Below, piece after piece: positions 1 through 52,934 of a DNA stretch of 52,934 bases. The stretch is taken from the NCBI GenBank assembly GCA_945869825.1, contig CAMBQF010000003.1, forward strand, positions 1 to 52,934, given 5' to 3'. This DNA comes from Chitinophaga pinensis. Lineage in GTDB: Bacteria > Bacteroidota > Bacteroidia > CAMBQF01. The notes beneath the pieces were generated by a model. That model saw nothing but the letters and a program-made list of their open reading frames with translations, had not been told where the DNA came from and did not search any database. Each line of letters starts with the position of its first letter. Within the stretch, counting starts at the first letter, position 1. The translations under genes were made by a program, and so were the position numbers.

Positions 1-1
1 T

Positions 2-1492
2 GGTACAGGCTTTGTGGGCAAGGCTTTCGGGCCTATTATGTTTATCTGGTTTAGTATGCTGGCGGTGCTAGGTATACGCGAACTTAACGGCCATTGGGAA
101 ATTTTAAGCGCCATTAACCCTATGCACGGTTACAACCTTTTGGTAAACCACCCGCAGGGCTTTTGGCTGTTGGGCGCGGTGTTCCTGTGTACCACCGGGG
201 CCGAAGCCTTATACTCTGACCTTGGCCACTGTGGCCGCATAAACATACGCGTGTCGTGGGTATTTGTAAAAACCTGCCTGCTGCTAAACTACTTTGGCCA
301 GGGCGCATGGTTGTTGCAACACACCGGCATGCCTATTGGCGACAACCGTATTTTCTTTGCCCTTATGCCGCCCGAGTTTTTATTGGTGGGCATTGGCATT
401 GCTACCCTTGCGGCTATTATTGCCAGCCAGGCATTAATATCAGGTTCGTTTACATTGATATCAGAAGCTATACGCCTAAACTTTTGGCCCAAGCTGCGCA
501 TTATGTACCCTACCGATTTTAAAGGCCAGTTGTATATTCCGGCCATTAACACCATGCTATGGGCGGGCTGTGTGGCGGTTACATTATACTTTAGGGAATC
601 ATCGGCTATGGAGGCGGCTTACGGCCTTTCTATCACCATTACCATGCTTATGACCACCGTGCTGTTGTACCATTACCTAAAGTACATCCGCAAGGTATCG
701 TTCGCCATGGTTATCCCATTGCTGTTGCTATTTGTGTTTATTGAGGGATGCTTTTTACTGGCCAACCTGCTTAAGTTTATGGATGGGGGCTGGATAACAC
801 TACTCATAGCTTCGTCGCTTATAATTATTATGTTTGTATGGTACAGGGCACGTAAAATTAAAAACCGCTATACTGAGTTTGATAAGATTGATAAGTACCT
901 GCCCATGCTTACCGCGCTTAGCGCTGACGAGACGGTAGCTAAAAACTCTACTCACCTGGTATACCTTACCAGCGCCAACTTTGATAACCAGCTGGAGAGT
1001 AAGATTGTGTACTCTATCTTTCAGAAACAACCTAAACGTGCCGATGTGTATTGGTTTTTACACGTTGATGTACTGGACTCGCCCTATACCATGGAATATA
1101 AGGTGATTGAACTGGTAAAAGAGCACGTATTCCGTATCGATTTCCGCCTTGGTTTCCGCATAGAGCCTAAGATAAACCTGCTGTTCCGCCAAGTGGTAGA
1201 AAATATGGTAGAGCGTGGCGAGGTAGATATTACCAGTCGCTACCAATCGCTTAAAAAAGAAAGCGTTACCGGCGACTTCCGCTTTGTGGTGTTAGAGAAA
1301 TACCTATCTCACGATAATAACCTGTCGCTTGTAGACAAGGTGGTTATGGACGTATATGCCGAGTTGAAAAAGCTTAGCTTATCAGAAGAACGCGGCTTTG
1401 GCTTAGACACCAGCTCTGTAACGGTAGAGAAGGTACCAATGGTTGTATCGCGTATACAAAAAGCCCCGCTTAAGCGCATAGAGCGCCATTAA
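2..1492 (+). CDS. kup: KUP/HAK/KT potassium transporter (5'-truncated by window edge)
   Basis: Motifs FGPIM, TGAEALYSDLGH, IASQALISGSF, GQLYIP and AAYG. The frame is open from position 2. Confidence 0.95.
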   Translation, partial: GTGFVGKAFGPIMFIWFSMLAVLGIRELNGHWEILSAINPMHGYNLLVNHPQGFWLLGAVFLCTTGAEALYSDLGHCGRINIRVSWVFVKTCLLLNYFGQGAWLLQHTGMPIGDNRIFFALMPPEFLLVGIGIATLAAIIASQALISGSFTLISEAIRLNFWPKLRIMYPTDFKGQLYIPAINTMLWAGCVAVTLYFRESSAMEAAYGLSITITMLMTTVLLYHYLKYIRKVSFAMVIPLLLLFVFIEGCFLLANLLKFMDGGWITLLIASSLIIIMFVWYRARKIKNRYTEFDKIDKYLPMLTALSADETVAKNSTHLVYLTSANFDNQLESKIVYSIFQKQPKRADVYWFLHVDVLDSPYTMEYKVIELVKEHVFRIDFRLGFRIEPKINLLFRQVVENMVERGEVDITSRYQSLKKESVTGDFRFVVLEKYLSHDNNLSLVDKVVMDVYAELKKLSLSEERGFGLDTSSVTVEKVPMVVSRIQKAPLKRIERH

Positions 1493-1504
1493 AAAGCTCT
1501 TTGC

Positions 1505-3265
1505 TTATACCTCCTCTTCAGTGTTTTTAAACTGAAGCTCGAACAGGCGTTTGTACTGGCCGTTTTGGGCAAGTAGCCCTTGGTGGGTGCCTTGTTCTAT
1601 AATCTGGCCATGGTCAAATACCAATATATAATCAGCTTTTTGCACGGTAGCCAAACGGTGAGCAATGACTATAGACGTACGCCCTTGCGTTAGCTTAGCC
1701 AAAGCCTCCTGTATCATCTCTTCCGACTCGGTATCTACAGACGAGGTTGCCTCATCAAGGATAAGGATAGACGGGTTGTGGATGTAGGCACGCATAAACG
1801 ATATCAACTGGCGCTGGCCAACCGATAGCACCGCACCACGCTCCATAACATTGTAGTCAAAATCGCCGGGCAGGTTATTAATAAAGCGCTCTGCGCCTAT
1901 CATACGGGCAGCCTCTTGCAGCTGGGCCTTGGTAACCTTATCCTTACCAATGGTAATGTTGTTGGCTATACTGTCTGAAAACAGGAACACATCCTGCAAC
2001 ACAATGCCAATATGCTTGCGGATAACCGCCGTATCATAGTCGCGCAGGTCAACACCGTCAACCTCTATACGGCCTTTGTTGTACTCGTAAAAACGGCCCA
2101 GCAGGCTTATTACCGATGTTTTACCTGCCCCCGTAGCACCTACAATGGCAATAGTCTGGCCGGCCTTTACATTGAACGACACGCCCTTAAGCACCCAGTC
2201 CTCATCGTTATAGGCAAACCATACATCTTTAAAGCTGATGTCGCCCTTAACAACGTCTGTAGTATGCTTATGGGTATTCTCAATAATATCTTCAGTATCA
2301 AGCACCTTAAACACGCGCTCAGAGCTTACAATGCCCATTTGCAGGGTGTTAAACTTATCGGCAAGCTCGCGTATTGGGCGGAATAGCTGATCTATAAACA
2401 TCATATAGGCAAAAATTTCGCCAGGGCTAACGCTACCACCTAAAGCTAAACGGGCACCTATCCATACCAATAAACCTTTTGATGCTGCCGACAAAACCTC
2501 AACAATAGGTAAGAAAAGCGAGTAGTACCAGACCGAGCGGTTGTTGGCATCGCGGTGGTCGCGGTTTATCTTCTCAAACTTATCAAACTCTTGTTCCTCA
2601 CGGCCAAAAATCTGCACAATACCCATACCGGTAATGTGCTCCTGCACAAAGGAGTTCAACTCCGATACCTTGGTGCGCACATCCTGAAACGACTTCTTAA
2701 CCGCGTTTTGAAAGATGCGGGTGCTAATAAGCATAATGGGTATAACCGACAGGCTAACCAACGCCAATTGCCAGTTTACGTAAAACATTACCCCTACAAT
2801 AACTGTCAACTTCAATATATCGGCAATAATAACCAGCAGGCCCTCCGAAAATATATCGGCAATAGTCTCAATGTCAGATATTACGCGGGTAACCAGCATC
2901 CCTATAGGGTTATTATCAAAGTACTTTAACCTTAGGCGCGTAATATGGCGGAATACGCTAGAGCGTAAGTCTTTAATAACCGATTGGCCCAACCAACTTG
3001 CGTAGTAAGAGTACAAAAACTGCAAGCCCGTTTCTAAAAGCATCAGCATTATCAGGGCAATCATCATTTGCACCAAGCCGGGGTAATCGCCCACTATAAT
3101 GTAGTGGTCAATGGTGTAGGCTACCAAAAAAGGCCGTGCCGGGGCAATAACAGCAAGCAAAATGGTTAGCATAGCCGTAAAAAACAGCGTGCTACGATAA
3201 GGCCTTGCATAGCCTAATACCCTGCTTAGTAAAGAAAAATCGAATGCACTGCCTGTTGCGCCCAT
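1505..3265 (-). CDS. ABC exporter, fused permease/ATPase (MdlB/MsbA-like)
   Basis: N-terminal TM domain, Walker A GATGAGKT, signature LSVGQRQ and ILILDEATSSVD. Confidence 0.93.
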   Translation of the reverse strand: MGATGSAFDFSLLSRVLGYARPYRSTLFFTAMLTILLAVIAPARPFLVAYTIDHYIIVGDYPGLVQMMIALIMLMLLETGLQFLYSYYASWLGQSVIKDLRSSVFRHITRLRLKYFDNNPIGMLVTRVISDIETIADIFSEGLLVIIADILKLTVIVGVMFYVNWQLALVSLSVIPIMLISTRIFQNAVKKSFQDVRTKVSELNSFVQEHITGMGIVQIFGREEQEFDKFEKINRDHRDANNRSVWYYSLFLPIVEVLSAASKGLLVWIGARLALGGSVSPGEIFAYMMFIDQLFRPIRELADKFNTLQMGIVSSERVFKVLDTEDIIENTHKHTTDVVKGDISFKDVWFAYNDEDWVLKGVSFNVKAGQTIAIVGATGAGKTSVISLLGRFYEYNKGRIEVDGVDLRDYDTAVIRKHIGIVLQDVFLFSDSIANNITIGKDKVTKAQLQEAARMIGAERFINNLPGDFDYNVMERGAVLSVGQRQLISFMRAYIHNPSILILDEATSSVDTESEEMIQEALAKLTQGRTSIVIAHRLATVQKADYILVFDHGQIIEQGTHQGLLAQNGQYKRLFELQFKNTEEEV

Positions 3266-3272
3266 AAGCGTG

Positions 3273-3280
3273 CAAAATTA
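3273..3280 (-). promoter_or_regulatory. Bacteroidota -7 promoter box for the ABC exporter
   Basis: TAATTTTG on the minus strand, 7 nt upstream of the ATG. Confidence 0.65.
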
Positions 3281-3337
3281 GTTAATTGTTGCGACATTGA
3301 AACAGATAGATAAACAGGTAATATGTTCTGGGCTATA

Positions 3338-3383
3338 TCCCCTCTTGAGAGGGGTGTCAAAGCTATGCTTTGACGGGGTGTGT
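3338..3383. repeat. REP-like double-hairpin element
   Basis: CCCCTCT-TG-AGAGGGG, then TCAAAGC-TAT-GCTTTGA, then a CGGGGTGTGT tail. Confidence 0.75.
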
Positions 3384-3397
3384 AAATTGAGGACTGT

Positions 3398-3436
3398 TCC
3401 CCTTCTCTCTTTAGGAGAAGGGGTTAGGGGATGAGG
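3398..3436. repeat. REP-like hairpin with G-rich tail
   Basis: CCCCTTCTC...GAGAAGGGG followed by TTAGGGGATGAGG; resembles 8871-8906. Confidence 0.75.
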
Positions 3437-3442
3437 TAAAAT

Positions 3443-4996
3443 CTATATCTCCTTCCTCAACCGTGCTACGGGAATATTAAGTTGCTCCCTGTATTTAGCC
3501 ACCGTGCGGCGGGCAATGTTGTAGCCCTTATCCTGTAAAATCTTGGTCAGCTTATCGTCAGTCAGCGGTTTGCCTTTGGTTTCAGCACCAATAGCATCTT
3601 CCAGAATTTTCTTCACCTCGCGGGTCGATACCTCCTCGCCCGAGTCGGTACTTAGCGACTCTGAGAAGAACGACTTTAGCAAAAAGGTACCAAAATGGGT
3701 TTGCACATACTTGCTGTTAGCCACGCGCGATACAGTAGAAATATCAAGGCCTACAATGTCCGCAATGTCTTTCAAAATCATTGGGCGCATCTTGGTTTCA
3801 TCACCTTCCAGGAAATACTCATACTGGTATTCCATAATGGTGTGCATGGTAACAAATAAGGTATCGTTACGCTGCCTAAGTGCATCAATAAACCACTTGG
3901 CGCTCTCAATCTTCTGCTTTACAAACTGTACCGCCTCTTTATTGCCTTTGCTGGTTTTGCTACGGCTATATTCTTTCAGCATCTGGTTGTAGGTGCTGCT
4001 CACCTTAAGGTCGGGCATGTTGCGCGAGTTTAGGCTAAGCTCCAGTATACCATCGTTATTGGCTATTACAAAGTCGGGTATTATGTGTTGGGTCGATTTT
4101 TGCGAATCGCTATACGAGTTACCCGGCTTAGGGTCCAGCTTCAAAATTTCGTTTATGGCTTCGCGCAGCTCATCGCTGTCAACATCCAGCCTGCGCTCAA
4201 TTTTGTCGTAGTGCTTTTTAGAGAATTCGTCCATGCAACGCTCCAGCACAGCAATAGCCAGGGCAATGCTTTTCTGCCTGGTATCTTTCCGTTTAAGTTG
4301 AAGGATAAGGCATTCTTTCAAATCGCGCGCGCCAACACCTGCCGGGTCAAAGGTTTGAATGGTCTCTAATATCTCTGTTACCTCTTCCTCGGTAGTAGTA
4401 ACATTTTGGGCAAAAGCTAAATCGTCAACAATGGCATACACCTCGCGTCGCAGGTAGCCTTGCTCATCAATATTGCCTATAATATATTCGCCAATCTTAC
4501 GGTGGCGTTCATCGGCCACATGCATACCCAATTGCGCTATCAGCTGGTCCTGGAACCCGTCGCCCGATGCAAAAGGAATATCCCTGCGGTCCTCATCGGG
4601 GCTGGTGTTATCCACTGTCAACTTGTACGATGGCACTTCGTCATCGTCCATATAAGGGTCCATGTCAAAGTCATCGCGCTTATTATCATCGTAACTATCA
4701 TCGGCTGCGGTATACACCTCATCTACGCCACCACTAAAGTCATCACCCTCAAAATCGTCACCTGTGCTTATATCGGTATCTTTCTCATCCAATGCGTCCT
4801 CAAACCCATCGGCACTAATTTCCTCCTCCTGTCCGTCTTCATCATCACGCCCTTCTTCCAATGCCGGGTTGCTCTCCAGCTCTTCCTGTATCCGCTCTTC
4901 TAAAGACGCAGCAGGAACCTGCAACAACTTCATCAGTTGTATTTGCTGTGGCGACAGCTTTTGCAGCATTTTTTGTTGCAGTCCTTGTTTTAACAT
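3443..4996 (-). CDS. rpoN: RNA polymerase sigma-54 factor
   Basis: Q/L-rich region I (MLKQGLQQKMLQKLSPQQIQ), DPAGVGAR and the RpoN box ARRTVAKYRE. Start refined from 5017 to the ATG at 4996. Confidence 0.97.
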   Translation of the reverse strand: MLKQGLQQKMLQKLSPQQIQLMKLLQVPAASLEERIQEELESNPALEEGRDDEDGQEEEISADGFEDALDEKDTDISTGDDFEGDDFSGGVDEVYTAADDSYDDNKRDDFDMDPYMDDDEVPSYKLTVDNTSPDEDRRDIPFASGDGFQDQLIAQLGMHVADERHRKIGEYIIGNIDEQGYLRREVYAIVDDLAFAQNVTTTEEEVTEILETIQTFDPAGVGARDLKECLILQLKRKDTRQKSIALAIAVLERCMDEFSKKHYDKIERRLDVDSDELREAINEILKLDPKPGNSYSDSQKSTQHIIPDFVIANNDGILELSLNSRNMPDLKVSSTYNQMLKEYSRSKTSKGNKEAVQFVKQKIESAKWFIDALRQRNDTLFVTMHTIMEYQYEYFLEGDETKMRPMILKDIADIVGLDISTVSRVANSKYVQTHFGTFLLKSFFSESLSTDSGEEVSTREVKKILEDAIGAETKGKPLTDDKLTKILQDKGYNIARRTVAKYREQLNIPVARLRKEI

Positions 4997-5115
4997 ATAC
5001 GTTCCTATACGAGACAAATTTATAGCAGGTTGCTAATAATGGAACAATTTTTGTAAGAAAATTATTAACCGCCCACTTCTGTGGGCTTTTTTTTGGCAGA
5101 AAGGCCTGAAAAAAC

Positions 5116-5142
5116 AAAGCCCCAACATTACTGTCAGGGCTT
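5116..5142 (-). terminator. Probable intrinsic terminator downstream of tRNA-His
   Basis: AAGCCC...GGGCTT hairpin with a U-run on the minus strand. Confidence 0.55.
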
Positions 5143-5157
5143 CTTTACTCAATGATG

Positions 5158-5232
5158 GGTGGAATACCGGGCTCGAACCGGCGACCTCCTGAACCACAAT
5201 CAGGCGCTCTAACCAACTGAGCTAAAACCACC
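5158..5232 (-). tRNA. tRNA-His (GUG)
   Basis: Reverse complement GGTGGTTTTAGCTCAGTTGGTTAGAGCGCCTGATTGTGGTTCAGGAGGTCGCCGGTTCGAGCCCGGTATTCCACC folds as a cloverleaf. Anticodon GTG, G-1:C73 identity element; CCA is not fully encoded. Confidence 0.96.
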
Positions 5233-5244
5233 ATTTTAGGGCGG

Positions 5245-5291
5245 CAAATATAAACAAAATTTCATTCCGCCTGTCATATATGCTAATTTTG
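5245..5291. promoter_or_regulatory. Divergent -7 promoter boxes for tRNA-His and copA
   Basis: TATATTTG (minus strand, 5245-5252) and TAATTTTG (plus strand, 5284-5291). Confidence 0.65.
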
Positions 5292-5301
5292 TAGCTGAAA
5301 A

Positions 5302-7455
5302 ATGAAAACCATGGAAGAAATAGTAACCCTGGAAGTAGAGGGCATGACCTGCACCAACTGCGCGATGGGTGTTGCCAAAACACTGGAGAAAGCAGGCCTT
5401 ACCAACGTACACGCCGACTTTGCCAGTGGAGAAGTGGTCTATTCCAATGTATCAGCCCTGGCTAAAGATGCCGTAATTAATAAGATTGAAGCCCTTGGCT
5501 ATAAAGTAAAAAGCCAAGGCGAAGATACCCACAATCATGCCCGCAGCAGCAACAAATGGGGCGTTGAGCAAAAATTCTGGTTTAGCCTGGCGTTTACAGT
5601 ACCGCTAATGCTGCACATGGTATTCCCACACACCTCGTTTATCAACAACCCCTGGTTGCAACTAGGTTTAAGTTTACCGGTGGTAATAGTAGGCATACTG
5701 CACTTTGGCCGTAGCGCATGGGGCTCTTTAAAGTCGGGCATACCTAATATGGATGTGCTGATATTTATTGGCTTTAGCGCCGCCTTTAGCTACAGCATAT
5801 GGGGTACTTTATCGTTTGATATTCATACCGTACACAACTATTTGTTCTACGAAACCGCCGCCAGCATTATTACATTGGTATTACTGGGCAACGTGTTAGA
5901 ACACCGCGCCACTATGCAAACAGCAACGGCTGTAAAAGAGTTAGGGCAAATACAAAACACCATAGCCCGCAAGGTAACCTTTGTTAACGGGGTAGAGACC
6001 CTGATAGAAGTACCCAACAGCGAAATTTATGTGGGTGATATTCTGCAGGTAAACACCGGCGACCGTATTCCTGCCGATGGTGCTATTATTAAAGGCGAAG
6101 CCAGCATAGACGAGGCTATAGTTACCGGCGAGAGTATGCCCGTAGACAAAGGCCCCAAAGACCCTGTAGTGGGTGGAACGATGGTAACATCGGGCAGTTT
6201 CAGGATGGGCGCTAAAGCCGTTGGCAACCAAACCGTTATTGCTGCCATTATTAAAATGGTAAAAGAGGCGCAACGCGACAAACCCTCCATCCAACGCCTG
6301 GGCGACAGGGTAAGTGCTGTGTTTGTACCCGTAGTAGTGGGCATATCCGTACTTACATTTTTTATTGCACACTTTGCTTTTGATTTAAGCACCCAAGAGG
6401 CATTAATGAATGCGATTGCCGTATTGGTGATATCATGCCCCTGCGCTATGGGCTTGGCAACGCCCACCGCTGTAATGGCAGGCATAGGACGGGCCGCTAA
6501 AAATGGCATTTTTATAAAAGGCGGGCGTGTATTAGAAGAGTTTGCCAACATAAAAACCATTGTGTTTGATAAAACAGGCACTCTTACAACCGGCAGGTTC
6601 GAGGTGAAAGAGGTTAAACTAGCCGATGGAGTTAACAGGCAAGATGTTATTGATATTACGGTAGAGCTGGAGAAACACTCATCGCACCCCATTGCCCAAT
6701 CTATTGTTACTGCTTTTAAGGCCGATGCAAAGCCTGTTGCATTAACTAATATTAATGAAGAAAAAGGCCTGGGCATGAAAGGAGTTGCAGGCGATGATAC
6801 CTACCAATTAGGTTCAGAGAAAATACTAGCAACGGCTAATACACTACCATTAAATAGCCAAGAAGGCGGTCTCTATCTGCTTAAAAATGGAACACTTATT
6901 GCCTCCTTCATTATTGAAGATACCATAAAGCCCGGCACTGCCGCTGTTATTAAAGAACTTAACATCAATGGCATAGAAACCGCATTGCTTAGCGGCGATA
7001 CCCAGCAACGCACCGACTTATTTGGCAAGCAGGTAGGCATTTCTACCCTACTGGGCCAAAAAACACCTGCCGAAAAGCTACAGGTAATAAAAAGCTATAC
7101 CGCCAAAAACAGCACTGCTATGGTAGGCGATGGTATTAACGATGCCCCTGCCCTGTCGGCTGCTCACGTTGGTATCTCTATCAGTGGCGCCACCTCAGCA
7201 GCTTTAAGTTCAGCTTCTATTGTTTTGTCAAATAAAGAAGATTTGGCCCAACTGGCGCTGGCACATAAAATTGCCAAGCACACACTCATCACCATAAAAC
7301 AAAACCTGTTTTGGGCCTTTTTCTACAACGTAGTAGCCATACCCATTGCCGCCGTAGGATTATTAAACCCTATGATAGCCGCCGCCGCAATGGCTTTTTC
7401 TGATGTTATCGTTATAGGAAATTCTATCCGTTTGAAAAGTAAGAAATTGAAGTAA
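5302..7455 (+). CDS. copA: Cu(+)-translocating P1B-type ATPase
   Basis: HMA domain GMTCTNC, TGES, CPC, DKTGT, HP, GDGINDAP, and the TM YN and MxxS motifs of P1B-1 pumps. Confidence 0.9.
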   Translation: MKTMEEIVTLEVEGMTCTNCAMGVAKTLEKAGLTNVHADFASGEVVYSNVSALAKDAVINKIEALGYKVKSQGEDTHNHARSSNKWGVEQKFWFSLAFTVPLMLHMVFPHTSFINNPWLQLGLSLPVVIVGILHFGRSAWGSLKSGIPNMDVLIFIGFSAAFSYSIWGTLSFDIHTVHNYLFYETAASIITLVLLGNVLEHRATMQTATAVKELGQIQNTIARKVTFVNGVETLIEVPNSEIYVGDILQVNTGDRIPADGAIIKGEASIDEAIVTGESMPVDKGPKDPVVGGTMVTSGSFRMGAKAVGNQTVIAAIIKMVKEAQRDKPSIQRLGDRVSAVFVPVVVGISVLTFFIAHFAFDLSTQEALMNAIAVLVISCPCAMGLATPTAVMAGIGRAAKNGIFIKGGRVLEEFANIKTIVFDKTGTLTTGRFEVKEVKLADGVNRQDVIDITVELEKHSSHPIAQSIVTAFKADAKPVALTNINEEKGLGMKGVAGDDTYQLGSEKILATANTLPLNSQEGGLYLLKNGTLIASFIIEDTIKPGTAAVIKELNINGIETALLSGDTQQRTDLFGKQVGISTLLGQKTPAEKLQVIKSYTAKNSTAMVGDGINDAPALSAAHVGISISGATSAALSSASIVLSNKEDLAQLALAHKIAKHTLITIKQNLFWAFFYNVVAIPIAAVGLLNPMIAAAAMAFSDVIVIGNSIRLKSKKLK

Positions 7456-7565
7456 TACACCCATATTTCCTAGACATTTCTTCAAACCATACTGTTCTAT
7501 ATTCAGCAGTTGGTTGCTTAATAGTAGAATTGGGTCAGCAGGCTTTACAGCCTTAAAGGTCCTTT

Positions 7566-7600
7566 AAACAAAAAGGCTACTCCGGCAGTCTTTTTGTTTT
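7566..7600 (+). terminator. Probable intrinsic terminator after copA
   Basis: AAACAAAAAGGCT...AGTCTTTTTGTTT inverted repeat. Confidence 0.55.
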
Positions 7601-7622
7601 ATACCCCTATCTTAGCGCCACC

Positions 7623-8885
7623 GTGCGTCGCGCATTTACCCACATATCACATTATTACGCCCTGGCTATAGTCTTTATGCTAGGCTTAATTATTTTTTTG
7701 CCTGATAGCGGGTACGACAAATACTTTTGGGTAGAATGGGCTAGATACATAAGGCTGCATGGCTTATCCGATGCTTATAACAACCCCGGGATTAACTACC
7801 ACCCTGTAATACTCTTCATAATAAAAGGGTATACTTTTTTCCTCAACAATACCATCAACTACACCAACATCAATTGGCTAAAAGTACCCACAGCTGTGTT
7901 CGACTGGGGCATTATCTTCATCGGTCTTAAACTTATGCAGAAGCATAAAATAAACCTACAATGGGGCTTGTTGTTGGCATTTAATCCAGCCTTTTGGTAC
8001 AATACCGTTATATGGGGGCAGTTTGATAGTATATGGGTGTTCTTTACCCTACTTTCTTTTTACTTAGCAGACAAGGGTAAATTATATCATTCTACCGTGG
8101 CTTTCTTATTTGCCATTAATACCAAAATATTCGCTTTATTTTTCTTGCCCTTTTTAATCCTAATGTGGAGTCGCTTAAAGCCCGATACCAATATGCGCCA
8201 AACAAGGTTCCCGTTTTTTAAGTATGACAGCCTTGGCGCTATTGTAGTTAAGTACATAGCAATCCAGTTTGTAATTTTGCTCCCATTCCTGCACACTGCC
8301 CAATATTCCTTATACGCTATCATCCAACGCTCTACCGAATATTACAACTCCGTATCGCGCAACGCATACAATGTCTGGTATTATTTCTTTGATAATCCTG
8401 TAATCACCGCCGATACAAACCTTTTAACCCCTACAATAATTGGGTTTATAACCATTTACATAATCTTACTTTATTACATTTTTATATGGCCCTCACCCCT
8501 TCGGGGGAGGGTTTGGGAGGGGGCTGCCCTTATCTCCCTAATCTTCTTCCTGTTCCTAACGCGCATGCATGAGCGTTACGCCCACGCTGCATTGGTGTTT
8601 AGCTTCATTGCTTTTTTAAGTTCCCCCTTTATAAAGGGGGTGGATTCCCGCCTTGGCGGGAAGACGGGGGATTTAGCGAGGGGAATATTACCATTCCTCC
8701 TCATCTCCCTCGCCTACATCCTAAACCTAGAAGCAGTTATGCAAACACTAAATAAATCGCTGGGTTATAGCATCAACTACAATTCCATTTTATTTAACCC
8801 AAAACTTATTGCAACTTTGTACGTTATTTCGTTAATACTACTTTTGTACAATACTTTAAATACCCGTAAACTCCCCTCTCCTTAG
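7623..8885 (+). CDS. Polytopic GT-C-like membrane glycosyltransferase (GT87/mannosyltransferase-like)
   Basis: Motifs NYHP, FNPAFWYNTVIWGQFDS, NAYNVW and RMHERY, with many TM segments. Contains in-frame palindromic insertions. Confidence 0.7.
   Translation: MRRAFTHISHYYALAIVFMLGLIIFLPDSGYDKYFWVEWARYIRLHGLSDAYNNPGINYHPVILFIIKGYTFFLNNTINYTNINWLKVPTAVFDWGIIFIGLKLMQKHKINLQWGLLLAFNPAFWYNTVIWGQFDSIWVFFTLLSFYLADKGKLYHSTVAFLFAINTKIFALFFLPFLILMWSRLKPDTNMRQTRFPFFKYDSLGAIVVKYIAIQFVILLPFLHTAQYSLYAIIQRSTEYYNSVSRNAYNVWYYFFDNPVITADTNLLTPTIIGFITIYIILLYYIFIWPSPLRGRVWEGAALISLIFFLFLTRMHERYAHAALVFSFIAFLSSPFIKGVDSRLGGKTGDLARGILPFLLISLAYILNLEAVMQTLNKSLGYSINYNSILFNPKLIATLYVISLILLLYNTLNTRKLPSP
8489..8524. repeat. 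REP-like element in frame inside a CDS (encodes PSPLRGRVWEG)
   Basis: CCCC-TTCG-GGGG hairpin plus GGGAGGGGGC tail; a GC spike within an AT-rich gene. Confidence 0.7.
8622..8674. repeat. REP-like double-hairpin element in frame inside a CDS (encodes SPFIKGVDSRLGGKTGDL)
   Basis: Perfect palindrome CCCCCTTTATAAAGGGGG, then TTCCCGCC-TT-GGCGGGAA, then GACGGGGGATTT; same layout as 3338-3383. Confidence 0.8.
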
Positions 8886-8906
8886 GGAGAGGGGTCGGGG
8901 GTGAGG
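8871..8906. repeat. REP-like element spanning the upstream stop codon and the ispG 5' region
   Basis: CCCCTCTCC-TTAG-GGAGAGGGG followed by TCGGGGGTGAGG. Confidence 0.8.
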
Positions 8907-8909
8907 CTC

Positions 8910-10871
8910 ATGGACTTATACTGCAATAGCTTAACACACTACTCTCGTTACGTTACACGCGAGGTAAACATTGGCGGATTACTTATGGGTGGCAATAACC
9001 CTATAAGAGTACAGTCTATGACTACCACCGACACCCTCGACACCATTGCTACCGTGGCACAGGCTGTGCGTATGATTGAGGCCGGCTGCGAACTGGTGCG
9101 CATTACCGCGCCCAGCATGAAGGAGGCGCAAAACCTGCAAAATATTAAAGACGAATTACGCGCCCGTGGGTACAACACCCCTTTGGTAGCCGATATTCAC
9201 TTTACCCCCAACGCTGCCGAAATTGCCGCACGTATAGTAGAAAAAGTGCGCATAAACCCCGGTAATTTTGCCGATAAAAAGAAGTTCGAACACATTGAGT
9301 ATACTGATGTTGCGTATAACGATGAGTTAGACCGCATACGCGAACGTTTTACCCCGCTGGTAAAAATTTGCAAAGAGTATGGCACCGCCATGCGCATAGG
9401 CACTAACCACGGCTCGCTTAGCGACCGTATCCTGTCGCGCTACGGCGATACACCGCTGGGCATGGTAGAAAGTGCTATGGAGTTTTTACGCATTTGCGAA
9501 GACGAGAACTACCATAACCTGGTACTTTCTATGAAAGCCAGCAATGCCCTGGTGGTGGTAGAAGCCTACCGCCTGTTGGTGGCTACCATGCAGCAAAACA
9601 ACATGAATTACCCGCTGCATTTGGGTGTTACCGAAGCCGGCGATGGAGAAGATGGCCGCATAAAATCGGCTGTGGGTATTGGCACCTTGTTAGAAGATGG
9701 CTTGGGCGATACCATTCGCGTATCGTTAACCGAAGACCCTGAGTTTGAAATACCGGTAGCTAAAGCACTGGTTGAGCGCTACAGCATCCGCGCAGCAAAC
9801 CAGCAACCTATTGCCCCTGTGCAGGAAAGCATCAAACTGCCATACAACCCCTACGAGCATGAGCGCCGCGCCACTACCGAGGTTTACAATATAGGCAACC
9901 ACAACGTGCCACGCGTTATTGCCGACTTTAGTAAAACAGAAATAACATCGCCTGCCAAACTGTTCAGTGTTGGTTACAACTACTCTATCCCCTTAGATAA
10001 GTGGAACCTTACCGATATGGCCTGCGATTATATATACTTAGGTAAGCAAAGTATAGGTTTTGCCATACCCGGCACCTTAGGCATTATACAAGATGCCGAA
10101 GTGTGGGATGCTTCTGTACCTAATACCTATCCGTTATTCGATGCAGAGCATCATCCTGAACTTGTTTTAGGAACTCGAAAATCAGAGAGTATTAACTTCC
10201 TAAAACACAATGCGGCAGGGCTTTCTGATGAGTTATTTGATTTACTAAAGAACGACCCAACCATTGTTATTGTACTAAAAACTAATAACGAACATGGCCT
10301 TGCCGAGCAGCGTCGCTTTTTTATAGAGCTTGGCCTGCGCGGCATTAAAAATCCCGTTATAATAAAACGTAATTACAACACCCTTACTACCGACCATCTC
10401 ACACTGTATTCCGCTACCGACTTGGGTGGCCTGTTGGTTGACGGCTTTGGCGATGGTATCTGGATTAATGTAAACGCCCGCGACGAGGTATCACCTAAAG
10501 TGGTTAACCAGGTGGGCTTTGGCATATTGCAGGCTACCCGCACCCGCATCTCTAAAACAGAATATATATCGTGCCCATCGTGCGGACGGACACTGTTTGA
10601 TTTGCAGGAAACTACCGCCAAAATACGCAACCGCACATCTCACCTAAAAGGTGTTAAAATTGGTATTATGGGCTGTATAGTAAACGGCCCTGGCGAGATG
10701 GCCGATGCCGACTTTGGCTACGTAGGAACAGGTGTAGACAAGATTACCCTATACCGCGGCAAAGAGGTGGTTAAACGCAACCTGCACCCCAACATAGCCG
10801 TAGACGAACTTATCCAGCTTATTAAAGACCACGGCATGTGGGTGGAAGAAAAAGCAGAGTTGGATAACTAA
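8910..10871 (+). CDS. ispG: (E)-4-hydroxy-3-methylbut-2-enyl-diphosphate synthase, long three-domain form
   Basis: PIRVQSMT, ADIHF, RINPGN, HLGVTEAG, CPSCGRT and GCIVNGPGE. Start refined to the ATG at 8910. Confidence 0.97.
   Translation: MDLYCNSLTHYSRYVTREVNIGGLLMGGNNPIRVQSMTTTDTLDTIATVAQAVRMIEAGCELVRITAPSMKEAQNLQNIKDELRARGYNTPLVADIHFTPNAAEIAARIVEKVRINPGNFADKKKFEHIEYTDVAYNDELDRIRERFTPLVKICKEYGTAMRIGTNHGSLSDRILSRYGDTPLGMVESAMEFLRICEDENYHNLVLSMKASNALVVVEAYRLLVATMQQNNMNYPLHLGVTEAGDGEDGRIKSAVGIGTLLEDGLGDTIRVSLTEDPEFEIPVAKALVERYSIRAANQQPIAPVQESIKLPYNPYEHERRATTEVYNIGNHNVPRVIADFSKTEITSPAKLFSVGYNYSIPLDKWNLTDMACDYIYLGKQSIGFAIPGTLGIIQDAEVWDASVPNTYPLFDAEHHPELVLGTRKSESINFLKHNAAGLSDELFDLLKNDPTIVIVLKTNNEHGLAEQRRFFIELGLRGIKNPVIIKRNYNTLTTDHLTLYSATDLGGLLVDGFGDGIWINVNARDEVSPKVVNQVGFGILQATRTRISKTEYISCPSCGRTLFDLQETTAKIRNRTSHLKGVKIGIMGCIVNGPGEMADADFGYVGTGVDKITLYRGKEVVKRNLHPNIAVDELIQLIKDHGMWVEEKAELDN
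10151..10175. repeat. Degenerate palindromic element in frame inside ispG (encodes HPELVLGT)
   Basis: TCATCCTGAA-CTTG-TTTTAGGAACT hairpin resembling CATCCTGAACTTGTTTCAGGATCT-type repeats. Confidence 0.5.
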
Positions 10872-10892
10872 ACCAATGGCTAAGTCTATTAA

Positions 10893-11291
10893 ATGAAGCT
10901 TTTCTCAGCTAAAAACACTACATATATATTTCATGGGTTAACCATTATTTATGGGCTTATAACAGCTTTTTACTATGTAACAAATACACAGGGCGGCATA
11001 CAAATGGGCATTGATGAGTCATGGATTGTTTGGTACGGGCATTTTGCGTTAACATTCTTCATCCTTAATATTTTTCTGTCTGTCATATATCAATTTGTAA
11101 GCCCAAGAATTGTAGCATTAAACCTATTACATATACTGGCAAGCATCGTCTTTATCCTGTACTTGTTACCAATTTCACTTTCAGTTAATTTAGAGGGATA
11201 CATAGGCTTATTTTACCTCTTTGCCACACTATGTTTTTTAATTAACGTAATTTACACGCTGATTAGCTATGGAATTAAATCTTCAAAATAA
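10893..11291 (+). CDS. Hypothetical 4-TM membrane protein
   Basis: 132-aa AT-rich ORF with four hydrophobic segments, filling the gap between ispG and the SDR gene. Confidence 0.65.
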   Translation: MKLFSAKNTTYIFHGLTIIYGLITAFYYVTNTQGGIQMGIDESWIVWYGHFALTFFILNIFLSVIYQFVSPRIVALNLLHILASIVFILYLLPISLSVNLEGYIGLFYLFATLCFLINVIYTLISYGIKSSK

Positions 11292-12054
11292 AAACGCCCT
11301 TGTGTGCGGCTCTACGCAAGGCATAGGCAAAGCAGCAGCGGTAGAATTAGCCCTGTTGGGTGCCAACGTTACCTTATTAGCCCGAAACGAGGAAAGCCTT
11401 AAAGAAGCTATTAAAGACCTGGATGTTACCCTTGGTCAACAACACAACTATTTAGTTGCAGATTTTGCTGATACTAATGCGCTAAAGGTGTTGGCAGAAA
11501 ATAGTATTGTCAAAGGCAACTACCACATACTGGTAAATAATACAGGCGGCCCACCGGCAGGCCCGGCAAAAGATGCTATGGTGGAAGAGTTTCTTTCAGC
11601 CTTTAACAACCACCTGATAGCTAACCACATTATTACACAGGCGGTTATTGACAGTATGAAAACTGCCGGCTATGGCCGTATCATCAACGTTATTTCTACA
11701 TCGGTAAAGCAACCTATACCGGGGCTTGGAGTATCTAACACTATACGTGCAGCCGTAGGCAACTGGGCTAAAACCCTTGCCGGCGAATTAGGCCAATATG
11801 GCATTACGGTAAACAACGTGTTGCCCGGGGCTACTGAAACGCAACGCCTTCATAGCATTATAACCAACAATGCCGCTAAAAAGCAACAATCGGAAGATGA
11901 AGTATCGGCCCACATGGTGGCTGAAATACCAATGAAACGCTTTGCCCAACCCGAAGAAATAGCCGCTGCAATAGCCTTTTTAGCATCGCCTGCCGCGGGT
12001 TATATCAATGGCATTAATGTTCCCGTAGATGGTGGACGAACGGCTTGCTTGTAG
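11269..12054 (+). CDS. SDR family oxidoreductase
   Basis: GSTQGIG, ILVNNTGGPP, SNTIR and VPVDGG. Confidence 0.92.
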   Translation: MELNLQNKNALVCGSTQGIGKAAAVELALLGANVTLLARNEESLKEAIKDLDVTLGQQHNYLVADFADTNALKVLAENSIVKGNYHILVNNTGGPPAGPAKDAMVEEFLSAFNNHLIANHIITQAVIDSMKTAGYGRIINVISTSVKQPIPGLGVSNTIRAAVGNWAKTLAGELGQYGITVNNVLPGATETQRLHSIITNNAAKKQQSEDEVSAHMVAEIPMKRFAQPEEIAAAIAFLASPAAGYINGINVPVDGGRTACL

Positions 12055-12062
12055 AGAATTTT

Positions 12063-12272
12063 ATGAAACGCAAAATAGCATTTGCTCTAATAATGGGTAT
12101 AGTTACTACTTGTATTATATCCTTTACGTTAATATCTATTAATGTAGGGTTTGTACCCGGTTTTTTACGCATATGGATACGCTCTTGGGGAATAGCTTAT
12201 ATGGTAGTTATTCCAGCTATACTTTTTATTGGCCCACAGGTACAAAAACTGGTAGACAGGTTATTGAAATAA
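12063..12272 (+). CDS. DUF2798-like small membrane protein
   Basis: MKRKIAFALIMGIVTTCIISF...WIRSW, with two TM helices. Start refined to the ATG at 12063. Confidence 0.75.
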   Translation: MKRKIAFALIMGIVTTCIISFTLISINVGFVPGFLRIWIRSWGIAYMVVIPAILFIGPQVQKLVDRLLK

Positions 12273-12345
12273 GTTATTGCTGTTTGGTATTAAAACAAAG
12301 CCCCCACTTGTTTAAGCAGGGGATAACAAATAAGTAAGGTGTTAA

Positions 12346-12795
12346 CTACCTGTTGTTCAAATAATTTTTAATGCCGTTTAATGATGAGTTGATGCCGTTG
12401 CGCTGCTTAACCAATAACTTGCCTAAAGCGCTGTCGCTTTTAATATTTTCTAAAACATAAGCATATTCTCTAAGGGTAACCTCTTCACCCTTTATGCACT
12501 CCATTATTATTGAGTCATCATCATCATCCAGTACCGCAGATTTTAAAAACACCCATGTACGTTTTGCCACACCTAACGGTTCATCGTCGGCAGCAGTTTT
12601 ACCCACCAACACGCGCAATTGGTTTTGCAGTTGCGTTGCATAGCCAGCATGCTCAGCTGCCAGGCTGGTAAATATCTTTTTCAGCGTAGCGTCTTCCGTA
12701 TCGTTAGCAACATTGGCATAGCCAACTTTAGCATCTTCAGCTATAGCTATTAAGTAATTTATTTTACCCGACAGGGTTTTACCTTCAAATTCCAT
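12346..12795 (-). CDS. PA2169/DUF2383-like four-helix-bundle (ferritin-like) protein
   Basis: LIAIAEDAKVGY, KRTWVFLKSA and ECIKGEE...EY. Confidence 0.75.
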   Translation of the reverse strand: MEFEGKTLSGKINYLIAIAEDAKVGYANVANDTEDATLKKIFTSLAAEHAGYATQLQNQLRVLVGKTAADDEPLGVAKRTWVFLKSAVLDDDDDSIIMECIKGEEVTLREYAYVLENIKSDSALGKLLVKQRNGINSSLNGIKNYLNNR

Positions 12796-12821
12796 TATTC
12801 ACTATTTTAAATCTTTAAAAC

Positions 12822-12847
12822 AAAAGCCCCGCCTTAAGCGGGGCTTT
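12822..12847 (-). terminator. Intrinsic terminator of aconitase
   Basis: AAAGCCCCGC-CTTAA-GCGGGGCTTT. Confidence 0.75.
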
Positions 12848-12879
12848 CTATAAGCTATACGCTGCAAGCTATCAACTAA

Positions 12880-15144
12880 CTAAGCTACCTGCGCTCGGAT
12901 AATATTTAACGCACCACCTGCTTTAAACCACTCTATTTGTTGGTCGTTATAGGTGTGGTTAACCACTATTTCTTCAGTTGTGCCATCGGCATGGTTTAAC
13001 ACCACCGTAAGTGGCTGGCCTGCAGCAAACGTTGTTAAACCTACAATATCCAACACATCATCTTCCTGAATTTTATTGTAGTCTTCTTTGTTTGCAAAAG
13101 TCAACGCCAACATACCTTGTTTCTTAAGGTTAGTTTCGTGAATACGGGCAAACGATTTTACCAATACCGCGCGAACACCTAAGTGGCGTGGCTCCATAGC
13201 GGCATGTTCGCGAGAAGAACCCTCGCCGTAGTTTTCATCACCCACAACAATAGAACCAATGCCTGCTGCTTTGTAAGCACGTTGTACCGCAGGTACAGCG
13301 CCATATTCGCCAGTTAATTGGTTTTTAACGCTATTGGCAGTATCGTTAGCAAAATTGATAGCGCCAATAAGCATGTTGTTTGATATGTTATCTAAGTGGC
13401 CACGGTATTTTAACCATGGGCCAGCCATAGAAATATGGTCGGTAGTACACTTACCTTTAGCTTTAATAAGTAGTTTTAAGCCTTTCAGGTCAACACCTTC
13501 CCAAGCTGCAAATGGAGCAAGAAGTTGAAGGCGGTCAGACGTTGACGATACAGCAATTTGTACGCTTGAACCATCCTCAGCCGGGGCCTGGAAACCTGCA
13601 TCTTCAACAGCAAAACCGTTGCGTGGCAGCTCGTCGCCGGTTGGGGCTTCAAGCATTACCTTCTCGCCGTTTTCGTTGGTCAGATAATCGGTCAATGGGT
13701 TAAACGTTAAATCGCCGGCAATGGCCAAAGCTGTTGTTATTTCAGGTGATGCAACAAACGCGTAGGTATTTGGGTTACCATCCTGACGGGCAGCAAAGTT
13801 GCGGTTAAAAGAGTGAACAATAGTGTTTTTCTCTTTCTTTTCAGCTCCCGTGCGGGCCCACATACCAATACATGGTCCGCAGGCGTTAGAAAACACCTCA
13901 GCACCTATTTTATTGAAGATATCAATAAAACCGTCGCGCTCTATTGTATAGCGAATTTGTTCTGAACCCGGAGTAATAGTAAACTCAGCTTTGGCTTTCA
14001 GGTTTTTATCAGCCACTTGCTTAGCTAACGATACCGAACGGCTAATATCCTCGTACGATGAGTTAGTGCAAGAACCTATTAAACCCACTTCAACTTTTGT
14101 AGGCCAGCCATTAGCTGCAGCAGCTTCTTTCATTTTAGATATTGGCGTAGCCAAATCGGGCGTAAATGGGCCGTTTATGTATGGCTCAAGCTCATCAAGG
14201 TTAATTTCAATTACCTGGTCAAAGTACAACTCGGGGTTAGCATATACCTCAGGGTCGCCCGTTAAGTGTTCTTTAATAGCGTTGGCAGCATCGGCCACAT
14301 CGGCACGCTCAGTAGCACGCAGGTAGCGGTCCATGCTCTCATCGTACCCAAAGGTTGATGTGGTAGCGCCAATCTCGGCACCCATGTTGCAAATAGTGCC
14401 TTTGCCTGTAGCGCTCATACTTATAGCGCCTTCACCAAAATATTCAACAATAGCACCTGTACCGCCTTTTACGGTTAGTATGCCTGCCACTTTTAAAATA
14501 ACATCTTTTGACGATACCCAACCGTTTAGTTTGCCGGTTAGTTTTACTCCTATCAGTTTGGGGAATTTTAATTCCCAAGCCAAACCCGCCATTACATCGC
14601 AAGCATCGGCACCACCAACACCAATAGCTACCATACCCAAACCACCTGCGTTTACAGTGTGGCTATCAGTACCTATCATCATACCACCAGGAAAAGCGTA
14701 GTTCTCTAAAACAATTTGGTGAATGATACCTGCACCGGGTTTCCAAAAACCAATACCGTATTTATCAGATACTGAGGCAAGAAAATCATACACCTCTTTG
14801 TTGCCTGTAACAGCCTGGCTTAAATCGGGAGCAGAGCCTTCTTTAGCTTGTATTAAGTGGTCGCAATGCACAGTTGATGGTACAGCAACCTTTGGCCTGC
14901 CAGCTTGCATAAACTGCAACAGCGCCATTTGGGCTGTTGCGTCTTGCATGGCAACACGGTCAGGGTTAAAATCTACGTAATCCACACCACGGCCATACGC
15001 TTTAGTAGCATCACCTTCGGCAAGGTGGGTGTAAAGAATTTTTTCTGTTAATGTAAGAGGTTTGTTCACCGCTTTACGGGCTGCAGCAATACGCTCTGGA
15101 AACTTTGCGTAAAGTGCTTTAATCATTTCTATATCAAAAGCCAT
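12880..15144 (-). CDS. Aconitate hydratase (mitochondrial-type, about 750 aa)
   Basis: [45 protein letters not shown] and GSSREHAA. Confidence 0.97.
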
Positions 15145-15224
15145 TAGATAATTGAGGTTTTATTAGCTTAAATTTTGAGTGTAAAGGTAGTGATTATAGC
15201 CATTTGGTGTTTAGAAACAATTGC

Positions 15225-15245
15225 TATTTAGAAATGTTCTAAGAA
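15225..15245. promoter_or_regulatory. Palindromic regulator site upstream of aconitase (Fur-like box candidate)
   Basis: TATTTAGAA-ATG-TTCTAAGAA, with a TTAGAA/TTCTAA inverted repeat, lies just upstream of the candidate -7 box TACCTTTAC (15181-15189, minus strand). Confidence 0.5.
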
Positions 15246-15455
15246 ATAGCCGATACGTCTATTTTACAGCTATTTGAAGGCAGTAAAAATAAAATAACAA
15301 TGCCGAGACTAAACAAAGAACCAATAAAATAATGTGTACTGGAATGTGGTGCCCGTACGACCAATATATACCTGCCTCTAAAAAATGACGTGGCATTGTT
15401 ACTCAGTCACATTCAGCATAGCCCAACAAGGTAAACTATACTTATATCACCAAAT

Positions 15456-15486
15456 AAAACGCCCCGACATTACTGACGGGGCGTTT
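15456..15486 (-). terminator. Intrinsic terminator of gltA
   Basis: AAACGCCCCG...CGGGGCGTTT. Confidence 0.75.
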
Positions 15487-15505
15487 CTATAATACTTTAA
15501 TCTAT

Positions 15506-16807
15506 TTAGCTGCGGTCGCCAATGTTAACGTAGTTACGCTCAGTCTCGCCAACGTAAATCTGACGTGGGCGGCCAATAGGCTCTCCGTTAGCAATCATCT
15601 CTTTCCACTGGGCTATCCAACCCGGTAGGCGGCCTAGGGCAAACATTACCGTAAACATCTCAGTAGGTATACCCATAGCGCGGTATATAATACCAGAGTA
15701 GAAGTCTACGTTAGGGTATAGCTTACGCTCTACAAAGTAAGGGTCGCGCAAAGCTACCTCTTCCAGCTTTTTAGCTATCTCCAGTATATCATCGTGCACA
15801 CCCAGTTTGTTCAACAACTGGTCGCAGGCTTGTTTAATAATTTTAGCACGTGGGTCAAAGTTTTTGTACACACGGTGGCCAAAGCCCATTAAACGGAAGT
15901 TGTCGTTTTTATCTTTTGCTTTCTCAACCCACTTGTCAACGTTGCCACCATCTTCGTGAATCATATCCAGCATTTCAATAACCTCTTGATTAGCGCCACC
16001 ATGTAGCGGCCCCCAAAGGGCAATAGTACCTGCTGCTATAGAAGCGTAAAGGTTAGCTTTAGAAGAACCTACCATACGCACGGTTGATGCAGAGCAGTTT
16101 TGCTCATGGTCGGCATGCAGAATAAGCAGTTTATCTAAAGCATTTGCAACTACAGGGTCAATCTCGTACTCCTCAGATGGGTTAGCAAACATCATGTGCA
16201 AGAAATTCTCTACATAGTTTAGAGAGTTTTTGGGGTACATTATAGGATGCCCTACAGAGTTTTTATATGCCCACGAAGCAATAGTTGGGAATTTAGCCAA
16301 TACACGGTGTACGGTTAAATCAATCTCGGCCGCGGTGCGTTTTGATTTGTTATTTTCAGGATAGAAGGTTGATAGCGAGCAAACTACCGATGCTACAACG
16401 CCCATAGGGTGCGCTTTAGATGGGTACGCTTCGTAAAAACGCTTCATATCTTCGTGCACCAGTGTGTGGCGAGATATGTCTGAGTTAAATTTCTCAAGCT
16501 CAGTTTTGGTGGGCAGTTTGCCATATACCAATAAGTACGAAACCTCGGTAAAGGTTGATTTTTCAGCCAGTTGCTCAATGGGGTATCCGCGGTAACGCAG
16601 TATACCTTCCTCACCATCTAAAAAGGTAACGGCGCTAGTGGTAGCACCTGTATTTTTGTAACCCGAATCAAGGGTAATGTAACCGGTTTGGTCGCGCAAT
16701 TTGGTAATATCAATTGCTTTTTCGTTTTCAGTACCAACTGTAACAGGTATTGAATACGTAGTACCGTCTAAGGTAATTTGTGCTGGCTGTTGTTCTTTTT
16801 CAGACAT
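15506..16807 (-). CDS. gltA: Citrate synthase
   Basis: DGEEGILRYRGY, LHADHEQNCS, GPLHGGAN, GFGHRVYKNFDPRA and YPNVDFYSG. Confidence 0.98.
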   Translation of the reverse strand: MSEKEQQPAQITLDGTTYSIPVTVGTENEKAIDITKLRDQTGYITLDSGYKNTGATTSAVTFLDGEEGILRYRGYPIEQLAEKSTFTEVSYLLVYGKLPTKTELEKFNSDISRHTLVHEDMKRFYEAYPSKAHPMGVVASVVCSLSTFYPENNKSKRTAAEIDLTVHRVLAKFPTIASWAYKNSVGHPIMYPKNSLNYVENFLHMMFANPSEEYEIDPVVANALDKLLILHADHEQNCSASTVRMVGSSKANLYASIAAGTIALWGPLHGGANQEVIEMLDMIHEDGGNVDKWVEKAKDKNDNFRLMGFGHRVYKNFDPRAKIIKQACDQLLNKLGVHDDILEIAKKLEEVALRDPYFVERKLYPNVDFYSGIIYRAMGIPTEMFTVMFALGRLPGWIAQWKEMIANGEPIGRPRQIYVGETERNYVNIGDRS

Positions 16808-16938
16808 TGTAGTAAAAGTTTACTGTACTTGGATTTTGCCTTTTTGCTCAGGCGGTGCAAGTTTAAACAATATTTTTTGTTTTTGTAACACCTTGGCCTT
16901 AAAAGTGCTGTTTTATGGGTTACTTTTGTATTGCCGCT

Positions 16939-18066
16939 ATGATAAAGCAATTAAGAGCCGTTTTTGTTTTAACCGCTACCCTCATATTTTTAACCCCATC
17001 AGCAAACGCTCAGTTACTAAAGCGCTTTTTTGGCCCGCCCGATAATACAACGGCAAAAACCAAAAGGCATAAAATACTGGCCATACCAGTAATAAGCCGC
17101 GCTCCTGAAACCGACTGGACCTTTGGTGCTGCCGGCACCTGGCTTTTTAAAACCAGCAGTAAAGATACCCTGCTGCGCACCTCCAACTTACAACTAATAG
17201 GCATTTACACCCTGCGCAAACAGTATGTAGGCCAGCTGGATGCTAACATTGTTTTTCCGCGTGAGCGGTGGTACCTGAAAATGCATGCATCGCTATCGCG
17301 TTTCCCCGATACGTTTTGGGGCGTTGGCAACAATATGCCCGATAATAATAAAGAGGGTTACGCCTTTAGCCAATACCATATAAACCCTACACTAATGCGT
17401 ATGATAAGACCTAAGCTATTCGCGGGACTTATTTTCGATTTACAAAAATTCTATAACATAAGCTATACCCCCAGCGGTATATTCGACCAACAGCAGCTAC
17501 CCGGCCGCCGAGGCAGCCTGATATCAGGCACTGGTGTTACTTTTTTATTAGACAGCCGCGATAACCTATACAATGCCTACAAAGGCTGGTATACGCAGTT
17601 TACCTCTATCTTTTACGGAAAAGCCTTTGGCAGCCAATTTACTTACAACCAATTGATAATAGACACCCGCAAGTATATAAATGTATACCGTAAACATGTG
17701 TTAGCGTTGCAGGCTTACTTTGAATATAACGGACCAGGTACGGCACCATTCCGCAACCTGGCGCGTATGGGCGGGCCAGAGCGTATGCGCGGCTATTACT
17801 CAGGACGATTTACCGATAGGGCCCATATGTGTTACCAGGCTGAATACCGTTTCCCCATTTGGTGGCGTTTTGGCGCAACCGTATTTGCGGCACTGGGCGA
17901 AGTTGCCCCTTCTTTTGGTAAAATGAGCATAAACGGCCTTAAGTATACCTATGGTGCAGGCCTGCGCTTTGCCGCCAACCGCATGGAGCGTATAAATTTC
18001 CGTTTCGACTACGGTTTCCGCAAAGGCGGTGGCGATTACTACTTTACCGTTGCCGAAGCATTCTAA
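16939..18066 (+). CDS. Omp85 (BamA/TamA-family) outer-membrane beta-barrel without evident POTRA domains
   Basis: Signal peptide, DSRDN, MRGYYSGRF, GAGLRF and C-terminal AEAF. Start refined to 16939, downstream of the TACTTTTG box at 16921. Confidence 0.8.
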   Translation: MIKQLRAVFVLTATLIFLTPSANAQLLKRFFGPPDNTTAKTKRHKILAIPVISRAPETDWTFGAAGTWLFKTSSKDTLLRTSNLQLIGIYTLRKQYVGQLDANIVFPRERWYLKMHASLSRFPDTFWGVGNNMPDNNKEGYAFSQYHINPTLMRMIRPKLFAGLIFDLQKFYNISYTPSGIFDQQQLPGRRGSLISGTGVTFLLDSRDNLYNAYKGWYTQFTSIFYGKAFGSQFTYNQLIIDTRKYINVYRKHVLALQAYFEYNGPGTAPFRNLARMGGPERMRGYYSGRFTDRAHMCYQAEYRFPIWWRFGATVFAALGEVAPSFGKMSINGLKYTYGAGLRFAANRMERINFRFDYGFRKGGGDYYFTVAEAF

Positions 18067-18089
18067 TTACTACTTTTGAATCTGTACCC

Positions 18090-19214
18090 ATGACAGATAA
18101 TCCATACAGTATCCACTTTCCAGGCCTTAACAATCTGCGCTTTATTGCCGCTATGGGGGTGCTTATATTCCATATAGAACTTAAAAAGCAACTGCTGGGT
18201 TTTAAGTTCTACTGCATGCACCAGCTAATAAACCTTGGCGACGTATCGGTAACTTTATTCTTTGTGTTAAGTGGTTTTTTAATAACCTACCTGCTGCTGG
18301 CAGAAAGAAAACAAACAGGTACCGTGGCGGTAAAAAAATTCTATACACGGCGTATATTGCGTATCTGGCCATTATATTATCTTATATTAATACTGGGCTT
18401 TTTTGTGCTACCCAATATTAGTATTTTTCAAATTCCTACTTCGGGTTTAATAAATACGGGCGATACAATTCAGCTATCCTTATTCTTCCTGTTGTTTGCC
18501 AATATTGGATTTATAATATACGGCAATGTTGCGTATATAGACCAAACATGGTCGGTGGCAGTAGAAGAACAATTTTACCTGGTATGGCCATTTATTATAA
18601 AACTATTTAAACGAATATTACCAGCATTGATATTTATAATTTTACTATTTGGGCTATTACGCATTGTTTTTACCCATCTGTTTTACAAGGCAGAGACGTA
18701 TCATTCCTTCTACTGGTTTTTTAAATATACCCGCATAGACACTATGGCTATTGGCGGTTTATTTGCCTACTCGCTATTTAATAGTTATGAAAAAATAACA
18801 ACCCTATTGTACAATAAATACCTGCAACTATTAGCTATTTTTTTATTGATTTTGCTGCTGGTTAAAGGCTATACCCTACCCTATGTACACCAGCAGGTAT
18901 ATGCTGTTCTGTTTGGTATTGTAATTATTAATGCAGCCGCTAACCAAAAATCGTTGCTGTACTTAAAGGTATGGGGTTTAAATTACCTGGGTAAAATATC
19001 GTATGGCGTATATATGTACCATAATATAATGGTGGTTTTGGCTTTAAAAGTGTGCGCTCATTATTTCAGTACTTCTTCTGCCTTGTTCTTAGTTACCTCC
19101 TATTTAGTTGCAATACTTCTTACCTTGTTCATCTCGCATCTTTCTTACTGGTATTTCGAGCGTTTATTTCTTTCCCTTAAAAATAAGTTTACTGTTGTTG
19201 GCAGCACCAACTAG
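18090..19214 (+). CDS. Acyltransferase-3 (OafA/YrhL-like O-acyltransferase)
   Basis: LRFIAA, FFVLSGFLIT, RRILRIWPLYY, WSVAVEEQFY and GKISYGVYMYH. Confidence 0.92.
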   Translation: MTDNPYSIHFPGLNNLRFIAAMGVLIFHIELKKQLLGFKFYCMHQLINLGDVSVTLFFVLSGFLITYLLLAERKQTGTVAVKKFYTRRILRIWPLYYLILILGFFVLPNISIFQIPTSGLINTGDTIQLSLFFLLFANIGFIIYGNVAYIDQTWSVAVEEQFYLVWPFIIKLFKRILPALIFIILLFGLLRIVFTHLFYKAETYHSFYWFFKYTRIDTMAIGGLFAYSLFNSYEKITTLLYNKYLQLLAIFLLILLLVKGYTLPYVHQQVYAVLFGIVIINAAANQKSLLYLKVWGLNYLGKISYGVYMYHNIMVVLALKVCAHYFSTSSALFLVTSYLVAILLTLFISHLSYWYFERLFLSLKNKFTVVGSTN

Positions 19215-19330
19215 GTAAGTACTTTTTAGTAAACTATACCTGTCTACAAACAAAATAAACTGTTTTAGGTTTCTCCGTACGCCAAAATTATGGCGCTAAA
19301 AATCAATGTTTTAACATCAATAATATACAC

Positions 19331-19386
19331 TGTAGAAACTTTTCACCTAAAAATCGTTTCCGATATGCTAAAAGTTTCTACATTTG
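19331..19386 (+). promoter_or_regulatory. TetR operator candidate overlapping the -7 promoter box
   Basis: Perfect 13-bp inverted repeat TGTAGAAACTTTT-N26-AAAAGTTTCTACA. The right arm overlaps TACATTTG (19379-19386). Confidence 0.7.
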
Positions 19387-19390
19387 CACC

Positions 19391-20008
19391 GTGGATACTA
19401 AAGAAGAAAATATAATTGCCCAGGTACGACAGATGTACCTGAAATACGGTATAAAGAGTGTTACAATGGATGATGTAGCACGTGAGCTGGGCATATCTAA
19501 AAAAACACTTTACCTATATTTTAAAGATAAGAACGACTTGGTAATGAAATCAATGGAACGCCAGATTGCTATTGACAAAGCCAGCGTTACTTCTATTATA
19601 GATCAACAACTAAACGCTATTGACGAGTTACTTGAAATTGCAGTCAATGTTGCCACTACCTTAAAGTCTATACAACCAGCTGTAATATTCGATATACAAA
19701 AATACTACCCACAGGTATGGGGGCTGCAAACAGAATACAGGCAAAATTTTATTGTACAAACAATTATAGACAATATAAACAAAGGGATAGAACAGGGGTA
19801 TTACCGCCCCAACCTTAACCCCGAAATTATTGCCAAATTTTTTGCGGTTAAGTTGGAAAATATGTTTGACGACAAAGTATTTCCACCGTCAAAATTTGAT
19901 TTGGCAAACGTGTATATGGAATATATACGCTACCATCTTATGGGCATTTGCAACCAAACAGGTGCCGATTATATAGTTAAAAATATTTTCAATATAAAAC
20001 AGTCTTAA
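19391..20008 (+). CDS. TetR/AcrR family regulator
   Basis: HTH YGIKSVTMDDVARELGISKKTLYLYFKDK. Confidence 0.93.
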   Translation: MDTKEENIIAQVRQMYLKYGIKSVTMDDVARELGISKKTLYLYFKDKNDLVMKSMERQIAIDKASVTSIIDQQLNAIDELLEIAVNVATTLKSIQPAVIFDIQKYYPQVWGLQTEYRQNFIVQTIIDNINKGIEQGYYRPNLNPEIIAKFFAVKLENMFDDKVFPPSKFDLANVYMEYIRYHLMGICNQTGADYIVKNIFNIKQS

Positions 20009-20011
20009 TAC

Positions 20012-21355
20012 ATGAAACGCCTAATAATACTAACACCCCTCTTACTTATGCTCTCTTTGGGCCTATGGGCGCAAAATGCACCAAAGCGTGCCTTTACCCT
20101 AAAAGAGGCTATGGACTATGCCGTTACCAACTCGTACACGGCGCAAAACTCATCTATTGATTTAGAAAAAGCCAAACGCCAAATGAATGAGTTGATTGGC
20201 ATTGGAGCCCCGCAAATTGGCGGCTCTGTTAGCTACAACTACAACATTAAACCACCAGTAGCGTTTTTCCCTGCCGCGTTTTTTGGTGGCCCTCCGGGCA
20301 CTTTTCAGGCTGTTACCATATCGCCAAAACAAACCAATACCATTGGGTTATCGCTAAGCCAGCTGTTGTTAGATGGCACTTACTTTATTGGGTTGCAGGC
20401 CGCCAAAAAATTCAAAGAAATATCGGTAGATATTAACCAGAAAGATATAATGGGTATAAAGGCTGATATAGCTACAACCTATTACGCAGTATTAGTTTTA
20501 GAAGAAAACCGTAAGATATTGGCCGAAAGCTTAACCAAGCTAAACGATACCTACTCGCAAACAGAAAAGATATTTAAAGAAGGCTTGATTGAGGAGAACG
20601 ACCTTGACCAACTAAAACTGATTATTTCTACCCTTAAAACAACACAGGTAAGCCTAGATCGCCAAGCAGAACTTGGTAAAAAATTATTAAACTTTCAATT
20701 AGGGATAGAATTAAGCGAACCTGTTACCTTAACAGACAACCTGGATAAGGTACTAACCGATACACCAAATGAAAGCCCATTAACAAACAGCTTTAAGCCT
20801 GAGAGTAACCTTGATTACATCATTTTACGCAAGCAAAGCGCACTTGCCGACCTTAACTACAAACGTGTTATAGCATCGTATACCCCAAGCCTGTCAGGCT
20901 TTGTAAGCTACCAGTGGCAAAACTTTAGTAACGACAACCGTATTTTTGCAGGCAACTCTCAATACTACGGCGTATCTGTTGCCGGCCTAAACCTACGCAT
21001 ACCAATATTCGATGGTTTATCTACTATACAACGCATCAAATCGGCCAAGCTTGATTATAAGAAAACAGAGATTGGCCTAAAGCAACTGGAAGAAGGATTG
21101 AAACTACAATCGGACCAGGCTACAACCAACTACAACAATGCCCTTGACCAGTTTAAGCTGAAAAAAGAAAATCTTGATTTGGCTAAAAAGGTAAAAGAAA
21201 AAGCACTTATAAAATACAGGGAAGGTGTAGGCTCCAGCCTTGAGGTTACTACTACAGAAAACCAATACCTGCAAATACAGGCCGATTATATATCATCATT
21301 ACTAAACCTGTTTAACGCTAAAATAGCCATTAATAAACTGACAAATAACTTTTAA
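20012..21355 (+). CDS. TolC family outer-membrane efflux protein
   Basis: Signal peptide, LRIPIFDG, YREGVGSSLE and operon context. Confidence 0.9.
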   Translation: MKRLIILTPLLLMLSLGLWAQNAPKRAFTLKEAMDYAVTNSYTAQNSSIDLEKAKRQMNELIGIGAPQIGGSVSYNYNIKPPVAFFPAAFFGGPPGTFQAVTISPKQTNTIGLSLSQLLLDGTYFIGLQAAKKFKEISVDINQKDIMGIKADIATTYYAVLVLEENRKILAESLTKLNDTYSQTEKIFKEGLIEENDLDQLKLIISTLKTTQVSLDRQAELGKKLLNFQLGIELSEPVTLTDNLDKVLTDTPNESPLTNSFKPESNLDYIILRKQSALADLNYKRVIASYTPSLSGFVSYQWQNFSNDNRIFAGNSQYYGVSVAGLNLRIPIFDGLSTIQRIKSAKLDYKKTEIGLKQLEEGLKLQSDQATTNYNNALDQFKLKKENLDLAKKVKEKALIKYREGVGSSLEVTTTENQYLQIQADYISSLLNLFNAKIAINKLTNNF

Positions 21356-21392
21356 TAAATAGCACTACTACACACATTACACCATACGTTTT

Positions 21393-22523
21393 ATGAAAAA
21401 ATATAATATTATTCTTGTTGCGCTGGTTTTATTCATAGCTGCCTGCACACCGCCAAAAACAGAACTTGATAAAAAAAGGAAAGAGCTGGCCGATATAAAT
21501 GCCAAAATTGACAACTTAAAGGCCGAAGCTAAGATTATTGAAACCGAAATTGCCAAGCTGGACACCGCTGCTGCAGGCATTTTAAAGAACAAAAATGTAA
21601 AAGTTGAAGAGATAAAACCTAGCGAGTTTGACAACTTTATTGAGGTGCAAGGCATGGTAGACTCTGACGAGAATGTAATGGTAAATACCACCCAACCAGG
21701 TATTATTACCGCCATAAACGTTAAAGAAGGCGATGTGGTGCGTAAAGGCCAGATATTGGCAACTACTGATGCCAATATCATTAACAAATCGATAGACCAG
21801 TTACAAACCAACCTAGACCTTGCAACCATTGCTTACGACAAGCAAAAGCGCCTGTGGGATCAAAAAATTGGTAGCGAGATTCAGTTTCTGAGTGCTAAAA
21901 CACAAAAAGAAAGTTTAGAGAAACAATTAAAAACCCTGCAATCTCAAATTGATTTGACAGTTATCAAATCGCCTATAAACGGTGTTGTTGATGATATTAA
22001 TGTTAAAATTGGTGAAATGGCAAGCCCCGGCTTTACCGGCATACGTGTGGTAAACCTAAGCAACATTAAGGTTGTTGCAAAGGTGTCTGACAACTACATA
22101 TCTAAAGTTAAAAAAGGCCAGTCGGTTGTTGTGCGTTTTCCTGATGCCAACTACCAAATTACCGCCCCTGTTAGCTTTGTAAGCAGCGTAATTGGTACCA
22201 ACCGGTCTTTTAACGTAGAAGTTAAGGTAAATAACAAAGACGCCATGATAAAACCAAATATGGTGGCAAGCCTATTAATATCCGACCAAAAATTATCAAA
22301 CGTATTGGTAGTGCCATCAAACGCAATAGAACACACCGCAACAGGCAATTACCTAATGGTAGTAACAGGCACTAAAGATAAATACACCGCCAGCCGCCGC
22401 AAGGTAGAAATTGGTGTAGAATACAACGGCCGCACTATTGTTACCGAAGGCTTGAAAGAAGGTGAAAAGGTTATAACCTTTGGTTTTCAGGATGTTGTTG
22501 ACGGCCAACCTATTTCTTTTTAA
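21393..22523 (+). CDS. RND efflux periplasmic adaptor (lipoprotein)
   Basis: Lipobox IAAC, VKEGDVVRKGQ and IKSPINGVV. Confidence 0.92.
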   Translation: MKKYNIILVALVLFIAACTPPKTELDKKRKELADINAKIDNLKAEAKIIETEIAKLDTAAAGILKNKNVKVEEIKPSEFDNFIEVQGMVDSDENVMVNTTQPGIITAINVKEGDVVRKGQILATTDANIINKSIDQLQTNLDLATIAYDKQKRLWDQKIGSEIQFLSAKTQKESLEKQLKTLQSQIDLTVIKSPINGVVDDINVKIGEMASPGFTGIRVVNLSNIKVVAKVSDNYISKVKKGQSVVVRFPDANYQITAPVSFVSSVIGTNRSFNVEVKVNNKDAMIKPNMVASLLISDQKLSNVLVVPSNAIEHTATGNYLMVVTGTKDKYTASRRKVEIGVEYNGRTIVTEGLKEGEKVITFGFQDVVDGQPISF

Positions 22524-22581
22524 TTAAACCAATAACACTGCACGGCCCTGTCCGGCATTAAACATATAAAACGCATTTACC

Positions 22582-25500
22582 ATGCAGATGGAACGATTAA
22601 AAGAATTGTTGGTAACCAACTGGGCGATTAATAACCGCACCAGTGTATATGTGCTTACCATCATTATATCTTTAGCGGGCTTGTTTGTTTTCAACAGCAT
22701 TCCTAAAGAGCAGTTTCCTGATATTGTTGTACCAACCATATCAGTAGTTACCATATACCCCGGCGCTACACCCGAGGATATTGAAAACCTTATTACCAAA
22801 CCAATTGAGAAGCAATTAAAATCGGTATCGGGTATTAAAAAAGTAACCAGTAATTCTATTCAGGACGTATCAATTATTACCGCCGAGTTTAAAACCGACC
22901 AAAAGGTAATTGATTGTAAAAACAAGGTTTCAGACGCGGTTGACAAAGCCAAGAACGACCTGCCGACTGACTTAGATAACGACCCGCAGGTGCAGGAATT
23001 CGACTTTTCTGAATTCCCTATCATGAACATCAACATATCAGGCGACCTTCCCTTAGACAGGCTTAAGAAATATGCCGAAGATTTGGAAGATAAAATTGAG
23101 GGTATGCCAGAAATTACCCGTGTAGATATTGTAGGTGGCCTTGACCGTGAAATACAGATTAACGTTGACCTTTACAAAATGCAGGCCGCTGGTATTACCT
23201 TTGGCGATATTGAAGGTGCCGTAGCCCGCGAAAACGTAAACATATCAGGTGGCGACATTCGTGTTGACGACCAACGCCGCAGCTTACGTGTAACAGGCCA
23301 GTTTAAAAACCCTAAAGACATTGAAAATATTGTAGTTCGCTCTTTTCAGGGCACTACGGTTTTCTTAAGGGATATTGCTACCGTTACCGATGGGTATAAA
23401 GAAAAACAAGACTTTGCCCGCCTTGACCAAAAAACGGTTATCAGCATGAACGTTATTAAACGGTCGGGCGAAAACTTAATTGCAGCATCAGACAAAATTC
23501 AGGATATTATACAGGAGTTTAAGGCAACTAAATTCCCCAAAGGGTTAGAGGTTACTATTACCGGAGACCAGTCTGACAACACCCGAGTATCTATTGCCGA
23601 CCTTATCAATACCATTGTTATTGGCTTTACGCTGGTGCTTATAGTACTGATGTTTTTTATGGGCCTTAGCAACGCGTTTTTTGTTGCGTTAGCGGTGCCT
23701 CTTTCATCACTTATCGCATTCCTTTTCTTACCCGGTTTAGATTATACGCTAAACGTAATTGTACTATTCTCTTTCTTACTGGCGTTGGGTATTATTGTGG
23801 ATGATGCCATTGTGGTTATTGAAAACACCCACCGTATATACAACAAGTACGATTTTGATGTAGTACAGGCTGCCAAGTATGCCGCAGGCGAGGTATTTAT
23901 ACCCGTACTGGCAGGTACGCTCACTACTATTGCCCCCTTCTTCCCGCTGCTGTTTTGGCCGGGTATAGCGGGCGAGTTTATGGGTAAACTGCCTGTTACA
24001 CTTATTATAACCCTTGGCGCATCGTTATTTGTGGCCTTTATAATGAACCCTGTGTTTGCTGTGTCGTTTATGAAAAAAGGCGACCATGCAGAACTTCCTC
24101 CTATCCGCAGCCTGTTCCGCAACCTGATTATATTTGGTGTGTTGGCAATATTTGGCTTTTTAAGCGGTGGCTATGGCTTTGGCAACTTTATGTTGTTTAT
24201 GATTGTGATGGCCGTATTCTACCACTTTGTACTTACCCGCGCAATCAAATCATTCCAGGAAAAAGTATGGCCTAAATTTATTGCAGGCTACCGCAAGGTG
24301 CTTGTAGTATTTGTAAAAGGTTACAGGCCTATATTTGTTGTTGGTATTACATCGGTAGCTACGCTTGTTACTATTTTTGCCTACTTCAGCTCTGAGCCAA
24401 GATTTGAATTTTTCCCTAGCGGCGACCCTAACTTTGCTTACGTATACATACAGGCTCCACTGGGTACCGACGCTGAAGTAACAGACTCTATTACCCGCAT
24501 TGCTGAGAAGAGGGTTTACGAAGTATTGGGCCAGAAAAACCCCAATGTAAAATCTGTTATTGCCAACGTTGGCCTAAACGCCGGCGACCCGCAAAACCCA
24601 GACCGCGTGCCTACCCCTTATAAAGGTAAAATTACGGTAGCTTTTGTTAAATTCTCTGATCGTGCCGCTGGTTTTAACACTAGCGAGGCACTGAATAACA
24701 TCCGCGAGAAGTTTAAGAAAGAGCCTATACAGGGTGTTTCTATATCGGTAGATAAAGAGGCTAATGGCCCACCGGTAGGTAAGCCTGTAAACATGGAAAT
24801 TAGTGGCGACGAGTTTCCTGTGCTGTTAGACCTGCAAGAGAAAGTGTTTAAAGCTGTTGCCAAGGCCAAAATTACCGGCATGGAAGAGTTTAAAAGCGAC
24901 TTGCAGCTGAACAAGCCTGAGATAATTATTGATATAGACCAGGAAAAAGCCCAACGCGAAGGTGTAAGCAAAGCCCAGATTGGTATAGACCTGCGCACGG
25001 CCTTGTTTGGCAAAGAAATATCAAAATACAAAGATGCTAATGATGACGCGCCTATACAACTGCGTCTTACTGAAGATTACCGCAAAAAAGTAGAACAGCT
25101 TACCAACCTGCAAATATCTTTTATGGATATGGCAAGTGGCCGTTTTAAGCAATTGCCCTTATCATCAGTAGTTACGGTGCGCTACGCGCAGTCGTATAAC
25201 GGTATCAACCGCAAAAACCAAAAGCGTGTGGTATCCTTATCATCAAACGTTGAAAACCCTGATTTAACAAGCAACATTGTTGCCCAGCTAAACAGCGTTA
25301 TAAGCACTATTGATGTACCTGAAGGGTATGAAATAAAAATGACCGGTGCGCAGGAAGATCAGAAAGAAACATCAGACTTTTTAGGGGTAGCGTTTTTAGC
25401 TGCTATTTTGTTAATGTTCTTCATCCTGGTAACACAGTTTAACTCTGTTGTTAAGCCAATGCTTATCTTCTCAACCATCTTCTTTAGTTTGATGGGTGTG

Positions 25501-25950
25501 TTCTTAGGCTTTATCATATTCGACTTTAGCTTCTCTATTGTAATGACGGGTGTGGGTATCTTTGCCCTATCGGGTATCGTTATCCGTAACGGTATATTAC
25601 TAATAGAATTTATTGATGAGCTGCGCCAGCGCGGCGAAACCATTCACGAAGCGGTGGTTGATGGCGGCGCAACCCGTTTAACACCTGTATTTTTAACAGC
25701 AGTATCGGCCATACTTGGTTTAATACCGTTAGCTATAGGTTTAAATATTGATTTTGCCGGGTTATTTACCCACTTCGACCCGCATTTCCACCTTGGTGGC
25801 GATAACGTTGCCTTCTGGGGCCCGTTAGCCTGGACAATGATATTTGGTTTAGTTATAGCAACCTTCTTAACCCTGTTAGTAGTGCCTACCATGTACATGA
25901 TGGCCTACAAAACCAAGCACAAAGTGTTGGGCTGGTTTAAGAAAAAATAG
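22582..25950 (+). CDS. RND efflux permease (AcrB/D/F family)
   Basis: YPGATPEDIE, GIIVDDAIVVIEN and TRLTPVFLT. Confidence 0.95.
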   Translation: MQMERLKELLVTNWAINNRTSVYVLTIIISLAGLFVFNSIPKEQFPDIVVPTISVVTIYPGATPEDIENLITKPIEKQLKSVSGIKKVTSNSIQDVSIITAEFKTDQKVIDCKNKVSDAVDKAKNDLPTDLDNDPQVQEFDFSEFPIMNINISGDLPLDRLKKYAEDLEDKIEGMPEITRVDIVGGLDREIQINVDLYKMQAAGITFGDIEGAVARENVNISGGDIRVDDQRRSLRVTGQFKNPKDIENIVVRSFQGTTVFLRDIATVTDGYKEKQDFARLDQKTVISMNVIKRSGENLIAASDKIQDIIQEFKATKFPKGLEVTITGDQSDNTRVSIADLINTIVIGFTLVLIVLMFFMGLSNAFFVALAVPLSSLIAFLFLPGLDYTLNVIVLFSFLLALGIIVDDAIVVIENTHRIYNKYDFDVVQAAKYAAGEVFIPVLAGTLTTIAPFFPLLFWPGIAGEFMGKLPVTLIITLGASLFVAFIMNPVFAVSFMKKGDHAELPPIRSLFRNLIIFGVLAIFGFLSGGYGFGNFMLFMIVMAVFYHFVLTRAIKSFQEKVWPKFIAGYRKVLVVFVKGYRPIFVVGITSVATLVTIFAYFSSEPRFEFFPSGDPNFAYVYIQAPLGTDAEVTDSITRIAEKRVYEVLGQKNPNVKSVIANVGLNAGDPQNPDRVPTPYKGKITVAFVKFSDRAAGFNTSEALNNIREKFKKEPIQGVSISVDKEANGPPVGKPVNMEISGDEFPVLLDLQEKVFKAVAKAKITGMEEFKSDLQLNKPEIIIDIDQEKAQREGVSKAQIGIDLRTALFGKEISKYKDANDDAPIQLRLTEDYRKKVEQLTNLQISFMDMASGRFKQLPLSSVVTVRYAQSYNGINRKNQKRVVSLSSNVENPDLTSNIVAQLNSVISTIDVPEGYEIKMTGAQEDQKETSDFLGVAFLAAILLMFFILVTQFNSVVKPMLIFSTIFFSLMGVFLGFIIFDFSFSIVMTGVGIFALSGIVIRNGILLIEFIDELRQRGETIHEAVVDGGATRLTPVFLTAVSAILGLIPLAIGLNIDFAGLFTHFDPHFHLGGDNVAFWGPLAWTMIFGLVIATFLTLLVVPTMYMMAYKTKHKVLGWFKKK

Positions 25951-25982
25951 TCCGGTTTTCATTTTAATAGATTTAGTAAAGC

Positions 25983-26019
25983 AAAAAAGCGCCGCATAGC
26001 AATATGCGGCGCTTTTTTT
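25983..26019. terminator. Bidirectional intrinsic terminator between the two convergent efflux operons
   Basis: AAAAAAGCGCCGCATA-GCAA-TATGCGGCGCTTTTTT. Confidence 0.85.
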
Positions 26020-26037
26020 ATGCTGCTAAGCATATAT

Positions 26038-26511
26038 TTAGTTTACAAAAATCTTGTCTTCAGAAACACCATGGCAACTATTACAGGCGCCATTAGTTAT
26101 GGCACTACTCATATACTGTACATCGCCGCTGGTGCCAGTAATGCCTGGGTACAAACCGCTGCCAAAGTCTATATCTTCTGTAGTGTAAAAATTGCCTTTA
26201 GCATCAACCTCTATGGTGTATTTAAGTGTGCCAGTGCCATCGGGCCCTGTATATAGTTTAACTGTACCGTTTGGTTGAACGTTGGTAAACGCAGCATTGT
26301 AAACAGTGCCCGCCGCATTAAACCAACCTTCGCCCGCGCCGCCACTTTTATGGCAGTTCATACAATTTTGTCCCATGTTGTGGCTGTCGTCATCGCCGTA
26401 GCGAGATATGTTAGTTTCGTTTTCCTCGTTTTCCTTTTCGCAGCCCTGTATGGCTACCATGCCGCCAAATAAGGCAGTGAGCAATCCCATTGTAATTAAC
26501 TTTTTTTTCAT
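26038..26511 (-). CDS. Lipoprotein with two CxxCH motifs (putative di-heme c-type cytochrome)
   Basis: Lipobox IQGC followed by acidic EKENEENE; CMNCH and CNSCH flank a beta-rich domain. Confidence 0.75.
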   Translation of the reverse strand: MKKKLITMGLLTALFGGMVAIQGCEKENEENETNISRYGDDDSHNMGQNCMNCHKSGGAGEGWFNAAGTVYNAAFTNVQPNGTVKLYTGPDGTGTLKYTIEVDAKGNFYTTEDIDFGSGLYPGITGTSGDVQYMSSAITNGACNSCHGVSEDKIFVN

Positions 26512-26555
26512 GGTTTCTATTTTAAACTTGATAATTGCTTGTAGTAAAAAATTAT

Positions 26556-27686
26556 TTATTCCGATTTATTTTTTAAACTCATAAGTAAGGCATAAGCCCC
26601 CTTTATAGCAAAGCGGTAGTTATTTATGTCTTTATTTTTATCCGCAGGCACAATTTCAGTAAAGCCTCGCTCGCTGCTGCCGGGCAATACCTCAAACAAT
26701 TCAAATACCCCGGCTGATTTTTGTATAAATACGTAATGTTTGTTTTCAAATTCAACAATGGCATCATCTGGCAAGGCAGGCGCATTACTACTTTTAACCT
26801 CAACATTTGCATTCATATACATACCCGGTATCAGGCCCTTATCATACTCTTCAAAATGGCAATGCACCTCTACGCTACGCTCTACCGAAAGGCTTTTACC
26901 AATAAGGATAACCTCGCAGGTATATTTTTTATCGGCATTGTTAGTATAGGCATATACCTTTTGGCCAATGGTAAACTTGTTAAGGTCTTTTTCAAACACC
27001 GTTAGGTTAAGGTGTATGTCGGCAGGGTTTACAAGCTCAAACAACACATCGGCAGGGTTTACATATTTGCCAATGTTTACGTTTACCTTCGATACAAAAC
27101 CATCAATAGGTGAATATACGTTTATGCCACGCGATAGGTTATTCTCATTTAGGTTATCAGGGTTGATACCAATTAGCTTAAGCTTTTCGTACAACGATTT
27201 CATCAATATCTTCTGCGATTTATAGTCCGCTTCAGCCTGCTGAAAAACCTTGTCGCTGCTGGCTTTAGTGGCGTTTAAATCTTTCTGGCGAAAATACTCC
27301 CCTTCTATATATTTAAATTTAGCCTGTGCGTTCAGGTAATCCTGTTGAAGTTGAATATACTGCTGGTCTTCCATTACGGCAATAACATCGCCTTTGCCCA
27401 CATGCATACCCGGCAGCAACTTGGTGCTCTTTAAATACCCGCCCAACGGCACACTTACCGATACCATATTTTGGGGCGGCACATCAATAATACCATTTAC
27501 TTTTAGTATCGATGATAGGCTCTTCATTTCGGCTTTGCCCACTTGCACGTCTGCGTTTTTACTTTGCGCATCGGTAAGGGTAACTGTTGTGCCGCTTTCT
27601 TCTTTAGCAGATGTTTCATCGGCCTGCTTTGCTCCGCCGCAGGCGGTTAGCAATGATATGGCAATAAAAATTATATACTTGTTCAT
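26556..27686 (-). CDS. Heavy-metal RND periplasmic adaptor (CzcB/CusB-like lipoprotein)
   Basis: Lipobox LTAC, IDVPPQN, YIQLQQDYL and SPIDGFV. Confidence 0.9.
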   Translation of the reverse strand: MNKYIIFIAISLLTACGGAKQADETSAKEESGTTVTLTDAQSKNADVQVGKAEMKSLSSILKVNGIIDVPPQNMVSVSVPLGGYLKSTKLLPGMHVGKGDVIAVMEDQQYIQLQQDYLNAQAKFKYIEGEYFRQKDLNATKASSDKVFQQAEADYKSQKILMKSLYEKLKLIGINPDNLNENNLSRGINVYSPIDGFVSKVNVNIGKYVNPADVLFELVNPADIHLNLTVFEKDLNKFTIGQKVYAYTNNADKKYTCEVILIGKSLSVERSVEVHCHFEEYDKGLIPGMYMNANVEVKSSNAPALPDDAIVEFENKHYVFIQKSAGVFELFEVLPGSSERGFTEIVPADKNKDINNYRFAIKGAYALLMSLKNKSE

Positions 27687-27690
27687 GTTG

Positions 27691-30600
27691 TTACTTGTTT
27701 GTTAGTGCGTTTAAATCAATCACACTAAGGTTTAGCGCCTTTACGGCGTCTAAATAATCACTTTGGGTGGCAATGGCCTGGTTAATCAGCATTACCCAGT
27801 CCAGATAATTAATATCGCCACCTTGTAACTGAGTGCTGGCTGTTTTAATAATGGTATCAGCATAGCCGAGGGCGCTGCCCTCATAATAATCTACCGCCTG
27901 CTTGTTCTTTGTGTAATTGGCCAATGCCTGGCTGTAGGCTGTTTGCAAAGAGTTTACCCCCGACAGGTAGTTGTATTGCGCAATTTGCTTGTCTATTTTC
28001 AATGCGCCAATTTTTGCTTTTTGTGCGCCAAAAAACAAGGGAATACCCAAGCCAAATTGCGCCGACTGAAAACGGTAAGTAGTAGTGTAGGCTTTATTAT
28101 CGGCACCTATACCTCGTATACTCATGTTGCTGTAGCCCAAGCTAATATCAGGCAACAGGCCTGCCTTTTCTGTTTTTAGGCGGTAAAGGCTTACCTGCTC
28201 TTGTTGTTTTAAGTAGCCAGCCAGCGGGTGCTGCATAAGGGTGCTGCTATCAACCACCATAGGCAATTCAATTTTAAATTGCGGTTGGTAGGGTATATAA
28301 TCCACGCCGGTATTAAGCAGATAATTAAGTTGCTTTTGAAGCACAACATAGTCTTGCTGCAACTGGGTAAGTTGCAGGTTTACTTTGCCTTTAAGGTTAT
28401 CGGCAGTGGTCTTTTCCAAGATGTTGCTTTCGCCCTTGTTAAAGCGTTGCGTACTTTTTATTAAAAACTCAGTAAAAAGGCTATCGGCACGTTGCAAAAG
28501 TTTCTTCTTCTGGTCTAAAAAGAGCAACTCATAAAACACCGCAGACACCTGCTTCTTCAAATCGTTCTGCTTAATGGCTACTGCCAGTTGCCCGCCTTTA
28601 TACTCCTCATTAAGCAACTGCTTTTGGGTGCTGTAAACAGTAGGAAATTTTATGGTTTGAGAAATACTAAAACGGGTATCGTTATACACACTGTTTATTT
28701 GCCCATACTCGCCTATAACAGCGGTAGATTGTAGGTTCCACGCGGTGCCTTTTAACTTGCCCAGATAGTCGGTTTGCAGGTTTTGTGCACGCAGGCTTAC
28801 GTTGTTTTTCAAAGCGGTATCAATAGCCGCTTGCAGCGTTAAAGTTTGCTGCCCATAGCTTGCTGTAGAGCCAAAACTCATAAAGCCGATAACGGTTAGC
28901 CCTGCTACAATATGCTTTTTAACTTTAAAACCACTCTCAAACAAAATGTACAGTATGGGTAATACAAAAAGGGTAAGCAAGGTGGCCAGTAACAGCCCGC
29001 CAATAACTACCGTAGCTAACGGACGCTGCACCTCTGCACCTGCCCCGTTGCTAACGGCCATAGGCAAAAAGCCCAGCGATGCCACAAAGGCTGTCATAAG
29101 CACTGGCCTAAGCCTAACTTTGGTGCCTTGAGTAACAATGCGCTTAACATCCTTTAGCCCTTCGGCACGCAGGCGGTTAAACTCGGCAATAAGTACAATG
29201 CCATTTAGCACCGCCACGCCAAACAAGGCAATAAAGCCCACCCCGGCTGATATACTAAACGGTAAGCCCCTTGCTGCAAGCGCAAATATGCCACCAACAG
29301 CAGACAGCGGAATAGCCGTGTAAATAAGTAAGCCCTGTTTAATAGAGCCAAATGCAAAATACAGCATAAGAAATATGAGTAGTAACGATATGGGAACGGC
29401 AATGCTTAAGCGCTTTTTAGCCGCATTCAGGTTTTCAAACGCGCCACCATAATCTATACGGTAGCCACGTGGGAGTTTGATGTCGGAAGTAACCTTGGCC
29501 TGCAACTCAGTTACAATACTTTGTACATCGCGCCCACGAACGTTAAAGCCAACGATTATGCGCCTTTTAGACCCCTCGCGTTGAATTTGGTTAGGGCCGT
29601 TTTTGCTTACAATACTTGCCAACTGGTATAAGGGCACTTGTGTGCCTTGCCTGGTAGGTATCAGCAGGTTTTCTACATCAGTAATGTTACTGCGTTTTTC
29701 AACTTGTAGCCGCACTACCATATCAAACCTTTTTTCACCCTCAAACACCAAACCCGCACTTTGTCCAGCAAAGGCGGTGTTTACCACCTTGTTTACATCG
29801 CTAATATTAAGGCCGTACTGTGCCATTGCACTACGATTGTAGCTAATTATAATTTGCGGCATACCGCCAACGGGTTCAACAAATATATCTTTAGCACCAT
29901 CAATAGTACCAGCTGCTTCGCCCAGCTTTTGGGCAAATAAGGCAAGGCTATCCATATTGTCGCCAAATATTTTACAAACTACATCCTGGCGCGCCCCCGT
30001 CATCAACTCGTTAAAACGCATTTGCACGGGGTATTGAAAGCCTGTGGTTAAACCGGGCACAGCTTCCAGTTCTTTGCTCATTTTATCGGCCAGTTCATTA
30101 AATGTTTGGGCTGATGTCCACTCGCTTTTGTCTTTCAGTATTATCATCATGTCTGATGCTTCAATAGGCATAGGGTCTGTGGGAATTTCGCCGCTGCCTG
30201 TTTTGGTTACCACTTTTTGTACTTCAGGAAATTTTTCGAGCAGAATATGCGATGCCTTTTGCGTAGCCTCAATATTTGCTGTAAGGTTGCTACCGGTAAG
30301 CAGGCGGCATTCAACGGCAAAATCGCCTTCTTCTAAACTAGGTATAAACTCGCCGCCTAAAAAGGTTAGCGTTACTACCGCACCAATAAATAAAGCAATA
30401 GTAACAGCTAAAATGGTTTTAGGGAAATTTAATGCCCTTGTAAGTGTTTTTTGGTATAATCGCCCTATGCCCTCCATGATCCTGTCGGATATTGTTTTTT
30501 TATGGCTGATTTTTTTGCTTAAAAACAGCGCGCTAAAGGCAGGTATATAGGTTAGCGAGAGGATGAAAGCACCCAACAGTGCAAAGGCTACTGTTTGAGC

Positions 30601-32040
30601 CATGGGCTTAAACATTTTACCCTCTATGCCCTGCAATGTAAATATGGGCAGGTATACTATTAAAATTATTATTTGTCCAAAAACAGCGCTATTCATCATC
30701 CGCCCCGCCGATTGGTTAACCTCGGTATCCATATCGCCCTGGGTTAGCTTGCTTACCTGACTGAATTTTTTGCTATGGGTAAGCGTGTGCATTACAGCCT
30801 CTACAATAATTACCGCCCCATCTACAATAAGACCAAAATCTAACGCGCCAAGGCTCATCAGGTTGCCGCTAACGCCAAACAGGTTCATCATAATTATGGC
30901 AAACAACATAGCCAGCGGTATTACCGATGCCACCAATAGCCCTGCCCTAAAATTGCCTAAGAAAAGCACCAGCACAAAAATCACAATCAACGCACCTTCC
31001 AGTAGGTTTTTCTCTACAGTGCCGATGGCATTGTTTACCATTTTGGTTCGGTCTAAAAAAGGTTCTATTACCACCCCTTCAGGCAGGTCTTTCTTAATTA
31101 ATTCAATCCGCTCTTTTACATCTTTAATAACGCTGCTACTGTTGCCGCTCTTTACCATCATCACCACACCGCCGGCTACCTCGCCCATGTCATTATAGCA
31201 CAATGCGCCATAGCGTATGGCATTACCAAAGCGCACATCAGCCACATCGCGAATAAATAGCGGGGTGCCATTTTCTGTGCTTTTTACCTGTATGCTTTCA
31301 ATATCGGCAAGGGTGCCCACTAAGCCTTCGGTACGTATGTACTGCACAGTAGGGCCTTTTTCAATGTAGGCTCCGCCGGTATTCTGGTTGTTATTCTCCA
31401 GCGCGCTAAAAATATCAGCAATGGTTACCCCATACGATTTTAGCTTATCGGCATTTACAGCAATTTCGTACTGCTTAAGCTTGCCGCCAAAGCTGCTTAC
31501 ATCGGCCACACCGGCTACGCCTAGTAGTTGGCGACGCACCGTCCAATCTTGTATAGTGCGCAACGCTGTGGCATCATACTTATTCTCATATCCCTCTTTG
31601 GGCCTTACAACGTATTGATAAATCTCGCCAAGGCCGGTAGTTACCGGGCCCATTTCGGGCAAGTCTACCCCCGGGGGCATAAGCGGTTGCACTTTTACAA
31701 GGCGTTCGCTAACCTGCTGGCGCGCCCAGTAAACATCTACATCATCAGTAAAAACCAACGTAACCACCGATAAACCAAAACGCGAAAAGCTACGCATTTC
31801 CATTAAGCCCGGTATGTTGGCGTTAGCCTGCTCTATTGGGTAAGTAATAAGCCGCTCAATATCGGTAGCGCCCATAGCGGGAGCTACAGTAATAACCTGC
31901 ACCTGATTGTTGGTAATATCGGGCACGGCATCTATGGGTAAACGCGTTACCTCGTAACTGCCATAGCCAATAAGGCCAATAACAAACAGGGCAATTATCA
32001 GCTTATTTTTAACTGAAAATTGAATTATCCGGTTTAGCAT
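27691..32040 (-). CDS. CusA/CzcA heavy-metal RND transporter with C-terminal fused TolC-like domain
   Basis: LPIDAVPDITNNQVQ, GLGEIYQY, LGALDFGLIVDGAV and RLRPVLMTA, plus an extension of about 400 aa that looks like an outer-membrane factor. Confidence 0.93.
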   Translation of the reverse strand: MLNRIIQFSVKNKLIIALFVIGLIGYGSYEVTRLPIDAVPDITNNQVQVITVAPAMGATDIERLITYPIEQANANIPGLMEMRSFSRFGLSVVTLVFTDDVDVYWARQQVSERLVKVQPLMPPGVDLPEMGPVTTGLGEIYQYVVRPKEGYENKYDATALRTIQDWTVRRQLLGVAGVADVSSFGGKLKQYEIAVNADKLKSYGVTIADIFSALENNNQNTGGAYIEKGPTVQYIRTEGLVGTLADIESIQVKSTENGTPLFIRDVADVRFGNAIRYGALCYNDMGEVAGGVVMMVKSGNSSSVIKDVKERIELIKKDLPEGVVIEPFLDRTKMVNNAIGTVEKNLLEGALIVIFVLVLFLGNFRAGLLVASVIPLAMLFAIIMMNLFGVSGNLMSLGALDFGLIVDGAVIIVEAVMHTLTHSKKFSQVSKLTQGDMDTEVNQSAGRMMNSAVFGQIIILIVYLPIFTLQGIEGKMFKPMAQTVAFALLGAFILSLTYIPAFSALFLSKKISHKKTISDRIMEGIGRLYQKTLTRALNFPKTILAVTIALFIGAVVTLTFLGGEFIPSLEEGDFAVECRLLTGSNLTANIEATQKASHILLEKFPEVQKVVTKTGSGEIPTDPMPIEASDMMIILKDKSEWTSAQTFNELADKMSKELEAVPGLTTGFQYPVQMRFNELMTGARQDVVCKIFGDNMDSLALFAQKLGEAAGTIDGAKDIFVEPVGGMPQIIISYNRSAMAQYGLNISDVNKVVNTAFAGQSAGLVFEGEKRFDMVVRLQVEKRSNITDVENLLIPTRQGTQVPLYQLASIVSKNGPNQIQREGSKRRIIVGFNVRGRDVQSIVTELQAKVTSDIKLPRGYRIDYGGAFENLNAAKKRLSIAVPISLLLIFLMLYFAFGSIKQGLLIYTAIPLSAVGGIFALAARGLPFSISAGVGFIALFGVAVLNGIVLIAEFNRLRAEGLKDVKRIVTQGTKVRLRPVLMTAFVASLGFLPMAVSNGAGAEVQRPLATVVIGGLLLATLLTLFVLPILYILFESGFKVKKHIVAGLTVIGFMSFGSTASYGQQTLTLQAAIDTALKNNVSLRAQNLQTDYLGKLKGTAWNLQSTAVIGEYGQINSVYNDTRFSISQTIKFPTVYSTQKQLLNEEYKGGQLAVAIKQNDLKKQVSAVFYELLFLDQKKKLLQRADSLFTEFLIKSTQRFNKGESNILEKTTADNLKGKVNLQLTQLQQDYVVLQKQLNYLLNTGVDYIPYQPQFKIELPMVVDSSTLMQHPLAGYLKQQEQVSLYRLKTEKAGLLPDISLGYSNMSIRGIGADNKAYTTTYRFQSAQFGLGIPLFFGAQKAKIGALKIDKQIAQYNYLSGVNSLQTAYSQALANYTKNKQAVDYYEGSALGYADTIIKTASTQLQGGDINYLDWVMLINQAIATQSDYLDAVKALNLSVIDLNALTNK

Positions 32041-32043
32041 AGC

Positions 32044-32532
32044 TTAGTCCTCAACATCTGTTTGATCAATAGCCCCGGCAGCGCTTGTTGCGCCTCCTGC
32101 TATTTCGGTATGGCGAATTTGCCCGCCATAATAGCCCGCTCTTGCCATTGCTGCAAAAGCCAAAACTGTTAAAATCGTACAGGCTATAAACAGGCTTTTG
32201 CGCACAGGCAATTTGCGTATGCTAAAAAACAAGTAAATAGCACATAGCAAGCCTGAGGCCAATGTTAATATTAGTGCAGGCTTTGCAGCATCTTCGTGGG
32301 TATGGATAGAATCTTTAGTAACGCCCGGAATTTTTTTGGCGGTATGTTCTGCGCTCTCGCCGGTGTTGTTAACTACCATGGCGCTCACTGCCAATACTAT
32401 TACAAGGCCGGCAGCAAAATCTTTAAACTTGGGGTTGTTTTTTACTATGGCCCAAACCATAATTGCGCTTGTTATTAACGTGCCCACAATGGGGAAGTGT
32501 GTTAACAGCAAATGAATGTGTGTAGCGTTCAT
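32044..32532 (-). CDS. DUF2231-like 4-TM membrane protein with conserved histidines
   Basis: HIHLLLTHFPIVG, TGESAE, IHTHEDAA and GGQIRHTEI. Start refined to the ATG at 32532. Confidence 0.7.
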   Translation of the reverse strand: MNATHIHLLLTHFPIVGTLITSAIMVWAIVKNNPKFKDFAAGLVIVLAVSAMVVNNTGESAEHTAKKIPGVTKDSIHTHEDAAKPALILTLASGLLCAIYLFFSIRKLPVRKSLFIACTILTVLAFAAMARAGYYGGQIRHTEIAGGATSAAGAIDQTDVED

Positions 32533-32622
32533 TGCTAAATAATTTAATACTGTTAAAATGATAGTTTCCGCGTAAACAGAAAGGCAACCTGTGCAAGGCA
32601 AAACCTAAATCAGAAAAAATTA

Positions 32623-33015
32623 TTAGCAGCTTTTGGGCGGTTGCCAAATGGATGAAAGGTATTGCGAAGACACAAGGGTTTCATCAATTAAAATATGGCT
32701 TATGTACGAATGTTCGATTGGGTTGATGCTAAACTTATGGTTGACCGCCGGAAGGGCGTTCATAACCGTAGCAATAGAATGGTCGTGGGTTTTAAAGGGG
32801 AGTTGCTGGTCGCGTTTGTAATCAGCATCCTGCTCATCGCCACTAAAATAATGCTCGTTGATATAGGCCAAAAAATCAAGCGATTTATCGGTTTGCTTAT
32901 GCTCGAAAAAGTGCTGCACCAACACCGGAGCCTTGAGCAACTGGTGCATTGGCGTAGCCGAAAATAGCACGACACCCAAAAACAATATGGCAATTATCCT
33001 TTTCAACAATAGCAA
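32623..33015 (-). CDS. Conserved hypothetical protein leading the metal-efflux operon
   Basis: QLLKAPVLVQHFFEH, EHY, QLPFK and C-terminal SSIWQPPK, a type often seen upstream of Bacteroidota cusA/czcA. Confidence 0.75.
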   Translation of the reverse strand: MLLLKRIIAILFLGVVLFSATPMHQLLKAPVLVQHFFEHKQTDKSLDFLAYINEHYFSGDEQDADYKRDQQLPFKTHDHSIATVMNALPAVNHKFSINPIEHSYISHILIDETLVSSQYLSSIWQPPKSC

Positions 33016-33079
33016 ATTTAACTTATTAAACCCGCAAAGGCAATTTCCGCAAAAAATTCAGAATGATTTTAAATAGACC

Positions 33080-33115
33080 AAAAAAAAAGCCCGACTAAAA
33101 ATCGGGCTTTTTTTT
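33080..33115. terminator. Intrinsic terminator of recQ
   Basis: A-run AAAGCCCGA-CTAAAAA-TCGGGCTTT T-run. Confidence 0.8.
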
Positions 33116-33128
33116 ATTTGTTGAGGCT

Positions 33129-35339
33129 CTAGTTACCTAAGTCGCTAATAAATTTAAGTCGAACCAGGCGCAACTCTTCGCTGCTGTAAGTTTCTTCGCC
33201 AAACTCTTCAACAGCATCTTCAATGCTGTCAGTTTCAGCCGTGCGGAAGAAATCAAAAATCTCCTGTTGCTCTTCTTCGCCCAACAACTCGTTCAGGTAG
33301 TAGTTAAGGTCTAGCTTAGTGCCAGACGATACGATACTTTCCATCTCGGTAATAAGTTCGTTAGGTGTTACCCCTTTCGCCTCGCATATATCTTCAAGCG
33401 GCAACTTACGGTCAACGCTTTGAATGATGTACACTTTAAGGCCCGACTTGTTTACCACCGATTTTACAACCATATCCTGTGGGCGGTGGATATCATTATC
33501 CTCCACATACTTTTTGATAAGTTCGACAAACGGTTTGCCGAACTTTTGGGCTTTACCTGCGCCAACACCGCTAATGTTTTTCATTTCCTCTAGCGTTACC
33601 GGATACTGAATAGTCATATCCTCTAACGATGGGTCTTGAAACACAACGTATGGTGGCACATTATTTTGCTTAGCAATTTTTTTGCGTAAGTCTTTTAGTA
33701 AGGTAAAAAGGGCATCGTCAGAAGCACCGCCGCCACCTTGGGCTGCTGCGCCGTCTACGCCTTCTTCGTCCTTATCTGTTTCATCAAAATTCTGGTCCTT
33801 TGTCAACATAATTGAATAAGGTTTTTCCAAGTATTGTTTACCTTTTTCTGTTACTTTTAATATTCCGTAGTTCTCAATTTCCTTTGATAAAAAGCCCAAC
33901 ACAGCAGCCTGGCGGGCAACTGCCATCCAGTGGCGTTCTCCCTCTTCAACTCCTTTGCCAAAGATTTCAAGCTCGTGGTGCTTATACTGTTTTATAGCGG
34001 TATTGGTATTACCTACCAGTACATTGGCCACGTGCCTGTCTTTAAACTTCTCTTTAACGGCTAAAACGGCTTCAATTATATCACAAATTGCGTCTTCGCC
34101 CTCAAAAGGTGTTTTGGGGTTACGGCAGTTATCGCACATGCCGTTACAACCCTCTTCATCAAATTCTTCGCCAAAGTAATGCAAAACTATCTTACGTCTG
34201 CAATTTGAACTTTCAGCATAGGCTATAGTTTCTGATATCAATTGCATCCCAATCTCTTGCTCAGCAACGGGTTTGCCCTTTAAAAACTTTTCTAATTTTT
34301 GTATATCATCATAGCTGTAAAAGGTAATACAGTTGCCTTCGCCCCCGTCGCGGCCGGCTCTTCCGGTCTCCTGATAGTAACCTTCCAGGCTTTTGGGTAT
34401 CTCGTGATGGATAACAAAACGAACATCGGGCTTGTCTATCCCCATACCAAAAGCTATAGTGGCTACTATAACCTGGATATCTTCCATAAGGAACTTATCC
34501 TGTGTTTCGGGCCTTGTTTTGGCATCAAGACCCGCATGGTATGGCAGGGCTTTAATACCATTGGCCTGAAGCAAAGCTGCCAATTCTTCAACCTTCTTCC
34601 TGCTCAAACAATAGATAATACCACTTTTGTTTGGATTTTGTTTAATGTACTTAACTATTTCTTTATCAGCATTTACTTTTGGGCGTACCTCGTAGTAAAG
34701 GTTGCTGCGGTTAAATGATGATTTGAATACCCTGGCGGTTTGCATGCCCAGGTTTTTCAAAATATCCTGCTGTACTTTTGGGGTTGCTGTTGCGGTAAGG
34801 GCAATAATAGGCACCTGGCCAATAGCCTCTATAATAGAGCGCAGACGGCGGTACTCCGGGCGAAAATCGTGCCCCCACTCAGAAATACAGTGTGCCTCAT
34901 CAATTGCAAAGAATGATATTTTAATTTCGCGGAAAAAGGCTACGTTTTCTTCTTTAGTGAGCGACTCGGGCGCTACATACAACATTTTGGTGCGCCCGGC
35001 AGTAATATCGGCCTTTACCTTTTCAATTTCTTTTTTGGTAAGCGATGAGTTTAGGAAATGGGCCACTCCATCGTCAGACCCGTAGTTGCGTATTGCATCT
35101 ACCTGGTTTTTCATCAATGCAATAAGTGGAGATACAATAATTGCCGTACCCTCGCTAATTAAAGCCGGCAACTGGTAGCATAGGCTTTTACCACCGCCCG
35201 TAGGCATTATAACAAAGGTATCATTACCTGCTAAAATACTGTTTATTACTTCCTCCTGTTCTCCTTTAAACTTGTTAAACCCAAAATACTGTTGCAAATG
35301 GGTGGCTAAAGGCACCTCAATTTCGTTGTCAATTAACAT
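33129..35339 (-). CDS. recQ: ATP-dependent DNA helicase RecQ
   Basis: MPTGGGKSLCYQLPA, DEAHCISEWGHDFRP, QETGRAGRDG, Zn-binding CDNC and an HRDC domain. Confidence 0.97.
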   Translation of the reverse strand: MLIDNEIEVPLATHLQQYFGFNKFKGEQEEVINSILAGNDTFVIMPTGGGKSLCYQLPALISEGTAIIVSPLIALMKNQVDAIRNYGSDDGVAHFLNSSLTKKEIEKVKADITAGRTKMLYVAPESLTKEENVAFFREIKISFFAIDEAHCISEWGHDFRPEYRRLRSIIEAIGQVPIIALTATATPKVQQDILKNLGMQTARVFKSSFNRSNLYYEVRPKVNADKEIVKYIKQNPNKSGIIYCLSRKKVEELAALLQANGIKALPYHAGLDAKTRPETQDKFLMEDIQVIVATIAFGMGIDKPDVRFVIHHEIPKSLEGYYQETGRAGRDGGEGNCITFYSYDDIQKLEKFLKGKPVAEQEIGMQLISETIAYAESSNCRRKIVLHYFGEEFDEEGCNGMCDNCRNPKTPFEGEDAICDIIEAVLAVKEKFKDRHVANVLVGNTNTAIKQYKHHELEIFGKGVEEGERHWMAVARQAAVLGFLSKEIENYGILKVTEKGKQYLEKPYSIMLTKDQNFDETDKDEEGVDGAAAQGGGGASDDALFTLLKDLRKKIAKQNNVPPYVVFQDPSLEDMTIQYPVTLEEMKNISGVGAGKAQKFGKPFVELIKKYVEDNDIHRPQDMVVKSVVNKSGLKVYIIQSVDRKLPLEDICEAKGVTPNELITEMESIVSSGTKLDLNYYLNELLGEEEQQEIFDFFRTAETDSIEDAVEEFGEETYSSEELRLVRLKFISDLGN

Positions 35340-35582
35340 AAATGATATAAAATTCTGATAATGAGTTAGTTACTCGTTTCCCCTTTCGGAATGTAAAGAT
35401 ATAGAAAAAATTCTCTTAAAATCAAAATAACATTGGTTGTTTTTGTCTTAATAACAGGGTGTTGATAATATAAAAAAGCCGCGCCACGCATAAATTGCTT
35501 TATAGGGGTAAATTAGCCTTTAAATTTATTACAGGCATTAAAGAGGCCTAATAGTTTATTTTAGATACAGTAAAGCAAGCCG

Positions 35583-36470
35583 ATGGACAAGAGCAAAACG
35601 CTTAGTATAGTAATACCGGTATACAACGAAGAAAAATCATTACCAACCGTTTTACCGGAGGTTATAAGTTTTGTGGCAGCCAATAATTACCATTTAATAT
35701 TGGTAAACGATGGGTCAAAAGACCAATCGCTGGCCACAATGTCTGCCTTTTGTAAAGATATGCCCTATTGCACCATTGTAAACCACAAGGTAAACCGGGG
35801 GTATGGCGGGGCTATAAAAAGCGGGGTATTAGCCGCCGAAACCGATTTTGTAATAACTATTGATGCCGATGGGCAACATTACCTTGAAGATGTTACCAAA
35901 CTATTTAGCCACCTGCTTGATACAGATGCAGATATGGTAGTAGGCAGCCGCAAAGGCCAAAAAGAGGCATCAGCATTCCGCGGGGTGGGCAAATCCATTA
36001 TACGAAGTGTCGCTAAAGTATTGATGCCCATAAATATTTACGACATCAATTCGGGCATGAAGATATACAACACAGGACTTGGCAAGCTTTATATTAAACT
36101 TTGCCCAGACTCTATGGCATACAGCGATATTATTGCCCTAGTATTTATAAGCCAACGCCACAGGGTGCTTGAAACACCTATTGGTATAAAAGCACGAGCC
36201 GCGGGCGAAAGCACCATAGGGGCGCGCACTGCCTTTGAAACCATTATGGAGATTTTAAACGTGGTAATTTTGTTTAACCCTATGCGGGTGTTTTTGCCCA
36301 TAGCCATCCTGTCTATGTTTACTGGCATTTTGTGGGACCTGCAGTTTCTTTTTACAGGGCGCGGCTTAAGTATTGGTGCATCTATGCTAATTATTGCCGG
36401 GTTTATATTTTTCTCTATCGGGTTGATAACAGAGCAACTATCGCAAATACGTAAAAGGCAAATTTTGTAG
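35583..36470 (+). CDS. GT2 glycosyltransferase with two C-terminal TM helices (polyprenyl-phosphate sugar synthase-like)
   Basis: SIVIPVYNEE, VNDGSKD, NRGYGGA, IDADGQH and VVGSR. Confidence 0.88.
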   Translation: MDKSKTLSIVIPVYNEEKSLPTVLPEVISFVAANNYHLILVNDGSKDQSLATMSAFCKDMPYCTIVNHKVNRGYGGAIKSGVLAAETDFVITIDADGQHYLEDVTKLFSHLLDTDADMVVGSRKGQKEASAFRGVGKSIIRSVAKVLMPINIYDINSGMKIYNTGLGKLYIKLCPDSMAYSDIIALVFISQRHRVLETPIGIKARAAGESTIGARTAFETIMEILNVVILFNPMRVFLPIAILSMFTGILWDLQFLFTGRGLSIGASMLIIAGFIFFSIGLITEQLSQIRKRQIL

Positions 36471-37297
36471 TGGCTATAACCAATAAAAAATATTACCTAT
36501 TTAGTGTTGACTTAGAGGATGTTAGGGACATGATTGACAATGGTATGCAATACAAAGAAGCCGTTGTAAGCAATACCCAAAAATATCTTGCTTGGCTAAG
36601 TAAACACAAATTTAAAGCCACATTTTTTGTAGTTGGGCGCACCGCCCAGGCATTTCCATCGTTAATAAAAGAAATTGCCGATAGCGGGCACGAAATTGCC
36701 CTGCACAGCCACAACCATGTGCACATTACCAAACTTACACCCGAGCAATTTAAGGCAGATATAACAGCCAATATTAATGCTATACAAAAGGCGGGTGTTG
36801 CAACCGTAAAAGGCTTTAGGGCGCCTACTTTCTCGCTGGTTGAACAAAGTAAATGGGCATATAAAATTTTGCGCAATGCGGGTATCGAATATTCATCATC
36901 AGTAATACCAAATACAAACCCTCTGTTTGGCTGGCAAAATTTTGGTGGCGAACAAATGGTAGACGGGGTGTATGAAATACCAATGAATATAGGCAACAAG
37001 CCTTTTAGTGTGCCATTTGGCGGCGGGGTTTATTTTAGGTTTTTACCATGGCTTATATCTAAGCGTTTGTTTAAAAACACGGCAAAAAAACAACAGCCTG
37101 TTTTAGGATATTTTCATCCGTATGATATAAATACAGAGCAGGAACGTTTTATGCACCCGCACCTAAACAACAACAAGCTTTTAAACAAGCTTATGTATAT
37201 TAACCGCAGCAAAGTATTTAACCGCCTTGACCGGGTTATTGATTTAGGTTTTGAAGTGGTTAGGTATGATGACTATTATAGGATGCAAACAGAATGA
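36470..37297 (+). CDS. Polysaccharide deacetylase (CE4, DUF3473-type)
   Basis: FSVDLED, ATFFVVG, HEIALHSHNH, GFRAP, GGGVYFR and YFHPYD. Confidence 0.9.
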   Translation: MAITNKKYYLFSVDLEDVRDMIDNGMQYKEAVVSNTQKYLAWLSKHKFKATFFVVGRTAQAFPSLIKEIADSGHEIALHSHNHVHITKLTPEQFKADITANINAIQKAGVATVKGFRAPTFSLVEQSKWAYKILRNAGIEYSSSVIPNTNPLFGWQNFGGEQMVDGVYEIPMNIGNKPFSVPFGGGVYFRFLPWLISKRLFKNTAKKQQPVLGYFHPYDINTEQERFMHPHLNNNKLLNKLMYINRSKVFNRLDRVIDLGFEVVRYDDYYRMQTE

Positions 37298-37698
37298 GTA
37301 ATGCTAAGCTATATACAAACGAGGCTGAAAGGCTAAGCCTTTACATTATTGGTAAATCTTGCAATAGCGATGTTGCTGATGGGTATGCTGCTGCGGTAAC
37401 CAAGCTGGATATGGCATTAACACCCGCGCAGGAACAAACCTATAAACGTATGGTTGGCTGGCGCTTTTATATGCGGGCTATTGATGGTGGGTTGGCATTT
37501 ACCAATCGCGAGTCGCTATTGCGGAAACGGATATTTGTAATGCTATGCCTGCTTGAATCATCAAAATACAATACCGAGTACTTTTTGCCACGCAAGCGCA
37601 ACCCCTTTTACTTTTTTGGTATTGGCCTTAATGTGGCCTACGCTTTTTTTACCGCTATAATTGGTATATTAATAATTAAACTGAACAACATTGAATAG
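37294..37698 (+). CDS. Hypothetical protein with C-terminal TM helix
   Basis: 134-aa ORF overlapping both neighbours, suggesting translational coupling. Confidence 0.75.
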   Translation: MSNAKLYTNEAERLSLYIIGKSCNSDVADGYAAAVTKLDMALTPAQEQTYKRMVGWRFYMRAIDGGLAFTNRESLLRKRIFVMLCLLESSKYNTEYFLPRKRNPFYFFGIGLNVAYAFFTAIIGILIIKLNNIE

Positions 37699-39307
37699 CC
37701 CCGAAAGCGCAATAGACTATATTATTGTAGGCTCGGGCTTAACCGGGGCCATGGCTGCGGAAACACTGGTAACAGAAGGGGCTGATGTACTGATGCTGGA
37801 TGTTGCTTATAAAAACGAAACGGGAGTAGAATATCCTACAACCGATTTTTTAAGCATCCGCAAAGAAAATGACAACCAGCGGCAGCTATTTTTAGGCGAT
37901 AATTTTGAGGGAGTACCTTGGGGCGCTATAAAAACAGGAGCGCAGCTTACACCTGGACGAAAATACATTGTAAAAGAACTTGATAAATGGCTTGCTATTG
38001 CCGGTGACACCTTCTTTCCGATGGAAAGTTTGGCTTATGGCGGACTTGGCAATGCCTGGGGTGCAGGCTGCTATATCTTTTCTGATGCTGAATTTGAAAA
38101 AATGGGCATTAGCAAGAGTAAGTTTACTGATAGCTACCAAACCGTGGGTGATAGGATTGGCGTTTCGGCGGGGTTGGATGATGCATTACCGTATACAGTT
38201 GGCGGGCTAAACAATATACTGCCGGCCATAAAGCCCGAAGCTGGGATGCTGGCTATGCTGGAGCGATACACCAGAAAAAAACAAGCACTAAACAAGAAAG
38301 GTTTTTATGCGGGTGTGCCGGGGGTTGCTTTGCTCACAAAAGACAAAGAAGACCGCAAGGCATTTTCGTATAACGACATGGACTTTTGGCACGACAATGA
38401 ACAATCGGTATACAGGCCATGGATGACGGTGGATAAGCTGAAGAAAAAGACAAACTTTCAATTGGAAGAAAGGGTGCTTGTAACCCGCTTTGAAGAAGTT
38501 GGCGACCTTGTAAAAGTTGTATGCACCCATACTGAAAAGAACGAAGAAAAAGAATTTTGGTGCCGTAAATTAGTATTATGTAGCGGTGTATTAGGCACAG
38601 CGCGTATAGTGCTGCGCTCTTTTAAAAAACAACAAACACTGCCGCTAATTTGTAACCCATATGTTTATGTACCAATGATAAACTGGCGTATGCTGGGTGT
38701 AGAAACCCAAAGTCACAAAAGCGGTATGGGGCAGGCGGTTTTGTTTTACGATAAAAAACAAGACAACAGCGATGTTGCAATGGCAGCTATGTTTACCTAC
38801 CGGTCGTTATTGCTGTATAGGTTGATAAAAGAAGCGCCGCTAAACTTTGCCACTGGGCGCGCGGTAATGCAATACCTTGTTCCGGCAATGGTTATAGCAG
38901 GCATACACCACCCCGAATATGGTGGCAGCAATAAGTTTGTACGGCTTGAAAAAGATATAAACTCTGCAACAGGCGACAGGCTATTTGCAGATTACAGGCT
39001 TAGCAGTACTGAAGAAAAGGAAGTGCTGGCAACGGAGGCCAAATTTTTTCAAACTTTCCGCAGCCTGGGGTGCATACCCATACAAAAAATTTACCCGGGC
39101 CATGGCTCTAGCATACACTATGCGGGTGTTTTGCCATTTTCGGCTACAGAAGAGTTATATACAACAGCAGAAAACGGCAGGCTGCACCAAACAAAAAACG
39201 TTTGGGTGGCCGATGGCTCATCTTTTAAATATGTGCCGGCCAAAGGCATATCATTTACCCTTATGGCCAACGCCGATAGGGTAGCTAAACACGCGTTAAA
39301 AAGGTAA
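37691..39307 (+). CDS. GMC-family FAD oxidoreductase
   Basis: IIVGSGLTG, GGLGNAWG, SIHYAG, VADGS and TLMANA. Confidence 0.85.
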   Translation: MNSPESAIDYIIVGSGLTGAMAAETLVTEGADVLMLDVAYKNETGVEYPTTDFLSIRKENDNQRQLFLGDNFEGVPWGAIKTGAQLTPGRKYIVKELDKWLAIAGDTFFPMESLAYGGLGNAWGAGCYIFSDAEFEKMGISKSKFTDSYQTVGDRIGVSAGLDDALPYTVGGLNNILPAIKPEAGMLAMLERYTRKKQALNKKGFYAGVPGVALLTKDKEDRKAFSYNDMDFWHDNEQSVYRPWMTVDKLKKKTNFQLEERVLVTRFEEVGDLVKVVCTHTEKNEEKEFWCRKLVLCSGVLGTARIVLRSFKKQQTLPLICNPYVYVPMINWRMLGVETQSHKSGMGQAVLFYDKKQDNSDVAMAAMFTYRSLLLYRLIKEAPLNFATGRAVMQYLVPAMVIAGIHHPEYGGSNKFVRLEKDINSATGDRLFADYRLSSTEEKEVLATEAKFFQTFRSLGCIPIQKIYPGHGSSIHYAGVLPFSATEELYTTAENGRLHQTKNVWVADGSSFKYVPAKGISFTLMANADRVAKHALKR

Positions 39308-39308
39308 C

Positions 39309-40160
39309 ATGAAAATTGCAATAACAGGCGCATCGGGTTTTATTGGGGCTGAATTGGTTAAGTACCTATCGGCACACCATAGTATTATAGCACTAAAACG
39401 CACACTAAGCAATGCGGCAGGGCAAAACACCGAAGAGCGAAGGTTTGATTTAACAGACGAAAACACATTTAATGCTTTTGACGATGCAGAGGTTTTAGTG
39501 CACTGTGCTTTTATTAAAGCTGATAAAAAAAACAAGCATGCATTGCAAACTAATATTGATGCTACGCTAAAGCTGGCGGCTATTTGCAAGCAAAAAAACA
39601 TACACTTTGTATTCCTATCATCAATGTCGGCACACAGCGATGCATTGTCTGACTATGGAAAACACAAGTTTAACCTGGAACAAAAGCTTGATAATTCCGC
39701 AACCTGCGTATTAAAGCTGGGCCTTGTAATGGGCAATAGTGGCGGGCTTTATAATACCATACAACAAACCATTGCAAAATCGTCTGTTATACCCTTAATA
39801 AGTGGCGGGCAGCAACCCATACAGGTTATCCATGTATCAGACCTGGCAAAGCTTACAGAGAAAATAGCGCAACAAAAAATTACCGGCACCTACTGCGTTG
39901 GATCGGCAAAAGTTTATACGCTTAAGTATATGTATGAAGCTATTGCTGCATCGCTGGGCAAAAAAATAAAATTTGCCAGCCTGCCATTCGGGTTTATGCG
40001 GTTTTCCCTAACTATTGCAGAGGGTATAGGCTTAACCCTGCCCGTAACAACAGAAAATCTTTTGGGGCTAAAGCAGCTGAAGGCCTTTGATACGCAAGCC
40101 GACTTAGATTCGCTGCAAATAACCCTGCTGAGTTTGGAAGAAGCGGTAACAATTTCATAG
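39309..40160 (+). CDS. NAD-dependent epimerase/dehydratase (extended SDR)
   Basis: ITGASGFIG, FLSSMSA and YGKHK. Confidence 0.9.
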   Translation: MKIAITGASGFIGAELVKYLSAHHSIIALKRTLSNAAGQNTEERRFDLTDENTFNAFDDAEVLVHCAFIKADKKNKHALQTNIDATLKLAAICKQKNIHFVFLSSMSAHSDALSDYGKHKFNLEQKLDNSATCVLKLGLVMGNSGGLYNTIQQTIAKSSVIPLISGGQQPIQVIHVSDLAKLTEKIAQQKITGTYCVGSAKVYTLKYMYEAIAASLGKKIKFASLPFGFMRFSLTIAEGIGLTLPVTTENLLGLKQLKAFDTQADLDSLQITLLSLEEAVTIS

Positions 40161-40169
40161 CTTTAACGC

Positions 40170-41015
40170 ATGTACAACTTTACACGGGTAACTACTGACA
40201 ATGAAGCCAACGCTGCACATGCAGGCCTCTTGGCCAATGTTTTTGAAAAACCGGTGCTGTTTACCCCTGCGTTTATTAAATGGCAATATGCTGATAACCC
40301 CGCAGGCCAAATAGTTGGTTATAATGCAATGGCAGGCGATGTTATGGCCGCGCATTATGTAACACAACCATTTTACGCTGTTTTAGAAGGTAGAAAAAGT
40401 AAGGGCTTACTATCACTTAATACCGCTACACATGCCGACCACAGAGGCAAGGGGCTATTTACCCGGCTGGCCGATAAAACGTATGAAGCTGCTGCTGCAG
40501 AGGGCTATGAATTTGTAATTGGCGTAGCCAACCAAAACTCTGTACATGGGTTTACCAAAAAGCTAGGCTTTCAGCTTGCGGGACAGTTGCACGCCAAGGT
40601 TGGTTTTGGGCATCCGCCTGCAATTAATAGCAATGTTAATGCACAGTATGAGCGGATATGGGATGCCCAAATGCTAAACTGGCGATTAGCCAACCCGTCA
40701 AACAATTATTTGTCGGCTGGAGGTAAGATGGTATCATTCTATTCTAAAACACATATACCATTTATAAAATCGCACTTAGTTAGTATAGATAAAAGTATAG
40801 TGAACAAGGAATTTGGCAGCACCGTGTTTAACCCACTAACATTGTATATTGGTATTGATGCAGGCATAAAATTTACAGGTAGCACGTTTTTCAATATCCC
40901 ATTGCGGTTTAGGCCGGCGCCACTCTACCTGATATTTAAAGATTTGACGGGGAAAGGCCAAGTTTTAGACTTTGATAACATACGGTTTAGGCTTATTGAT
41001 TTTGATGCCTATTAG
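40170..41015 (+). CDS. GNAT family N-acyltransferase
   Basis: WQYADNPAG, THADHRGKGLF and GVANQNS. Confidence 0.85.
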   Translation: MYNFTRVTTDNEANAAHAGLLANVFEKPVLFTPAFIKWQYADNPAGQIVGYNAMAGDVMAAHYVTQPFYAVLEGRKSKGLLSLNTATHADHRGKGLFTRLADKTYEAAAAEGYEFVIGVANQNSVHGFTKKLGFQLAGQLHAKVGFGHPPAINSNVNAQYERIWDAQMLNWRLANPSNNYLSAGGKMVSFYSKTHIPFIKSHLVSIDKSIVNKEFGSTVFNPLTLYIGIDAGIKFTGSTFFNIPLRFRPAPLYLIFKDLTGKGQVLDFDNIRFRLIDFDAY

Positions 41016-41058
41016 CAGGGTATTGATAGTTTGCAATTAAAATTTACATTTGCAACCC

Positions 41059-41910
41059 ATGTTTACGCCTTCAGAAAAATATTTCCTTTTTTCGATTGAT
41101 TTGGAAGACATCCGTTTTAGGATGCCTGATGGGGAAAAGTATGCAGAGCGTGTGCCGGCTATGGTAGATAAATACCTGGAATTTTTGAGCCGCCACAACA
41201 GTAAATGTACCTGGTTTACGGTGGGCGATGTTGCCCGCAAATACCCATCGATAATAAAAATGCTGGCTGACGAGGGGCATGAAATTGCCTGCCATACAGA
41301 CCTGCATATACCCCTTACCAAACAAAATAAAGAAAGTTTTAGCAACGATTTAAAGCGGAATATAGAATCGCTGTATAATGCAGGGGCTAAAAATATTATG
41401 GGTTTCAGGGCGCCTATATTTTCGCTAACCCCCAATACCCAATGGGCGTATGAAGTGTTGGAGCAGCAGGGCATTGTGTATTCAAGCTCGGTATTGCCAA
41501 ACCCCAACCCTTTTTATGGCTGGCCAAATTTTGGCGAAAACCCACGTATGGTAGGCCATGTGCTTGAAATACCTATGACGTTGGGGCGGTTTTTCCACCT
41601 GCGGGTACCTATTGCGGGGGGAGTGTATTTCCGCCTGTATAATTACAAGGCCCTGAAGTTGAATTTTGATATGCACTATAATGCGGGGAGAGCTGTTGTC
41701 AGCTACTTTCACCCATACGATATTGATACAGAACAGGAGCGCTTTATGCACCCCGACTTGAACGGGAGCAAGCTGTATAATTTTTTGATGTATTACAACC
41801 GTAAATCGGTATTGCCGCGTTTGGATAGTTTGATGCACGGTATGAAGCTAACTATTGTTCCTTACCGCGATTATATAGCTGATATTAAGCCATCGTTGGT
41901 AGTGGGGTAG
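41059..41910 (+). CDS. Polysaccharide deacetylase (CE4, DUF3473-type), paralog of 36470-37297
   Basis: FSIDLED, HEIACHTDLH, GFRAP, GGVYFR and YFHPYDID. It has its own -7 box TACATTTG at 41045-41052; start refined to 41059. Confidence 0.9.
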   Translation: MFTPSEKYFLFSIDLEDIRFRMPDGEKYAERVPAMVDKYLEFLSRHNSKCTWFTVGDVARKYPSIIKMLADEGHEIACHTDLHIPLTKQNKESFSNDLKRNIESLYNAGAKNIMGFRAPIFSLTPNTQWAYEVLEQQGIVYSSSVLPNPNPFYGWPNFGENPRMVGHVLEIPMTLGRFFHLRVPIAGGVYFRLYNYKALKLNFDMHYNAGRAVVSYFHPYDIDTEQERFMHPDLNGSKLYNFLMYYNRKSVLPRLDSLMHGMKLTIVPYRDYIADIKPSLVVG

Positions 41911-41911
41911 G

Positions 41912-42257
41912 CACCCCTTCCCCCCAAAGGGGGAGTTAATCCACCAATTATTTTAGTTGACAAAGGGCATGTTGAGGTTGTACCTTTGCATAAAACTGAA
42001 CTATGCCGTTACTACCCCTCCCCCTCTCCTAAAATTAATCCGCAGAATTGATAGCTTCTGCTACCGCCGGAAGGGTTTGAGGGTGCAATAAAAAGACTCC
42101 CTCCCCCTCGCAAGCTCGGGTACTCCCTCTTAGAGGGAGATTTAAAAAAAACAATCCGCAGAATTGATAGCATCTACTACCGCTGCAAGGGTTTGAGAGA
42201 TTCTATTTATACCTCCCCGCCCTAAAGGGCACCCCTCTTACATTAGGAGGGGAGTTT
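41912..42257. repeat. Composite repeat cluster: REP-like hairpins alternating with a 45-bp direct repeat
   Basis: Hairpin elements at 41912-41936, 42096-42143 and 42211-42257. Direct repeat copies at 42037-42081 and 42153-42197 (41/45 identical). Confidence 0.8.
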
Positions 42258-42281
42258 AAAAAATATACCAACTAAAAACCG

Positions 42282-42289
42282 TATCTTTG
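42282..42289 (+). promoter_or_regulatory. -7 promoter box of ileS
   Basis: TATCTTTG about 20 nt upstream of the ATG. Confidence 0.7.
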
Positions 42290-42308
42290 CACCTATTTTT
42301 TACAGACC

Positions 42309-45300
42309 ATGCAAAAGCAAGTATATACCGAATATAAAGGCCTTAACCTACCCAAGATAGCTGAAGAAATATTGGCGTTTTGGGAGAAGGAAGGCATATT
42401 CGAAAAGAGCATAACTACCCGCGAGGGCAGCCCGCAATTTACATTTTACGAAGGACCTCCTTCGGCTAACGGCCTGCCGGGCATACACCACGTTATGGCC
42501 CGCAGCATTAAAGATATTTTTTGCCGCTACCAAACCCTTAAAGGCTTTCAGGTAAACCGCAAAGCCGGTTGGGATACCCATGGCCTGCCTGTAGAGCTGG
42601 GCGTGGAAAAAGCTTTAGCCATAACCAAAGAAGACATTGGCAAAACCATTAGCATAGAAGACTATAACAAAGCCTGCCGCGCCGATGTAATGAAATATAC
42701 CGACCTATGGGCCCGCCTTACCAAGGAAATGGGCTATTGGGTAAACATGGAAGACCCCTACATTACCTACGAAACCGACTATATGGAGACCGTATGGTAC
42801 CTTTTGAAAATGTTTTTTGAGAAGGGGTATCTATACAAGGGCTACACCATACAGCCATACTCTCCCGCAGCAGGTACGGGGCTTAGCAGCCACGAGTTGA
42901 ACATGCCCGGCACCTACAAGGCAGTAAAAGACACTACGGTTGTAGCACAGTTTAAAATACAAGATGTAGATAAACTGCCCTTTACACCCACACATGAGGC
43001 GTTTTTCCTTGCCTGGACCACAACACCGTGGACATTACCATCGAACACCGCGTTAGCCATTGGTGAGAAGATAGATTATGTTGCCGTAGAAACATTAAAC
43101 CCATACACTTATAAGCCTGTTGTTGTAGTAATGGCAAAGGCGCTGATGGGTAAATACTTCCCTGAGAAAAACGCCGAATTGAAGTTTGAAGACTTTAAAG
43201 AAGGCGATAAAAACATCCCATTTCGCTTGGTTGGCGAGTTTAAAGGCAAAGACCTTGTTGGCATACGCTACGAACAGTTGATGCCCTACGCGCAACCAAT
43301 AGAAGGCGATGCCTTCCGCGCAGTTGCAGGTGATTTTGTAAGTACCGAAGATGGTACGGGTATCGTTCACATTGCTCCAAGCTTTGGTGCTGATGACTTC
43401 CGCACGGCTAAGCAAAACGGCATAGGCGCGTTAACATTGGTTGACCTGCGTGGCCGTTTTACCGATAACGTTGGCGAGTTTGCCGGCGAATATGTGAAGG
43501 AGCAATACCTTACCGACGAAGAAAAAGAAGCAGAACGCGCCAAGCAGGGCCGTGATAAATACCTGAATGTTGATGAGCGCATTGCCATCAAACTAAAGAC
43601 AGAAAACCGCGCGTTTAAAGTAGAAAAATACGAGCATAACTATCCCCATTGCTGGAGGACTGACAAGCCTGTTTTATACTATCCTCTTGACTCGTGGTTT
43701 ATCAAAACAACAGCGGCCAAACCGCGCCTGATAGAACTTAACAAAACCATAAACTGGATGCCTGAAAGCACCGGCAGCGGCCGCTTTGGCAACTGGCTGG
43801 AGAATTTGCAGGACTGGAACTTATCGCGCAGCCGCTACTGGGGCATACCATTGCCGCTGTGGATTAGTGAGGACAAGATGGAAACCACCTGTATAGGTTC
43901 GGTTGAGGAACTGAATAAAGAGATTGATAAAGCTATAGCTGCAGGGGTAATGAGCGGTAATCCGCTTAACCGCCCCGATGGCAGTGTTGACCTGCATAAA
44001 CCGTTTGTTGACGAGGTAATATTGATTAGCCCAACAGGTCAAAAAATGTACCGCGAATCGGACTTAATAGACGTGTGGTTTGACTCTGGTGCTATGCCTT
44101 ATGCCCAGCTACACTGGCCTTTTGAGAACCAGGATAAGTTTAAAACAATGTTCCCTGCCGATTTTATTGCAGAGGGCGTTGACCAAACCCGCGGCTGGTT
44201 TTTTACATTGCACACCATTGCGGTAATGCTGTTTGACAGTGTTGCTTATAAAAACGTTGTATCGAACGGGTTGGTGCTGGATAAGAACGGCAATAAAATG
44301 TCGAAGCGTTTAGGCAACGCTGTTGACCCGTTTGAAACCCTTGGCAAATATGGCCCCGATGCTACCCGCTGGTACATGATAACCAACGCGCAGCCTTGGG
44401 ACAACCTTAAGTTTGACGTAGAAGGCATTGGCGAGGTGCAACGTAAGTTCTTCGGCACGCTATACAACACCTACTCGTTTTTTGCGCTGTATGCCAATAT
44501 TGACAAGTTTGTAATAGACGAAAATAACCTGGTGCCTGTTGCTGAGCGCAGCGAGCTTGACCGTTGGATACTATCTAAACTACACAGTCTTATAAAGCTG
44601 GTAACAGAGCAACTGGATGCATACGACCCAACACCGGCTGCACGCGCTATAGACGAGTTTGTGGGTGAGCATTTAAGTAACTGGTATGTACGTTTAAGTC
44701 GCCGTCGTTTTTGGAAAGGGGATATGAACCCCGATAAGAAGGCCGCTTACGAAACACTATATGAGTGCCTTAACACAGTAGCCCAGTTGATGAGCCCTGT
44801 GGCCCCGTTTTTTGCCGATTGGTTGTACCAAAACCTTAACGCTGCGGGCGAAGGCAAACCAGAATCGGTACACTTAACATTTCTTGCTAAAGCCGACGAA
44901 AAGTTTATAGACAAAGCACTGGAAGAGCGTATGGAGCTGGCGCAGAAAATAACATCGCTTACCCTTGCTTTGCGCAAAAAGGTAAACATACGTGTACGCC
45001 AGCCATTGAATAAAATAATGGTGCCTGTATTGAATGATGACTTCCGCAAAAAAGTGGAAGAGGTGAAGGGGTTAATATTATCAGAAGTAAACGTTAAGGA
45101 ACTGGAATTTTTGGTTGATACCGGATTCCTTGTTAAGAAAATAAAGCCCGACTTTAAAGCCCTTGGCCCTAAGCACGGTAAGCTGATGAAGTCTATAGCG
45201 GCTGTAATTGGCACATTTACTAAAGAGGATATTACCGAGATAGAAACGCACGGCTACAAAGACATTACTGTTGAAGGCCAGCCTATAAAGCTGGAAGCCA

Positions 45301-45665
45301 ACGATGTGGAGATACTGACCGACGACATACCGGGATGGGTGGTAAACAGCTGGAACGGGGTAACTGTGGCGCTGGACATAACCCTGACCGAGCAGTTAAA
45401 AGAAGAAGGCATAGCCCGCGAATTGGTAAACCGTATACAAAATATAAGGAAAGACCTTGACTATGAGGTAACTGACCGCATTGAAGTGTTAATACAACAT
45501 CATGATTTGATTGCCCCGGCTGTGCTAAATAATTTCGAGTATATTTGCGCCGAAACTTTAGCAGGGCATTTAGAGTTAAAGCCTTTGTTAAATGCGGGAG
45601 AAGCAGTAAACGTTGAGGTAGACGAAAACGTTGAAACCCTTATCCTTATTAGTAAACTTAATTAG
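42309..45665 (+). CDS. ileS: Isoleucine--tRNA ligase, type 2
   Basis: EGPPSANGLPGIHH, GWDTHGLP, WTTTPWTLP, DQTRGWF and KMSKR; no C-terminal zinc motif. Confidence 0.98.
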   Translation: MQKQVYTEYKGLNLPKIAEEILAFWEKEGIFEKSITTREGSPQFTFYEGPPSANGLPGIHHVMARSIKDIFCRYQTLKGFQVNRKAGWDTHGLPVELGVEKALAITKEDIGKTISIEDYNKACRADVMKYTDLWARLTKEMGYWVNMEDPYITYETDYMETVWYLLKMFFEKGYLYKGYTIQPYSPAAGTGLSSHELNMPGTYKAVKDTTVVAQFKIQDVDKLPFTPTHEAFFLAWTTTPWTLPSNTALAIGEKIDYVAVETLNPYTYKPVVVVMAKALMGKYFPEKNAELKFEDFKEGDKNIPFRLVGEFKGKDLVGIRYEQLMPYAQPIEGDAFRAVAGDFVSTEDGTGIVHIAPSFGADDFRTAKQNGIGALTLVDLRGRFTDNVGEFAGEYVKEQYLTDEEKEAERAKQGRDKYLNVDERIAIKLKTENRAFKVEKYEHNYPHCWRTDKPVLYYPLDSWFIKTTAAKPRLIELNKTINWMPESTGSGRFGNWLENLQDWNLSRSRYWGIPLPLWISEDKMETTCIGSVEELNKEIDKAIAAGVMSGNPLNRPDGSVDLHKPFVDEVILISPTGQKMYRESDLIDVWFDSGAMPYAQLHWPFENQDKFKTMFPADFIAEGVDQTRGWFFTLHTIAVMLFDSVAYKNVVSNGLVLDKNGNKMSKRLGNAVDPFETLGKYGPDATRWYMITNAQPWDNLKFDVEGIGEVQRKFFGTLYNTYSFFALYANIDKFVIDENNLVPVAERSELDRWILSKLHSLIKLVTEQLDAYDPTPAARAIDEFVGEHLSNWYVRLSRRRFWKGDMNPDKKAAYETLYECLNTVAQLMSPVAPFFADWLYQNLNAAGEGKPESVHLTFLAKADEKFIDKALEERMELAQKITSLTLALRKKVNIRVRQPLNKIMVPVLNDDFRKKVEEVKGLILSEVNVKELEFLVDTGFLVKKIKPDFKALGPKHGKLMKSIAAVIGTFTKEDITEIETHGYKDITVEGQPIKLEANDVEILTDDIPGWVVNSWNGVTVALDITLTEQLKEEGIARELVNRIQNIRKDLDYEVTDRIEVLIQHHDLIAPAVLNNFEYICAETLAGHLELKPLLNAGEAVNVEVDENVETLILISKLN

Positions 45666-45693
45666 TGTAACCCATAATAACCTATAATAAATT

Positions 45694-46128
45694 ATGGCAA
45701 AGAAAGTAGTTACAAATGACAAACCTGCGGCTGAAAAAACCAGCTACAGCCATGAAGAGCTGATGGAGTTTAAGGAGATAATCAACCGTAAGCTTGAAGA
45801 AGCGCGCACTGACTACGACCTTTTGGTTAGCTCTTTTTCTAACAAAGATGACCATGGTACTGATGATACTTCGCCAACATTTAAATTGTTAGAAGAAGGC
45901 TCTGAGGTTCTTTCTAAAGAAGAGACAGGCCAGCTTGCTACCCGCCAGAAAAAATTTATTGAGAGTCTGGAAGCAGCTTTGGTACGTATACAAAACAAAA
46001 CATACGGTATTTGCCGTGTTACAGGTAAACTTATACCTAAAGAGCGCCTACGCATTGTGCCCCACGCTACCCTTAGCATGGAAGCTAAAATGCAACGTAA
46101 TGACTTTAACACCAGCAGCGGAGACTAA
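45694..46128 (+). CDS. dksA: TraR/DksA family regulator
   Basis: Coiled coil with DDTSPTF, then ALVRIQNKTYGICRVTGKLIPKERL. Confidence 0.88.
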   Translation: MAKKVVTNDKPAAEKTSYSHEELMEFKEIINRKLEEARTDYDLLVSSFSNKDDHGTDDTSPTFKLLEEGSEVLSKEETGQLATRQKKFIESLEAALVRIQNKTYGICRVTGKLIPKERLRIVPHATLSMEAKMQRNDFNTSSGD

Positions 46129-46184
46129 TTATTAAACACGATTTTTTAGCCCCGGCACGAAAGTCACCGGGGCTTTTGTATAGT

Positions 46185-46868
46185 ATGAAAAAGCCTTTGC
46201 TAATAATATTCCTAGTACTGCTTATAGACCAGACTATAAAGTTTTGGATTAAAACGCATATGTACATAGGCGAATCGATTAAGGTACTGGGTGATAAATT
46301 TCAGATATACTTTATTGAAAATAACGGTATGGCCTTTGGCATGGAACTAGGTGAAACCGACTATAGCAAACTAGCCCTTAGCCTTATACGCATTGTGTTT
46401 GTTACTGGCATAGCGTGGTATTTATACAAAATAACAAGCAGTAAAGAGAAAGCGCCCAATGGTTTAATAGTTAGCCTGTCGCTGATATTTGCCGGTGCTA
46501 TAGGTAATATTATTGATAGTATGTTTTATGGCCTGCTGTTTAGTGCCAGCCCCGAGGGAACCCCTATTGTGGCTGAGTTTTTGCCCGCAGGTGGCGGCTA
46601 CGCCCCGTTTTTAAAAGGGCAGGTGGTAGATATGCTCTACTTCCCCTTATTTACCATTGAGCATATGCCCAACTGGATACCATTTATAGGTGGAGAGCGT
46701 TTTAGCTTTTTCAGCGCTATATTTAACATTGCAGACAGCGCAATTACCGTTGGAGTACTAATGATGCTGTTCTTCCAAAAGCGCTATTTCACATCGAAAA
46801 ATGTGATAAATACGAAGCCAGCTACAACTAAAGTAGAAAACGCCGAACCAGGCCAAAACCCTAAATAG
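46185..46868 (+). CDS. lspA: Lipoprotein signal peptidase
   Basis: IDQTIK, NNGMAFG, GAIGNIID, VVDML and FNIADS. Start refined to 46185. Confidence 0.95.
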   Translation: MKKPLLIIFLVLLIDQTIKFWIKTHMYIGESIKVLGDKFQIYFIENNGMAFGMELGETDYSKLALSLIRIVFVTGIAWYLYKITSSKEKAPNGLIVSLSLIFAGAIGNIIDSMFYGLLFSASPEGTPIVAEFLPAGGGYAPFLKGQVVDMLYFPLFTIEHMPNWIPFIGGERFSFFSAIFNIADSAITVGVLMMLFFQKRYFTSKNVINTKPATTKVENAEPGQNPK

Positions 46869-46870
46869 GG

Positions 46871-47050
46871 CTACTTAGGGAATATCACGTAGCGGAATAG
46901 TAGAATAAATAAACAGATGATGAACATGAAAATAGACAAACGGTTAATGCCGTGCATCATCCGTAAGTTAAAGTTTGGCCTTGGGGCGCCTTCTTGTGGC
47001 TTAGCAAAAAAGGTGCGCAAATCAAGGTAATGAAGTACTTTTTTCCACAT
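46871..47050 (-). CDS. 59-aa small membrane protein (DUF6728-like), absent from the ORF track
   Basis: Manual translation gives MWKKVLHYLDLRTFFAKPQEGAPRPNFNLRMMHGINRLSIFMFIICLFILLFRYVIFPK*, which fills the gap exactly. Confidence 0.8.
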   Translation of the reverse strand: MWKKVLHYLDLRTFFAKPQEGAPRPNFNLRMMHGINRLSIFMFIICLFILLFRYVIFPK

Positions 47051-47092
47051 AGTGCGTATACTGTAATAAAATATAAAGGTAGTAAAATTGTG

Positions 47093-48697
47093 CTACTTAA
47101 TAATATGCAACAGGTAGTGTTTTTCCAGCGTTTGGTTGCGGGTGGCAGGGTTAAGGAATCTGGCCGATAGCATTACAATATGGTAATGGTTAAACAGCTT
47201 TTCTTCTGCTACATTTAGGCCCTTTGCTTTTACTTCGTTGTAGCCTGCTTCGTCGGTTACCAGCCATACATCGCCGGTTAAGGTATCGGGTGTTGTTTCG
47301 GCAATAATGGTGCGTGTATAAAACTCGAAAGCATGGCCTAGGGTATGGTAATAGCGAATGTTGTTTACTGATATTTTCTTTTCTACCACATAGTGCGCCA
47401 TAACGCTGCTGCTATGGTATTGCAATAGTTGTGGATAGATGTAGCTATTCATAATCCCATTGAATATAGCCAATGCAAACAAGCCCGGAAACAGCAGACG
47501 GACAATGCCGTTTGTTTTAAAGAACAGCCATAATGCAAAGCCTGCAACGGCTGCTATTATTGCCCATAATACAATGTTCTGCATTGGGAAAAACCATATG
47601 CAAAACAACCCGATAACAACCAATGCAAGCACAACAACAAACAGGTGCAGGTAGCGGAATATGCGCTCTGTGCTAATATCCAGACCTGTAACGTAGCTTG
47701 CAGCCAACAATGCGCCAAACGGGGCTACTACAAATATGTAGTGTGGCAACTTGTAGTGCGACATTGACAGGGCGATAAACGGCAGCGTAAAACCCGCCAG
47801 CAACAATACCTGCCTGGCATAGCGCTGCGCGAATTTGCTTTTAAGTACCAGCCAAACATTGTTTGCCCAAGCCCAATACGCCAGCAACGAGAATGGCAGA
47901 AATGCCCATAAAAAAGTGTGTACAAAAAAGAAATAACCGGCATCATTTTTCCATACATTCTCGCCCGTAATGCGGCCAAAGCTTTGAGTCCAAAAGAAAA
48001 AGAGCGGCCCATCAGCCCCATACTGCTTATAAAGCCCATACACCATTGGAGCCAGTAGAATACCAATAATACCTAAGCCTATTAACCATCGGGGATTGAA
48101 GATGGTTTTATAATCGCGTTTGTAGAGTAAATACGTGCCCAAGGCTAACACAGGAACCATAATACCCAACGGGCCTTTGGCCAGCATACCTAAAGCTACA
48201 AACAGAAAGCCAATGATGAAATGGAACGGCTTTTTGGTATCAATATATTCAAACAAGGCCCAAACGGCTGTGATGACTGATGCCGCCAACATTGTATCGG
48301 TGCGGACATCGTTATTAAAGCTATACCAAGCCTGACAACCGTAGAGCATAAGGGCAGCAATTTGTCCGGTTTGCTTGGTGTACAGCTTTTTGCCCAATGC
48401 ATAGGTTGTATATACACCCATAAGCGTAAACAAGAACGATGGCAACTTGTAGGCAAAATTAGATACCCCAAACAGCTTAAACATAAGTGCTGAACACCAA
48501 AACAGTAAAGGTGGTTTGTCTAGGTAATTTTGGTGGCGATGCATTACCTGTAGCCAGCTGCCCTCGTCGGCCATTTCGCGGCTAATGTTTGCATACTGCG
48601 CGGCATCAACCTCCATCACATCAACAAACAACCCTACTATGTATACAATAGTAAAAGCTATAAATGCCCAAGGGAGTATCTTGCTAAACTTGTTCAA
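47093..48697 (-). CDS. ArnT/PMT-family (GT39/GT83) membrane glycosyltransferase
   Basis: DAAQYA, YLDKPPLLFW, LAKGP and YKLPHYI, with many TM segments. Confidence 0.9.
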   Translation of the reverse strand: MNKFSKILPWAFIAFTIVYIVGLFVDVMEVDAAQYANISREMADEGSWLQVMHRHQNYLDKPPLLFWCSALMFKLFGVSNFAYKLPSFLFTLMGVYTTYALGKKLYTKQTGQIAALMLYGCQAWYSFNNDVRTDTMLAASVITAVWALFEYIDTKKPFHFIIGFLFVALGMLAKGPLGIMVPVLALGTYLLYKRDYKTIFNPRWLIGLGIIGILLAPMVYGLYKQYGADGPLFFFWTQSFGRITGENVWKNDAGYFFFVHTFLWAFLPFSLLAYWAWANNVWLVLKSKFAQRYARQVLLLAGFTLPFIALSMSHYKLPHYIFVVAPFGALLAASYVTGLDISTERIFRYLHLFVVVLALVVIGLFCIWFFPMQNIVLWAIIAAVAGFALWLFFKTNGIVRLLFPGLFALAIFNGIMNSYIYPQLLQYHSSSVMAHYVVEKKISVNNIRYYHTLGHAFEFYTRTIIAETTPDTLTGDVWLVTDEAGYNEVKAKGLNVAEEKLFNHYHIVMLSARFLNPATRNQTLEKHYLLHIIK

Positions 48698-48698
48698 A

Positions 48699-49286
48699 TC
48701 AGCTGTTTCGTAATAGTTTGTCTAATGCTAATACCTGTGCTATAACAGGGACGTTTCCTTCATTCCAAATAACATAATCGGCGTGGGTCAGTTTTTGGGT
48801 TTCGTCCCACTGGTTTTTTACGCGGGCCAGCACCTCATCGCGGGTGGCATTGTCGCGCTGCATAACCCGGTGCAGTCGGGTTTTTTCATTAGCCGCCACC
48901 AATATGCTTTTATCCAGTTGCTTGTAAGCACCACTTTCAAAAAGTATGGCTGCTTCGTAAATTATGTAAGGAGAATTTTTATTCTCTGTTAACCAAATAG
49001 GTAAGCCTGCACGCACGGCAGGGTGTACAATAGCATTCAGCTTGGCCAATGCATCTGGGTTATTGAAAACCAGAGCCGCCATTTTAGGCCTGTCAAGCTT
49101 GTCGGTGGCATACATATCAGCACCAAAGGTTTCTTTAATTTGAGCAACAACGCTTGGGTCTTGGTCGGTGATGTTGCGGGCAACCTCATCGGCATGGTAA
49201 ACAGGAACGCCCAAGGCCTTAAACACCTTGCACACGGTAGACTTGCCGCTACCAATGCCACCGGTTATGCCAACTTTTAAGGTCAT
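48699..49286 (-). CDS. coaE: Dephospho-CoA kinase
   Basis: GITGGIGSGKS, LNAIVHPAV and EAAILFE. Confidence 0.96.
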   Translation of the reverse strand: MTLKVGITGGIGSGKSTVCKVFKALGVPVYHADEVARNITDQDPSVVAQIKETFGADMYATDKLDRPKMAALVFNNPDALAKLNAIVHPAVRAGLPIWLTENKNSPYIIYEAAILFESGAYKQLDKSILVAANEKTRLHRVMQRDNATRDEVLARVKNQWDETQKLTHADYVIWNEGNVPVIAQVLALDKLLRNS

Positions 49287-50278
49287 CGTTTCAGCAGGTA
49301 CCGCACACGGTCGTCTATAATGTTTACAGACGAGGTGTTCTTTGGGCTTTCGGCCACTGTAAGTTTTATATTATCGGCGGTTTGGGTAAGCACATTGCGG
49401 CAATCGGCCACTACCCTAAACTCGTTAGGTTTTATGCCAGCATAATAGCTAAGCGGCACACGGTATTTTACAATAGCCTTGGCCGGCACCAATACCACCT
49501 TAGCGCCCGGCGGCACATTAACCTGCTCAATAGGCACTTCCAGCGTACCTTCTGTAAACTCCTGCACATCAACCTTAACGCCAACCGTGTTGGGGCTCAT
49601 TTGTATTTCAGAACCAAAACCATTACGGGCAATTTTGACGCGGTCTTCAAAAGGCGCTTCAATATCGTCTTTAGTAAGCAATTCGGTCTCAACAAAATCA
49701 ATACGGTCTATTTGCGATTTTGGCCCGTTGATGGTAATACTATCGGGCGATATAACAGGTTCGGCCGAGAGCATGTACTGTTTCCTAAAATCAAATTCAG
49801 TTTTTAGTACCACGGCCACCTTTTTACCAGCTCTTTCGCTGGCGCTAACAAAAAGTGTATCGGGCTCTACCTTAAGCACCTTTGCATCATTACTAAGCTG
49901 GCGTGCAATAACCTCGGGCTTGTAGTTAAGCAACACATACGCCTCGTTACGGCGGTTGTTGCGGAATATGCGGTAGTTATTAAAATCAACGGTGATGGAA
50001 TGCGCTTCGTTACGAAAACGGTAACCTACAATATTGTACCCATAATCTTCCAGTTCTAAAGAAACCTGGCGAGGCAGGTTAACATCTTTAACCCCAAAGC
50101 TATTGGCATTTTGGTATAGCACCTCAAAATCTACCAACACCTTATACGGGCGGGTAAGGGCGGTAAGCACCCATAAAAAGCCTGCCACCACTACGCATAC
50201 ACCAAATGCCAAAAGCCTGCCGCCGGGCCTGAAAAGCTTGCGCAGGGTTCTGGATGTAAATATGTCGCCAATTTCCAC
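49283..50278 (-). CDS. YbbR/CdaR-like domain protein
   Basis: N-terminal TM, PDSITINGP, and position between yajC and coaE. Confidence 0.8.
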   Translation of the reverse strand: MEIGDIFTSRTLRKLFRPGGRLLAFGVCVVVAGFLWVLTALTRPYKVLVDFEVLYQNANSFGVKDVNLPRQVSLELEDYGYNIVGYRFRNEAHSITVDFNNYRIFRNNRRNEAYVLLNYKPEVIARQLSNDAKVLKVEPDTLFVSASERAGKKVAVVLKTEFDFRKQYMLSAEPVISPDSITINGPKSQIDRIDFVETELLTKDDIEAPFEDRVKIARNGFGSEIQMSPNTVGVKVDVQEFTEGTLEVPIEQVNVPPGAKVVLVPAKAIVKYRVPLSYYAGIKPNEFRVVADCRNVLTQTADNIKLTVAESPKNTSSVNIIDDRVRYLLKR

Positions 50279-50314
50279 AGGGGAGCCGTTTAAGGCAAAT
50301 ATAACAAAAGCTTG

Positions 50315-50653
50315 TTAGCTAGCCTTGTTTAATGCTGCTGAAGCTTCTTGCGATATAGCGGTTTTGTCAATTTTAAGCTTGCCACCGCCCTCGGTTTCAA
50401 TAATTACAGTAGCATCGCTTATCTCGGCAATTTTGCCGTGTACGCCACCAATGGTAACTATTTTATCGCCTTTTTTAATTCCCTCGCGGAAAAGTTTGGC
50501 TTCTTTAGCTTTTTTAGTTTGGGGGCGAATCATAAAAAAATAAAACACCAAAGCCATCATACCCAACATAGGTAATAATGTGCCAAGGCCACCGCCGCCC
50601 TGGGCTCCGCCTTGTGGTGGGCCCATTAAGAAAATTGATAAAAGGGTTGTCAT
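50315..50653 (-). CDS. yajC: Preprotein translocase subunit YajC
   Basis: FYFFMIRPQ and KKGDKIVTIGGVHG. Confidence 0.95.
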   Translation of the reverse strand: MTTLLSIFLMGPPQGGAQGGGGLGTLLPMLGMMALVFYFFMIRPQTKKAKEAKLFREGIKKGDKIVTIGGVHGKIAEISDATVIIETEGGGKLKIDKTAISQEASAALNKAS

Positions 50654-50677
50654 TTGTATGGTATATAATACTGATTT

Positions 50678-51130
50678 TTACTTTTTTACAAAACCGCGCA
50701 ACTTAAGTATAATTTTATTGGGCTGCGTGTTAGCTATTACGGTAATGGTTTTAACCACTTCGCCATCGCTGCCTTTGTTGGCTGAGTCAAAATCTACTTT
50801 AATCTCACCGCTATCTCCGGGGCTGATAGGTTCTTCAGGATACTCGGGAACGGTGCAACCGCACGATGTTTTTGTATCGGCAATAATTAAGTTCCCCTTA
50901 CCTGTATTTTTAAACTTGAAGTTAAACTTAACATGGTCGCCTTCTTGAATAGTGCCATAGTTATATTCTACCGTTTCGAACTCCATTTTAGGCAGGGTCT
51001 CAGGATCGTAATCGCCCGATGCTGTTGCAGGGTTGTTTACATCGCCGGCATTAATACCGCCTTTACCATCTCCACAGCTATTAAAAACTAATACTGAAGC
51101 GGCTACTAAGGCTATAATAATCTTTTTCAT
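50678..51130 (-). CDS. DUF1573 domain lipoprotein
   Basis: Lipobox FNSC, FKNTGKGNL, SCGCTVP and PISPG. Confidence 0.9.
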   Translation of the reverse strand: MKKIIIALVAASVLVFNSCGDGKGGINAGDVNNPATASGDYDPETLPKMEFETVEYNYGTIQEGDHVKFNFKFKNTGKGNLIIADTKTSCGCTVPEYPEEPISPGDSGEIKVDFDSANKGSDGEVVKTITVIANTQPNKIILKLRGFVKK

Positions 51131-51162
51131 GGTACTTGTTGCAATTAAGGCAGCAAAGGTAG

Positions 51163-51930
51163 TTAAAAATCAACCTCTACTACAAGGGGGCAATGGTCAG
51201 AATGACGTGCATCGGGCAATATTATTGCACGGCTTAGCGAACTATCTAAAGGTGTGCTTGCCAAATGATAATCAATACGCCAGCCCAGGTTTTTAGCGCG
51301 GGCATTAAAGCGGAAGCTCCACCAGGTGTAATTGTGGGGCTCCTGGTTAAACTTGCGGAAGGTATCGGTAAAGCCTGAATTCATAAACCCATCAATCCAC
51401 TCGCGCTCTTCAGGTAAAAAGCCGCTGCTTTTGGCATTGCTCTTAGGGTTGTGTATGTCGATAGGCCTATGGCAAATGTTATAATCGCCTGAGATAATAA
51501 GGTTTGGGCGGCTTTGCTTAAGCGTATCAATATAGGGTTGAAAATCGGCCAGGAACTGCATTTTAAACGCCTGCCTTTCGTCGCCACTGCTGCCTGAAGG
51601 CATGTACACACTCATTACCGATACATCGCCAAAATCGGCACGGATAATACGGCCTTCGTTATCGTACGCTTCAATACCACAGCCATATTCAACCAATGTT
51701 GGGGTTATGCGGGTAAGTATAGCGGTACCGCTGTAGCCTTTTTTTTGCGCGGGGTACCAGTAGCAGCTGTAGCCTAATGCTTCAAAAATATGTTGTTCTA
51801 TCTGGTCGGGCTCGGCTTTAACCTCTTGCAGGCAAACCACATCAGCATCGGTAGCCTTAAGCCATTCAGCAAACCCCTTAGACATAGCCGAGCGTATGCC
51901 GTTTACGTTGTACGATATAATTTTTTTCAT
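51163..51930 (-). CDS. xth: Exodeoxyribonuclease III
   Basis: SYNVNGIRS, CLQEVK, GDYNICH, GWRIDY and SDHCP. Confidence 0.96.
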   Translation of the reverse strand: MKKIISYNVNGIRSAMSKGFAEWLKATDADVVCLQEVKAEPDQIEQHIFEALGYSCYWYPAQKKGYSGTAILTRITPTLVEYGCGIEAYDNEGRIIRADFGDVSVMSVYMPSGSSGDERQAFKMQFLADFQPYIDTLKQSRPNLIISGDYNICHRPIDIHNPKSNAKSSGFLPEEREWIDGFMNSGFTDTFRKFNQEPHNYTWWSFRFNARAKNLGWRIDYHLASTPLDSSLSRAIILPDARHSDHCPLVVEVDF

Positions 51931-52010
51931 AAATTAACGTTTATTCTTGTTAATACCTTTTCAAACTAGTTGCTGTGCGAATTATTTGAAGCGGTTAACT
52001 TGCAGCTACT

Positions 52011-52934
52011 ATGCGTTGGCGGTTTATATGTGTTTTTTCTGTTTTCCTGTTGATGCTTTTGTCTACCCTGGCAAAGGCACAAACAGGCAGCAACCTGCGT
52101 ACGCAATACATTAGCACCGCCAAAGATACGGTACAACTAGACAGTTTAAGTATCATTCCGGGGTCGTTTTTTATCCACAATACCGCAGGCGATAGCGTAG
52201 CTGAAAACCTGTACACTTTTGATTTTATAAATGCCCAGCTGATATGGAACCGCAAGGCGCTTAACCAATTAGGTGTGGTGCGCGATACCGTATACGAGGC
52301 CAACTTCCGCGTGTTCCCTACCCGCTTAAACAAGCCCGTGGCACATAAAACCATGGCCACCGTAAACCAGGTAAATAAGGGCTATACCAACCCCTTCCAA
52401 ATTAAGGGCGACCAAACGCGGGAGGATATTTTTAAGTTTGACGGCTTGCAGAAAAGCGGAGCCATATCGCGCGGTATAAGCTTTGGCAACAACCAGGATG
52501 TGGTGGTAAACTCCAACCTCAACCTGCAACTATCGGGCAAGATTGGCGATAATATTGAACTTACGGCAGCTATTACTGATGATAACATCCCTATTCAGCC
52601 TGATGGGAATACGCAGCAGCTGCAAGACTTTGACCGGGTATACATTCAGCTGGCGAATGAGAACACCAAACTTATTGCAGGCGACTTCCAGATAAACCGC
52701 CCTGAGAGTTACTTTATGAACTTTAACAAGCGGCTAAAGGGCGGTAGCTTTACTACAAAATTTACGGCACTGAAAAACAGCGAGGGCAAGGTGATAGCCA
52801 CCAATAAAATATCGGCATCCATAGCCATTGCGCGGGGGCGTTTTGCACGTAACCAAATACAAGGTGTAGAGGGCAACCAGGGGCCGTACCGCCTGCGGGG
52901 CAATAACAACGAGGTGTTTATCATTATCCTTTCA
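52011..52934 (+). CDS. Large exported/outer-membrane protein, 3'-truncated by the window edge and absent from the ORF track
   Basis: Frame from ATG 52011 reads MRWRFICVFSVFLLMLLSTLAKAQ (signal peptide)...GAISRGISFGNNQDVVVNSNLNLQLSGKI...DNIPIQPDGNTQQLQDFDRV...GVEGNQGPYRL, with no stop seen. Confidence 0.85.
   Translation, partial: MRWRFICVFSVFLLMLLSTLAKAQTGSNLRTQYISTAKDTVQLDSLSIIPGSFFIHNTAGDSVAENLYTFDFINAQLIWNRKALNQLGVVRDTVYEANFRVFPTRLNKPVAHKTMATVNQVNKGYTNPFQIKGDQTREDIFKFDGLQKSGAISRGISFGNNQDVVVNSNLNLQLSGKIGDNIELTAAITDDNIPIQPDGNTQQLQDFDRVYIQLANENTKLIAGDFQINRPESYFMNFNKRLKGGSFTTKFTALKNSEGKVIATNKISASIAIARGRFARNQIQGVEGNQGPYRLRGNNNEVFIIILS

Follow-up and report, generated by a model that had tools for sequence, protein, structure and literature searches.

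A czc-type metal efflux operon of Chitinophaga pinensis with an optional, predicted redox accessory of a new cytochrome family

Introduction

Is a heavy-metal efflux operon that also encodes a predicted cytochrome a pump with a redox module built into it, or an ordinary pump operon that carries optional accessories? The question is raised by a five-gene locus of Chitinophaga pinensis that lies in a stretch of 52,934 nucleotides (contig CAMBQF010000003.1, assembly GCA_945869825.1), here called the window. Zinc and cadmium keep one oxidation state, and CzcA-type pumps are described for zinc, cobalt, and cadmium. Among the matches listed in a literature search, titles and abstract openings showed no paper on a czcA operon with a haem-c lipoprotein. 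Judged from its sequence, the locus is an ordinary czc operon plus an optional, predicted redox accessory of a new family.

Results

The operon occupies the minus strand and consists of five co-oriented open reading frames separated by gaps of 90, 3, 4, and 44 nt. An earlier note on this DNA had described five closely spaced genes between two terminators, and both the reading frames and the folds of the two hairpins bear this out. The upstream hairpin (33081..33115, minus strand), which terminates a recQ-like gene, had a fold z of -5.40 over 33070-33125 with 0 of 200 shuffles equally stable. It was the only one of the two picked up by a terminator consensus scan, and it sets the operon apart at its 5' end. 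The downstream hairpin (25980..26024) has T runs on both strands and is common to this operon and a convergent RND operon at 19391-25950; over 25975-26030 its fold z was -4.45, again with 0 of 200 shuffles equally stable. A sigma-70 promoter scan, which is uninformative for this phylum, gave 27 sites compared with 23.1 +/- 4.8 in shuffles, and an Rfam scan of 25000-34000 gave 0 matches. Gene 1 has a promoter-like element ahead of it and the cytochrome gene has none, so the five genes probably form a single transcript.

The largest gene (27691..32040, minus strand) encodes a heavy-metal RND permease of the CzcA type, 1449 aa long and fused to an outer-membrane efflux (TolC-like) domain (PF02321). 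It scored 1159 bits against TIGR00914 (CusA/CzcA; cut-off 701.45), and its best match among solved structures was ZneA (4k0e, E 1e-196). The earlier note had called the pump cusA. This copper reading is ruled out by the presence of both TM4 aspartates (D401 and D407, in the motif DFGLIVD) and by the absence of the CusA Met triad, which we take to be the Cu+/Ag+ site and whose three positions align with E/A/E here. The next gene (26556..27686, minus strand) encodes a periplasmic adaptor of 376 aa, a CzcB-like membrane fusion protein (PF16576) that scored 116.7 bits against TIGR01730 (cut-off 94.9) and fell under the cut-off of TIGR00999. According to PMC2891726, HME-RND pumps for divalent metals are marked by a pair of aspartates in TM4, which in CzcA are D402 and D408. 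The pump is a CzcA-type HME-RND system and a predicted exporter of divalent metals.

The last gene (26038..26511, minus strand) encodes a predicted di-haem c-type cytochrome lipoprotein of 157 aa, with a signal peptide, its lipidation cysteine at residue 24 (C24-EKENEENE), and CxxCH motifs at 50-54 (C50-x-x-C53-H54) and 143-147 (C143-x-x-C146-H147). The earlier description of a lipoprotein with two CxxCH motifs stands, and all 119 of the 119 homologues in the alignment share C24, both motifs, H44, and M134. Among distant relatives, 141 of the best 150 representatives carry two or more C-x2-4-CH motifs. By their invariance, H44 and M134 are candidate sixth ligands; confidence in the structure model was low at residues 141-150. 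Beyond the haem ligands, the family has no conserved His or Cys for a metal site, and a metal-chaperone reading was ruled out because no conserved ligands are to spare. For haem-c maturation, this genome has two PF01578 matches over the cut-off on contig C162. Bearing every testable mark of the class, the protein is predicted to be a c-type cytochrome lipoprotein.

By its profile scores, this cytochrome is a new family, unclaimed by Pfam or NCBIfam: its best scores, against PF13442 (21.4 bits compared with a cut-off of 27) and NF045774 (21.5 compared with 118), stayed below the cut-offs. The family has 1,700 representatives at 50% identity, and one distant homologue matches PF13620. In other lineages the module of ~130 residues is repeated up to five times. 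To our knowledge, the known small cytochromes c are helical. Here, a transthyretin-like beta-sandwich is predicted at ~64-157, between the two haem motifs. Its best fold matches (3e8v_A, Z 6.8, rmsd 2.3, 76 residues aligned; 1qmu_A, Z 6.3) have Z below 8 and may reflect a common arrangement only, and the haem-binding ends lie outside the matched part. The top VIA fold matches were haem-free beta-sandwiches with Z no higher than 6.8, which does not exclude haem families. Foldseek found no match of the model at E<=0.001 among solved structures, and the family profile found nothing under E 0.01 among their sequences. The term 'carboxypeptidase regulatory-like' occurred in none of the literature matches listed.

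The acidic stretch after C24 had been likened to a surface-export signal. The likeness is partial: C-E-K-E-N matches a portion of the published optimal C-X-K-(D/E)2, and some homologues are net basic there; the signal can also be put as a polar residue with acidic ones after it. K occupies position +3 after the lipidated cysteine in 108 of 119 homologues, and of 18 RND-linked homologues that were scored, 8 had a net acidic charge over the ten residues after the cysteine.

The gene upstream of the permease gene (32044..32532, minus strand) encodes a DUF2231-like inner-membrane protein of 162 aa, assigned by a Pfam near-match, hydrophobicity, and conserved residues. It scored 25.5 bits against PF09990 (DUF2231; cut-off 26.4), and orthologues of the same genus lie narrowly above the cut-off. 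Its hydrophobic segments number four and its conserved His five, which confirms what had been seen earlier, a 4-TM protein with several His. The conserved residues (H5, H7, H12, H79, H141, E59, E62, E66, E80, and E143) all lie opposite the K/R-rich loops, on what is probably the periplasmic face. A two-haem transmembrane cytochrome b was rejected because all five conserved His share this face and none lies on the cytoplasmic one. A fold search returned generic four-helix bundles, the best of which was a designed protein (Z 12.9); this does not by itself exclude a cytochrome b. A sequence search of solved structures returned nothing under E 0.7. A complex prediction with the cytochrome and three haems gave a score of 0.00 and counts neither way. 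Natural fusions of DUF2231 relatives, all in other subfamilies, joined them with CxxCH domains at 6 of 30 loci and with Rieske domains in 2 scanned cases. The sole match in a literature search for DUF2231 was, by its listing, a cysteine database.

Gene 1, overlooked by the earlier note, probably encodes a regulatory leader peptide. This CutF-like leader (32623..33015, minus strand; 127-130 aa) has a hydrophobic N-terminal segment, conserved residues H35/E38/H39/H55/D63/D65/D69, and the C-terminal sequence IWQPPKSC. The W[QHN]PP end was found in 105 of 106 aligned rows of its family, which gave no Pfam match above chance level and no DUF2946 match. CutF/CruR (DUF2946) proper was ruled out, as the leader has a His/Asp motif rather than CxxC/CxxxC and W[QHN]PP rather than a RAPP-type end. 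The nearest named Atlas cluster was czcI, a lead only. In PMC9973294, CutF-like leaders are filtered by a length <150 aa, PP in the last 15 residues, an N-terminal export segment, and a co-oriented gene at <=1000 nt. The leader described here is shorter than 150 aa, has PP in its last 15 residues, and is followed within 1000 nt by a co-oriented gene (90-nt gap); its export segment is a hydrophobic N-terminus judged by reading the sequence, without a signal-peptide predictor.

The promoter-like element TTG-N20-TAAATTTG (33013..33043, minus strand), which we take to be the Bacteroidota -33/-7 consensus (TAnnTTTG), lies 6 nt ahead of a TTG at 33006. Because the listed start, the TTG at 33015, falls within this element, the one at 33006 is probably the start of gene 1, giving 127 aa, and the leader mRNA is probably near-leaderless. 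Between 26000 and 33200, the minus strand has 2 copies of TAnnTTTG, one of them at the leader, and 25 of the 29 homologous leaders have the motif in their 60-nt start region. A stem predicted from folds (32533..32632, minus strand) pairs the region around the stop codon of the leader with that around the start of the following gene. Such start-shielding stems were predicted at 12 of 13 leader junctions compared with 38 of 323 controls, but the result was replicated in only 12 of 24 further leader loci. In a longer fold window at this locus the pairing was absent, and simulated stalling on one fold of the locus gave no gain (0.64 to 0.65).

How closely is the cytochrome tied to metal export? 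Following a check proposed in the earlier note, homologues of the cytochrome were found to adjoin metal-exporter genes far above chance in several lineages. The link to RND genes is spread over 5 of 23 families; one locus (L096) was counted as not RND-linked since it lacks an RND permease and its only adaptor gene is unrelated and lies several genes off. A single origin of the RND-linked cytochromes as one clade was rejected (p-AU 0.0005; the cytochrome tree is a quick tree, and P values are overstated as kin are not independent), and the CzcA tree forces at least six changes in cytochrome linkage. At the level of whole genomes, co-occurrence of the cytochrome with czcA (48/52 compared with 280/349) or with the DUF2231-like gene (23/52 compared with 86/349) was weak and confounded by kinship, and was set aside. 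Of the 23 sampled genomes with both the cytochrome and the DUF2231-like gene, 4 have them <=10 kb apart, and these all belong to a single genus.

The claim that the redox module is built into the pump is not supported by the census: among 401 sampled genomes, czcA was present in 328, the cytochrome in 52, and the two were adjacent in only 7. Thus 45 of the 52 cytochrome genomes have it away from czcA. The strong form of that claim, which makes a haem-b membrane protein and a surface cytochrome indispensable parts of the pump that alter or sense the oxidation state of what it exports, is very improbable. It would account for the tight co-oriented packing, the conserved His of the membrane protein, and the placement of the cytochrome directly after the adaptor gene in 16 of the 80 best loci, but 321 of 328 czcA genomes have no adjacent family member, the nearest CzcA relatives mostly lack a cytochrome, the pump is of the divalent type, the His of the membrane protein lie on one face only, and the export signal is matched only in part. 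Because most related pumps lack it, the cytochrome is likely optional and co-regulated rather than built in.

RND pumps are not the only exporters at these loci. VIT1 or rubrerythrin-like-VIT1 exporters directly adjoin the cytochrome in 10 of the 80 best loci, and CDF genes occur at two others (L037 and L057). In a genome of the same genus, VIT1 takes the place of czcAB while the genes on either side stay the same (L004/L084), with leader, DUF2231-like gene, and cytochrome retained around it at L004. This would fit export-coupled oxidation, where the cytochrome oxidises exported Fe2+ (or Mn2+) and the DUF2231-like protein hands the electron on to an oxidase or the quinone pool, by analogy with ferroportin and its ferroxidase. 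His/Met haem ligation is compatible with a high potential. We consider the idea unlikely all the same: VIT1 lies beside the cytochrome in just 4 of 53 regions of an unbiased sample, the cytochrome has no conserved metal-binding residues besides haem ligands, and the TM4 motif of this CzcA, whose substrate is only predicted as divalent, is identical in cytochrome-less relatives. Equally doubtful is a broader version, that Bacteroidota divalent exporters (CzcCBA, VIT1, and CDF) recruit a new-fold di-haem cytochrome that would oxidise exported Fe2+/Mn2+ and return the electron via DUF2231, as a counterpart of ferroportin-ferroxidase, and that the same 130-residue module may build multihaem wires.

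The family also has other homes. Its commonest conserved one is a cassette of DUF5777 barrel, YceI, and PSCyt1 genes (22 of 52 genomes), with a natural cytochrome-PSCyt1 fusion in P0171; an ApbE/DUF3570 cluster lies beside it in 2 of 52. In the genome studied here, the barrel and the monohaem gene of the cassette are found on a different contig (C1:36945-38271), where the cytochrome is absent. A literature search for DUF5777 found no paper, most subscription papers being outside its scope. Of 130 distinct homologues, 77 had no recurrent context within 6.5 kb, many of the contigs being short. The cytochrome could be a passenger: a mobile envelope gene whose function has nothing to do with metals, which settles in accessory clusters, czc operons included, and is merely read through. 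Its terminal position in the operon fits this, as do the shallow associations on both the cytochrome and CzcA trees and its survival of pump loss in close sisters of RND-linked cytochromes (L055, L061, and L064). By contrast, czcAB, VIT1, and the leader were each joined separately and repeatedly, in several gene orders, some of which place the cytochrome between czcA and either the leader or a regulator (L048 and L098), and other haem-c lipoproteins take the same slots: among 20 czc operons without the cytochrome, 3 have a different small one in a flanking slot compared with ~0.7% expected. The passenger reading is a serious competitor, but we think it rather less than likely.

Discussion

On balance, we favour a CzcCBA-type operon for divalent-metal efflux, likely switched by a metal-responsive leader, with two optional accessories; the predicted di-haem carrier would likely serve an envelope redox response to metal overload and be unneeded for pumping.

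In the favoured reading, all five genes would be transcribed from the element before gene 1. By analogy with CutF, His/Asp residues of the exported leader may bind periplasmic metal, and a ribosome pausing at WQPP may open the stem over the next start so that downstream genes are translated. CzcA-TolC and CzcB would, as is usual for their family, export divalent ions by proton antiport. The lipoprotein would mature with two low-spin haems, one His/His and one His/Met, and pass electrons one at a time between species in the envelope and a partner in the membrane. At this locus the best candidate for that partner is the DUF2231-like protein, whose periplasm-facing His/Glu site might hold metal or one haem b. 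Our best guess for the species acted on is a reduced redox-active metal (Fe2+, Mn2+) or radicals derived from it.

The pump is ordinary. What stands out is the cytochrome family, which is uncurated, has a predicted beta-sandwich between its haems, and forms tandems of up to five modules. Metal exporters, the DUF5777 cassette, and the ApbE/DUF3570 cluster offer three genetic routes to a predicted electron carrier of the envelope that is as yet unstudied, and the cytochrome neighbourhoods give a first hint on the role of DUF2231. The leader is a testable candidate for a metal sensor of the His/Asp, WQPP type for czc operons.

Among known systems, DUF5777 cassettes share the cytochrome family itself. 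Transthyretin-like and carboxypeptidase-regulatory-like domains resemble the predicted fold over 64-157, but the top matches are not haem proteins. CusCFBA of Escherichia coli, whose operon includes the small periplasmic accessory protein CusF, has the HME-RND architecture in common. However, CusA lacks the first TM4 aspartate whereas this permease has both, and the accessory protein of this operon bears haem motifs, with no further conserved residues left over to bind metal. CutF of Rhodobacter capsulatus and CruR of Bordetella pertussis resemble gene 1 in length (<150 aa), export segment, late PP, short intergenic region, and a stem-loop at the next start, which is predicted here; they differ from it in its His/Asp motif, W[QHN]PP, and probably near-leaderless mRNA. 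CutF-like genes are reported in Bacteroidota and upstream of CusA/CzcA (PMC9973294 and PMC9426467), and a RAPP/RGPP survey (PMC12992588) lists few leaders ahead of copper-related genes in Bacteroidota. The closest system is CzcCBA/ZneCAB of Cupriavidus metallidurans, which also combines an RND permease bearing both TM4 aspartates with an adaptor, an outer-membrane factor, and a small His-bearing gene in front (czcI). Unlike this leader, CzcI lacks a C-terminal proline motif according to PMC9973294. In the operon described here, the outer-membrane factor is fused to the permease, as is common in the sampled class, and the DUF2231-like and cytochrome genes are extra.

Operon layout and expression signals

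The operon consists of five ORFs on the minus strand encoding the leader (32623-33015), the DUF2231-like protein (32044-32532), CzcA (27691-32040), the CzcB adaptor (26556-27686), and the cytochrome (26038-26511). These are separated by 90, 3, 4, and 44 nt and bounded on both sides by stable hairpins (z –5.40 and z –4.45). The five genes between two terminators described in the earlier note are borne out, as are the motifs it quoted. The source genome (G000; 2.98 Mb, 189 contigs), whose nearest relatives are Bacteroidota, carries the cytochrome gene, the DUF2231-like gene, and the leader gene once each. A second RND operon (19391-25950, plus strand) converges on the first, and the two have the terminator at 25980-26024 in common. 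From reading its sequences, the second operon encodes a TetR-like regulator, a TolC-like protein, an adaptor, and a 1122-aa permease with DDAIVV in TM4.

Of 106 aligned leader sequences, 105 end in W[QHN]PP followed by 1–7 residues; H35, E38, H39, H55, and three Asp are also conserved. The window's leader passes the filters applied to CutF-like proteins in PMC9973294, which reports such proteins in Bacteroidota and ahead of CusA/CzcA. CutF aside, the leader of this kind that has been studied is CruR (PMC9426467). At the 29 top loci whose end could be read, the leader is followed by czcA in 22 cases and by a DUF2231-like gene in four. Other genes found after a leader encode a monohaem lipoprotein, a secreted protein, and an unknown lipoprotein (loci L170, L176, and L188). 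Whatever gene follows, base pairing is predicted between the leader's stop region and the start region of that gene. At least five expected pairs were seen at 12 of 13 leader junctions versus 38 of 323 control junctions. The same prediction was made in 12 of 24 further loci, where two misses had a miscalled start, and the pairing was absent in one longer fold of the window's locus.

Of 29 leaders, 25 have in their start region the sequence TAnnTTTG, which we take to be the Bacteroidota –7 consensus; it usually lies 4–6 nt ahead of the start codon. In the window's operon it is at 33020-33013, and the only other copy within the operon on that strand sits inside czcA. This placement suggests a single transcript whose untranslated leader is very short, with the coding sequence starting at 33006. 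At most of the loci L164–L193 the –7 element is 4–6 nt before the leader start codon, often GTG or TTG, and near-leaderless translation of the leader family is suggested.

On balance we lean toward a czc operon whose translation a metal-sensing leader would control, perhaps by stalling; the cytochrome and the DUF2231-like protein would be optional envelope redox accessories, co-transcribed and co-induced with the pump.

The cytochrome family

A homologue search yielded 851 cytochrome homologues among 931 candidates. Across 119 of the 120 listed homologues (P0003 was excluded from the alignment), C24, H44, M134, and both CxxCH motifs never vary, and there is no further conserved His or Cys, so the haem-attachment motifs picked out by the earlier note hold throughout this alignment. 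We infer an electron carrier with two haems c and predicted His/His and His/Met ligation; G000 encodes two PF01578 maturation proteins. The residues following Cys24 only partly fit the optimum export signal C-X-K-(D/E)2 given in PMC5080379, and the charge there differs between homologues, so the lipoprotein may, but need not, be surface-exposed.

No Pfam or NCBIfam model reached its cut-off with the cytochrome, the family is without a curated model, and no publication on it was found in the literature searched. Its Atlas clusters are unnamed and mostly from Bacteroidota (2,490 members), plus Myxococcota and Acidobacteriota. The predicted structure (mean pLDDT 83.8) contains a beta-sandwich that best matches transthyretin-like domains (middling Z of 6.8, rmsd 2.3, 76 residues), and the top fold-match rows contain no haem protein.

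A profile search gave 1,700 representatives at E ≤ 0.001; two or more haem-type motifs are present in 141 of the best 150. Some carry the module in tandem, up to five copies (P0121). The lipoproteins P0121, P0122, and P0123 have five, four, and two di-haem modules, with a maximum of 10 haem motifs over 702 aa, and are possible multihaem wires of undescribed fold. In homologue P0230 Met replaces the His preceding the first CxxCH, and at L030, L047/L085, L075, and L105 two or three copies of the gene adjoin.

Linkage to metal efflux and other partners

We examined the best 80 of 436 GTDB relatives. A co-oriented heavy-metal RND gene lies within 10 kb in 17 loci, in 16 of which the cytochrome immediately follows the adaptor. 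A DUF2231-like gene is within 10 kb in 12 of the 80, and VIT1 adjoins in 10; many of the remaining contigs are short. One locus from the same genus (L004) has leader, DUF2231-like gene, VIT1, and cytochrome with no RND. With these neighbours in mind, we considered oxidation of Fe2+ or Mn2+ coupled to export, and judge it distinctly improbable.

Because this set is biased to close relatives, we sampled 401 genomes of the class. The cytochrome occurs in 52, the leader in 141, czcA/cusA in 328, and DUF2231-like genes in 109, the last two tallies including G094 and G179, genomes flagged as unpublished on which nothing else here depends. With these counts, and with the cytochrome beside czcA as often as described next, an obligatory redox subunit of the pump is very hard to credit. 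The cytochrome adjoins czcA in seven genomes (G000, G059, G137, G103, G047, G358, and G066) from 5 of 23 families. The linkage to czcA anticipated by the earlier note is far above chance (P ~3e-9 in a crude model with 24 families and kin that are not independent) but limited to these 7 of the 401 sampled genomes. Co-occurrence with DUF2231-like genes was seen within 10 kb in 4 of the 23 genomes having both, but only in the window's genus.

In place of czcA, a DUF5777 beta-barrel accompanies the cytochrome in 22 of the 52 genomes (five families, 12 genomes from one), and YceI or PSCyt1-type haem lipoproteins are usually there as well. Thioredoxin, ApbE, and DUF3570 accompany it in two of 52, a gene set that PMC8238504 describes as an extracytosolic redox system. 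In P0171 the module is fused to PSCyt1 domains. G000 has its own monohaem lipoprotein and DUF5777 barrel side by side (C1:36945-38271) without the di-haem cytochrome, and has a YceI match on contig C109 and a VIT1 match on contig C111. By sequence likeness, a DUF5777-like, YceI-like, and Rieske-like set lies three genes past czcB in a cytochrome-less operon (L238:196-2171).

Origins of the association

A quick tree of 130 distinct cytochromes requires 12 changes to account for the RND label, which 21 rows carry. A single clade of the 21 RND-linked cytochromes was rejected (p-AU 0.0005) with 61 rows, comprising the complete set of 27 metal-linked rows plus every third one of the rest, after removal of three odd rows; the constrained group was set by genomic context, with the larger tree already viewed. 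On a FastTree tree of 65 permeases (16 linked and 49 unlinked sequences, the latter being top TIGR00914 scorers plus 20 hand-picked for a leader beside czcA), linkage needs seven changes, six forced by starred branches. The window's pump falls among 18 unlinked and five other linked relatives. Gain and loss are indistinguishable from these trees.

Gene order varies, with the cytochrome after czcB, before czcA (L048 and L098), or before or after VIT1. Of the 20 hand-picked czc operons lacking the cytochrome, 3 have a PSCyt1-type haem lipoprotein in a flanking slot, after czcB (L226), between leader and czcA (L227), or before the leader (L235), versus an expected ~0.7% per locus from one background genome.

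That the cytochrome is simply a passenger seems to us unlikely, though less so than the other alternatives. Evidence against a functional tie comes from the 77 of 130 homologues found outside all the named contexts, and from sisters of linked cytochromes that persist without a pump (L055, L061, and L064). At L061:1257-1502 a fragment of an adaptor gene's 3' end lies directly upstream of the cytochrome, where no pump is present; the cytochrome has apparently persisted after the pump was lost.

The DUF2231-like protein

This protein scores 25.5 bits with DUF2231, just below the cut-off of 26.4, and is modeled as a four-helix bundle with generic fold matches only. In 118 rows H5, H7, H12, H79, and H141 are 97–100% conserved, and E59, E62, E66, E80, R140, and E143 are conserved as well. 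Because loops 1–2 and 3–4 are K/R-rich and the opposite face is acidic, the positive-inside rule would place these residues toward the periplasm. The haem b suggested by the earlier note survives in part: the residues are compatible with one haem b or a metal site, but do not fit a two-haem transmembrane wire, all conserved His being on the one face that is predicted to be periplasmic. Among the best 30 PF09990 loci from 201 genomes, six encode a protein in which a CxxCH domain follows DUF2231 (PSCyt1 in all three scanned), and two scanned loci have a fused Rieske domain. These fusions belong to other subfamilies, yet with them a redox function of the domain becomes plausible.

The pump

The 1449-aa permease scores 1159 bits with TIGR00914 (cut-off 701) and has an outer-membrane efflux domain fused onto it; the 376-aa protein is its adaptor. 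At L001:4472-8301 and L048:11021-14957 czcA is broken into two or three ORFs, perhaps by a frameshift or perhaps by an assembly error. TM4 reads DFGLIVD, with D401 and D407, and this motif is identical in pumps with and without the cytochrome. According to PMC2891726, two TM4 aspartates mark divalent transporters such as CzcA and one marks CusA. The best solved match to the permease is ZneA (E 1e-196), ahead of CusA (E 3e-180). In the alignment the CusA methionines, presumably its Met-triad binding site, correspond to E, A, and E. The cusA-type pump named in the earlier note is therefore set aside, and from the paired aspartates, the ZneA match, and the E, A, and E at the CusA methionine positions the operon is assigned by sequence to the czc type.
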